Shown here in pieces: positions 1 through 64,000 of a stretch of 64,000 nucleotides of DNA. Positions within the stretch are counted from its first letter, which is position 1, and each line of letters begins with the position of its first letter. This DNA comes from Trichosphaerium sp. ATCC 40318. Taxonomy: Eukaryota > Protista > Tubulinea. Location: positions 1-64,000 of the forward strand of contig JALMLS010000332.1 of NCBI GenBank assembly GCA_038496445.1, read 5' to 3'. The notes under the pieces were generated by a model. It did not search any database, was not told the DNA's origin, and saw nothing but the letters and a program-made list of their open reading frames with translations. Position numbers and translations under genes: made by a program.

Positions 1-3000
1 GAGTATCCAGTTCTGTGCTCATCTACCAAGGTACTTAAGACATGTCTTGTTCCCAAGGAGTAAGTCAATGCATGATGTAGTTACATCACACATCTTGCAA
101 GCTGGAGGTCGATTAACACTGCCTATGCTATGTTTTTTATGCATTTCTCATAGGGGTTATGTGGTAGAAGACCAACTGCAAGCGGAAGAGAAGCGACTAC
201 CAGGACAACACAAATTTCTTTATGTTTGGCGAATTTTTTTTTTTCGTCAGTGCCTCAAAGTGCTTTCTTCTTTTATGCTGTATTAGGCTACACGGTTGTA
301 AGACTGGGGGTTGTATGTGAAAATATTGAGTTTTCGTGGCACCTTCAATACCATTGTAACTCTCGTAGCTTTCTGCATACGCGTTGTGTGCTGTGGTTGA
401 GTTTGGAAAAAAAACCCAAAACGGCACTATTGCTTTGTTGTTCCTGTGCTTTGAGCCCCTTTTTCGTTGTCGACAGTATCCAAATAACTACTTGTGGGCC
501 CGAATACGCTCTCACAAACACCGTCACTCTATTTTATTGCCTTCACGCTATTGTGTATAAATAGCAACAAAAAACCAACCGTTTTTTCTTAAAACTGCCT
601 TTATTTGTCTCCGCTTGGCACTTACATCTATTTGTGCCTTGTTTCACCGGCGTAATCCGCCGTTTTTACCGTTCCTGTCCACGACGAATTTCAGTTGACT
701 ATCCAAACCTCTGACAAAAAAACCAGATCCAATCTCATCTTTTTAGTTGCTCGTTGCGAGCGATAATTGCACGTTCTCGGTGATACGTCATTGAAGGCTA
801 TTCCATTTAAAATTATTTGCTATAACAGCGAACAGTTTAAGTTAATACCATCTGTTTAGTTAGAAGTGAATTACGTTGCCTTGCACGAGGTGCGCAGACA
901 TCTTGTTTTACAAAAAATTAGAATAAATTAAGAAAAAACAGCCCGTTGTGAGAAGTGGCTTGTGTGTACCTAAGAATGCTTGGTGCTTCAGAAGCTATGA
1001 AAATAGAAAAAATGCGAATATTGATTTTGTTGTGGTAGAAAAGGGCGGCTAAAACAAGATCTGTCAGTTTTGTCAGTTCTTGCGAGATCTTGCACTTTGA
1101 TTGACTTCTGTCAAACCTGTTGCAAACTTGAATGATACGGACATACACTTGAAATTTACATTCAGTACTGCTTGATCAAGTATTGGTGCTTAATATTCGC
1201 CTCTACATGATGCAGGTATTAACGAATGCTTAAACGGAAACTCGCGTCCACCCAGTTTAATGAACACAACAAAATTGTACAAATGTTACTTAAAGCAGTG
1301 CAAAAATCGAAAAGATGGAGTATGACCGTTTGTAGTTAAGCCATCCTTAAACCGTTATTCCAAACCAGTGGAAATAACGTATTAACTAATGTGGTGATAC
1401 TGCTAGCTTCACTTTGGTGATTGTTTATCAAAGAAAAGGAACACACTGAAACAAAATAACTGCCTGAAGGTACAAGACAATATTACGCGGTTGGCACATA
1501 TGTAATGACTTGATGAGCTGTTTTTAGCAAAAAATGAGTGAAAGCAAGGAAACTGTCCCCAGAGTGCGCTTAGTAATAAAACCATTGGAAAAAACTGCGG
1601 TAGATACTCTGAAACATATGATAGATACCCGTTCAAGCACGTGTTACTTTTGTTTTGTTGTTTTTGGGTTTTTTTACTTCGAGTAATCATTACGAGTAGA
1701 ACAACAATTACTTGCGCCTGAATCCTTTGATGGTATTTGTTCTGCTCTCCATAAAGTTGGAACTTCTGAACTTGAAGATGCATCATTCGAAATACTGAGT
1801 GCAGTTATCAGATCTACTTTATCAGTGAGTATTATCAACTTTTTTCTTCGTTTTTTCGCTGTCGTGCAGCATGTTGGAGGATTTTTATTCCGCTAATTTT
1901 TTAATTTTGTTCCAAAGGATTGGGAAACGCTCCAGTTATGTAGTATGGTGCATAGGCGGGTTAAAATTTCAGAGACACCCAAAATGTATACTAAAATGTA
2001 CTTGAACCCCACCTGTGGTGATTCTGAGGTGCGTCAACTTATAAAGTATTGTAAGTTATTTACTATTTTTGTGACTGTAGAAGTCTTTACTAGTACAAGC
2101 AGTATTTGTACCAAAACCAATGGCACGTGACACACGTGGGCTAGTTTTTTTTCTTAAACAGCTTTAGGTTGCTTTGGCGCTTGCAGAGACTTTTGGGTTT
2201 GAGAATATACAATTAGATTGTTCTAGATGGTTTAACTCTACACTTTCACTATTACCTTCAAACAAATACTCATCATTTATGAGTAAGGAACCTGGTTTTT
2301 TAAATATTGTTTTCAACTTTAGTAAGTATTTCAAGGTACTCTTATGAGGCAACAGTTAAACCAAGTCAGAATACAGTCCCAGTATGAGGCTCAACAAAAA
2401 GTAGAAGTATACAGGGAACATACACATATAAATTTTGGCAGAGGTATGAAACCTTCTAATAGCTCGCTCTTAAGTGAAAAAAAGCACTAATCAGACCTCA
2501 GCCAAGTATACTATTAAACACGTTTGGATACCTACAACTGTAGTCAGTTTTGATGCTACAGGTGTGCTTGTGATGTCGAACTACTCAGAGATAAGTATTG
2601 CAGATAGTACTAAGATACGATTACCACGTGTGATCAATGGATATCGTTTTACCCCAGGTACTTATTTCTGATTTTGAGTTTGTTTTTGAAAATGTGTAGG
2701 TGATGAGTGTGAAGTAAAACATGAAGGCTATTGGGTATCTGGAACTATAATCGAGAGATCAGGCTCGAGGTATTTTGTTGAATTACACACTAAAGAAAAA
2801 GATCAGGATAGAGAACTGTATTCAAGTAAACAATTGATTTTAAAACGGAGCACACGTGCGTTCAACTAAGTTAGTTTTTTTACCATATTTTGATGGCTTA
2901 CAGGGTCGATTTTTGTACATTCTTCTATATCAGACTATGGCCTCCAAATGAGTAAGAAAATGGAAGAATTGTAAGAACAACTTGTGTTTTTTGGCGAGAC

Positions 3001-4090
3001 AAACGTTAAACTAACTTCTTTATTTTTTTTTAGTGACGCCTCTCTTGTTAAGTGTAAAAAATGTGAAAAGCATTTTGCAAGAGGTTTCTACATTTCTAGA
3101 ACAGATAACGTCGTAGAAGACTTTCGCTGTGATAATTGTGTTCAATGTGAATGTGGTACGCTACAAATATTTTATTACCTCTTGTATCTTGTAGTAATAG
3201 TATTCAAAGGTGCTGATGGTTGGACTCCTCTTTTAGGATCCAACCCTGAAATGAGAACTGTAACTAGATGCCAAGTACGTGTATATGTATTTACTGCTAG
3301 TTTAATTACGTTAAATAGCAATGTTATCTCAATGGACAATGTTCTCTATGTGCAAATAGAAGTATACGAATGAGAGTTTGCAAAGATTGTGAGGGAAGGC
3401 CACAAGATCAAGAACCTGACAGCCAACAAAGCCCTCAACCAGAATTGATGAACAATCCTGTGGTAGATATGGAGGAAGAAGAGGAAGATAGTATAATTGA
3501 TGAAGACGAGATAATGACGGTATGTTAATGCAATATGTATTCAGGGTAAAATATCAACCTTTTGCACTTTTCTAATCACAGTCTCTTGATTATGTTTTAA
3601 CTTATTCCTTTTTAGGATATTCCTCCACTTAAAACAGGAGACAATCAAGTTGATAAAATGATGGACATCATTAGATACGAGGAGAGATTGAAACACCTTC
3701 ACGTTGATATTATGGAAAAAGATGCAAAATATGAACAAATCACGTGTCAGTGTCTATCACAGGATGAGTCTATGGAGAAGCTAATTAAAAATATGTTAAA
3801 AATTAGGAGAGGCGAATTCTACCAAAGAAGAGAGTTAACCCAACTAAGAGAGGCTCTATGTAAGTCCCTTTGAATATGTCTTTTTTCCTAACTATCTTTT
3901 TCTCTTAGATTTGAATCAAGAACTCCTCAGAGCTCTATTATACTCTAGGAATGATCTTTTAAGAGCTAAACGAGAGCAACGATCAACAGAAAGAAGTATA
4001 CAAACAATGGAAGCAGAAATACTGTCTGCAATAAGAGAAAAAGCAGAAAGGCTATTGTCAAGGCAAAAAGCAGAGTAAATTAATCCTTTT
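1..4090. repeat. Left arm of ~4.1 kb inverted duplication (probably continues beyond the window start)
   Basis: Reverse complement of 5288-9385 aligns along its whole length, with scattered substitutions and small indels. Identical ORFs appear on opposite strands (3658-3873+ / 5506-5721-; 918-1148- / 8213-8443+). Confidence 0.97.
1534..4078 (+). CDS. Multi-exon protein: BTB/BACK-like segment, tandem Tudor/Agenet-like barrels, Cys-rich (Zn-finger-like) region, acidic stretch, C-terminal coiled coil
   Basis: Spliced read: MSESKETVPRVRL...ELEDASFEILSAVIRS...PMVALALAETFGFENIQLDCSRWF...VWIPTTVVSFD...FTPGDECEVKHEGYWVSGTIIERSGSRYFVEL...CKKC...CDNC...CSLC...CKDC...EEEEED...AERLLSRQKAE*. Domain names are motif resemblance only. 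Confidence 0.65.
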
Positions 4091-4856
4091 AACCACACAC
4101 AGTTTCTATGCTCCTTCAACTACCCAAGTAACTGTACACAACCAGCACATGGCAAAGTAAAAACACATTCTTTAATTTAGACTTCATAGTTTTAATAAAG
4201 GTCTTGCGAATCGTAGCATGCTTATTCAGGCTTGTACCCATCACGTATGGAACTAGACGAGGACTGGAAACGTTGTTTGTGACAGCACCTCTTTTGGATT
4301 TTTTGCTGTAAGTGCATTTGTCGGTGGAGTAGCGATAGCTTCCACTGCTCGTGTACTCATATCACTTGCTACTCGCACGATTAGGTTAGCGAATACGTTT
4401 GTTTGATCACGTGATATGGCGCATAAAAATTGAAATACCCGAAAGTGAGAAACGAAATTGTAGTAAAATTGAAGTAATATTCATGTGAAAAAGTGCCAAT
4501 ACCATAATAACCGACAAGAAATGGAGGCACACGACATCTTGGTATTGCGAAAGGTTGTTTTTGATGTACTTGAGACTTGATCTAAGCCGTTTGTTTAGAA
4601 AAAACAGATTCTTGAAGATATATTGGCTTGGCAGGTCAAAAAACAACCTTGTTTCGCGTCTACATCAATATTGGAAGCATGTCAATAGTACGTTCAGCTC
4701 AGCTTATTTGCTCTCAAAGCTACAACAAAAGCACCGTGTTTTACCTCACAACTTTTAGTGTTCATCAATACATCATCTCTCACAACGATCCATTCGTATT
4801 ACTTCGATCCAATACTGTATCAACCAATACAATTTCCACAACCGCCAAGAGCACAC

Positions 4857-4934
4857 TCACTAGCTTCACGGGTAATGAGATAGATTCTACGACATTCACT
4901 AACTTCACAGGTAATGAATCAGATTCCAACAACT
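4857..4934. repeat. 39-bp imperfect tandem repeat (2 copies) in the spacer of the inverted duplication
   Basis: TCACTAGCTTCACGGGTAATGAGATAGATTC... versus TCACTAACTTCACAGGTAATGAATCAGATTC... Confidence 0.8.
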
Positions 4935-5287
4935 TCTGCTGTATGAAATAACCTTGATACTTAGAGCTACCAACTGAGATTGTATGGCACGTGATAAGCT
5001 TTCTAGATGACAAATGTATTCTCGCGATATCACAAACAGCAAAGCCGTATGCGAAGTATTGCCAGAGTCAATTCACATGGCTCTTCGAAACTAATAGAGT
5101 AGGTTGAGTGCCTTGCTATTTTATTGTTTGTAACTTACTGGTTCCAAGAGCAAAGCCAACACGTATGGGTTCCTAAGCAAGTATTACAAGGCTGGTGTGA
5201 ATCCGTACACATTAAATTGGTCACAATCCAAAAGAAAGTTCACAAGTCGCATCAAGAAACGAAACAAAAAACAAAAGTCGACTGATA

Positions 5288-8200
5288 AAAAGGATTAATT
5301 TACTCTGCTTTTTGCCTTGACAATAGCCTTTCTGCTTGTTCTCTTATTGCAGACAGTATTTCTGCTTCCATTGTTTGTATACTTCTTTCTGTTGATCTTT
5401 GCTCTCGTTTAGCTCTTAAAAGATCATTCCTAGAGTATAATAGAGCTCTGAGGAGTTCTTGATTCAAATCTAGGAGAAAAAGATAGTTAGGAAAAAAAGA
5501 CATATTCAAAGGGACTTACATAGAGCCTCTCTTAGTTGGGTTAACTCTCTTCTTTGGTAGAATTCGCCTCTCCTAATTTTTAACATATTTTTAATTAGCT
5601 TCTCCATAGACTCATCCTGTGATAGACACTGACACGTGATTTGTTCATATTTTGCATCTTTTTCCATAATATCAACGTGAAGGTGTTTCAATCTCTCCTC
5701 GTATCTAATGATGTCCATCATTTTATCAACTTGATTGTCTCCTGTTTTAAGTGGAGGAATATCCTAAAAAGGAATAAGTTAAAAGAACCTGTGATTAGAA
5801 AAGTGCAAGGTTGATATTTTACGCTGAATATATATTGCATTAACATACCGTCATTATCTCGTCTTCATCAATTATACTATCTTCCTCTTCTTCCTCCATA
5901 TCTACCACAGGATTGTTCATCAATTCTGGTTGAGGGCTTTGTTGGCTGTCAGGTTCTTGATCTTGTGGCCTTCCCTCACAATCTTTGCAAACTCTCATTC
6001 GTATACTTCTATTTGCACATAGAGAACATTGTCCATTGAGATAACATTGCTATTTAACGTAATTAAACTAGCAGTAAATACATATACACGTACTTGGCAT
6101 CTAGTTACAGTTCTCAGTTCAGGGTTGGATCCTAAAAGAGGAGTCCAACCATCAGCACCTTTGAATACTATTACTACAAGATACAAGAGGTAATAAACTA
6201 TTTGTAGTACCACATTCACATTGAACACAATTATCACAGTGAAAGTCTTCTACGACGTTATCTGTTCTAGAAATGTAGAAACCTCTTGCAAAATGCTTTT
6301 CACACTTTTTACACTTAACAAGAGAGGCGTCACTAAAAAAAAATCAAGAAGTTAGTTTAACGTTTGTCTCGCCAAAAAAAACAAGTTGTTCTTACAATTC
6401 TTCCATTTTCTTACTCATTTGGAGGCCATAGTCTGATATAGAAGAATGTACAAAAATCGACCCTGTAAGCCATCAAAATATGGTAAAAAAACTAACTTAG
6501 TTGAACGCACGTGTGCTCCGTTTTAAAATCAGTTGTTTGCTTGAATACAGTTCTCTATCCTTATCTTTTTCTTTAGTGTGTAATTCAACAAAATACCGTG
6601 AGCCTGATTTCTCAATTATAGTTCCAGATACCCAATAGCCTTCATGTTTTACTTCACACTCATCACCTACACATTTTCAAAAAAACAAAATCAGAAATCA
6701 GAAATAAGTTACCTGGGGTAAAACGATATCCATTGATCACACGTGGTAATCGTATCTTAGTACTATCTGCAATACTAATCTCTGAGTAGTTCGACATCAC
6801 AATCACACCTGTAGCATCAAAACTGACTACAGTTGTAGGTATCCAAACGTTTTTAATAGTATACTTGGCTGAGGTTTGATTAGTGCTTTTTTTTTCACTT
6901 AAGAGCTATTAGAAGGTTTCATACCTCTGCCAAAATTTACAAATGTATGTTCCCTGTATACTTCTACTTTTTGTTGACCCTCATACTGGGACTGTATTCT
7001 GACTTGGTTTAACTGTTGCCTCATAAGAGTACCTTAAAATACTTACTAAAGTTGAAAACAATATTTAAAAAACCAGGTTCCTTACTCATAAATGATGAGT
7101 ACTTGTTTGAAGGTAATAGTGAAAGTGTAGAGTTAAACCATCTAGAACAATCGGATTGTATATTCTCAAACCCAAAAGTCTCTGCGAGCGCCAAAGCAAC
7201 CTAAAGCTGTTTAAGAAAAAAAAACTAGCGCACGTGTCACGTGCCATTGGTTTTGGTACAAATACTGCCTGTACTAGTAAAGACTTCTACAGTCACAAAA
7301 AGAGTAAATAACTTACAATACTTTATAGTTGACGCACCTCAGAATCACCACAGGTGGGGTTCAAGTACATTTTAGTATACATTTTGGGTGTCTCTGAAAT
7401 TTTAACCCGCCTATGCACCATACTACATAACTGGAGCGTTTCCCAATCCTTTGGAACAAAATTAAAAATTAGCGGAATAAAAATCCTCCAACAGTGCACG
7501 ACAGCGAAAAAACGAAGAAAAAAGTTGATAATACTCACCGATAAAGTAGATCTGATAACTGCACTCAGTATTTCGAATGATGCATCTTCAAGTTCAGATG
7601 TTCCAACTTTATGGAGAGCAGAACAAATACCATCAAAGGATTCAGGCGCAAGTAATTGTTGTTCTACTCGTAATGATTACTCGAAGTAAAAAAACCAAAA
7701 ACAAAAACAAAAGTAACACGTGCTTGAACGGGTATCTATCATATGTTTCAGAGTATCTACCGCAGTTTTTTCCAATGGTTTTATTACTAAGCGCACTCTG
7801 GGGACAGTTCCTTGCTTTCACTCATTTTTTGCTAAAAACAGCTCATCAAGTCATTACATATGTGCCAACCGCGTAATATTGTCTTGTGTACCTTCAGGCA
7901 GTTATTTTGTTTCAGTGTGTTCCTTTTCTTTGATAAACAATCACCAAACTGAAGCTAGCAGTATCACCACATTAGTTAATACGTTATTTCCACTGATTTG
8001 GAATAACGGTTTAAGGATGGCTTAACTACAAACGGTCATACTCCATCTTTTCGATTTTTGCACTGCTTTGAGTAACATTTGTACAATTTTGTTGTGTTCA
8101 TTAAACTGGGTGGACGCGAGTTTCCGTTTAAGCATTCGTTAATACCTGCATCATGTAGAGGCGAATATTAAGCACCAATACTTGATCAAGCAGTACTGAA

Positions 8201-9385
8201 TGTAAATTTCAAGTGTATGTCCGTATCATTCAAGTTTGCAACAGGTTTGACAGAAGTCAATCAAAGTGCAAGATCTCGCAAGAACTGACAAAACTGACAG
8301 ATCTTGTTTTAGCCGCCCTTTTCTACCACAACAAAATCAATATTCGCATTTTTTCTATTTTCATAGCTTCTGAAGCACCAAGCATTCTTAGGTACACACA
8401 AGCCACTTCTCACAACGGGCTGTTTTTTCTTAATTTATTCTAATTTTTTGTAAAACAAGATGTCTGCGCACCTCGTGCAAGGCAACGTAATTCACTTCTA
8501 ACTAAACAGATGGTATTAACTTAAACTGTTCGCTGTTATAGCAAATAATTTTAAATGGAATAGCCTTCAATGACGTATCACCGAGAACGTGCAATTATCG
8601 CTCGCAACGAGCAACTAAAAAGATGAGATTGGATCTGTTTTTTTTTTCAGAGGTTTGGATAGTCAACTGAAATTCGTCGTGGACAGGAACAGTGAAAACA
8701 GCAAATTGCGTTGGTGAAACAACGCGCAAATAGATGTAAGTGCCAAGCGGAGACAAATAAAGGCAGTTTTGAGAAAAAACGGTTGGTTTTTTGTTACTAT
8801 TTATACACAATAGCGTTAAGGCAATAAAATACAGTGACAGTGTTTATGTGTGCGTATTCGAACCCACAAGTAGTTATTTGGATACTGTCAACAACGAAAA
8901 AGGGGCTCAAAGCACAGGAACAACAAAGCAATATTGTTGTTTGGGGTTTTTTTTTCCAAACTCAACCACGCACACAACGCGTATTCAGAGAGCTACGAGA
9001 GCTACAGTGGTATTGAAGGTGCCACGAAAACTCAATATTTTTGCACTATACCTTCAGTCTTACAACCGTGTAGCCTAATACAGCACAAAAGAAGAAAGCA
9101 CTTCGAGGCACTGACGAAAAAAAAAAATTTCGCCAAACACAAAGAATTTTGTGTTGTGCCCTTGCAGTCGCTTCTCTTCTGCTTGCAGTTGGTCTTCTAT
9201 CACATAACCCCTATGAGAAATGCATAAAAAACATAGCATAGGCAGTGTTAATCGACCTCCAGCTTGCAAGATGTGTGATGTAACTACATCATGCATTGTC
9301 ATACTCCTTGGGAACAAGACATGTCTTAAGTACCTTGGTAGATGAGCACAGAACACTCGCATTGTACCACAAAAACTGGATACTC
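5288..9385. repeat. Right arm of ~4.1 kb inverted duplication
   Basis: Ends in AACTGGATACTC, the reverse complement of window bases 1-12. Has a ~22 bp insertion near 9355-9375 relative to the left arm. Confidence 0.97.
5300..7825 (-). CDS. Second (inverted) copy of the BTB-like/Tudor-like/coiled-coil gene, with a 1-nt deletion near the start
   Basis: Same exons as 1534-4078. GGAAACTG is GGAACTG near 7808, giving an early stop (pseudogene or homopolymer error). Confidence 0.6.
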
Positions 9386-9529
9386 TAGATGAGATAGAAA
9401 AGGCAAGCCCTTAGTACATCCATCATGACGATTCCATGATGTGACAGTGCAGCTTCGTACTGTGCCTTCAAAATGTTATTGTTGGTTGTGTTGTACTCTT
9501 TCTCTTCTATCATTAGAACGCCCATGCAG

Positions 9530-10128
9530 GCGTAGAAATGTTAATCGAGTTGTGGGTTCTGCATGACTTTGTCCTTGTGACAACAACAACAGCACTGGCA
9601 TCTTTGTGATGTTAGTGCACAAGAATGCAACTCTTCTTTCATATGGTACTGTAGCAATGCAGTATGGCTATGTTAATCGAGTTACTTCTTGTAACCAGCG
9701 GTGACCGAGATCCACCGTTGTACAGACATTGCACTCTAACAAGTACATGTCATCAGCAGCTCAGCATCTTTGTGATGTTGGTAAGTAAGCAGCCTGGCAA
9801 GAGAGTACTACTCTTCTATCATATATAATATATTGCAGCAATGCAGTATGGATATGTTAATCGAGTTACTCTTCTTGTAACCACAGCGGTGACCATGATC
9901 CACCGTTGTAAGGACATTGCACCCTAACAGGTCCATGTCATAAGCAGCCACAAAAGAAGCAGCTCTTCTTTCATGTGTACAGCAGCAATGCAGTATGAAT
10001 ATGTTAATCGAGTTTCTTCTCTTGTAACCACAGTGGCGACCTTCACAGGCCGCCGCTATGAGGACATTGTACCCTAACAGGTACGTGTCATCAGCAGCTA
10101 GATTAGATTGATGCTCCCAGCGGGCCAC
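9530..10128 (-). pseudogene. Degenerate ~130-185 bp tandem repeat array, probable decayed ankyrin-repeat gene
   Basis: ATGTTAATCGAGTT recurs near 9538, 9670, 9854 and 10001; three units share a downstream block. The minus strand reads D-x-LLGYNVLIAAACEGRH and D-LLGCNVLTTVDHGH (ankyrin-like), interrupted by indels. Confidence 0.55.
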
Positions 10129-10996
10129 AATCTTTGACAGTTGTGCAGAAAATAAGTGAGTTGAAGTCCCCTCTTAGGGGACAACAGCTTGTATGTGCAA
10201 CAATTAGCCGTGTATATCGGGGGGCTTCTTAATCGGGTCATTAATCACTGCCTAAGGGACTACGGAGTGAGTACACGGAACATAGTCTCAGATGCACATC
10301 ACATCTGAGTGTACGCTAGTATTACACATGAGTACCATACTTCCACCTGGACCATCGACTGGGAGTATGATAGTATGCATTGTTGACAACGAACCGTCGA
10401 CAACTATATGCCTATGTTATGAAAGTTGGTTCCTCTTTTGGTGTTATAAAATCTTTGAAAGGAGTTATGCTGAACTGAGTGCCGGAGTCATGCTATGTGT
10501 TGCACATATATCTAGAGAGTATGTCCAGTATGAGTGAGCCCTAGGGCAAGCGAGTACTTTTAGTATTGAGTGAGCCTTAGGGTAAACGAATGCTATCCAC
10601 CCATGTATGCCAATCATATTGAATATATGAATACATGACAACCATGAACTTGTTTCTCCGCTGGCGTTTAATCACGTGTATAAATGCTTGAGGAGATTCT
10701 GGTCATGGGAAATGCATGCGATGAGAAGCATTGCGTAAGCAATGGGAAGTTGGAGAATGCGTGAGCACTGTGTGAGGTTTTGCTTCAGCAATGTAGTAGC
10801 GCTCGATTCCGTTCAGTGGATGAAGGGGACATGTGTTCCTGGTAGTCTTAAGCTGCACAATTATTCAGATACTCAGAGGAACTACATTTGTCAAGTACTT
10901 TGGGTAACGCACCACGGTTGTCTTACCTAGGCGTAGCGGTTGATGGATAGTTGAAAGGTGACATACGTGTCTAAGATAACTTATTTTTTGTACAAC

Positions 10997-11313
10997 TTGT
11001 ACCCACAAGGAAAGGTACTGTCTAGGTACTTGTTTGGAGGAAAGACACCGTGTGTGTCAAGAATGATGCCTTTGCAGGCTATATTTGAAATTGCAATGAG
11101 TGCAAGTTGCATGCATTACAAAAGGTATGTATTAAATATATATTTATTTATACATGCAGTGTTGCTCTGAGGGCTTCAGTACATACCTTTTGTAATGCCA
11201 ACCATGTACCTTGCACATTGTGCTTCAAATATATCTCACTAGGGCATCATTCTTGCCCACAGGTGTCTTACCTTCCAACAAGTACTTGGACATGTGCCTT
11301 TGCTTGTGGGCAA
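10997..11313. repeat. Imperfect foldback, ~135 bp arms and ~40 bp loop
   Basis: CCCACAAGGAAAGG...AGACACC...CAAGAATGATGCC...TATATTTGAA...GCATTACAAAAGGTATGTA at 11002-11131 is mirrored by TACATACCTTTTGTAATGC...TTCAAATATA...GGCATCATTCTTG...GGTGTCT...CCTTTGCTTGTGGG at 11180-11310. Confidence 0.9.
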
Positions 11314-12162
11314 CAATATCATATGAATTTATGACTAACCTTTTGTATGAGTAGCCACAAGGGATGTGGATTGACAGGATGGTACGTATAGGTTGTTGGT
11401 AAAGTAATTGGGTAGGTACCAAAAGGGGATTCATAGGGTGGTACGTAAGTTAGGCTTCTTATTGGCTTGGGTGATAAGGTTGGTTGCAAGGCTTCAAGAT
11501 TTTGGCAAGGTGGAGATTCTGTAATTGGATAGATTATCATAGGCACGTGTTTATACATGTATAAAAGTTTACATACTAACTGTTCTACTTTCAAGGCTTG
11601 GCTTACAATGGGTACAAAAGGGTATAGATTCATAGGATGGTACGTCATACTGTAACAGTTAGGTAGGGTGCAAGAGTGTGGATGCACAGGATGGGTACAT
11701 ACATTTTAGGTGTAGCCAAGGTGATAGCTTGCAAAATGGTATGTAGGTTTCTGATTTCATATATTTTCATTGGTAGTTTTAATGCATCGTTGTTTACAAT
11801 GCACCACCATTGTAAATAATGATACAAATTATAGGTTTATTAATACATATTATAAGTTATTTGCTAACTGTTCTTCCTTCGCTGCTTGGCTGTAATGTAC
11901 CACTAATGTAACTAATAAATACTGAATTACTTAAAAAATTTGTAGCTGTTTAAGTTTGATATGCAAAAAAGCTGTAACTTGTGGTTTAACCTAGCTGTTT
12001 GTGGCTATGGATTAATGACAAGAACCGTTACAGAATGCAGACATCAAAAAAGGCTTGTATTGAGCGTATGTCTAACATGAATGATGTTGAACTTTAGGGA
12101 ACGAAAGTTAATTTGTTTTAAGCACGGAACCGTTCTCTTTATTAATAATCTTTTGAAGTAAT

Positions 12163-13846
12163 TTAATCATCATCAGTATCACCATCTTCTGCTATATTAC
12201 TTAACTGGTAAATACATCTCGCACAAGAGCATGCAAAAAAGTATTTTTCTTCCAAACATTTTTGTCTTTCTTCAACTCCATCTGTTATATCGATATAGGA
12301 TATTGCTACTTCTTGGCCTTTATGTATCCGCTCTGTAGATAAAAACTGTAGATAAGGTATACGTTCCCTTGAGCATCGGTAGAAAGTAGTATTAGGTCCA
12401 CACGAGTGGTTGTAAAACGAGCCTAAAACAAACTTAATTGAAGCCAGTCCTTGTTTTTTTTCTTGCTTTTTTGGGTAAGACTTCTCGTACCTGTTGGGTA
12501 GACTCCATAAGCCAAACATTCTCCATTATGCGCTCCCCATACACCAAACATATTAACTCGATGTTTACAGTAAACATCAAGGAGAAGATCTTCATCCACC
12601 TGACCTTCTGGAGGTAACAAATAATTGACAAGTTGTACAACACTCCTAAAAAATAAGTTTGTCACTTAGTTTCACTGATATACCACTCAGTGTTTTAAAA
12701 ATCATTGGTAATTGTACTATTATTATTACGTACCTCAATGAAAATAGTACCTCTTCAGTATAACAGCTTCTATTTGATATAAGTTGACCATAAGTTGAGT
12801 CGAACTTGTTTGTTTTTTTGTTTTTCTTTTTTGATTCTTCTAAAAAAGAACAGTTTAATAGATTTTTCGAGCCGCTTACAACTTTTCGAGTTTAAGGCTT
12901 ATGTCAATGCAAGTAAATTGTATTCGTTGGTGAGTGTACCTATACAGTTATATCTTACAGCTGCAGCACGTATGAGCAGTCGTAGATCAGTGATTAAATC
13001 TTCACAAAATTGGTAATAATCAGCAATCCATTCGAAATCCATTCCTTGAAGTGCATGGCATTCTATATTATCATGATTTTTCCTATCCATTTCTTGACAT
13101 TCGCTTGAACAATACCAAACCTAAAAGAAAAAAAGGAAAAGTGAGTATCACGTGACATTTAATTTTTGGCAAAACTTGCTTTTTCACATTTTGGACATTG
13201 GCGTTTATCATCGTCCGCAAAATCCTCCACCTCCTTTTTCTTCTTTGAAGCTTCACGTACAGGCCTTGATGGTTTATGTGTAGTTAGATTTGGCCTTGGG
13301 TGAGAGTTAATAAAGGAGTTTTAACGAAATAATTGTTCAAAAACTTAAACATCTTTTTCCGTAACTTGTTGGATGTCTCGTCTTCTGTTGGCTGTGAAAA
13401 TCTACGGACGCAAAAAGCGCAAACACTATTAACCCTCGGCTGGTAAGGACAATGAGCCATAGGCTCACTAAAGGCGTCAGTTTGAAAAAAAAAAACACGT
13501 GAAAAAAAAGTTACAAAAATCCCATATTATTTTTCTTGCCTTTGCATTATAACTTGTGAAGCACTTATATTACGCGTCGCCACCATACCGTAACCTATTT
13601 AAAAGCATTTTTTAATAAAAAACGAACAGACAATCAACAAAAAGCGGTTAACAAAAATGATGAGTGTTCTAATACCTTTATCTTGAATCTCTGCTAGATC
13701 TACTGGATATCCAATACCTTTGAACCATTGTTTTGCCTGTACTTTATGTTGTGTTCTTGTAAGAGTTACAAGAATGTTGTCAGAGCAGTTTATTACCTGC
13801 CCTCTAACTTCTCATCATCGTCTGTCGTTATGGCAGATTTTTCCAT
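12163..13846 (-). CDS. SET and MYND domain lysine methyltransferase (SMYD family)
   Basis: SET motifs GSFYNHSCGPN and EVAISYID; post-SET YFFACSCARC; MYND WYCSSECQ...H...EC; N-terminal YGMVATRNI. Multiple GT-AG introns. Confidence 0.92.
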
Positions 13847-14063
13847 TACTATTTTAGCTTAAACCTCTTCGTTATCAACCAATACGTTAACCAAACTGTT
13901 TTCCTAACGTACTGACTGTCGTGTCAACGAAAAAATCTATTTCTGTTATTTGTACAACAACACGGTTCTCCTTGATTGCCTAGCGCGCGTGATGGTGTTG
14001 TGAACGGCAGCGAATACACTTAAACTCACTTAAACGCTTGCTAGCGGAAGTAGGCCAAACAAT

Positions 14064-14990
14064 ATGATTGGCGCACATTTGTTGCTCTTAACAAGTACTA
14101 GTTCCTTTCCACAAGCGCTTCTGCCACTCACATTAAATGCCTAGGTTGTGTGCTGTATTTGTGTGTAACACAACCTACACAGCCTGTAGCGCCTTCAACG
14201 CCTACTACAGAGTCACCTACAATACCGCCTTCAGAGGCTCCAAGTAACGCTACTGCGTCACCTGTGGTGCCAACCGGTGCGCCTAATATAGTGCCTACCC
14301 AAATACCCACCTCAGCACCTACTGCAACGCCTGCGAGCGTACCTACGACTTCAGTGCCATCTTTGGAGCCAGCGCAACCTACTGCGCCTGAAACGCCAAC
14401 AGAAACACCTACGGTAATACCACCGACACTCAACGTAACGTTGAATGGCACAGAACCCTCAATTGACGCAAATGGTATAAAAGAACGTTTGAATTCTGAA
14501 TTCGCCTTTTAAGTATGTATAGCTAGCAGTATAATCACAACAGATGGCCTGAGACCGGTTTATCCGTTATCTACTAAGCTTGCATACGTGTTTGGGTACT
14601 TAGGCGTAAATGTAACGATGACAATAGTTTTTATGTACGTAACGATACATCTGCGCGTAGGGAAAGCGTATGACGTTAATATTTTATCATTTAGGGTAGC
14701 CGTAACATTGTTTGAAAAACGCGCCAAACTTGCGGCTAAAGGTGGTGCTAAAGTACCCTTAAAGGATATAAAAGCGAAAGCAAAGGATAAAGCAAAGAAA
14801 ACAAAGCAGAAATACGTCCGAAAGGCAACCACAAAGTACGTCAATCCGTATTTTAAGTTTTTTCAGACATTATGAACATGTCTGATAAAAAAGTCGTCAA
14901 AAACAGATTGCCAGACAACAGTTGGTTAACGTTTTCATTAGGGTTGCAACCTCAATGATAAAGTGAATATATACGCATACAATAAAACTC
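14064..14990 (+). CDS. Mucin-like Pro/Thr-rich surface protein with a TM segment and Lys-rich tail (3' end uncertain)
   Basis: Hydrophobic N-terminus MIGAHLLLL; PT-rich ORF 14150-14512; hydrophobic GVNVTMTIVF/VAVTLF followed by a KAKAKDKAKK tail. Confidence 0.6.
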
Positions 14991-15403
14991 AATAGCTATC
15001 TCACGTAGGTTTCTTTTATCCAAACACGAAATTTTTCAACTTTTTTTTTTACAAAAACCCGCAGTAAGCGCATCAAAAGTGCTTGTTTCCTCATTTCTTG
15101 TTAAAGAAATGACCATGCCATGGTTTTAAAGTACAGTTCAATTGCAGAAAATAGTTTTTAATGCTTTTGCCTTTATGGGAGAACTTGGTTATTTTAGGAC
15201 AGCTTTTTAAGTATAAGAGTATAATGCAAGTTACAGTCATCCTTTTAAACCATGAATGAGAGTAGTTAAGCCATTTTGAAGAAAAAGAACCGGAATACAC
15301 TTCGTCTTTACACCTTCTCTTGTTGAATAGTCAACAAGTTACTGTATTTCAGGTTTCCAAGGAGTTGTGTACACTATTTCACTTTAAAGCAATACGAACA
15401 ACT

Positions 15404-17555
15404 ATGGTGTTATATCAATGCTCGTTACTATGCGGCTGCGTAGGCTCAACGAATAGAAGTCAAAAGCGTGTTCGGAGTAGACTACGTGCTGGACTGTTTC
15501 GCGCTGGCGTAGGTACGTTTTTTGAAGCTCTGAAAAAAGTTTCATGACGTTTGAGCAAAACTACCAAAGTGACATTTCGTTCAGGTATTTTGAGCGCTCT
15601 CTCTTTCATGTACTTTTTTGTACTTATAAACATCGCATTACACGATTCTGAAGAGTTTCGTCACCGTGTAAACACAATACGGGCTGTTATAAACTTGGAA
15701 GAATCAATTGGACAAGAACGTGGTCGATCTTTATTGTATGCTGCTGGAGGGTTTAATGGAACTGATTTGGATGCTTTGCGTGCGTAGAATTTCTATTTCA
15801 GAGTAGTGTAAATTCGAGTTGTTCAGCATTTTTTGTTTGACTCTGTTTGTTGCAGTACAGGCAAGAGCTGTTGTGGAGGATAGAACACGTATTCTACATG
15901 AAAAGTATGATCGTGGGGACCATTATCCAACCTTGGATATGGCCATTGGGTACTTGGAGACGTTTTCTGTAATCAGACAAGCTGTACGTCAGTTTGGAGT
16001 TTTTTTTTTAAAACAATCCTACTTGCGAGCCTAATAAGGCTTTTGGTGGTTACCAAGTACCTTGCCGTTAGCAACCATTGCAGTGGTAGTACACTTCGCC
16101 TTAGTTGCAGGCAAAAATTTCTTTGTGATCACGTGACCAGAAAAAACACTATTTTTACGACTATCACGTGACCAGAAAAAAAAAAGAAAGTCATAGTGGT
16201 TTTAAAACGTAATAAGCTTATGAGTTGTTTCCCTAGGTTGACGATAGTAACACCACTGAAGCAGAAATCTTTAATTTTTACACTGAGTCAAACAGGTTAT
16301 TTCAAAGGTTCACTTTGAAACAAAGTTTCACAGATTTTAAAGCTATTAACCGTGTTCTGAATGCAGTTGTTCGTGAAAGCATTGTACGTCTTTTTTGTAG
16401 CTAGCTTAATGAACATATACTTTCTGACATAGTACAGCTGTTAGAATCGCATGGTAGAGTGCGGGGAGCTCTTGGAAGTGTTTTTTCAAGAGGTGCAAAA
16501 CAAGTTATTGCATTTCGGTACTGATTGTCCTATTTAGGCTATTATTTTGACAATGATGAAATTCTAAGCATAAGAACAGCTAATACAGCTAGAGAAAGTG
16601 CTTTGGAAGAGCTTAATGTATTATTCGAAGATGACGATACTGATGTATTGATTGCAGCATTGGTTCGTTCTTTTTTGTTTAACAATAAAAACCCCCACGA
16701 TTCTGATTATGTTTTTAGAGTGGCCAACAAGTAAGGCTTGCTATAAGGAACCTTCAAATAGCTCAAGCAATAGCTGCTACTGTACGTACACAACAATATT
16801 ATTTTTTAAAAGTTTATTGTTTGCAAAGGATCCTCTTCAGTTCTCGCCAACAAACAAGATACCTATTGAAGCAAACGACTGGTTTGGCAATTACACTGTT
16901 ATTCTAGATGGTCTATCTAAAATTAGAATCCATTTGTTGTACGCTACTTCGTAAAAGAAGTAAAACTAGATATTTCTAATTTGTTTTTTTTCTGTTAGTG
17001 ATAAGCTTCAAAGAAGAACAGACAGTCGATTAGCTATCATTATTACTGAGTTTTCTATTGCTTTAATAGCATTAGTTCTTGAGATTACAGCTTGTGCGAC
17101 ACTTATAATGCTTGCTTGGCCTGTATTACGGCTATTCTGGACTATGGAAGGCAAAGCCAGAAAGTACGGGTTTTTTCTGTGTCTGCAGCATAAGTAACGA
17201 CTTTTAGGCTAAGCTCACGGAATTCAACAACTAAAAGCCTAAACACTGCATCGTTGCAACGAGTTAGCGATGATGAAGTTGAGCCTGTCAGTAAACACAA
17301 CAGCCTTTTGATTGCTGAATCGGGTACTTTATTTTTAAAGTGTACGGTTGGTTTTAACAACGCCTAATAGGAGAGTCTGAGGCTACCGAAGATTCCTCAA
17401 GTGAGGCTAAATCAATTGAAGAAGAAGCTGAGCACTCGGTTGATATAGAAAGTGTTCCAAATGACATTGAACAACCACAACCAAAACCAAAACGGAAAAA
17501 AAAGAAAAGCAAAAAACCAAAGATAATAGAATCAGTTGCATCAGTTGACGAATAG
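15404..17555 (+). CDS. Two-TM membrane protein with an extracellular NIT (nitrate/nitrite-sensing) domain
   Basis: TM1 GILSALSFMYFFVLINIAL; NIT-like motifs SIGQERGRSLLY, IRQAVDD...EIFNFYT, LLESHGRVRGALGSVFSRG, DWFGNYTVILD; TM2 LAIIITEFSIALIALVLEITACATLIMLAW; acidic/basic tail ending VASVDE*. Confidence 0.75.
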
Positions 17556-17612
17556 ATTAACTTACTATTTCGTAACATGTGTTGATAAACTATAATACAT
17601 CAGTGTACATAA
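17503..17612 (+). repeat. 110-bp direct repeat, copy 1 (3' end and UTR of the NIT gene)
   Basis: Matches 19532-19641 with about 7 substitutions. Confidence 0.95.
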
Positions 17613-17711
17613 TCACGTGTTTTTCTTTCTGGGGTGCCACAGTTTTATGCATTCAATAACATCATGTTATGATACAAACATAAAACGAAGGAAAGATACC
17701 GTTTTTTCGAT

Positions 17712-18330
17712 TTACAAGTTTGCTTTTTTATTATTTGAGTACATGCGACCAGCTGCACCTACAGCTGCACCACCAACAACGGCACTGACAGCGATAATAG
17801 AAAGAGGAGCTGCAGCTGTAAATGCAATGGCACCAAACCCGACAGCACCAAGTGCAATAGACATCATTGTACTCGATGTTGATACTTTAGGTTGTTCAAC
17901 TAGTTTCTCATACGAAAATCTGAGCTTGGAGTAGTCACAAACAACATCTCCACTTTTTGGATTAACATACTTAACGACACGAATACTAGTGAAATATAGT
18001 TTCGGTTTATCTTGTCTTTCATAGTTCGTTAGTACAACAATGTTGAAGCAAAATAATTATAACGTACAGTCCTGCATAAGCATATGAGAATGTAGTTTTG
18101 AGTGGCATACTCTCCACCTCGCTAACCACGTGTTCAATATCTTCTTTGCGAGAGAATGGGTCGTTTCTAACAATTGAGATAAACCCTTCTAATTCTAATT
18201 TCGTTGCTGAGGCACTGCTAGCTCTTGAGTGCGAGGATAACTCCATTTCTTTTCTGTACTGTTCCCAGTCTTTGTACATATTGCTTCCATCGAAGAAATG
18301 AGGTGGGGCTCCTGTGATAGGATCGGTCAT
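17712..18330 (-). CDS. Unknown protein with C-terminal Gly/Ala-rich hydrophobic hairpin (glycine zipper), 2 exons
   Basis: MTDPITGAP...RNDPF...VVCDY...IALGAVGFGAIAFTAAAPLSIIAVSAVVGGAAVGAAGRMYSNNKKANL*; paralog at 26086-26685. Confidence 0.85.
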
Positions 18331-18492
18331 GGCTAACGTTTTATTTTGTTTTTAACTGTTTGATGCTGTCTAGCCTTTTAAAATAAGAATGATCGCAATA
18401 AGCAGAATAGTATATTATACTGTTTGGAGGTTTTGCAGTTGGGACACACGTTTTTAAAAAAGGCACTTTCCTAAAATGTAACATAGATACCA

Positions 18493-19555
18493 ATGGTCTT
18501 AAAATCGCGTGGGTTTGCCTTTGACGCGTTTCTAGTACTTAGATTCAGCTTCTAGTTTGTGCTTCTGTTAAAAACACAAAATAATGATACTACTCCATTG
18601 GCACAAGTGAAGTACCGCCAAGAAAGCTATTTGTAGTGCCATCACTGCAAGTGCTGTGTACGTTTTTATTTTTGTTTTCAAGTAGCTACGTAGATAGCGA
18701 ACGGCAACCACAAAGATGAACAATATGTAGCGTTGGGAACGATAAGTGTCTTCAAAATAAAATCAGTTCCAAAACAATCACTAGAATCGCAGAGCATGTT
18801 AAACAAATCAGTGTTCGAGCTCATGGTATATCTTCAGATGCCTGGAAGGAAAATCAGTCTCATAAAGAAGGCAGTTTAGCAGTGAAATCTGATGTGAGCA
18901 TTGCGTCATGTAAAAAAGTGGACGTTGAGGCGCTCATACATGGCGTTGGTAGTTATAAGAGACTGTTCAAAGACGACGATGCTCAAGTGGAGCTCGACAA
19001 CTTACAAAAAAGCCTCGAAAGGATGCACTGTGATGGCGAAGTAAAGCTATTTGTCGTTCAAAGTGATAGGTAGGTCCTGTTTGCGGCGTAATAAGCAAGT
19101 AACTCAATGCTGAAAAAAAAGAGATACACTTGCTTTGTGTTGCAGTGCGTGTGTACTTGTCAGAGAAAGATGTCGAAGTTTGATAGCTGTATAGCCATTT
19201 ATAAGTATTCAACTGCTATAGACAACACTGGTGTATACGCTGGCCATGTAGTTGGGATTTCGGGTTTGGCTATGGCTACTGTTGGCGTTGCTGCTCTTAT
19301 ACTAAGTACTGGTGGTGCTGCTGCTTTGGCTGGAATTGCAATAAGTGCTGCAGGTGCTTATGCGACAACTCAAGGAGCTTCAATGGCGAGATTGGGGGCC
19401 GATACATCCTCCGACAAAAAGTTGCAAACCTTGGAGGGGAATTTCATTTATGATCTTGAAGATAGGGTATGCTGAAATTAAAGAGCGATTTGTGTTTGCT
19501 GCTTAAATAGCTTGTACCAATAATAAAAGCCAGAAAAGCAAAAAACCAAAGATAG
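18493..19555 (+). CDS. Unknown protein with C-terminal Gly/Ala-rich hydrophobic hairpin; 5' exons unresolved
   Basis: Open from ~18720; contains GISGLAMATVGVAALILSTGGAAALAGIAISAAGAY. Last exon LVPIIKARKAKNQR* runs into direct-repeat copy 2. Confidence 0.6.
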
Positions 19556-19641
19556 TAGAATCAGTAGCCTCAGTTGACGAATAGATTAGCTTACTATTTC
19601 GTAACATGTGTTGATAACCTATAATACATCCATGTACATAA
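19532..19641 (+). repeat. 110-bp direct repeat, copy 2
   Basis: Matches 17503-17612. Confidence 0.95.
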
Positions 19642-19757
19642 AACTAAATCACTTGCTGCGCGTAAGAAACAGCGCTGAAAGAGGCCATGGTCAATGGTTT
19701 TCAAAAGTTTTTTTCTTCTATCTGATTTGTTCTCAATAAAGAAACAGAGTTATTATC

Positions 19758-20832
19758 ATGAAATCGGGAAGTAAAGAACCATCAGGAGATGAAAAAGGAG
19801 ATACTGAAGATGTTATTAACAGAAATAAATCAAAGAGTCAGCCACGTACACGTAGAAGGTCTGGTGATAATGGAAAGCGAGCTGATAGGCGGAAAAAGCA
19901 TAGTAGCAACCCACAAGTACCCATAAAAGATAAAAAAGAAAAACAACAAAGACCGTCTTCTGGAAATCGTCCTAGCCGTGATAGACGGCGTAGAAACACT
20001 GTATCTTACGGAGAAAACGGTACAGACGAAAATGGGTCCCGTGGGATTAAACAGGTGCAAGAGGCTGTGCGTATGGCTGATAAAATAGAAGGTAAGTTCG
20101 TTACAAAAACAAAAAACAAAAAAAGATTGCCTTTGTTTTTTGTTTTGGGTGACACGCGTTCTTATTACTTTTCACAGCGTTGAAAAAGCAGAACAAGGCA
20201 CTTAAAGGTCCGTGTAATTTACCGTAAATGTCGTTATTCTGTTAGTAAAATTTGACGTATGTTGCGTTTAGAACAAGTTTGGTTGGAGAAAGAGAAGAGA
20301 AAAGTGCAAAAAGAAGATATAATACGGCTTCAGCGCACGTGATTTTTTTTTCGAAAAGTACATTTTTTGTTCTATTTACTTTACTCAGTTAAAATGGGTG
20401 AAATGTACAAGGAACAAAAAATACGTCGTCAATTTGAGAAAGGTATAAATCTCACGTGGCTAGCGGGCATTCCTCCTACTTCGTTTTTTTGTTTTCTTCT
20501 TTTTTTTTTTCATGATTAAATTGCTGAGTTGCCTTTAGACTTTAACACGCGTCAACAACAACAAATAAAGGAAATGAAGGTGGATAACGAATTTATTGAT
20601 AGAATAGATACCTCTGTAATGAGTATGACTGGAAATCTGATGAACTTTTTTTGATATTAACTTTCTTGCAGATTTACGAGCAGAAAGTGATGTTTTACGA
20701 AAAGCTTTGCTTGCGATATCACGGCGTATTAGGGTAAATAGAAAGCCTAAATTGGATGTATTAAAGATATGTGTAATAGCTAGTATTGCTGTTTCAATGC
20801 TATTGCAATTGTTCCATTTGTATTTTAAATAA
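19758..20832 (+). CDS. Basic low-complexity and coiled-coil protein with C-terminal TM (tail-anchored)
   Basis: Arg/Lys-rich exon 1, heptad-rich middle exons, terminal KICVIASIAVSMLLQLFHLYFK*. Confidence 0.75.
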
Positions 20833-22061
20833 ACTTAGCAGCAAAGTGTGGAGTTGTTGCTTAATGACTCGGTCTTGGGTGAATATAGTGGCAAATTAGA
20901 GCCTCTCAGCACTAGTAAAACGGTAACTCACCACGAATATCCTTCACTGATCAGGTTTACACTGTTCCACATACGACGTACAATACTTAATGTTGCTATC
21001 AAATTACTGTTAACCGACAGTTCACAAACCAGACCCTAGAGGGTAAACTACTTGAGATTTTATCCATAGATGCAGCTAAGTTGCACAGCTGATGCACAAG
21101 TACTGTACCAAGGTTGCTGTACGCATTCTCAGTACGAATGTGAGGCTTGAATAACGCTTATAGATACCACAGTAAAACGCTTCACTTATGCCCATTATCT
21201 GCCAAAACAATACTAAGCTTTGACCGAAAGAACAAAAAACGTAGAGCACAATGTCAATACCATTTCAGAAGGTATTCATGTTTTAAATTACCACGTGATA
21301 CTTTGACTCAAGCAACAAAGTAAAGACTCTGTATTTGTAAAATAGTTAAATAATACTATCCCTTTTATTGTTCAACAAACGCGGTAAACGTGTAGTGCTA
21401 TGTGAACCCAAATGTTGCTATAAAGCTTAATTTCATAGTCGCTAGACAAGCTATGTGGTCTCACAACAAAAAGCAAAACCACAATTACTTTTTTTCGCAA
21501 AACGACATCTTTAAATTAGCAAACTCGCTTTCTGTATTCAGATCTAGTAGCAAAGTTCTTACATAAATCCCATGTTGAAGCCTGGAAGGTCTATTGGGTC
21601 TGTGGTAGAGTGGCGACATCGTAAAATTGTCTCGCAAGGGACCTAGATCTTTTTGGTATGTGCTTGCTTATTCACTCATGAAATGTTCTTGAAGACGGGC
21701 TATGACAGGTCCCAAAACATTAAACGGCTATGCAACAACCTCCATTGACGACAACTTAGTTGTGGGTGCACATATCCTATCCAAAAGGCACTTAAATTAT
21801 CAACCAGTATCAACATTACTACCCAAAGGAAAAAAAACCAAGAGTCCAGACCAAAGTCTGTAAGAATGGAGATTTGGAGCGGCGGCGGAGGTGTTGATGG
21901 CGAGTTTATTGACTAGTTTTACAGGTCACGGAGAAGTTGCACGATAGAGAGTGCAATTGGAAGATGAATGGTCAAACTACTTCCCCAATTTGCAAGACCG
22001 CTGATATTTCTTCGCCAGTAAATTGTCAAGAGATCAACCGTTTTTCGTTACAACGCATCAC

Positions 22062-23254
22062 ATGGGAAATGTACGTTACGGTAGCTTGCAACGCTAATTA
22101 CTGTAATAGTCGCACCACACGCCTAGTGCGAGTAAGAAATACCAGTTTGTACGGTTGGAAGGCGTGGTTACTCCCGACATGCAAAAAACGCTTCTAGAAG
22201 GTACGCCGCTACGATTTACTTGTATATGAGCTTTAATAAGCGTTCGCATACCAGATCTGCTAAAACTTTATTAAAAGGCATCACTTACAGTGCAAGCAGC
22301 TACCCAAAAACGAAGAAAGTGTCTAACAAGACTTCTAACTACAAAAAATTATTTGTACGCGATTTTACACAAGACTGTATTCCAGAGTCCTTTAAAGACG
22401 TTATACGTCCTATTTCATGGGAAGCGCATCAGCAAGAAAGTACGTTAAGCAGTTCAGCCTCAAATAAACGGTTCTATTTATATCTCAAAAAAAAAAACTC
22501 TTCATTCAAAAAAAAAAGTTTGATGTGAAACGTCGTCCGTTAGTAATGCCTCTGTAGGAGCTATACCTAAAAATTATAACGCTATATGTACTACTTGCTA
22601 TAGTTATGACGACGAAGGTAAGCTTGGAGGTCATGTAGACTTTATACAGTACGTGCACTATCAAGCTTGTGACTATGTTTTTTTGGATTTTTTTTGTAAA
22701 ACACAATTTACTTTGAGGCCAGTCTCTGATTGTTTTCTTTTTTTTTTTGAATTGACTTTCTTCCTTTTGTGTAGAGGATGGATTATGGTTATTTCATTGG
22801 GTCGAAGTGCCGAGTTTTGGTACAAAGAGCCAGATTGTGAGAAAATCTGTAAGTGATACAAAATCCTCCCACGTGGATTCTGACCTTTCTTCCTTGCACT
22901 CTAACATCTTTAAAGCGTTTACTGTAAAAAGTGGTGATGCTGTTGTGTTCAATGGAAGTGCTGCTTGTGGTATTACACATGGTACTACAGCAAAAGAAGA
23001 CATATCTATTTTTGTTGTTAAATTTTGACTTAGGTGTTTCATCAATTGGACCCAAGGATACATACCCAGATTATCTACCAGACAAATTTTCATCTCAAAG
23101 AATCAGCTTGCAATTCCGTAACGGCCCTAAAAACGAAAAGGCAGTACCAAAAAAAGATAAGTGGTTTTATGCCTATTGTTCAAGGACTCGTGTGCAGAAT
23201 TCTTCAGCTGAGAGATATGAAGCCGACAGTGAGTATAATTTTTGTTTAATGTAG
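22062..23254 (+). CDS. AlkB-like 2-oxoglutarate/Fe(II) dioxygenase
   Basis: CYSYDDEGKLGGHVD (HxD), VISLGRSAEF, VKSGDAVVFNG, HGV, RISLQFR. Needs one extra A in the A-run near 22568 to stay in frame; start uncertain. Confidence 0.8.
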
Positions 23255-23320
23255 TCTTTAGGTTTTAACGTTAATGTTAAAACTATTCTAATACACGTGT
23301 TAGTTTCACCGTCACATGAT

Positions 23321-25316
23321 ATGTCATTAGCACTAGAACAATGTCCTTTTTCAGATCTGGCACCAGAAATTTTACAGCATTTTTGGGAGTACTCTTCGCT
23401 TACTTCTCTTCATTCTTGTGCTGCTACTTGTCATGCATTAAGACAATCTATGTACGCTTTTGAAATAACTGCATACAGTGATAGTTTATATTGGATTGTA
23501 GTTTGAGTATCAAGGAATATGTTAAAGTTAGTGATAACTTCTATCAATGCTTTCAAACGCTTGACTATTTGAGGTATCAACCATGGACAGTATTTAAGAG
23601 GTACAGCGTTTAGAGGCTATTATTATAAAGACTAATTCATTATAATTTAGGTGTGATTTAAAAGATAACCGCGTAACAGTAGATATTGGGACAAACCAAG
23701 TGAGGTAAAGGCTTTTTTTTTTGAAAGGAAAAAAAAGATTAGAAATATTGGAATGTTGCTGCTAACTGGTCTGTTTTTTTTTAAAGGTTTGGAGTGGGTA
23801 TTGACGATGATAAAGGCCCTCGAGTAGTAAAAATACCTTCCCTGGTTGGTAAGGACCCTGAGACATCCGATATTTACTATGGAGACGATGTAATCCCCAG
23901 GTTAGATCGGTTTGTTTTTTGTTAAGTCTAATTCTTTTCAAGAATAAAACAACTTGAATTGTCAAGACCAGTTGTGAATGGTGTTATAGAAGATTGGGAT
24001 GCTATCATCAATCTATTAAAACAAGGGTTTATTAAGCTTGGGGTTATTACTGTGGATTGTGGAATAATGGTATCACTACCTGATAACTCTTCGTACGTTA
24101 TTTTTTTTGTTTCAGTGCTGAACGTTTTCTTTCTTTTTACTAATTCTTAACACAGTGCGGAAGCAAAATCTCGCATATGTCAAATCCTGTTTGACGAGTT
24201 CCAAGCACTTTCAATGTATGTAGGTAATTCATCGTGTTTGTCGTTAATGAATTGTGGTACGTTTTATATTTATACTGAAGTGTATCAACACTTTTTCTTT
24301 TTTTACTTTTTGTGTTTTGGGTTGCTGCTTCAAGACACACCTTTCTGGTTATTTAATTTTTCTTTAGATGAGATAACCGGGTTTATCATAGACATAGGAG
24401 CTGATATCTCTTCCTCAGGAAGGATTTATTCAGGGTATATGGAAGAAAAACCGCTTGTCTATCCTGTTGGAGGAAATCAAATCTTTGATAAGTTTCTGTC
24501 TTTCCTTGATGAAGAAGATAAGGTACAAGCTTTGGTTATGAACTTACATGAATTTTAATACTTCTTAGGCAATAGTTGAAGAAGATCGTTTCGCTCTTGA
24601 GCCTTGGTTCTTTGAAAACAAGTTTTCTGTGTCTCCTGAATCAAAAACAAGTGTTAACAACAGTGTAAAGTCAACTGTTTCTCTACCAAATGGAAAGAGT
24701 ATAAGTGTTCCTGAAGGAGCTTTCCAAGCATGTTTTGATGTACTGTTTAAAAACGGAGAGTTTGCAGAGGTACATATTACAGTATACTGTAATCCATAGT
24801 ACATTAACCAGATTTCAGATAATCATAAAAAGTGGGCAACCGCCAAAAGATGATCAAGCCGATTTCAAATACTTTGTAATAGGTGCGTTATATCTTTTAC
24901 CTACAAATTAGTAGTATGCATTATCTAATTGAGGTATTTAAGGAGCTACTTCTGGTGTTCCTGGAATGAAAGTACGACTTGAAAGAGAAGTTGAAGCCGC
25001 TGGTAAAAAGGTGTGTTTTTTTGTGTTTTTTTTTTCTTTGGAGCTAATGCAGTTTTAGATTACAACCGAAGGGTACAATCCTAAGTCGAATATATTTGCT
25101 CTGGTAGGAGGAATGATATTATCTTCTTTATCTACGTTTCAAAAAATGTGGTATGTCAAGATGAGAGTTTCGCATTTTTTTCTTATTTTTTTTCACGAAC
25201 CACCTTTATTATGTTGCGTTGTACACTTTATTTATTTTAACCACTGCTTGTTTAGGGTATCCGTAGAAGAGTATGAAGACAGTGGTCCAGATATAGTACA
25301 AAGAAAATGTTTCTAA
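23321..25316 (+). CDS. F-box domain fused to an actin-related protein
   Basis: F-box PFSDLAPEILQHFWEYSSLTSLHSCAATCHALR. Actin motifs VDIGT, [60 protein letters not shown]. Confidence 0.88.
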
Positions 25317-26085
25317 AATCATTACTAGTAAATGTCATCGTTTGATGTGTTGTTGCTTGTCACAGTGCCACTTAAAATATTGACACTTGGTGCATCCGTA
25401 GCTTGTCACATTGTTGTCTACTGCAAGTGTAAAAAAACAAAATAATATAGATGTGAGCTACTCCGGATTACAGTGTCTTGATGTAGCACAGGTAGTTCTC
25501 TGTGAAAAGTGTTGCGAATGTATGAGTGAACTGGTGGCTGTAAGGCATAGTAATGTTTCACGTAAATAACAAGAGTTGTGATAGCAATACATAAGCAACA
25601 ATTTCATAGTTTTCTCATGCTCTTCTACAACTTTATTCATTAGTGTTTTAAGAACATTATTTTATCCACTGTTGGATGACAGAATCTTGCACAATGGCGG
25701 AAATGAAGCAAATTCATTGGAAATACCCTCACGGCTCGCAAAATTTTACCTTGTTTTTTCGCAGATTTTATTTGAAGGTACGCATAAGAGTCAATAAGCT
25801 TATCTACCAATGTATGAATTCACAAACTCGACGCGATTTTTTTTGGTGTGGGTACCCAACGCAAAAAAACGTGATATTACGCTTTGGTACGGTGTACAGA
25901 TACTACAATACACGTCGAAGGCCCTTCTAAATAAAACTGCAAAAAAAAACGTTTTGTTAACAAATATCACGCTAGTATGGCGCACTCTTTACACGAGATC
26001 CGAAGATAAAACAGCATTCTCAAAAATATTGGCGAGAATTCACGAGCCAGAAAGTTACCAAAATTGAAAATACACAACAACAGCA

Positions 26086-26685
26086 ATGACCAACCCACTA
26101 ACAGGCGCGCCAGCTGATTTTTTTAATGCAGATGGTATGCACAAAGACTGGCAACGATATAAAGACGAAATGTCATATCCTCGAGTGGAGCTTGGAGTTC
26201 CTCCACAACACGATCAGAAATAGGCACGTTTAACAAAATAATAAGAAACGACCCATTCTTTCATAAAGAAGATATTGAACACGTGGTTAGCGAGGTTGAG
26301 AAGATGGCAATAAATACTACATTCTCATATTCTTATTCAGGCCTGTACGTCATCTTACTTGCGTTAAAATTCCTTTCACTTATTTATACACTGTGCTAGA
26401 CCAGAACAGCCTCACTTCAAAACAGTTCGTGTTGTAAAATACCTAGACCCAAATGATGGTATGGTAGTATGTGACTATGCATGCGCTTCATTTGAGTTTG
26501 TAAAACAAGTTGAACAATCAAAACTGTCATCAAGTACAATGCTTTCTGTTGCACTTGGTGCTGTCGGATTTGGTGCCATTGCATTTACAGCTGCAGCTCC
26601 TCTTTCTATAATTGCGGTTAGTGCTGTTGTCGGTGGTGCAGCTGTAGGTGCAGCTGGGCGTATGTATTCCAAAAATAAAAAGTAA
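26086..26685 (+). CDS. Paralog of the 17712-18330 glycine-zipper protein, with a 1-nt frameshift near 26173
   Basis: MTNPLTGAPADFF...(frameshift)...IRNDPFFHKEDIEHVVSEVE; same intron position; identical hydrophobic tail. Confidence 0.75.
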
Positions 26686-27927
26686 GACTTGTTTGTCGTT
26701 CGTAGCTTCACATACTAATCTCCAAGGTAACAAAAAAATCAGTAGGATTTGCAGCTATCCTATCACATTATTGTTGACAATCGATAGAATGTTTAAACTA
26801 ACATATTGTCTGTTTCATTCAAGTTTTACTAATATTTTCTAGAAAGTGAGTTTTTAGCACTTTTAGCAGATCTAGCAAGATCTGACACTTCTGTCAAATG
26901 GTGTAGATCTATCACAATGTGAACTATTTGTGTTACATTTCATTGTATGACTTAGGTACCTTACGGTAAGTGATAGCAAAATTTTCAAAGTAAGTTTCAA
27001 CAGACCCACGGAAGATGATCGCAGCATTTTACCTACGCAAACTGTACACGGTACGATCAAACCACAGAAGTGTTCAATGCGCTAAAAGCGAATTAAAAAG
27101 GTATGATGTCCTACAAAGCTATCGCATTACCGCCAAACACGGTATGAATGCCTCAAACACTGTTTGCTTTATATTTTGCTTCAAAAAATCAGCGTGTGTA
27201 TAACTTACGCCTACCCCACGCTAACAACAGCGCTATGGCAGCATCCAAATAGCAAGGCAGTGTACTAACGTTAAAACCTCCCAAACGCTGTAGGCTTTGT
27301 AAACGCCGCTAGGCGTCAAATATGTAAATAAATTTTTTTGCTATGGGTTTGTTAAACCACGTGGGTTTGAAACGGTCGTATTTGCTAGACAAGTGAGGGT
27401 AGATCACATTTAAAAGTGAGCATGCACGACCTATCAGAAGTGTCAAATCCGTCAGATCTGACAGATGAGGCAGAAACTGGTTTTTTTTTGCTAAAAGTCA
27501 TTCTGTCTCAAAACTTGAATGAAACAGACAATACGCCCACAAAATCCCACACATACAACTTTGAAAGCGTTTGTGGGTTGTATTTAAAAAAACCAGCATT
27601 AGTAGTTCTCTGAGGCAGACAATCTGGTAATACTACGCACACAAAGTGCTGCGGGTACGTTTCTATGGCGTTATACGAGCACGCGACATATATCGCTTTT
27701 TTGCCGCTCAAGTAAACCAGGTTGGATTCTGCCTCTTGACAAGCAAAAATCAAATTTCCTTTCGTGGTCTAATAATCACGTGCTTGTAATAATTATTAAT
27801 TTTCCACTGAACAAGACGATTACTTTTCAATTAATCATTTGGTGCGTATTTAACAACTATCGATAAAGTTTATTGCTTGGATTTTTTGATCACGTTAGTT
27901 CCACATTTTTAATTCTAGTTTTGTGGC

Positions 27928-28143
27928 CTATTTATCGTGCTTGGCAGTATTAAGTTGTGTGTTGCTTTTACCAGACGTGCGGTGAGCCATTCGCGGTACT
28001 TGTGGTGGGGGTGGTCCTTCTTGAGGTTTAACCTCCTCGTTGCTCTTGGCAGCTTGTTCTTGACGTTTATTCTCGTATAACTTCTCATTCCGCTTGCCAG
28101 ATGTCCTGTTAGACATCTTTTTTATGAGCTTCCTTTCTGACAT
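27928..28143 (-). CDS. Small basic intronless protein (~71 aa) with internal MxxRTSGKxN repeat
   Basis: MSNRTSGKRN and MAHRTSGKSN separated by a PPPP linker. Confidence 0.55.
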   Translation of the reverse strand: MSERKLIKKMSNRTSGKRNEKLYENKRQEQAAKSNEEVKPQEGPPPPQVPRMAHRTSGKSNTQLNTAKHDK

Positions 28144-28398
28144 ATTACTGCAATGTTGTGTAGGTGGAAGGTGTTGCTGAGTTTTAAGAAGTGATTTGAC
28201 CGGGTAATTCAAAAAAATTATAAACCGAAATGGGCTTGGACAAAAACCATAAACCGAAAAAAGTTGGAATTGCTAAGGACCAAGTGGTGTGTATTTCCTT
28301 CCATACGTATGGAAGTATCCACAACATCAGCCTTATTTGTTCCTTTCGTGTGCAAAGTAAGTGCCGTACTGTTAGGCTAACTGAACTTGTGAGCTACA

Positions 28399-28469
28399 TA
28401 GAGGGTGGCAAATACCGGTCCGATTTCAAGATATCGGTTTTCGGTCCGGACTGGTATTTCTGCCATCTA
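28399..28469. mobile_element. Tiny foldback/MITE remnant with hAT-like termini
   Basis: TAGAGGGTGGCAAATACCGGTCCG ... CGGACTGGTATTTCTGCCATCTA form imperfect inverted ends. Confidence 0.4.
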
Positions 28470-28496
28470 GTTACACAATTTACGCTCCTACAAACC

Positions 28497-28666
28497 TAGA
28501 GGTGGTCTGCTTAATACTAGGCTTTGGACCTATGTATCGAACACTAACGAATTCAAAGCCATTGAGAGCATGTAAAACGTAAAAAAAAGCATGTGCCATG
28601 GTACAACATCAACAAAATCGCACATTTGTAACCGGCTTAGCCGGGACCGTACCAATACCACCTCTA
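28497..28666. mobile_element. Candidate 170-bp MITE
   Basis: Perfect 10-bp TIR TAGAGGTGGT/ACCACCTCTA; flanks TACAAACC and ACAAAGCC resemble a decayed target-site duplication. Confidence 0.45.
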
Positions 28667-28905
28667 ACAAAGCCGCTTTGTGGCAAAAGCCCTTATAGAT
28701 ACTTAAAAGTTTAAGTGGAAATCGACATACCTGGGCAATGCTGAGTGCTTTTAGGCTTGTAAGGATATGATCAGTGTACTGCTAAACAAACCAACACTAT
28801 CAACATACACCTCATATACGATGATAGATTTAGTCATGATCCCTGTTTTTTAGGAGAGAACTTCCTTTCAAGATATTGTGTTCCACAGTTTACACAAGAT
28901 TGCTT

Positions 28906-29388
28906 ATGAACAATACATTGTGCAAAACAAAACGAGAAGTAGAAGGTATAATGTCTATGAATGCAATGGAAGTCGAAGAACTAGCAGAACTAGTGTTTAG
29001 CTTCAGCGACTCTGCTACACAGTCATCGCTCGCTTGTAGTAACGTACGTAGTCAATTCCCAGCTTTTCGCTCTCAAGAACCTGAGTTTGGACCGATTAAG
29101 CCCTATTTTGGTTATATACACGTATACTTGCTCATGCGGTACAATCGGGATTCAGCTTATTGAATGAATTCTTTATTCAGAAGACTCTCAGAACACCTCA
29201 GCGTGCACCAAACATGTTTCTTGTTGCTTGGGAGGATGGCTGGAATGTCCCACAGTACAGGGTATGTATACTTGCTCATGCGGTGATTGCTTATTGAATA
29301 TCATAGGAAGAACATCTCAGTGCAATTAATCCATGGCGAGAAAAGTACGATAACAAAAAAAGGAAAACCGAACAAATTCTTGGAATTT
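28906..29388 (+). CDS. Short 3-exon segment with F-box-like N-terminus; may be the 5' part of the downstream oxygenase
   Basis: VEELAELVFSFSDSATQSSLACS; two phase-0 introns join in frame. Link to 29400 is broken at homopolymer runs. Confidence 0.4.
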
Positions 29389-29399
29389 GAAACATTTTT

Positions 29400-31505
29400 T
29401 TGATACTGCTATCACGTGAACTAATACTTGCTGTTTGTACCTGGTATACGAAACCTGTTTCCTCATTTAAATTATATAAAAATGAGATTCTATTAACTAG
29501 TGATGATGGTACTCTAGTGCATATTCTTCATCGTGGTGATGGCAGTGGTGGTTTTAATAATATCTTAAAGTTGTGGTCTTCTGAAGAGGGCAAAGACTGC
29601 TTACGTATGAGATACTGTGAAGTACCTACTGCAAGTATATTCTATGATAAGCTTGGTGACAAAGCGCCTAAAACGTTTAAGTTTGAAGTACAACTCAGTT
29701 GGCAATAGTACGTCAGCAATGGGTTAAACAAACGCTAATTACCAAAATAGTTTTTCAAAAAATTATGAGCAGTTTGTGCCTTTATCTCCACGTTCAAGTC
29801 CATTGAAAAGATCATTAATTGATGAAATTAATGTCATGTTCTATTTTGAGAAAAGCCTATTCCTATCAGAGAAATGTCTCACAGATGAGCTGGTATGATT
29901 TGTATTTTGCCTTTTTTTTTGTTCATAATGCTGATTGCCTTAAGACTCGCTATAAGAAGCTCAAAAATGACCCTGAAGATAAATTTGTTTTTGATGAACA
30001 TAATCAACGTTTCATCACAGTAGTAGATGTCAAATCTTCCTTAGCGTTGATTGAGGCTTTCAAAGAATCCGTTAAAAAAAGCAGTTCTAAAGTATGTAGT
30101 GGTACACTCTCTAAAACAGAGGCTGCTCTTTCGTTGAGAGTGGGAGAAACCGATATTACTTTCCCAGTATCTCTGAAGGATGTGAAAGTACTTCAATCAG
30201 TAGCCATACCTGCTACTTTCGGTAAAGGTACGCAATGGTTCAGAAGATTACAGACTATTTTTATAGTTTTATGTAGGGTCTTCTGAAGTACTTGACTTGG
30301 AGTATCGTAATGCTAGTCACATAGTTGAAGACAAGTTTAAGCTTAACCTAAACACATCAGCTGTTGCGCGAAAGGTAAGGATGTTATAATCTATTGAAGG
30401 AGACTAATTATTCAGGTGGGCGAAATGGCGCCAGAGTTTGAAAATATCAAAGCGAAGCTATGTAAAATCAACATGTACGGACACGGAGGTTTCTTCAATA
30501 CACACCAAGATGCACCTAGAGGTAAGCAATATTACGCAAGAGCGTACTCTAATATCAAGTACAGATGATACAATGTTTGGAACTCTTGTCGTATGCCTTC
30601 CGAGCGAGTTCACGGTACTTTTTTTTTGGAAGTGTTGTACTTTGTTTTTTGTTAAACAGTACTAGGGAGGTGACTTTGAACTGTTTGATGAGACTCTAGA
30701 AAACCCAACCAAACTAAAATGGCCTGAATCTAGTGGAAAAGAAGGGCTACTACAGTGGGTAGCGTTCTTTAGTGACGTCCACCACAAGATATCAAAAGTA
30801 GAAAGTGGTAATCGTATTACAGTAACATACGAGCTTTATGGAACTCAAACTAGCTTTGTACCAAAGTCAGCAATTACTGCTTGCCCTTTATACAAGTCTC
30901 TTCAATCTATTAGACTAGCCAAGAACATATTCTCAAATGTACACTTTACAACATCGATTAGGGTGCTAAAACCAACTTTCTATTTTAGGGTGGCAGTTTT
31001 GGTTTTGTGCTTGTTCATCAGTACACTGCATCAACGTTGAATGGTGGTCCAAAGTGCTTAAGAGGTACATTAATACTATAGAGCACATCTGATAATGGTT
31101 TATCTGTTAGGTATTGATTCGCTTATCTACAACGTCTTGAAGGTTTGCAATCTCGAGCCAACACTCAAGCGTATAACAACGCTTTCAGAAAATAAAACTT
31201 GTTGGTTTGAAGATAAAGAAAGCTCTAAAAAATTTCCTGTAGCAGTTGTACCACCTAGAGAAGACGATATAGAACCATACATGTGTTTAGAAACCAACGA
31301 AGAGTTTGTCAAGGATTCAGAGTACGGATTGGGCATGAGCGTGTGCAATAGAGTATGGTTGAACGATGTGACCGAAAAAAACAAACTCATAGCTGCTTTT
31401 GGACCTATGATTTATAGTAACTTTCCTTTTGAACTCAAGCAATTCTATGTGTATGCTGCTATTTCATTTAAAATCCAGCCATATCACGTGCGCATGAACA
31501 TATAA
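29400..31505 (+). CDS. 2OG-Fe(II) oxygenase superfamily protein (prolyl-4-hydroxylase-like fold); start uncertain
   Basis: PATFGKG...LDLEYRNA, KINMYGHGGFFNTHQD (HxD), MFGTLVVCLPSEFTGG, WVAFFSDVHHKISKVESGNRITVTYEL. Confidence 0.9.
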
Positions 31506-31554
31506 AATGGTAGCAACAGTGCCATCATATGAGAAACTAAAATATATTTTATTA

Positions 31555-32070
31555 TTAATTGCAATTGTGTTTTATTAGTAAAGCCGATATGTTAATGGTT
31601 TTTCTTCCAGCTCTTGCATCTGTTTTGTACTTTACTATCTTGTATCCATTGTCAAGAAGTTCTTTGAGATAATCAAGTTGGTTTGGATCAAAAACATCTT
31701 GTACAATTGCAACTGAGTGTTTGTAAGTGGTAGGCTTATCACCCAACATATACTGTCTCAGTACACTGTCGTTCAAACCAAAGAAATGAAATTCATCCTT
31801 CAACTTATTTAACAATGTCAAACTCACCTCCTGAGGCGATAGATGAATAGTGCTAGTACGCATAAAGGCTAACACATACTTGAAAAGATCACCATCCCTG
31901 TCAATAAAGTATTCATTGTTCTGTTTATCACGTTTGTTGTTTTGTAGCAAAGTGTTAAAGAAGTTTGGCTTTCTGCTCGAAGATATTAGAGTTTCTGCAG
32001 TTGTTTTGTACAATACACCTCCTACATTAAGGGTGATAACGGTAGGATCTTTTAGTACATTCCTATCCAT
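31555..32070 (-). CDS. KCTD-type BTB/POZ (T1) domain protein, intronless
   Basis: VITLNVGGVLYKTTAETL...YFIDRDGDLFKYVLAFMR...EFHFFGL. Confidence 0.95.
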   Translation of the reverse strand: MDRNVLKDPTVITLNVGGVLYKTTAETLISSSRKPNFFNTLLQNNKRDKQNNEYFIDRDGDLFKYVLAFMRTSTIHLSPQEVSLTLLNKLKDEFHFFGLNDSVLRQYMLGDKPTTYKHSVAIVQDVFDPNQLDYLKELLDNGYKIVKYKTDARAGRKTINISALLIKHNCN

Positions 32071-32467
32071 ACCACGTGCGTTAATACTAATTTTCTCTCA
32101 GAGACTTTGTGGCTTAAGGCACTATTTTGACTTATATCTTTAACTTATAAGAAATCAAGCCAGAGCAAACAACTTACCCTTGTTTCCGTGTATATTTTTC
32201 TATCAACCTAGCCTGTTTTTGGTACTTTTCGTAGCCGAGTCGCCATTGTTCTATCTCTAGTTCCTGCGATTGGAACTGTAGTGTTAAGTTACACGTTCAA
32301 CATACCTTAACGCTTAATTTAACGTTTAACTGTGCGCACCTCCTCGCAACTGAAGAGATACCTTGAATTTCAAAAACACGCAGGACGTACGTGATCTGAG
32401 ACAACATAGTGCCTCTTTTGTAAACTCAGATAGTTAACGGATTCTAGTACAGCGGCCACTGTGAACA

Positions 32468-33430
32468 ATGGGGTTTAAAGTAAATGGCTATTACATTAAT
32501 GGCAAGGAGGTTCATCGAGAAGACGGATTTTACGCGTATACAGAAGGAACATTCGTAATAAACAACGTCATAGTATTCTCTCTTCGTTTTGTATCAAACA
32601 GCGGCGTTGGACATAAATTTGGGACATTTCCGACTAGTGATGCAGCAATGGATGCGCTACGTAGTATAGATAGATCTCAAATACCTCATGGATCCATTAT
32701 ACGCATTGAGAACATGGTTTGTACTTTTTTTTTGTCTTATCAGGATTTTTTTTGGATGTTTTTTTTGGCTTATCTTCTTCCTCAAGGTCTACCATCATTA
32801 CGGTATATTCGACCGAGACGAAAGAGAAGTGATTGAATATACTGGTGATGCAACAACCGGTATCATGTGGATTGGTTCTAAGGGCTCAAAAGCCAATGTA
32901 CAAGCTAGTTCAATGGATACTTGGTTGTGCAAATCATTGACAATAGTGGTTGTCCCTGAGCCTGATACTAAGTTGAAACCAAATGAAGTCGTTGAAAGAG
33001 CTAGAAACCAGATTGGAAATGATAAATCTTATCACCTCATTTACAACAATTGCGAGCACTTTGCGTATGAGATGAAGACTGGAATATCAAAAAGTAGTCA
33101 GGTATGTTCAAGAACAAACAAGAAAAATGTTCCAAGTTCTTTTTTTAGGTGAAGAAAAAGGCCAAAAAGGCAAAGAAAATCGCTGTCATCTCTACAAGTG
33201 CTGGCGCTGGTGTTGGTCTGTTGGGCACCAGTGCGGGTGGTGTTAGAATTGTGTTAGGACTAGATTCTGTTTCTGCATTAGTTCCTGCATCACCAACTCT
33301 TGCTGCAGCGCTACCATTGCTAGCTCCCATGGGAGTAGGACTGTTAGCAATGGGAGCAGCTGGTGTTGTATTAGGTGTCGGAGCATATTTGATAGCACGA
33401 CACGCTATCAACAGTCAGACAGACGAGTAG
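32468..33430 (+). CDS. LRAT/PLAAT-like (permuted NlpC/P60) acyltransferase/phospholipase with Gly-rich hydrophobic C-terminus
   Basis: YHHYGIF, YHLIYNNCEHFAYEMKTG.S.S.QV; tail AGAGVGLLG...GVGLLAMGAAGVVLGVGAYLIA. Confidence 0.9.
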
Positions 33431-33784
33431 GGTTTGTTCTTTTTTTGCAATAAAACAGTAAGCGTTAGTGCAGGTTTTTAAGCTCAATTGCACGTGTAGT
33501 AGTAACTCGTTTTATAAAACACTTGTTGTAGGTACTGACAAACTTCGATTGTAGACTATGTTCTTTTCACAGGATGAAATAAAAAGATTTATGTACAAAG
33601 TATTTTACAATTTTTTTAAGGGGTTTTACAGTCACTTGATTGGCTTGTAATAGTATATTTCAATAAACACCATTATCCTTTTACAAGAACATAAAACCAG
33701 TCGTGTCTCCGACTAGTTCCTTTTGAGTGGGGAAGGAACCAGAGAGTTGAACAAAAAAGACTTCGTGATTTTTTTGTTTTTGTT

Positions 33785-36700
33785 TTAGTATATGTACTGC
33801 TCCTGTCTTTCCATTTCGAACCTCGTCTTTAGTTTCTTCGCAACATCTGTGAATGTACGTTCTACACCAGTACCAGCGGTAGCAGATGTCTCCATATAAA
33901 CCCATCGATGTCTTTGTGCTAGAGCTGACGCTTCTTCATAGTCAACTCTTCTGTTATGATGAAGATCAATTTTGTTTCCGACCAAAATCTTTACAGCATT
34001 CAACTCAACATTCTCAGCAACTTTTGTCATCCATTTCTCAGCCTATGTAGTCATGTTATTAGTACTTAGTATACACAGATAGGTACGTACATTTTGGAAA
34101 GATTGAGGAGCTGTTACATCAAAAACAACTAATACAGCATTTGTATTGCGATAGAAAGGGCTGGTGATTGCATCAAAGCGTTCTTGACCTAAAGGAAGTT
34201 TAAGTAAAATTATTATAACACTTCTTCGATTTTACGTACCACACGTATCCCATACCCTCATTGCGATAGTAGCATTATCAACTTCCATAACCTTTTCTTT
34301 CTAAACAAGCCATAAGCACAAGTTTTTTGAAGCTTTAACAAAATTTCCTTACATAATCAAGCCCAACGGTAGCAGTTGTCGCAACTGCTGCACCCTCAGT
34401 ATGACGAAGAATAAGCGTTGTCTTTCCTACATTCGCATCACCAAGAAGGAGAACCCTATGGAGGAGATTAGGACGTAATCGAAAGAGGCTGAGTTGACAA
34501 AAAAGTACGTACTTGCAAGGTAAGTCGCCATAGTCTGAACCAGCTTCAGAGTCGTTTTGAACTGATAGTGGCTTCTTTGGGTACTTTTTCTTTTTGAAAA
34601 GAGTAGCACAAAACGATTTAGTACGTTCGTGGTTGTGTAGCTTTTTGAATGCAAAATCAACTTCTTGAGCTTCGCCAGTATACTGTGGTGAATTCCTGAA
34701 AAGACATTAGACAAAACCAATTGAAAAAAGGAAAAAAAAAGAGGAAGAAAAAACCGCTATCGACACGCTCTGTATTGAGGGTGATGTATAGAGGTTAGGT
34801 GTAGGTTATTTGCGTTGGGTTGGATACGTACTTTGAGTGATCTTTGAACCTACTCTTTGACAACTTCTTTTTCATTCTTGACCTCTTTGGAGAAGATAAT
34901 TGTTTTCTTCCTTTATCAACATCTCCTTTTTTTGTTGCCTCTACTTTTTTTCTTTTTGATGCCTTTTCTGGTTTCTTCTTACTCTGTCCTTTAGGTAATA
35001 CTAGAGCTGATAGTGATCTCTTTATCTTTTCAGAACTAGAAGAGCTCTCTCTAACGTGTTTAACTGAGTCACCGCTTGTCTTCTTATGATGCTTCTTACT
35101 CTTCTTGCTCTTAGTTTTAGTTGACTTGTTTGATCTACCAGAAGATGTCTCGTCTGTAACAACTGTATCAGATCTATTAGCAGCATGACGCGGTCTTAGT
35201 TCCCGATTCAAAGTTCCAACCAGGCAGTTACTATTCTAAAAAAGAAAGGAATAAGTCACAATTCAAAAAGTCAGAATCAAAAGAAAAAATCTGTTGGCAA
35301 CTTACTTCAGACTCGAGGCTTTCAATGATAGCGATATCATTGAATTTTCTCGCTAGATCCAACGAATTATTACCATCAGCGTCGTACGAGTCAACAGCTG
35401 CCTTTTCTCTAAAAATAGAATTAGAAATGAAAAAAAAACACTGTGATTGTTTTTATTTCTAGCACGTGATGAAATAAACAAATTTCAAAGAAAACGTACC
35501 CTAGCAGAAGGTCGACAACTTCTGCTTCGCCTGCCGCCACTGCAACGTGAAGTGGTGTTACACCAAAGGAGTTTTTAACGTTAACGTCAACTCCTTTTTC
35601 TGAGATCAAGAATTGACATACTTCAGGGAACCCAAAGGCTGCAGCCCAGTGAAGTAATGAATACCTGAAATAGTGTTAGCCAATAACAAAGGCAAGTTAG
35701 AGCGTACTCTTGGCGAACAGCTTTGAAATCGATGTGACCTCCAAATCTTTTGTAGTAGTTCAAGAGTTGAGGTTCTGTGACTTGCGGATGGTTGTCTGTT
35801 TGTGAGTTGTATAAACCAGGTTGTAGTCCAGCTTGATGAAAGTATTCAGGTGGCTGATGAACAGGATCGTAAGCAACAGAACTCATTTGCATCATTTGTT
35901 GGAGAATCCATAAATCTTCAAAAAAAGTTAGGAACGGAACTTCCGCAATCAAAATAACGTACTAAGGCTGTAAACAAATTTCTGAGGGTTGCCACTATCT
36001 ACACCATCAATGATTACGTCAACTTCGATATTTGTTTTATTTGGCATGAGCCATTCGCTTCCCTTTGGCAGTAGGTTAGAACCGTTTCTTCACGCGATTG
36101 TATGCATACCAAAGCTTCCACAAGTGGTGGGATTTGTACTTCACGATACACTGGGTTTTCTGAAGGTAACAGCTCACATCTGCATCTACCGAAATGTACA
36201 AGTTGAGAACGTGCCGGGATGTTCTCGCCTAATGAAAAATTACGATAACAAGAACATAGTAAAAGATTAGTTCGTACCCAAGAGACAAGCGGTAGATAAT
36301 GGTGGATCAGAAGGACTACTGACTTCAACGCTTGGTGGTACTATCTTTAAGAAAACACTTTGTTTGTTGGTGGTAGTATAAGTCTGTTCAACACCGCCAT
36401 TATCAGTTCTTCTCCTTTTTCTAACAGAATAAGCAGCATTTGATCTCTTATTTCCAGAATCGAACTGAAATTTCAAGTATTCATGTCCTAGAGTGATTAC
36501 ATCAGCACATTGAGGTAATAGGAGAAAATGTAAATCCGTAACGTCTTTTACGGCAAAGTCAGCAACTTTTGTTTATACCTATTAAAAGTGGTCCGTTTAC
36601 TCCTCGCTTGAACAAGCGTACAGTTAGAGTAGTTTTTGAGTTACTCACGAAATGGGACGTGAAGCGACTTGGTCTTAACTTGAATTGTAGTTTAGCTTTG

Positions 36701-38480
36701 ATTATAAAGTGCTCAGCTGTTCTTATTCTAAGCGAAATAATAAGAAGACAAAATAGGAGATCTCAAGAAGATATTATGTGAATTTCTGAAAATAACGAAT
36801 CCACAGTAAACTTTTGAAAAGAATTCTTGATTGCAGTAATCACGTGACAAAAAAAAATTGCCGTAACGTCAGTAAACAGTCGAGATCAAGTTGGACTTGT
36901 ACAACCAGACGAATTAAAAGCAACCAAACAACTAAAAAAAGGTATTTGAGAAAAAACTTACGGTGCGTCAATAGAACGGCATAGAAAGATCTCCGACTGC
37001 TTCTTTGTCACAATGGTGTTACCGACCTTGTATTTGGCAGGTAAGAATCGAAAATATTGAAAAAAATAAAAAGAACAGCGAATGTGGTACCGATATTGAA
37101 AATTCCACGTAAATATTCCCGTCTACTAGTGGTTCAGAGCTTTTCACAAAGTTATCGAGATTTGCTGACTTCGATTGAGGAATATTCGCGTCTTGTATGC
37201 ATTTGAGTCCAACATTGCGTAGAGATGTATCTACTTTAATTTCTACATACGAGTAGTGCGGTACTTTGTAAGAAACTCTAGGCTGAAAAAAAACCAGTTA
37301 ATACTACGATTGACCAAAGCTCAAAAACCAAAAAAGGTGATAGTGTTTACGATACCTTGCTTTTACCGCACAGCTTGAACTCCTTGATGACACCGCTCTG
37401 CATCGTCGAATCCTCAGTATCACTCCAAACTTCATCAGTAGGGGGCGTCAACTGAAAAAAGTTACCAAATAACCATGTCATCATCACTTACAGGTCCATG
37501 ACTATTGAACATCGGATCAGTCGCGCGAGGACCTATATGACCTTGATGGTGTCTTTGCGCGCCTAGAGAGGTATTGTATCTACATAAAAAGAGTCAGAGA
37601 GTTTTCTTAAAACAAACACGAAGCTTTTTTTGTGTTTTGTTTTTTTTTTTATTCTTCGCCCAATTTTATCTGTCTACACGTGCCTCATATTTCCTTGTAT
37701 ATGTGGCGGTTCTTGTTTAACATACATGCCGTCACTATGTCCCATTACTACAGCGCCTAAACCTTCAAAAAAGTTAGTTTACAAAAGCCTTTTTTTAATT
37801 CCGTCCAAATAATACCTGCAGGCGATGACGGATATCCTGTATGTTCCTATAACGATTACAGAGTTAATTCAAATTGCCATTTCTTTTTTTTCTAATCGCC
37901 TACGCGAAACTTACGTCTTTTGCCATATGCCTCTGTACATGCTCCAATTGAGTTAATAACTCAATGCCTCTTGCTATTTTAAAAAAGTGAGATTTACAAA
38001 ACGCTTTGCAGCAAATCTCTGTTTCGTTCTCCCTTACCGTAAGGGATATGCATTGCTTTTAAATACTCTAGTTTTATATTCGCCAAGTGCACACCAGTAA
38101 CGCCCTCACTACAGAAACAGCGTTAACAAAGTAATCCTAGTATCGCAAAAACTTTGTTTTCTTTGATGAAATAACCTCATGAAGAGCTGTACGAGATCGC
38201 CAAAACCATTTCTATCCAACCAGTCTCTTAATTCTGTTTGGTTCCAGGCCTCCAGAGGCTAAAACAAACGATAATTAATAAAAAAACTCGTCTCGATTGA
38301 TTTTTTTAACTTTGAAGCTGTAACTCCATAACACGTGAAGGCATTAACAAAACATAAGTTAAATTAACTCCATAAAGCGGTGTTTGTTACAAAGCCCATG
38401 TGTGGGAGTGTAGTTCTTTTATGCGTGCGCAATACACGTTTATTTTTGATGAGACCAAGAGCACGTACTTTGCCTTCCAT
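33785..38480 (-). CDS. Multidomain protein: SAM - uncharacterised domain - IPT/TIG - ankyrin repeats - Lys/Ser-rich linker - Rab-like GTPase
   Basis: SAM: PLEAWNQTELRDWLDRNGFGDLVQLFMSEGVTGVHLANIKLEYLKAMHIP. TIG: LKIVPP...LLGENI...VHFGRCRC...VQIPP...EVDVIIDG...FVY. ANK: SLLHWAAAFG, GVTPLHVAVAAG. GTPase: GDANVGKT, TVGLDY, WDTCGQERF, GNKID, ETSA. Splice phases traced in frame from ~36727 to the stop; one unresolved join near 36870-36900. Confidence 0.8.
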
Positions 38481-38885
38481 TGTGGTGGTGTATGAAATGT
38501 CCCACTGAGAAGTATTTTGCTCATCTACTGCAAAGTCTGCCATCAGTGGCTTTCAACACATTTTGACTTATCCTTAAAAAAAAATAGTGCACAACTATAC
38601 GCGTATCATTCTCTAAACACCTCTCTAAATAAGCTAGTACGAATAAACGATGTATCGAGAATACAAACGATAGTAAAGGAGTACCATAAGTGATTCTAGA
38701 TGCGAAAAAAACAGAAAAAAACGAAAACGGCAAATCGTAAATGTTACGTTAACTTCTTTTTAAAAAAGAGGAAAACAAACCCGGTTGTACAAAAACTATT
38801 TTACTTTGAACAAACTCTTGTATGCACCTGCCTTTTTTACAACGAAAAAAAAGCAATGTACTGAAAATTTTTTCTCTTTGTTTCC

Positions 38886-41800
38886 TTAACGCTTCCTACG
38901 TCGTCCACGTTTTCCTTTTCCTCCTTTGCCACGATTATTTCTACCTTTACGCCTATTGTACAGTTACAAAAGAATACAAACTGCAAAAGAAGCCAACAAA
39001 TGAAATGGTAACGGTTTTTCCCTTTTAGATCTTTTTTTTATCTTTCTTTCTAAAAACACGCACGTTGTGACGCCATCCGTTGTTGGTAAGTGTCCGGAAG
39101 ACGGAGTTTTCTTGTCTGAAGTCTTCTTTGGTTGTGAAGTAGCAGCTCTAAAAATCACGTGATAAATATAAAAAATGGCACGTGATAGAATTATCCGTAC
39201 GCTGGAGCGGCTGCGCCTTGGTGACCACGAGAACGTAAGTGCTCTGCACGTTGTCTTGCTCTCTTTGACTTTGTATTACGTTGCCAACGTGGAAGCCAAC
39301 GCATTGGATCAGGACCTTCTGGATCTGGATTTTGTGGTGGTTTATTTCTGCGTTTCTTCTTTTTCTTAGCTGCCTATTTAAAAAAATATGAGTTACTAGT
39401 TGATATACAACGTCAACAGACAATTGTAAAGAATTTGGAGTGAAAACAAAGCGCAGATCTTTTTTTTGATTTTTTTTCTTTTTTTGGTCTTAAAGTTACG
39501 TACAGCCTGAGCTTTTCCATCTCCTTTGGTTCCTTCCTGAAAAGGTGTTAGTATACGCAAGTATTAGAATTATATCTCGTACATCGTTTGTAGTTTTACT
39601 CCTTAATGAGAAGATTGGTCGCTTCTCGAGCTCTTCTGGGTTTAGTTCATCATCTTCAGCTTCAAAGTCAGGTATACGATCAGCATACTCTTTGGCTTTA
39701 TTGATATCCAACTCTGAGTAAACCAATGCGAGCAATGTAAGTGCTTCTATGCTGTTACTATAATTTTACTTAGCTCAAACTCGAACAACAAAATTTAAAC
39801 TTCGTTTTTCATACCCATCCGCTTGAAGAAGTTTTTCATAAACCTCTGCAGCTTCCTTTCTACGACCAACTTGCATCTTGAAATCACCACTCTTTCTTAA
39901 AATTTGAGCGTAAGCAGCGCTATCTTGAGGCTAGACAAGTCTGTTAATTCATATTCAAAAAAACCAAAAATGTACAAAAAGAAAACATACCAGCGTTGCA
40001 AGAGCTCTATCTAGTGTTTCTATGGCTCTATCGATATTTTTTAATGACATACATAATTCTACTAAAGTAGCAACCATGGCAGGCGTATTTTTAAGTGATT
40101 CAATAGACTACAACATAAAAGTAAGTAAAAAACAAAAAAAGTTTTTTTGCAGGTACCTCAAGTGTTTCTATGACTTTTTCTGTGTTATTATCGTTTAATT
40201 GAAGTTGTGCCAAAGTAAGCTTAGCTTGTGCGCTATGACCTGGATTATTTTTAATGTGTTCCTATTATAAAAATTAGCTGAAATCTTTGAAGTCTTGATT
40301 TGGTAGGCGTACCTCTAAATGGCGCAAAACTTTGTCTGGTTTTCCTTCTTTTAAGAATACAGAAGCCAATAGTACAGGTGGAATTTCACTCTTTGGTTGA
40401 GCTGCTTCAATTTTTTTGATAGAGTTTCTTGCAGCTTGCAACTAAAATATCATTGATGAGTTAAAACGCGTAAAAAAATAAAAAAAAGCAGTGAAACATC
40501 TCGAGAGATGTTATTCCACTTGTTTGGGGTTAATGTTATCGTACCTTATGCATATCAATCTCTACGAGACATTTATTCAATACTGCTGTACTTTGTTGCT
40601 CAGGTGTTAGTTTTTCAAAGATTTTTGTGTCAACAAGTTTTTTTAATTTTCTCAAAGATTTCTGTTTTGATCCATGACCAGATGCAGCCATGTTATTATT
40701 AGAAACAGCCACTACTTGGGTCTCAGGCTTTCTAATACGATGCGTTAATAAGCGAAAAAAGGTCACTGAAGTCATTAAAGTATGAAAAGCCCAACGTACG
40801 TTGGAGACGAAAGTAGCTTCTCGTATATTGCTACAGCTTTCTCTGTTTCTCCTTTGGCTTGTAGTCTATAGGCAAGTTGTGCTCTGATGATAGCAGACTG
40901 ATATTCAATCTCCTTTTCATCTTCACCATCTTCAGTTAAAGTAGTCTCACAAAGCTCTAAAAAAAACCAGCATAAGTCACAGAAATAAGAGAACTCTCTT
41001 TGTTTGTCTTCTCGAAGTCTTGCTTTGAACTATTTTTTTTTCTTTGTTTTGGATGGTACTCAGTCAGTAACGTAGATATCGACACGGCATCAATTCCGTC
41101 CGCCCGTTCGCAATGCATCATAGTACAAACACAAGAATCCAAAAAAAAAAACGTTCAAAAAAAACTTGTAAAAAAAACGTACTTATTGCCTTCTCTAAGT
41201 ACTCAATACTCTTTTCTACATTTTCTTCAGCACATGCAGCATTAAAACAAAATTCATAGGACTCTTCCATAGCATCCTACTAAGGTGTAAGGGAGGTAAA
41301 AGATGAAAACTAAAATATTCTTTTTTTGACATACAGTGTTGCTTGAAATGAATTTTGTTGCTTTAGTTCTTTCTTCAGATAGCGTTAACGCTGATAAAAG
41401 GTTTGTCTTAAGTTCTACGGTTGTCGTGTCGGATTCTTTAAACAATTTTGTGTATAGCTCTGCACAGCGCTTATAATCGTGTAGGCGGGAGTACTGTATC
41501 TGATGTTAGCGTCGTCGGGTACATTTGGGAAACAAAGTAATGTGGAATACAGAAATGTCTTTAAACTATGAACGTACGATTTGTGCGCGTAGTTTGAGTA
41601 CTCTTGTATCATCCTCTTCACGTTGTATGGTTTTGAGCGCCTCACGGTATTTTCCGAGGCGAAACTCGACGTATGCTGTCTCGAATACTTAAGGGTGTCA
41701 GAAAACGCGTTATGGACGATTATAGAATAAGTACCAAGTGTTTTTTGTAATTCTTTGCCAGATTTGTTTATAAAGTCTTGTGCTTGTTGAAACTTGCCAT

Positions 41801-42002
41801 CTTTGATGAAACAGATAGCTTTGCACTTAAGTGCGTCATTATCTTCTGGAGCATGATCCAAAACTTGTTTTTACGTTATAATCGCATATATTAGGCATAA
41901 AAACGCACTTTTATCGCAAATATGAATTGCTTTCGAATACTCTTCCTCGTTAATAAACTGGCTAAGGTCCCGGAACAAGTTTTCCAAGTTTACTTCTGTC
42001 AT
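38886..42002 (-). CDS. SRP72: Signal recognition particle subunit SRP72
   Basis: TPR-like N-terminus (APEDNDALKCKAICFIKDGKF, FETAYVEFRL); C-terminal RNA-binding motif PDPMRWLPRWQR...RGHQG; basic tail. Confidence 0.93.
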
Positions 42003-42348
42003 GTTACGTGGTACAAGCTGAAAGTTCACTTTTGGTCAAAATCGTTCGCTGTCGAATATTCAAACGAAGTCATAGATCTAAATTCAAAAAACACTGGTGA
42101 GAAATGACACTCTCCAAACGACCTGGCTTTGCAAGACAAGATGTTGTGCTAACCCAGTACGTTTTTACAACATTTTGTGTCACTGTGTAAAGGTACGGTA
42201 ACAAATGCTCCAATAGAACAGAAACCTGATTACAATTTTTGTAGCGGCTGATAGCGCTAAATTGATTAAGATTGTTGTGATCGTTTGATATAGATAAGTG
42301 ACAAATCAGACAATAAACTAAATCATTACATAATTGAAAAAATTTTAT

Positions 42349-44622
42349 TTATTTCTTTTGACTTGTTTCGAACCCGATTTCAAACGTCCTTTGTTAAACT
42401 TGTCAGCTTCATTAAAAGAGACAAAACAAAACGAAAAAACCTTACCTATGCCAAGGATAATATATACTTTTTAACGATGCATCCACTCCATAAGTGGTTG
42501 TAATATCCATAAAATTAGAGTTCAATCGTTTAAAACTGTACCGCGTATAAAAATCTATATCATCGTTTAAATGAGCTATAGAGTCTCCATGAACTTGATC
42601 AACATAAGCAACAAGATCTTGACGGAGTAATGACTGGTAATAAGCATCTTCTAATATCCGTAGACTATTAAAAATCTTATTGGCAGCTGGACTCTTGAAG
42701 AAATGAAGCGTTATTACATTAGCAACTACTGTGCCAACAGTGTTGCCATTAGTATTCCATCCTATGCTCAAATAAGTAAGGAATAAGGCAAAGCAAACTG
42801 AAAGAAAGAACACGTGATAGTTAAGTACCAGCGTAAGCAAAAGTATCCATGTTGAGAGTATTTTTGATAAACCGTGTTGAGAACGCATCCAAGATATAAA
42901 CCCAAGATCAGCTCCATTAGAAAATCTATTATCAACAAGTCCTATTGGTTTAGATGTTTTTACGAAAGATGCAAGAGTTGCATAGTCAGTAAGGTTGTGT
43001 TGTATCGGTTGATCTAAATGAGAAACCAAACGATTAGAATTTGAAAAAAATAATAAATAAAAAACAACAGTTTGACTCACTTGCAGCTTCAAGTTGATGT
43101 TGTCTGTTGAAGTTGTTAACGAGTAAAATGACATCATATTCAGTTTCTCCAGGTTTCATCAGTTGTCCTCCTGAAGCGACAACATGCTGGTTTAATGTTA
43201 AAGCCATACTTTGACCTAAAAGGAAAAAGGCTTTAGTTAAAGTTTGTGACATGAGTTGTATGCACAGACCTTCAAAATTTGGAATGTAGTTCATGGTTTT
43301 AGGATCTCTATATACTACTTTGAACACAGGCGAAACACCTTGTACATTTGATGTAGCTCGTGCCTAAATAACTGAATAAACAAAAAAAACCTCAACATTC
43401 GTCTTTACCAATAAAGTAAGTCCTACTTCGTCAGCACCAGGGTACACAAGATTAGGTAGATTGTACTCATCGATATATTTTTTTAAAGCATCTGATTCTA
43501 ATATATTCAATCCATATGCAGCATTGTCATCTAATGTGACAACCAGAGTTTCAAACAAGTTTGAATTATCTAAAAAAAAAGGTTAACATTCCCGTTACTT
43601 GTTTTCTTTTTCAACTGGTGTGGAGTAGGTACATTTTGTCTTCCATTCGTTTTGATACTCTAGTGCTTGCTTTGATACATTAAAATTACGCTTTCTTCTC
43701 CATAAGTAATCAGAGAAAATACTTTGTGGGATTTTTTTAGAGAATTCTGAGGCTAATTCTTCGTATTCCTTTTGTCCCGTTTTGATGTATCTTAACGTAA
43801 TGTTTATATGATTTCTTGCTTCAATAGAAACTTACTTTGCATGGTACCATGAATACTGAAAGAAATCTATACCATAGGGGTCCCTATTCGAATAAAACGT
43901 TGGTGGCCACGTGATTAAATGAAAAGTTCCAAATAATTTGTTTTGTGAATGAACTGACTGTAGCACAACATACCAGTACCATACATCCTCAAAATTGATA
44001 GTACTATTCTCAATTCTCATTACAGTACTAGATATATACAACTAAAGAAGCAATAAGGATCATTAAAAAAGAATAACAACAAAAAGTTGTCCTCTCATTA
44101 AAGCAACTAAAAGACTCTTCAACCACGCATACCTTGACGTTTGGATACATTTTTTTGTAATTTACAAGTGATTGTAGCCTCTGTTGTGCGTAGTTTGATG
44201 TCACGTTGCTGATACGCGATTGAATCAATCCACCAAAGATGAACCTAAATTGCACCTGTTAACGCAACTCCAGACTGCCGTTTTTCTGATTTTACGTCTC
44301 TAAGGAGATGACAGCGATGTCTGCTTTTGCGATATTGGTGTCAAGCCATTCGTCTAACGCTTTTATGTTTGGAGCAACTCGAATTTGCGGTAATAGGGTT
44401 TTTGGAGGCGTTATAATATTGTACGGTGTTGTACGCGCCAGATTAATAAAAGCATCCCTGTTTCGTTGTTAATTATGGCCAACGTACTCGAAAACCGCAC
44501 AAATGGCGTCGAGTGTACACTAATACGTACCTTGTGGTGAATCTTTCGTCAATTGGTAAGAAAAGCAATGTAGTAGCACTCGCTATATACGCCACAATCA
44601 GAAGTAACGCTAGCAAGCGCAT
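42349..44622 (-). CDS. Secreted DUF4127-family protein
   Basis: Signal peptide; LFLPIDER, IITPP, GGLIQSR, SSTVMRI, TLDDNAAYG, YPGADEVG, SNGAD, GWNTNGNTVG, LED.YYQ, PWHRTFEI. Confidence 0.8.
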
Positions 44623-44720
44623 TTAGTCGGTTGTTGATTGTCAGAAGAAAATTCTTGAATTTTTTGAAATTTCATCAATCTAGCTTTTGATAGATCTAAA
44701 CATCAACTACTATATTCGCA

Positions 44721-45459
44721 ATGGGTGGACTTCTATCGTGTAAACCATGTACGTACATTACAGATTACCGTATGGGCATTAACGGAAGATAACAGTGCAA
44801 AGAAGATTAATCAAACCACAGAGACGTAAGAGGCGTTTTGATAATGGGGTACGATACTATAATGTATGTTAAAAGAACATATGAACTGTAATAGTAATTA
44901 TGCTCTCGTTTAACTGTTTTTTTAATGAAATCAATCAAAAAAAAAATGACATTTCTTTCAACAGTTTACTAAAACATTGTTTTAGCAAAATGCGATCAAA
45001 GGTATAACCAACACATTTGGTGACACAAAAACCAATACGAGGAAGCGACGTACGTGTTTTTTTATAAGTTTCACGTGACATGGTTGTCTAAAACAACTTG
45101 AAGCTTTGTTGTGTTTGCATTTTGGTTCACATTTTGTGTAGGATTTCAACCTGAAGTTGAAGGTAATGATATTGATTCACGGCCCAGAAAGAAACAAAAG
45201 AAAGAAGGTAAAGACAATGATGCTAGTCCTCAGATAGCTTTTGTACCAAATGAGTTTGACCTTAATGAGCGTGAAAAAGTTCCTGTACTGGTAAACGCAT
45301 AGAATAAACACTATGTATTTATATCTTCAAACTAATAATATACTTTACTTTTATTTCTGCATTGCACAGAGCCCAAATCGAAGGTCATCACACATTGGTG
45401 ACTATAACTGTGAGGTTGTGAGCCAATCCGCCCTTCAAAATATTTACAGGTCAAGCTGA
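44721..45459 (+). CDS. Small hypothetical multi-exon protein, possible N-myristoylation (MGGLLSC)
   Basis: GTACGT/GTAAGA donors and hydrophilic exon FQPEVEGNDIDSRPRKKQKKE; no recognisable domain. Confidence 0.45.
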
Positions 45460-45818
45460 AAAAGCTGATCAAGAATGTAGCTGATTAATAATTGTGTAAA
45501 ACTAATTATATTGGAAGAAGACACTAGTTTTCAGTGTTATCCGCATCCTTACAAGTTTGCGCTATATTTATACCGCGGTATTAATATATTTGTCCGTGAA
45601 AGATTAGACAAAACCTTCTGCTAACGCGGCAAGTGGATTTTCACTGAAAAATTCTAAAATACATCAATAATTTTATGGGTTTTGTAACAGCATGAGTGCC
45701 ACTATGAGTAGTTGTACACTATCCCTTGTTTTGCGATATGATGAATACCCGCCTATTTTTCCGATGAAGCCCTGATTTTTACCAGGGTACTCTTGAACAA
45801 CAAACGATTAATCACATC

Positions 45819-47361
45819 ATGCGGTTGGCTTTATCTTGCCTGTTGCTTCTTTTTGTATCGCTAGTTGCTGCAGACTTTGATTTCAGTGGTTTTGCGCCTC
45901 TCCCAGACGGTGCTCAAGGAGATCCCCTAACAGGACCAGCACTACCTGGAGGCACTGCATGGAGGAGCGACATGCTTGCTCCAGGTGTTTATGTTCTACG
46001 AGAAGGTAATGTTTCATGGTGATCACGTGCGCTCAACCATAATCGGAATTAACGTGGTGTAGGAGTCTATCAAGTGCTCGTAATCGAAGGATCACGTTAC
46101 AGAGGACGAGACTGTGCTCTAGTGTTGGACGCTCCAGAGGTTGCTAAAAACTTGTGCGATGCTTTTATTAATGTTTTATTGAGACATGGGCTGGAAACGA
46201 TCTTGTTGAAGCCATTAAAACTGTAACTGACCACGAAGTATGCACATTTGTATATTCTCATGCTCACCTTGATCATGTTGGTAATGCACATCGGATAAAA
46301 GTACGCTATCTCAACTCAAGATACAATTATCAAAATGTCTGTTTTGTTCCATTTTCACCGCATTTGGTTAGCTTCATTCAGGTTTATTTACTAGTTTATA
46401 GGCGGAGTGGCCTTGCGCTCGCTTCATAGGACATAAAGAAACAGCTCGGCATATTAGAGATAGGCTAGATAAATCTGATACACGTCGCCCACTGCCTACA
46501 CGCACTTTCGAAAAACGTGCGTTTAATCACGACAAAATAAAATATAATTTGTCTTTTCAAGACACGTGATATGTCGATTGTTTTTAACAACTTTATCAAA
46601 TATCAGGACTGAATCTTTACTGTTTATTTTCTTAGGTTACAAAGGTTCTGTTGGACATAGAGGACCTACTTTCTACCTTCACTACAACGGAAACGGTCAC
46701 ATGCCTGGAAATATTCTATTTTATTTTCCAAGTGCTAGAGTTGTTTTCTACGTTGATACAGTTTGGCCTAAATGGGTCCCTTTTGACTTTTATGGTACTC
46801 CCAAGCAACGTAGTTATTTCTAATATATTTTTCAGGCCTTGGAAACTTTGTACCAGGACTACAGCGTGACTTTGATTTCCTTCTTGGAGGCACCTTCAAC
46901 TTTGAATACTTTTTAGGTGGTCACTTTGGTATTGGTACGTAAACTAACATCAATGACAATACACTAAATATACTGAACAGGAACACGTGATGATGTGGTG
47001 CAAGCTAGAGAATACTTAACAGATTGCCTGGCGTTTGCTGGACAAGGTCTTTTTAGTGTCTTTCAACAGAACGGTGGAGAAGTTTTCGGACGACTTTCAC
47101 AAGATTCTGGTGTAGGTGATCCAACTGCTACTAACTTTGGCAACTCATTTTTGCTATTTCATGCTGCTTTTGTAGAAGTACAAGATGTTTGTGAACGTAC
47201 GTACAAACACCAAAAGAAACGTTATGATCAGCTTTTTGTGTTGGCTAATTCGTTTAACTATAGCTCTCTTGCGTGACAAGTATCTTGGCGTTCTCGCTGC
47301 AGCTGATGTATTTGCTAGAAGTAATTGTTACGCATGTATGCAAACTCTAAGATTAGAATAA
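45819..47361 (+). CDS. Secreted metallo-beta-lactamase-fold hydrolase
   Basis: Signal peptide; LVLDAP, VYSHAHLDHVG (HxHxDH), GHMPGN, YVDTVWPKWVPF, GGH. Confidence 0.9.
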
Positions 47362-47538
47362 ATACCATAACTTTGTTGTTGTACAACTTTCTGTTTTGAA
47401 GTTTTAAAAAAAAAGCAATCGCTGTTTTTGAACATCAGTTTTTTGCTTGTTAAGTCTTGAAACACTTCTCAAAAGGCTAATCCTCGTGGCAAGAAAGCAT
47501 CTGTGGTACCACGTGCACTATAAGCGTATTTAATCCGA

Positions 47539-48210
47539 ATGGAACAAATACAATCGTTCAAAGCTCCTTTTCAGCATTTTCTTCCTCAACTAAACACCAC
47601 TGAACTTCTCGACGTACCAACAGAGATAATAGCCTGTATACTACATTTGGTGGCAATTTCAGATCGATTCGCAGTTTCTCAATGTTGTAAGGGATTATCT
47701 AGCATCATACATAATATTATTGGATACAAAATTATTCACGTGGATTCTCGTTCATCTTGCCGTCTTCTCTCTAAAAGTCCGTTACTGAAGAACACCAAAA
47801 TATCACTTGTCACACTACCAATACGTGCTGACTCCATTATTTCTTGTTTTGCTGGTGTCCATACAATAGATTTAAGCTTCACATCAATAACAAATAAAGG
47901 TATTTCATGTTTGGCAGGGGTCCATACAATACACTTGTCTGGCACTAATGTAACAGATATTTCTCCGTTGATTGGTGTCCATACAATCAACTTGTCTTGG
48001 TGCTATGGTATTACCGTTAAATGTGTGACAAGTCTTTGTTTTACAAATACGGTTGATCTATCGTATACTAAAGCAAGTGATGATTGGCTTGCTCTACTTA
48101 GTAATGTTAAGCTAATATACGTAAAAGGTTGTAAAAATATAACAGATGAAGTAGTGAATACGCTAAAGAATACAACCGTTAAAGTAGACGAAAGCATTAC
48201 TGTATTTTAA
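47539..48210 (+). CDS. F-box + leucine-rich repeat protein, intronless
   Basis: LLDVPTEIIACILHLV...VSQCCK; repeats GVHTIDLS / GVHTIHLS / GVHTINLS. Confidence 0.9.
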   Translation: MEQIQSFKAPFQHFLPQLNTTELLDVPTEIIACILHLVAISDRFAVSQCCKGLSSIIHNIIGYKIIHVDSRSSCRLLSKSPLLKNTKISLVTLPIRADSIISCFAGVHTIDLSFTSITNKGISCLAGVHTIHLSGTNVTDISPLIGVHTINLSWCYGITVKCVTSLCFTNTVDLSYTKASDDWLALLSNVKLIYVKGCKNITDEVVNTLKNTTVKVDESITVF

Positions 48211-48380
48211 ACAAAACTCAATAAGACAAACACACAATCTCCCTAGAGGTTCCGCTTGGCATTGACTTGACAATATATGCTTCACCCTTAAAGTGATGAA
48301 CATTTGTAAGTGAGAAGTAGTTCCTTAGATGATCGAGACATTGCTTCATTATTAAATAAAGTGAGTCTATCTACAACCTT

Positions 48381-51163
48381 TTATTTTTGTTTCTTCAACA
48401 AACTTTGTTTCCATACTTTTCTAGGTATTACAGTACCCTTCTCCATATTTTTTAAATGAGGGATACCTTGGTACCAATCCATATATCCCATAGGCATAGT
48501 AGGTATTACATCTGGAAGTCGCTCTAAAAGACGTTTTTCACTTTCAATAGGTAAATATAGATAAATAAGAGTTGCTTCACTGTCGGCTGCCCAGCCGTAT
48601 CCAGGATTTCCATAAATCACATCTGTATATTTTATTCGCATAATAGCAAGTACGTCACTGTTCATTACACCTTTTCCATAAGGTAGGACAGGTGTACTTT
48701 GCTTATTGATCTCAGATTTTAATGCTTTTGAAAGCTCATTATCTTTGTTCAATAACAGCATAAGTTCAGCTCCATTTGGCATTATTGGTTCCATTTCAGA
48801 CAAGAATACTTTATATCCATCAAATGTGTTGTTTTCTTTTCTCTTTGCATATTCTGTTTCTATCTTTGAAGTTCGAACAAGTGCTAAGTGGAAGTAAGAA
48901 AATGAAACGTTCTTATTTTTTTCTGATTTTTTTACCCCTCTTTGGGCTTTTCTTACGTACATTCTTCTGGGATATCAATGTAATTTAGTAGTGGATCAGC
49001 TATACCAAATCCTCTTCTTGAGTACTTATAAAGTCTGTGTATAAATGCATCTCCTTCTCTAAGAGACATTCTAAATGATGATGCCAAGTTCAATCCGGTA
49101 TTGTATGCTTGAAGAGCTCTTGGCGAAACCCATACTTTATTACCATCAAACCCAGCTGATGTGACATCAATATCAGCTGTTAAAATAATCTCTTCCTTAC
49201 AATGAAACTTTCTACACGCAAAGAATTAGAACAAGATGAAAACAACTTAAAACGTTGCGTGTTTTTCAGAAGAAAAAAAAAGAACATCATAATACCCTAG
49301 TATTATTTGAATATGTCGTCTTGGATATCCAAAAACAAATGTAACAGTATAAGGTGTTCTTGTGACAATCACATTTTTATCTCTAGCTTTAAAGAATCTG
49401 TAGATTTCTACAATCTAAACAAAAACAAGTAAGCTTTCACTTAACAGATTCCAAAGTAGTGTAAAAAAAAAGCGATTGAAGACACAGTGTTGTCGCACAG
49501 TTTTGTTTGTGTTTGTGTACCTTCTTTTTTATTTCCTCACTCTTCATACCATATAAATACATATCGATATCAGCATGAGCATAATTTTTATCATAGTAAT
49601 CACGTAGTGCTTGCTTTATAAGTGGTTTGCCTTTATCATCTTTATGCTCACTTAAACAAGCTGCTATACATCCACCAATGATAATAGTATTGTTCCACTC
49701 TTAGCATCCAAGTTAGTGAATGTATTGAGAATAATAAATAGGGTAAATTCATGACACAAGAGGATCATTGACTCCAAGAACAAAAAAAATGGTAAATATT
49801 TTCCAAAGCTTTTTTCAAAAGCAATCGTACTGAATCCACGCCATGAGTGCCCAGTGAAGTTAATAAACTGCCTCAAGAAAGTAGGTCTATCAACAATGGA
49901 ATAATCACCAATTTTTGGTGTATTTGTTGGCTCCGCAAATACCTTAAACCCACAATTCTAAATTTGCATGTTAAACTAAATAATAATAATAAACGAAAAA
50001 GCAAACTGCTTTTTTCGTCTTCCTTGGTAGTACAGAAAGTGAAAAACATAAAATGTATAAGCACTAACCTCAGCACCTGATATACCAACAACCTTAAATA
50101 TTTGTCTTTTATCAAACGCAGAAATCAAACCACCCATACAAAGATACTCTTTTGATAAACAACTCAAATACTTTTGTTGACAATTCTCCATAACTTGGCA
50201 TACTTGTCCTCTTGATGTCTTTGTTTTATCTAAAGAAGCTAGTTTCCTCCAAGCCAATATATCATAAGGAGGTAACCCTTCCATGATATGGTAAAAAGCA
50301 TCAGTCTCTAATTCCTGTAATTTTCTTATTTCTTCGAGTCCTTCTTTTGATGTTGTATAGTACTTTGATATACTCTTTGAAGCAATTTGAACAAGAGATA
50401 ATACTCCCGTACGTTTCTATAATGAACATTAAAACAAACTTGCCCATGATAAGTAAACGCGTGAATACTTTTAAATAAGAAAAAAAGGAGAAAAAAAAAG
50501 GTTGATAATTCATCGTGTACTTTTTCTCTTGTGTCAAACAACATAGCCAAACCGTTATGTAACCTTGCTTCTGCAATATCTAGCGGTGTTTCTTCATGAA
50601 TATCTTTTGTGAGTCTCGCACCACTATCAAGCAAAAGACGAGCACATTCCACTTTATTGCCAAACGCTGCATAGTGTAGAGGCGTTCTTCCGTTAGCGTC
50701 ATACAGAGTAATACAATCAGGGTCTAGATAATTCCATTAGAAAGAGTAATTGACAAGACGAAGAAAACTTCATAACTGAATTGAAAATTGTTTGAAATTT
50801 TCGTTTTACTGCCGACAACGCTTGTGAAATGTACCTGCTTTGATTACAGCTTCTAGTAGAGCTTTACTTCCGTGCAATACGGCATAATGAGCTGCTCCTG
50901 GTAAAGCTGACAGCTGTTTTCGCCTACAAGTTGCTAAAACACCTATAATAAGCCTTGCCTACGCGTTTTGATCAGAAAAATACCGTTTACAGGAGGTAGA
51001 TGTTAAAACTACGAATAATCGTTACCTTTGGTGCTGAGGTCATCCAACCTTCAGTATACGGGTTTGGAGGGTTAACGTAATACTGTGAAGCTGCTAACTC
51101 CTTAGGTTTCGTTTCTATAAGCTCTATAGCCTCTTTCACGGTATATTTTCCGTTTACTTTCAT
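48381..51163 (-). CDS. Ankyrin-repeat protein with Pol-beta-like nucleotidyltransferase domain
   Basis: ANK GRTPLHYAAFG, ETPLDIA. NTase-like FINFTG...WNNTIIIGGCIAACL, ADIDMYLYG, RRHIQIIL, ADIDVTSAGFDGNKVW, RLYKYSRRGF. Confidence 0.75.
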
Positions 51164-51570
51164 CGCTGATCAAACGCTGCGCTTTTGAACGCGGTTTCAA
51201 GCCTTCAAAATAAGTTTCAAGCGATTTGGGTTTCTCACTTCACTTAACCACGTACTCACAGTTGAGGCTAGACAACATCACGTTATAGTATGTGTGAACT
51301 GATTTTGATCGTTTGACATACTTGTATGTATTCGTGGTTGACCAGTAATCCATGGATTTTAGCTGAGATTTGGACCAATTCACTGATTTAACGGAGGAAA
51401 AACATTTGAATACCTCAGGTACAATACAAAAAAAGCGCTCTTACTTACACTTACATTACTGTTTGCTACTCAATTCTTTGGTTTTCGTTATAACGATTGT
51501 TCCGTACAATTGCTCAATCTGTATTTGGACAGTAAGTCTTTTTTTTCTAGAAAAAACCCAATTTAAACGG

Positions 51571-52828
51571 ATGAAACTGCTTCTCTGTTTGGTACTATGC
51601 GTCGCTATTGCAGCAGCAATTAGCTTGCACAACATGTACGCGATTGCGTATACTTACAGCCTCCTTACGTAGCCTCTAGTGGTTTGCAACAAAACGATGA
51701 AGAAACCAGATACCGCTCAGAGTTCAAGAAATGGTGTTCTAAACACTCCAAGAGCTACAGTAAGATAGTTTCGTTGGAATTTACGCATACTGACATGTAT
51801 TCAGACCATTATGAGTATAAACAGCGCTACAGCATCTTCAAGGATAATATGAAGTTCGTAGAGGGTCATGACCATGAATCAAAGGGCTTTAAAGTATCTT
51901 TGAACTTCTGGGCTGACCTCACAGGAGAAGAGTTTCGTGGCATCTACAACGGTTTTAAACACCCTGAAAACGCTTTTACGAACTTGAAAACGACAGGAAA
52001 TGTATCTGATGATCTTCCAGTTGGTACGTTGAATGTCACTTTGTCATCTGACGTAAAACCAATAGGAGTTCCGTCAAGTATTAATTGGCGTAAAAGAGGT
52101 GCTGTCGTCCATGTAAAGAACCAAGGACAATGTGGTTCTTGTTGGTCCTTCTCCACTACTGGCTCAGTCGAAGGTGCTCATTATATTGCCACTGGTAACT
52201 TAGTAAGCTTGTCTGAACAAAATCTTATCGATTGCTCTTCTTCCTATGGTAACCATGGCTGCAATGGAGGGTATGGTTTTTTTTTTGTCGCTTAACACGT
52301 TTTTTTTTGTTAATGGTTTAAATCAGGCTCATGGACAACGCGTTCAGATACATCATTAATAACCGTGGTATCGATACTGAAGCTTCTTATTCTTATCAGG
52401 CCAAGCAAGGGTTTTTCTGCAAATTCAGACGCAACAAAGTTGGTGCTAGCATTGTTGACTACAAAGATATTCAGAGCGGTGACGAACATGCTCTCTTGAA
52501 GGCTACTACACTTGGCCCTGTCTCTGTTGCAATTGATGCTTCTCATCAAAGCTTCCAATTTTACTCCAGCGGTGTCTATTACGAACCACAATGCTCTCAA
52601 ACCAGATTAGGTATACCATTGTTATTGGCAAGTTGAATTTTTTGACGCTTTCGTTTAGATCATGGTGTTCTAGTTGCAGGATACGGTGGAGCTACTACTC
52701 CTTACTGGTATGTCAAAAACAGCTGGGGTCCAAACTGGGGTCAACAAGGTTACATTTACATGTCTCGTAACAGACACAACAACTGTGGTATTGCTACATC
52801 GGCCTCTTTTCCTATTGTGAAAAATTAA
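51571..52828 (+). CDS. Cathepsin L-like papain-family (C1A) cysteine protease
   Basis: Signal peptide, I29 prodomain, [48 protein letters not shown]. Confidence 0.98.
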
Positions 52829-53167
52829 ATGAAATATCATTTTTGTTCTTCTTTCTTTCCTCTTGTCCAACAAACACCAAGCGCAAGGATGTAGTCTTTA
52901 ATGACGTCATTTGTAAGCTATAGCCACCTTTAAAAGTACAAAACACGGCCCTCAAACGACGTTTGTCTGCATTGCGTGACGAACAAAAATCACATGATTT
53001 AAACCACTCCTAAAAGTACTTATATCTTTTCTACATTATGTTGCTATTGCCAGCAACAGGCACAACTGTACTACAAACTGAAAAAAACATGAATTAACGT
53101 TAATTTTTCTTTAATTTATTGAAAAGGCGTTATGAGTTTGTTTTAATGTACAGTACGCGTGGGTTTT

Positions 53168-53616
53168 TTATACAGTTGAGTCTGGGAGCTGTATGTCAAG
53201 TGACTTCACGAGGTTATTTAGTCTTTCGTCATCAATTCCACCAAAAATATCCTCTGCTATGTCTGGACGTACGCTTGAGTCTGGAATAGGTCCAAACTTT
53301 TTTTCGTAGATTTGCTTGTAGATTTCTTTCTTTTCTGTATTTTATGAGCTCTTTGAGGTGTTTACACCATGATATACTTACCTTCTTCAGTATACTCCCT
53401 AATTACTGGTACGCGGCGAGGAGCCTCCAGTTTCTCTACAAATAAGTTAAAACGCGGCGTTTAAGCGTATTCTATGATGCCGTACGATAAGGACTCGGTT
53501 TCACGACTTTTGCGTCCTGTCAAACGTCATTAGAGGATCCAATGCTATTGAAAAGCAAAACATACGTTTGTTACGTGGTGATACCACTTAATTGCGTAGG
53601 CTAGAACTGCTGCCAT
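53168..53616 (-). CDS. Small hypothetical multi-exon protein
   Basis: Short exons with GT-AG introns ending KKEIYKQIYEKKFGPIPD...LPDSTV*. Confidence 0.5.
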
Positions 53617-53687
53617 TGTACAAGAATCATCTCAACGATTAAAAAAAAAATCACGCAAAAAATAGCAACAAAAAAGTCGTAAATATT

Positions 53688-55800
53688 CTACAAGTAATAA
53701 TCAGTCCTATCTCCTTTCGCAAATTCTACTGCTCTAACAATTGATTCATATACCCCAAGAACGCCGATAACCACTGAATACAATATAAGCAATATAGCTG
53801 GACCTTTTTTCCATAAAGGAATCATAAAGTAATAGAGATTACCCCACGTCAATGGACTATTAAATAATTATACCAATAAGAAAGAACAACGTACAGTCTT
53901 CCTGGAGCAGGCTCTAGTGGATCATGCTCATTGATACCGTTACTACTATCCTAAATATACGTTTTAAGCCTTGCAATAAATCACGTGATTTTGCATACCT
54001 TAACACGTCTCACTGAAAGGTACAAGTAAAAAAGAGCAGGGTAAATAAATTCAACCAGAACGCCTCCCTATCTCTTGTTGATTAGTTTATGTATCAGAAT
54101 ATTTCGCTTTGAGGTATTCGTACAGTTGATCCTGTGAAACTAAATACAATGTCTATAGGCGCATACATACCAATGGTGCATGATACAGCAATAATAAATC
54201 CTGATTCAAAAAATATTCTCATAGGTGTTGCTGGCTGTTTTAAAGGAAATAATAAATTGTCTACTGCTCCCCTAATGAGTAAGTTTAGTTTTGATAAACA
54301 AGATATTATGGTACCTCAATGGATAACAAATAAGTGGGTAAGAGCATATCACAAGAACAAGGTATCCCAGGCGTACAACTTTGAAGAAAATATCTTCACC
54401 TCCAGCGTTCAAATTCGTAAGAACATTGGCTATCATGGGTTAACTTTGGAGTGTATGGTTTTTTAGTACCATTGACATCTCTTCCAAACTGTAGGTATCC
54501 AAAAATGCTAATGGTCATGTACACAGAAAATGTTATAACAACAGCAATAAATACCTAAATTAAAATATTTAGATAATTTTTCAGTATCGCTAAAGTGTCG
54601 GACACTTTGCGTCTTTTTTTTCTTCACTACGAGCTTACGGATAAATTAATAAGCCCTGGCTTTGTATCACCAATTTCATTCCATATAGGGAATATCTAAA
54701 ACACGTGTTAGTCTAAAATAGAACTAGAAATAAACAAATAGTACATTAATGTGAAAAGCAAAAGCTAACAGTATAATAGGCATAGATACGAACTGGCTAA
54801 CGCCACTGAGGGCATAATCTATTTGAGGCTCTTTGATTCCACAAAGTATCTGTAAAGAACGGCAACAACTAATAGGCCTATGCCAACGAACCCAAGCTAG
54901 ACGAACTAATAAGAAAAAATCCGGATAAAGATTCATTTTTTTGGTACCAAAGATGTGAATCTTAATGAGTGTATGTGTCTAAAGTTACATAATGGGAACA
55001 ATATGAATATGCTTATCGACCACATTACTACTCTAAACATCACGGATTTTTAATAAGACCAAATAGTTAGCAATGTTCTATACAATTCGAATCAGTTTAC
55101 GGTTTTTGTTTACAAGTACCTTTCAATTACCTTACCGATAGTCTAGATGCCACCCTATTGATCTAAGAAGATATGGTGCAACTTCTCCTAATATACTTTG
55201 TTACTCACGTGCTTAACTAAATTCAGAACATACCAAAAATACGCTGGTAACCTACTACAGCACCTAACAAGAAAAGTACAAAAGTGATATCTATCTAAAA
55301 AAAAGTCTCAACAACATTTCCTTTTTTCTGATTTTCGGTTCCTTCACTCATTCGTACGATAATAGGTCCAACTCTACCAAAAACAGCTCTACTCAAAGCC
55401 TTATAAGATCTTCCTAAAAAGTCACTTAGGAACTGATGAAAACAATCTAAAGTAGTCTAATAAACCTCCTAGTATTGGCGTTGATCCACAAGCTGTCAAT
55501 AAGCTTGAGCTGTAAATAACCAAAACAGCTCCTAGTAGGATATAGAAACCACCTAATACAACACCTATCACGTGTAAGTAACACGTGACAACCATAAAAA
55601 TAGAAAATAATACCTGTACTGACGAATATGAATGGTAATGCGAGTACGCCACCGCCGATGCTTGTATTCGCGATATTTACAACACATGACAGTATACGAT
55701 GGTTCCTTTGTACTACTTCTGGTTGTGAAGTGCTACTAACATCAGAAGAACTCAATAAGTAGTTTTCTATTGTCTCTGGCCTCTCTCGGATGTTTGCCAT
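53688..55800 (-). CDS. Amino acid permease (Aa_trans / SLC38-like)
   Basis: VVNIANTSIGGGVLALPF, SYKAL, PIILLAFAFH, GYLQFG and many TM segments. Confidence 0.93.
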
Positions 55801-56459
55801 TGTCTTCGTAGTTTGAGCCAAAAAGCGAAAGAAAGTTCTTCACGTGATTTTTTGTTTTCGATTGACTTTAACGCAGTGACCCGACAGCGTGACAATTTCT
55901 TGTCCTTCCTTTATTCACGCTATACACTTCTTTCAAACAGCCACCTCAAGTTATGGTGGTAAGGGCAACAAGATTCAAAGAACCACAGCATGACAAAAAA
56001 GACCAATCCTGTAGGCACGCCGTACAACTACAGCACAACGAGGGCACTCTTACTTTGGTACTTACGACATAAAGTACGTTAGGAGACAAATGCATTGATT
56101 GTAAGACAAGCGGTCAAGACGTATTTAGATGTCACAAAAACACCAACGTGGCCTCTTTTAGACGATTGTATCAACTACGATCTTAAGCCTCGTTTATACC
56201 TAGCTGATGAAGTAAATCACGTGATATCTTTGTTGTTTCAGTCTGCTTCGTGCTTGGTTGTAGGAGGAATTGCCGACTACTCTATGGGCCCTAGCTGTAT
56301 AACTGAACAAATAACTTCAGAGTGGTGTAAAGTTCTATTTGAACAAGTTCCAATCCTCCGCTTTTTTTGCCCACGGTTTGTGCACTAAAGAAGAAATTTG
56401 GTTGACCACTTATTACATTATTTCGAAATAACAAAAGCGTGCTTCACCTATTTTGCAAA

Positions 56460-58014
56460 ATGCACGCTTTGAGTATTATATTCGTAGCGATGATATCGCT
56501 TTCTTGGTGTGGGATAATGAACTACGTAAGCCTAGAAGATAAAATGGCGGTCTGTAACGATGGATCCCAAGCAGGGTAAAAAAACAGTCATAAATCATGC
56601 TGTAAGAAAACTTTTCGACTGACTTTTTTTAGCTATTACATTGAAAAGGGAAGCGACCCAGAATACTTTGTTTTACACCTAATGGGTACTCTTTTTTTTG
56701 TTTTAGCCACGTGCGATCTTTTGTGGCCTAGTATTTTTACCAATGATTTAAGGTGGTGGTTATTGCTTTGACAACGCCAGTTGCGAGAGTAGATACAAAG
56801 GGGCACTTGCTTTGATGAGTTCAAAGCCATGGGCTTCAACCTTAGATGGTACAGGTATTTTATCGTCTAATCCATCAGAAAATCCATACTGGCATAACGC
56901 AACGCATGTTTTCGCTATGTACTGTAGTTCAGACTCTTTTTGTGGCAGTAAAACACCAGATACAGAAGGTAAAGAAAAAATATTTTTGTTTTTGTATCTC
57001 CTGTTCAAAAAGGAAAAATCACGTGACATTTATTTTGAAAAGGTTTGAGATGGTACTTTCACGGACATTATATTGTTTCAGCAATAGTGGAGGACCTGTT
57101 TAAACAGCATGGCTTGGAAAAAGCGAAACAAGTCCTATTTTCAGGAAGCAGCGCTGGCGCTGAAGGTTAGACCTAAGATATCACTAGTGCTCCCACAATT
57201 TCTTACTCTTATATCTAGGACTATTACCAAACGCAGATAGAGTAGCTAGCCTCATACCAAACGCTAAAGTTACAGTTTTCCGTAAGTTACAGGAGTAATC
57301 TATTGTTAGGAGTGTTATTAAAACTTTATTTAGTTGATTCTGGCTGGTTTATGGACTATGAGCCTTATAAACAAGGATCTTGTTCTGGATTGGGTGACTG
57401 TACAGAGTACGAAGCTATGAAACGAGCATTCCTTATATGGAACCCAGTTGTTAACAAAAGTAAGTTCTTTAGAGTTCATGAGGTTCCACTTACTTATCTT
57501 TTCTTTAGAATGCGCAGCAGCTAAACCAAGCGCTTTCCAATATGAATGTATGCTAGGACCACATGCCTACCCATTCATAGAGACGGATACTTTCGTGTTT
57601 CAGTTCAGGTACAGAATCCAACTCAGTAACTGAAGGCTAACTCTCGTTGTTAGATTTGATGCAGCCCAAATGGGACACGATGGCATTTATAAGTCACCAT
57701 CAAGTGGTCCGGAGCTGGCTTACGCTCAACAAGCTGCAAAGAACCTAACTGAAACGTACCACGAGTACGGCGCTAAGGCAGTGTTCAGGTATGCAATCAC
57801 GTGATTGTCGTTTCCTAATGAACTAATAACTTTTTTTTCAAGTCCTTCCTGCTACCACCATACAATTCTACGTAGCTCTGAATGGACAAAACTAAGCATA
57901 AACGGTAAGACACTTCCTGAGGTATTCAATGATTGGAGAACTGGTAAAGAAACGAAACCCATGTACATTGACACATGCAACACACCTGACTGTAATCCAA
58001 CATGTCCTAAATAA
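56460..58014 (+). CDS. Secreted pectin acetylesterase / Notum family esterase
   Basis: AVCNDGS.AGYY, GGGYC, NPYWHNATHVFAMYCSSD, SGSSAGAEG, DSGWFMD, SCYHH, CNPTCP. Confidence 0.93.
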
Positions 58015-58274
58015 GAAACCTTCCTTACTTCACAACACCACATCCCATATACTAGTAATGTTAGATCATGTCTATAGAATATGAGCTACGCAACCTATGC
58101 AGAATAGTTCTTGAAGCATAAGAATTGAAGACACGTTTGCATTTAGTACAACGGGTTTTTTTTTGCCTGCTTTTTTTATAGCGGTATGTTTGTAATGTAA
58201 TCGGTCATGTGGTCTTGGCATTTCAACCTAACTTCTAGAAGTTGTTCATTAATCACCCCAAACTGTTAACAACA

Positions 58275-59231
58275 ATGTCTGAAGACTCCATTTACGGCAA
58301 ACAAGATTTTTGGAGAGAGCTTGGTATTGACGAGGATGATAGACCACAATATGGGAACAGAGAACATCACCATGACAATTATAATGCTATCTCTGTAGAC
58401 GGAGATATTAAACCTCTGGGCTATTTTGTAAACATCACAGAACACCAAAACATTGGCTCGAGAAACGATAACAGTAACAGTAAATACGACAAACAAGTCC
58501 TCGATGAAATGGCGAAAGAATATTCAAAGGCCAAACACACGACGTACAATATTTTAAATATTGCCAAGATAACGCTTTGTAACAAATCAATTCGCATAGT
58601 TGACAAGATATCACCTTCGTTCAAAAAACACGTGCTCGACATTGAACAAGATAACGAAGCGATAATGGAATATTATAAGAGGAATAAAATTACACTTGTA
58701 AAGTTACCTGGAAACAGCGAGAACCTAACAGCCCTTCAAGTGACCGCACTTCATTCTTACACTGAAAAACAGTACCTAAATGTTAACGACGCGTTACTGC
58801 GCAATGAGGGCCTGAGCGAGCACGGACAGTATATCAAGATTTTGAGACGTGCTATCATCGATTCGTTTCAAAAAGATATTCCGAGCATAGTTTACAGACG
58901 ACTTGAACTTGTTGACAAGGAACTTGCAGACTACAAAGCGAATGTTGACAAGATCATTTGCATTTCTTCCTTTATGTCAACGACAAGGTACAAGAGCGAT
59001 CTGAACAAGTTTCCAGGAAATACCAACGTACATATTACACTTACAAAAAAGAGCCAAGTTGGAGTTTGTGACATGATCAAGTATTCAGCTTACCCTCTTG
59101 AAAATGAGATCTTGATTGTACCTTACACCTACTTCAAAGTGGTGTCAGTGGACAAAAATGAAATATTTCTTCACTGCTTGGACTACACATACGCAGGTAG
59201 AGCTGTAGCAAGTAAATGCGCTATTCAATAA
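58275..59231 (+). CDS. R-S-E type mono-ADP-ribosyltransferase with C-terminal CaaX, intronless
   Basis: ALHSYT...YLNVNDAL, VYRR, SSFMSTT, YSAYPLENEILI (ExE); ends KCAIQ*. Confidence 0.88.
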   Translation: MSEDSIYGKQDFWRELGIDEDDRPQYGNREHHHDNYNAISVDGDIKPLGYFVNITEHQNIGSRNDNSNSKYDKQVLDEMAKEYSKAKHTTYNILNIAKITLCNKSIRIVDKISPSFKKHVLDIEQDNEAIMEYYKRNKITLVKLPGNSENLTALQVTALHSYTEKQYLNVNDALLRNEGLSEHGQYIKILRRAIIDSFQKDIPSIVYRRLELVDKELADYKANVDKIICISSFMSTTRYKSDLNKFPGNTNVHITLTKKSQVGVCDMIKYSAYPLENEILIVPYTYFKVVSVDKNEIFLHCLDYTYAGRAVASKCAIQ

Positions 59232-59473
59232 AACCTTTGTCAAACTTTTTCTTGACACATGGTCTGCCTTGATGAACGCTAAAATAAGCCAACTGACGTT
59301 AAAGTAGTCAGCAACCATTTGGAATTGTTTCAACAGAATTGCTTTTCAAGATAGGAAGGATAATGTAGTCCGCGTGCCTTAGATCTTCCTTAGCCAAAAA
59401 AAAACTCACTTTCTTATTTTGGAGAAACTCTTCTCATATCCCGTAAATCCAATCGATTATATCTCCATACGCC

Positions 59474-60396
59474 ATGAAAAGGCAAGGATACTATCCCAAA
59501 GGCACAGAGCAAGCAAATAAGCTAGATTTGGTCATTGTAAGCTTTATATCAACATTTGAACTTCTATTCCTCGTTGCGTGCCACGCCTGGTTTTTATTCG
59601 CTGTTTTCTTGAGTTATTTGGGCGGAAACTCAGATTTCGAAGATAGACCGTATATCGTATTTTATTTGACAGTCATAGTGGCTGTTAGTGCTCTATGCTT
59701 AATGTACGTCATTTTTAGGATATTTTGACTTTACTTTTTACAAAAACGCTTCAAATCGTATACAATTTAGTCAAAAGTGCCTACATTTAGTAATTTTAGA
59801 GGTTTGAGTATTGATCAAAAAATATAACGGTTAAAGAAGCCCTTGAAACGTTAAAGTTTCGGTTTTTTGCTTTTTTTTTGGACAAAGTACTCTTATCAAA
59901 AATTTGCTCTTTGTGGCCGCTTGTGTGATTTATTTATGTTCTTAACTGACTTTCCTGTATTAGACTTAAGCAGAAGACATATGGAGAAGCAGTAATGATG
60001 CGTCAGAAGATATTAATTGGTTGTGTAGTACTTGCAATATTTTATGCAACATACTACTTTTTAAAATCTATTCTTGTTGATATTAGTGACGCTTTTAACC
60101 AGTCACGTGATGTTACATATTCTTCATTGAATCCTGGGTTAATAATATATTTACCTGTATTATCTCTGTTAATAGGTATGTACCTGAGAATCAAGAGAGA
60201 CGACCAAATGTACTTGATTATATCTTGGTTTATTTCAGTACTGTATATTGTTTTATTGGCTATACCAATGGCCGTTATTCATTCTACAGTGTTCCCAGGA
60301 GTGCCACTTATGTGGCTTGTATCACATTTTATACTTTTAGAGCCTTATCTTCTAGATAGAGCTATAAAAGCTGCAGAAAGCCGCTATGTAAGGTAA
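59474..60396 (+). CDS. Multi-pass membrane protein of unknown function
   Basis: About 6 hydrophobic segments across ORFs 59474-59728 and 59995-60396, joined by introns. Confidence 0.65.
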
Positions 60397-60625
60397 AAAC
60401 AATAAAAAAAACTTATTGTCATTGTCATTTTCAATACCGCGTGCACTAAAGATACCCTGCGTGGGGACGTAATTTATACTATCAAAGAGAGCTACTGCTA
60501 ATAGCCAGTTTGAGGAAATGTGACAAAGGTTAACCTTTGTATGTAGGCTTTACGCTCATTAAACTCATTGCCAATTGGCAAACATAAACAATGTTGTTAT
60601 AAAACTAGATACTATTTATTAATTC

Positions 60626-62482
60626 CTATTCATTGGTCCTTCTGACCTTAATACGTAAACCATTTGGTACATCTTGTTGAGTTGCAAGTATACAATATCC
60701 GCCACCACAACCTAGGTAGAAAGTCAGTTAACTACAAAAAAAACTTAAAATTTAAAACAAAATTATTATTGGTACCTGTACTGACTCTACCAGTGGCACC
60801 ATATTGGCATGTGAGTTTGTCCAGTGATGCATCAATATCTTTATTACTTGTTAAAGGTAAAATAATTTTCCAAGCGTCATGTGTAGCAGTCAATCCCTTT
60901 CCAAACTTTTCAATATCCATTTCCACTTAACCAACAAAATTAGATAAAAAGCGTTCCAAAGCCTGACGTACTAATACCATCCCAGCAAAGTTGACCTCCC
61001 TTAGCAAGTAAAGAAACACCTACAGTATATTTAGAAGAAGTCAAAGTATCTAACAAACCTTCAGGAGTGATGTTCTGAGTCTCCAAAGGATCGTAACCTT
61101 CTGGACGCTGATCTAAGGTTTCAGTTAAAAAACACAAAAATCAACAAGAACTTGTTACCAATTTCTATGAGTACAATTGTCTTCTCAAGCCAGTCACATA
61201 TATCCTTATCTTTAACTGTAGTAACTTCTTGTGGCCAGTAATCTCCATCCTTGTAAAACAGCCTACACAAGAACTTTAGACACTCAAAAAGAAAAGCATA
61301 AAAACTAAACAAAAGAAAACAAAAAATCGACATCCTTGTACATGCCTGCTAACACCAGGAACACATAATCCGATATGATCTTGAGAACCACTTACATATT
61401 TGCTACCAGGTGGATTTTCGATACCAAAAAGACATTTTGCTAACTCCAATGGCTTTTGCCTTAACATCTCGTCAATTTTCAAATATCATCAACAAAAATA
61501 GTACAAAAGCTTACTTAAAAATGCGCTTATTCCATAGCTCTCCTTTCCACTTTTCTCTAGATGATGTAGCCAAACCAGCACGTAAATTATAAGTCCTAAA
61601 AGAGTATTTAAAACAAGTTTAATCAAACACAAACCAAAGACTACGCATGTAAAAAAACAAAAAAAGTTTCGGTTAATTACGTGATTGGTTGAATGTTTAC
61701 TACGACGACAGGTCCAGAACCTACTTTGTTTACAAACGGTTGATCTAGCCTATGGTTCAAACGGGGTTTTAGTTTTGATAAATTCGTTTAAACTGTTGTT
61801 AACGGTACCAACCGCCAGCCAGGCAAATACGGTATGGAGGCTCTACTACCTTGTCTGCCGATTGCTTCATCTAAGAGATACCGTTAAACAAGGCCGTTAA
61901 TCTTAAATATAGTACATCTTGTTTAATAGACGTTGAAGAGCGTGCTGGAAGACCTTCAAGCGGTACTCTATCGAGTACGATGTATTTTGTGCCTAGTTCT
62001 TTACAAAGAGCTTCCTTTGTTTCTCTAGCGCCGTCATCGTTTACTTTAGAGCGTTTAGCCCGAAAACAACACGTGAAATTTAGGGTTAGGTACCAACAAA
62101 AAAATCTGGGTTGAGCTTCCTCATTTCGGGCTCATACGCCAACAAACCTTTGCCTGTTTCCATGTGAACAGCGGTAATGTATTTAATAGACTCTAGAAGC
62201 GCTTTGCGCTCAGAAAATGAAAAAAGAGGTGGTCGCCCTTTTCAAAAACTATTAGCGTGGAATTGCCGGTTCACTTGCTCTTACCTTTCAATCTAATGAT
62301 ATTTTCATCAGTACCAAGACAAACATTAACTTGGCCATGTTCAGCAGCTCGCCGAAAAAAAGCAATATGACCAGCATGAAGCAAGTCGAAGCATCCACTT
62401 ACGACTACCTAAAAGGTCTTTTTTAAACAAAGTTTAAAATAAATTTAAAAAAAACTAAACAACACTTTCGCTTTGATGGCAT
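60626..62482 (-). CDS. Bifunctional cytidylyltransferase-like + GHMP-kinase-like protein
   Basis: VSGCFDLLHAGH (HxGH), ERKALLESIKYI, RSSTSIK; PYRICLAGGWLDQPFV, RAGLATSSR, VSGSQDHIG, GCGGGY. Confidence 0.88.
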
Positions 62483-63332
62483 TACACGCTTGAACGTACT
62501 ACTTTATCTTTATTTGGGTTCATTATACGCTAGCAATAATGATGTGTTGCTTTTATCTTGTTCCCCAGACTTCAAGAGATTATAGAAGACTTAACTGTTT
62601 CAATCAACTGATTAAAGGGTTTGCTGTCAAGTACAAAAGTAATGTCACGTTTTGTTTGGAAAATATAAAGGAAATATCACGTGAAAAGTTGTCTCAGTAT
62701 ATTGTCCATGTCATTTGACACCAGAAGAAACAATGAAGTATGCGTTTATATGGTTCTGGGTCATAATAAAACGACGCGAAATGTTTTGTTTACCTAATCC
62801 GCTTGATTTGTAAAATGACTTCAAACAACTTTTTTTGTGACACTGTCGCTTGAGTATTGCGCTGTAACGACATGAAAACATTGTAGACTAGTTTCGAGCG
62901 TTACGTCAGCAATAAAACATACCGCACCTCTAGCTGCGGAGAGAATGCTATAGTTTTACGTACTTTGGCGCTGGTAAGCTGTGCATTTGGTTCTCGTCGA
63001 ACTTTGCAACCGTACAGTGACATGCACCTACTAGTATCTGATTTACGCGATATGTACACTAACTAAGGTCACCATTGGACGTTGTGTCTTTTAGACCGTT
63101 TTTGCTTTGTAAAACCAATGGCTGTGCATTTACCGAACGACTAACCTCAAGCAGTTGTTAGAGCAATTACTTTGGTTGAAACAAATGCGTTGTCGCTATT
63201 GCGTTAAACAAACGGAGTTATTAGGGTAAAGGTATTTTCATGTCGTTACGTGAAACGAATACTTGAAATAAAACCTCAAAAAAATCATAATTCATCAAGC
63301 GCAAAAGCGAGTAACAACAAAACAAACACTAA

Positions 63333-64000
<668 letters not shown>

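Follow-up and report, generated by a model that had tools for sequence, protein, structure and literature searches.

Gene structure and transcripts

The window, by which we mean the whole 64000-nucleotide stretch of DNA analysed, carries on its minus strand a spliced gene of the marine amoeba Trichosphaerium sp. (Amoebozoa), which we rebuilt with 23 exons and 22 introns (Table 1). The introns are 40–234 nt long, 21 of the 22 having GT-AG ends and the remaining one GC-AG ends, and the joined exons form one ORF of 999 aa without an internal stop. The frame upstream of 38480 is open as far as an ATG at 38543, from which the product would have 999 aa, as against 978 aa from the ATG at 38480; because the 5′ ends of the transcript contigs lie at 38497–38503, either ATG may be the start.

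Table 1 Features of the SAM/ankyrin/Rab gene and their positions in the window
Feature	Position	Strand	Basis or remark
Whole transcription unit, 23 exons	33561..38543	-	Gene model, spliced contigs and L001
CDS	38543 (or 38480) to 33785	-	Gene model; 3′ UTR to ~33561
SAM domain, exons 2-4, model aa 26-95	37915..38258	-	Pfam SAM_2
Low-complexity acidic/His-Gly-Pro linker, exons 5-8, aa 97-194	37356..37846	-	Includes introns 6 and 7
Intron 6, GC-AG	37580-37683	-	GNM/RYNTS junction in P0001 and L001
Intron 7, 40 nt	37452-37491	-	Spliced in P0001; in X1, X2 and X4 by length arithmetic
β-Rich domain, exons 9-12, ~aa 176-350 (~160 aa), pI 9.8	36423..37282	-	Without recognizable relatives
Intron 10, 234 nt, GTAAGT...TTAG ends	36728..36961	-	Joint 36727/36962 in 4/4 runs and L001
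NLS-like RKRRR, aa 352-356	36408..36422	-	Read from the sequence; motif scan
Putative IPT/TIG-like segment, exons 12-14, ~aa 372-472	35963..36360	-	Residue pattern and ESM-Atlas lead
Gln/Pro-rich linker, exon 15, aa 473-541	35708..35915	-	Composition
Ankyrin repeats, 2-3 copies, exons 16-17, aa 542-631	35306..35664	-	Pfam
Lys/Ser-rich basic linker, exons 18-19, aa 632-826	34513..35235	-	Composition and joints
Rab-like GTPase domain, exons 20-23, aa 827-999, with TAA stop	33785..34455	-	Pfam Ras and PDB sequences

Spliced transcript contigs from four studies (3143, 3065, 3157 and 1130 nt) all carry both junctions between the basic linker and the Rab domain, and single contigs extend from 33700 to exon 1 with all introns removed. 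A JGI transcript contig (L001) aligns with the genome in 22 blocks and departs from it in a run of A at ~33561; the sole intron that it retains is intron 7, by which its ORF is broken and the protein would be split. Two database proteins add to this evidence, namely P0001 (MMETSP0405 Trichosphaerium sp. ATCC 40318), which is an exact match to model aa 132-724, and P0064, a single 848-aa ORF that runs from the β-rich domain through the ankyrin repeats and the linker to the end of the Rab domain. Exon 6 (37762..37684) abuts the GC-AG intron, exon 11 (36727..36579) is longer than a simple model predicts and exon 12 starts at 36487. A search of 33500-38800 against Rfam found no RNA family in the longer introns.

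A preliminary description of this DNA had held that the link between the SAM and TIG parts needs an in-frame TGA or a 1-nt indel near 36880-36890. That stretch falls within intron 10, which is removed in all of the transcript contigs, so that the link needs neither, and the correction favours the fused-gene model put forward in the same description. We regard the gene structure and the fusion, as modelled, as practically certain: Trichosphaerium really does make one spliced mRNA for a protein of ~1000 residues that ends in a Rab-type domain. In the searches for domains, homologues and folds described below, the queries were single exons, P0001, P0064 or L001, and the joined spliced model served for frame checks and for comparison with P0001 and P0064.

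The basic linker and the Rab domain share one reading frame

The linker leads into the Rab domain across two phase-2 introns, one of 136 nt (intron 18, 34696-34831; KDHSK/NSPQ) and one of 57 nt (34456-34512; LPCK/VLLLG), and both joints are present in the runs of all four studies, in L001 and in P0064. The in-frame connection through these introns, as first proposed from the sequence, is thus seen in RNA. The rebuilt model also bears out that the Rab domain has no start codon of its own, as the ATG at 34531 lies in another frame and no in-frame methionine occurs between exon 18 and the P-loop.

These observations bear on the possibility that the locus yields two products, a stand-alone Rab-like protein arising through transcription from an internal promoter, through use of another 5′ exon or through proteolysis, with the fused mRNA being minor or a read-through. 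One contig (X8) departs from the gene within exon 19, at 34669, and continues with 255 nt foreign to the window, the first 30 nt of this loose end being absent from the window when searched for; intron 18 is longer than most introns of the gene; and the transcript contigs are assemblies rather than single molecules, which cannot prove single-molecule continuity and would allow for a minor transcript starting within the gene. However, all four studies, and L001 likewise, show exon 19 joined to exons 18 and 20, no in-frame methionine occurs ahead of the P-loop and the ATG at 34531 is in another frame, as described above, and the transcripts keep no intergenic or poly(A) sequence between 34830 and 34520, where a poly(A) site had been named as the refutation of a fused gene. 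In addition, the synonymous-only variation described below extends through the Lys/Ser-rich linker, and we consider two products to be very improbable.

Exonic variation is synonymous throughout

Differences between the runs within exons were synonymous in 18 of 18 cases and were distributed over all domains (P ~1.6e-10 under neutrality). The gene is both expressed and selectively constrained. A recent product of domain shuffling with no function would be in keeping with our failure to find an orthologue of the same architecture in the searches made, but such a product is strongly disfavoured by the wholly synonymous variation, by expression in four studies, by correct processing of all 22 introns and by a GTPase domain in which all G motifs are intact.

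The Rab-like GTPase domain

The C-terminal domain matched Pfam Ras with an E-value of 4.8e-48 in P0064, spanning 161 of the 162 model positions. Its best solved relative was human Rab26 (1.2e-43), followed by Rab1A (4e-38), Ypt1 and Rab8A, and the best 60 PDB sequences were all Rab or Ypt, as they were with exon 23 alone. The domain is ~45% identical with the secretory-pathway proteins Rab26, Rab1 and Rab8, and Rab-family signature segments are recognizable. The G1–G5 motifs are intact (GDANVGKT, TVGLDY, WDTCGQ, GNKIDL and ETSAT respectively), and in the alignment with Rab26 the P-loop, the switch I threonine, DTxGQ with its catalytic glutamine, NKxD and SA(K/T) are all preserved; the WDTCGQ given earlier for G3 is confirmed both by reading and by this alignment. 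Two departures from the Rab consensus, GDANVGKT in the P-loop and DTCGQ in G3, could change nucleotide handling. Judged from these motifs, the domain is quite probably an active nucleotide switch.

The protein ends in ...EMERQEQYIY, only ~14 residues downstream of the G domain, and the transcript contigs continue past the TAA into the 3′ UTR with no further exon. As had been noted at the outset, a C-terminal prenylation cysteine is absent: there is no cysteine in the last 60 residues and none after aa 900, and no CC, CXC or CCXX geranylgeranylation motif was found at the C-terminus. Having no prenylatable cysteine, the protein is therefore not a classical lipid-anchored trafficking Rab.

The similarity to secretory-pathway Rabs would nevertheless suit a 'large Rab' that works on membranes in trafficking, recruited by its polybasic linker or by partner proteins and using the SAM, TIG and ankyrin parts as cargo or tether adaptors. 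Non-prenylated GTPases of the Rit/Rin type bind acidic lipids electrostatically, and the Lys/Ser-rich linker holds 53 K+R in 195 aa (pI 10.3). The mammalian large Rabs (Rab44, Rab45/RASEF and CRACR2A/Rab46) likewise combine a long N-terminal extension, bearing interaction or oligomerization modules, with a C-terminal Rab in one polypeptide, an arrangement compatible with trafficking, but prenylation sites at the C-terminus are ascribed to them (PMC8303950), and the Trichosphaerium protein has none. They are also metazoan and carry an EF-hand and a coiled coil, whereas the Trichosphaerium protein has a SAM domain, a β-rich domain, a TIG-like segment and ankyrin repeats, and the sequence relationship between them is limited to the Rab fold. 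Moreover, the basic region lies on the N-terminal side of the G domain instead of forming a C-terminal tail, and the K/S-rich composition, RKRRR and KRKK resemble nuclear targeting at least equally. We consider a membrane-working large Rab to be rather unlikely.

The SAM domain and ankyrin repeats

The preliminary description had read the protein as a fusion of SAM, TIG, ankyrin and Rab parts, and Pfam upheld all of these except the TIG domain, which had no match at E<=10. The SAM_2 profile matched L001:3-467 with an E-value of 2.2e-7 (31.4 bits, compared with a gathering cut-off of 20.5), the match being weak when exons were searched singly. For the ankyrin repeats, P0064 gave matches above the gathering criterion to Ank_2 (4.9e-14, 53.1 bits) and Ank (6.7e-13, 48.6 bits), and exon 16 by itself matched Ank at 3.6e-14. 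No match was found by Pfam for the Gln/Pro-rich linker of exon 15. Beyond SAM_2, ankyrin and Ras-type families, P0064 and L001 matched no other Pfam family, COR and EF-hand included.

The β-rich domain and the putative IPT/TIG segment

The β-rich domain matched no Pfam family at E<=10, and the exon-by-exon Pfam search returned only Ank, pieces of Ras and a weak SAM, with TIG absent. At the same threshold, no TIG, RHD_dimer or TIG_SUH profile was found in P0001:225-350 or in the whole protein, nor was any DNA-binding family, RHD, RHD_DNA_bind, p53, NDT80 and CG-1 included, and a phmmer search of the PDB with aa 1-400 had no match at E<=10. The residue pattern of the putative IPT segment is compatible with TIG (LKIVPPS...LLGENI...VHFG...IPP...IEVDVI...FVY). 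In addition, an ESM-Atlas feature search with P0001 aa 45-345 gave RHD_dimer, RHD_DNA_bind and TIG_SUH as the best clusters, with a TIG cluster listed too, at scores of 0.84-0.89 (152-178 shared features), which by the tool's own calibration, being below 0.9, constitute a lead only. Exon 9 alone gave no usable match in the same search. Single-sequence AlphaFold models, made with no alignment, had pLDDT values of 34 for the β-rich domain and 37.5 for the putative IPT segment, both below 40 and too low for a fold search. The IPT/TIG assignment, not supported by Pfam, thus comes from the residue pattern and the language-model lead, and we treat it as putative. The NLS-like VRKRRR previously placed ahead of the TIG was found again as RKRRR, before the putative IPT segment; from its sequence, it may function as an NLS.

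An IPT domain followed by ankyrin repeats is the domain order of NF-κB p105, CAMTA and Spt23/Mga2, and NF-κB p105/p100/Relish, CAMTA and Spt23/Mga2 resemble the Trichosphaerium protein in a β-rich domain, an IPT-like domain and ankyrin repeats in similar order together with a basic NLS-like motif. One could accordingly envisage a DNA-binding transcription regulator of the Rel/NFAT/p53 kind, whose C-terminal GTPase would gate nuclear entry or activity, perhaps after processing as in p105 or Spt23. The ESM-Atlas clusters, the pI of the β-rich domain (9.8) and the presence of several K/R clusters besides RKRRR would fit such a regulator. Against it stand the lack of any DNA-binding Pfam family or PDB match in the searches above and the ESM-Atlas scores and pLDDT values; the Rel recognition-loop motif R-x-x-R-x-R-x-x-C was not seen in the sequence either. 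Furthermore, the NLS-like motif follows the IPT in NF-κB but precedes the putative IPT in Trichosphaerium, there are only 2-3 ankyrin repeats, the RHD, CG-1 and TIG matches expected of these families are absent, and the C-terminus is a Rab domain as opposed to the death domain, IQ motifs or membrane anchor of NF-κB-, CAMTA- and Spt23-type proteins. Even for IPT-plus-ankyrin proteins such as Spt23/Mga2 we know of no demonstration of DNA binding through those domains. We grade the transcription-factor reading as speculation and think it unlikely. Its most specific form, an amoebozoan Rel/NFAT-type precursor (β-sandwich, IPT and ankyrin) with a Rab-like GTPase in place of the usual C-terminal regulatory module, such that entry into the nucleus or binding to DNA would be gated by GTP binding or hydrolysis, and not solely by phosphorylation or proteolysis, is improbable.

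No other protein with this combination of domains was found

The architecture had not been recognized when first described, and no protein that shares it was found in our protein, metagenome or viral-contig searches. Word-indexed searches, for which the queries were the whole of P0001, a segment of it (aa 40-345) and the Rab portion of P0064, gave ankyrin-only or Rab-only matches, ankyrin, TIG or SAM never being combined with Ras, and no similarity to the β-rich or TIG-like part was detectable. An exhaustive HMMER search of 1.84 billion representatives with exon 9 returned only P0001 itself and P0002; the latter is an unrelated 1588-aa repeat protein that matches by chance over 39 residues at 38%. 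The one metagenome match, of 24 residues (L002) on a high-GC bacterial contig, is also due to chance from a reading of its ORFs, and a scan of viral contigs for relatives gave nothing. The domain combination, met nowhere else in these searches, is a new variation on multidomain Rab-like GTPases.

DISCUSSION

From its sequence, the gene is predicted to encode a soluble multidomain protein of 978-999 aa comprising, in order, SAM, the acidic linker, the β-rich domain, RKRRR, the putative IPT/TIG-like segment, the Gln/Pro-rich linker, ankyrin repeats, the basic linker and Rab. The best explanation, which we hold with slightly more confidence than doubt, is that the Rab domain acts as a built-in switch in an expressed and constrained SAM/ankyrin scaffold protein; the chance that this switch acts in cis within a non-membrane scaffold may be put at about even or a little better. 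The Rab domain would then alternate between GTP and GDP and alter the binding partners of the attached scaffold, the SAM domain could mediate self-association, and the basic segments might serve to bring it into the nucleus or on to acidic surfaces. In VARP and Rabankyrin-5, ankyrin domains act as effectors of Rabs and, purely by analogy, an intramolecular, nucleotide-dependent docking of the Rab domain on to the adjacent ankyrin repeats is conceivable.

Two further groups of proteins offer comparisons. Roco proteins (LRRK2 and the Dictyostelium Roco family) also have a Ras-superfamily G domain inside a large non-lipidated protein with ankyrins, and the Pfam Roc profile does match P0064 at 3e-26, far below the Ras match. 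However, the Trichosphaerium protein has neither COR nor kinase, stops 14 residues past its G domain, and all of its best solved relatives are Rabs. RABL2, RABL3, IFT27/RABL4 and IFT22/RABL5, which work in soluble complexes, share with it a Rab-like G domain that has no C-terminal cysteine, but they are small single-domain proteins, whereas the Trichosphaerium protein is a multidomain one of ~1000 aa with a G domain nearer to Rab26, Rab1 and Rab8.

With its transcript known and its domains separable, the gene makes a clean test case. If the N-terminal module were Rel/IPT-like and nuclear, a small GTPase would here control a transcription regulator and, if true, the protein would be evidence for RHD-like factors in Amoebozoa, outside Holozoa. 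What defines Rab GTPases is that they cycle on membranes by means of a lipid anchor, and an anchorless, constrained and expressed Rab domain in a SAM/ankyrin scaffold would represent the Rab switch reused as a built-in regulatory module, much as Roc is in Roco proteins.

A single transcript encodes the SAM, ankyrin and Rab domains

The gene was modelled on the minus strand between 38700 and 33600, with canonical splice sites taken first and then adjusted to the RNA evidence. The introns are short (40–234 nt) and 21 of the 22 are of the GT–AG type, many with a GTACGT donor, the other (intron 6) being GC–AG; the G+C content of the window is approx. 37%. For the draft Trichosphaerium genome, values of 37.69% G+C and a mean intron length of 75 bp have been given (PMC10521059), in accord with these figures. 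The exons form a single ORF of 999 aa from the first ATG; counted from the ATG selected in the preliminary description (38480) it has 978 aa. Upstream of the latter the frame stays open to the former and transcript contigs extend to 38497–38503, and either ATG may be the translation start.

Coordinates of the gene model and of selected introns
Feature	Position	Strand	Details
Coding region, final model	38543–33785	minus	23 exons, 22 introns
Intron 6	37580–37683	minus	GC–AG, ends GCACGT...ATGTAG; removed in P0001 (593-aa database protein) and L001 (JGI transcript contig)
Intron 7	37452–37491	minus	40 nt; retained in L001 (L001:353–576), spliced in P0001
Intron 10	36728–36961	minus	Donor CC/GTAAGT at 36962/36961 after ...SIDA, phase 2; acceptor 36728/36727

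RNA from four studies was compared by aligning the assembled contigs to the window. Three runs each yielded one contig (3143, 3065 and 3157 nt) that extends from exon 1 into the 3′ UTR and lacks the introns, which bears out the proposed transcript from SAM to Rab, and in the fourth run a 1130-nt contig covers the 3′ third of the gene. The two phase 2 introns postulated at KDHSK/NSPQ and LPCK/VLLLG were recovered in contigs of all four runs, as the joints 34694/34831 (136 nt skipped) and 34454/34512 (57 nt skipped), both with plus-strand ends CT..AC, i.e. GT..AG in the sense of the gene. Loose contig ends at 38258 (TTTGCCTTCC...) represent the end of exon 1 in reverse complement.

Database sequences from this gene agree with the model. 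P0001, which derives from MMETSP0405 (taxon 498012, i.e. Trichosphaerium sp. ATCC 40318; Amoebozoa, Discosea), equals model residues 132–724, and an 848-aa protein (P0064; JGI contig Ga0186627_100247) is one ORF comprising a domain without assignment, the ankyrins, the basic linker and the Rab domain as far as its final residue. The contig itself (L001) maps exactly on the window in 22 blocks, the gaps being the predicted introns, including the GC–AG one, and departs from the genome sequence within a run of A at approx. 33561; the 3′ UTR is therefore approx. 224 nt long and no further coding exon follows. The only intron kept in L001 is intron 7, which by length arithmetic is also spliced in runs X1, X2 and X4. 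Its retention interrupts the frame, leaving a SAM-only product of 155 aa and the downstream 848-aa ORF, and could reflect either pre-mRNA within the assembly or regulated intron retention.

One correction concerns the region between SAM and the TIG-like segment, where an in-frame TGA or a 1-nt indel had been thought necessary at 36880–36890. Because of the positions of its donor and acceptor, intron 10 comprises this stretch entirely, and it is removed in every transcript contig. As neither a stop codon nor a frameshift has to be accommodated, the observation is stronger than originally believed. In addition, exon 11 extends to 36579 and exon 12 begins at 36487, the 91-nt intron between them being present in all runs, which differs from the naive model.

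Relative to the gene, the ATG at 34531 lies in another frame, and no in-frame Met was found from mid-exon 18 to the P-loop, in agreement with the suggestion that the Rab domain has no start of its own. The sole hint of another form of the gene is one contig of run X8, which follows the gene to 34669 in exon 19 and then continues for 255 nt, of which the first 30 nt are absent from the 64-kb window; possible sources are a paralogue, a chimeric contig or an alternative upstream exon located elsewhere. Although this contig could be taken to favour production of the Rab domain separately from the rest, the lack of an in-frame Met and the linker–Rab joints in every run make such separate products very improbable.

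Intron 18 itself showed unusual coverage, the bin 34684–34847 having a summed depth of 557 (run X2) and 727 (run X8) compared with approx. 19 and 45 for the gene. This depth comes from approx. 30 short contigs that are only 90–95% alike, and suggests that the intron carries a repeated or low-complexity pyrimidine-rich element, for which no Rfam family matched. At its 3′ end (approx. 33561) the Rab gene lies near a convergent neighbour on the plus strand (32688–33430), which consists of an ORF with an NCEHF motif followed by a Gly/Ala-rich, glycine-zipper-like ORF. This motif is typical of LRAT/H-rev107 NlpC/P60-type acyltransferases.

Domain composition of the fused protein

Pfam searches identified a SAM_2 domain over the gathering score (31.4 bits, E = 2.2e-7; spliced reference, L001:3–467), two to three ankyrin repeats (Ank_2, 4.9e-14) and a Rab domain covering the whole Ras model (4.8e-48), and found neither COR, EF-hand nor any other Pfam family. 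The best 60 solved sequences for the last domain were all Rab/Ypt proteins, headed by human Rab26 (1.2e-43) and followed by Rab1A, Ypt1 and Rab8A. The alignment contains GDANVGKT, the switch I Thr, WDTCGQ with the catalytic Gln, GNKIDL and ETSAT, and the C-terminus extends 14 residues past the last helix with no Cys and hence no lipid-anchor site; both the G3 motif and the missing prenylation Cys had been correctly noted. The basic linker contains 53 Lys and Arg residues in 195 aa (pI 10.3).

The beta-rich domain (approx. 160 aa, basic), which precedes the TIG-like segment, matched nothing in Pfam or the PDB, and no relative was found in an exhaustive database search with exon 9, in a word-indexed search with aa 40–345 or in scans of metagenome and viral contigs. 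In its residue pattern the TIG-like segment is consistent with an IPT/TIG domain, but Pfam reported nothing for it even at E≤10. Since there were no homologues, no alignment could be made of this part, and two AlphaFold models computed without one had pLDDT values of 34.0 and 37.5, too low to be of use. The sole positive signal for the N-terminal part came from an ESM-Atlas feature search with P0001 aa 45–345, in which the best clusters were RHD_dimer and RHD_DNA_bind (Rel homology) and TIG_SUH (CSL-type IPT), at 0.84–0.89 with 152–178 shared features, a putative relationship that by the tool's own calibration counts as no more than a lead. These clusters would favour reading the protein as a transcription factor; the defining profiles of NF-κB p105, CAMTA and Spt23/Mga2, with which the Trichosphaerium protein has only domain order in common, all failed to match, and we regard this role as unlikely.

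Purifying selection on the fused frame

Between the runs and the window there are 17 exonic differences, to which L001 adds one (34527). All 18 differences, located in the beta-rich domain, TIG-like segment, ankyrins, basic linker and Rab domain, are synonymous, with a probability of approx. 1.6e-10 under neutrality as calculated from the synonymous fractions of the CDS itself (0.34 for transitions and 0.16 for transversions). These data show that purifying selection acts on the whole fused frame, and a fusion without function is extremely improbable.

The positions that differ are 36575 and 18 exonic ones in the interval 33869–37024. Exonic divergence from the window amounts to approx. 0.5% in the runs labelled organism B and organism C and is always synonymous, and the sequenced material therefore includes several strains or alleles of a single Trichosphaerium species.

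Comparison with known proteins and possible function

The gene is a real fusion that is both expressed and constrained, and to this extent the interpretation in the preliminary description stands; the TIG label, DNA binding and the transcription-factor role found no support in the tests run. The architecture had not been recognized, and indeed no protein combining this type of Rab with ANK, TIG or SAM was found in word-indexed database searches (matches limited to 0.55–1.75× the query length), nor was a description found in the literature. Within searches of this scope, i.e. a length-limited word index and an exhaustive search by one exon, the fusion appears to have no known counterpart. Mammalian large Rab GTPases likewise have a long N-terminal extension and a C-terminal Rab domain, but their modules are EF-hands and coiled coils, and prenylation sites have been described in these proteins (PMC8303950), whereas the Trichosphaerium protein has neither an EF-hand nor a C-terminal Cys. 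A G domain embedded in a protein with ankyrins is likewise seen in Roco proteins, which, however, require a COR domain that is missing here.

We class the gene among multidomain, non-prenylated Rab-like GTPases. A role in membrane trafficking is rather unlikely; instead of a membrane-cycling Rab, the G domain would most likely be the built-in nucleotide switch of a soluble scaffold, in which SAM may provide self-association. Judging from Rab effectors of the ankyrin type, the ankyrin repeats could plausibly serve for docking of the Rab domain in cis. Such a scaffold may enter the nucleus or else bind acidic lipids, as suggested by its RKRRR, KRKK and KKKK motifs.
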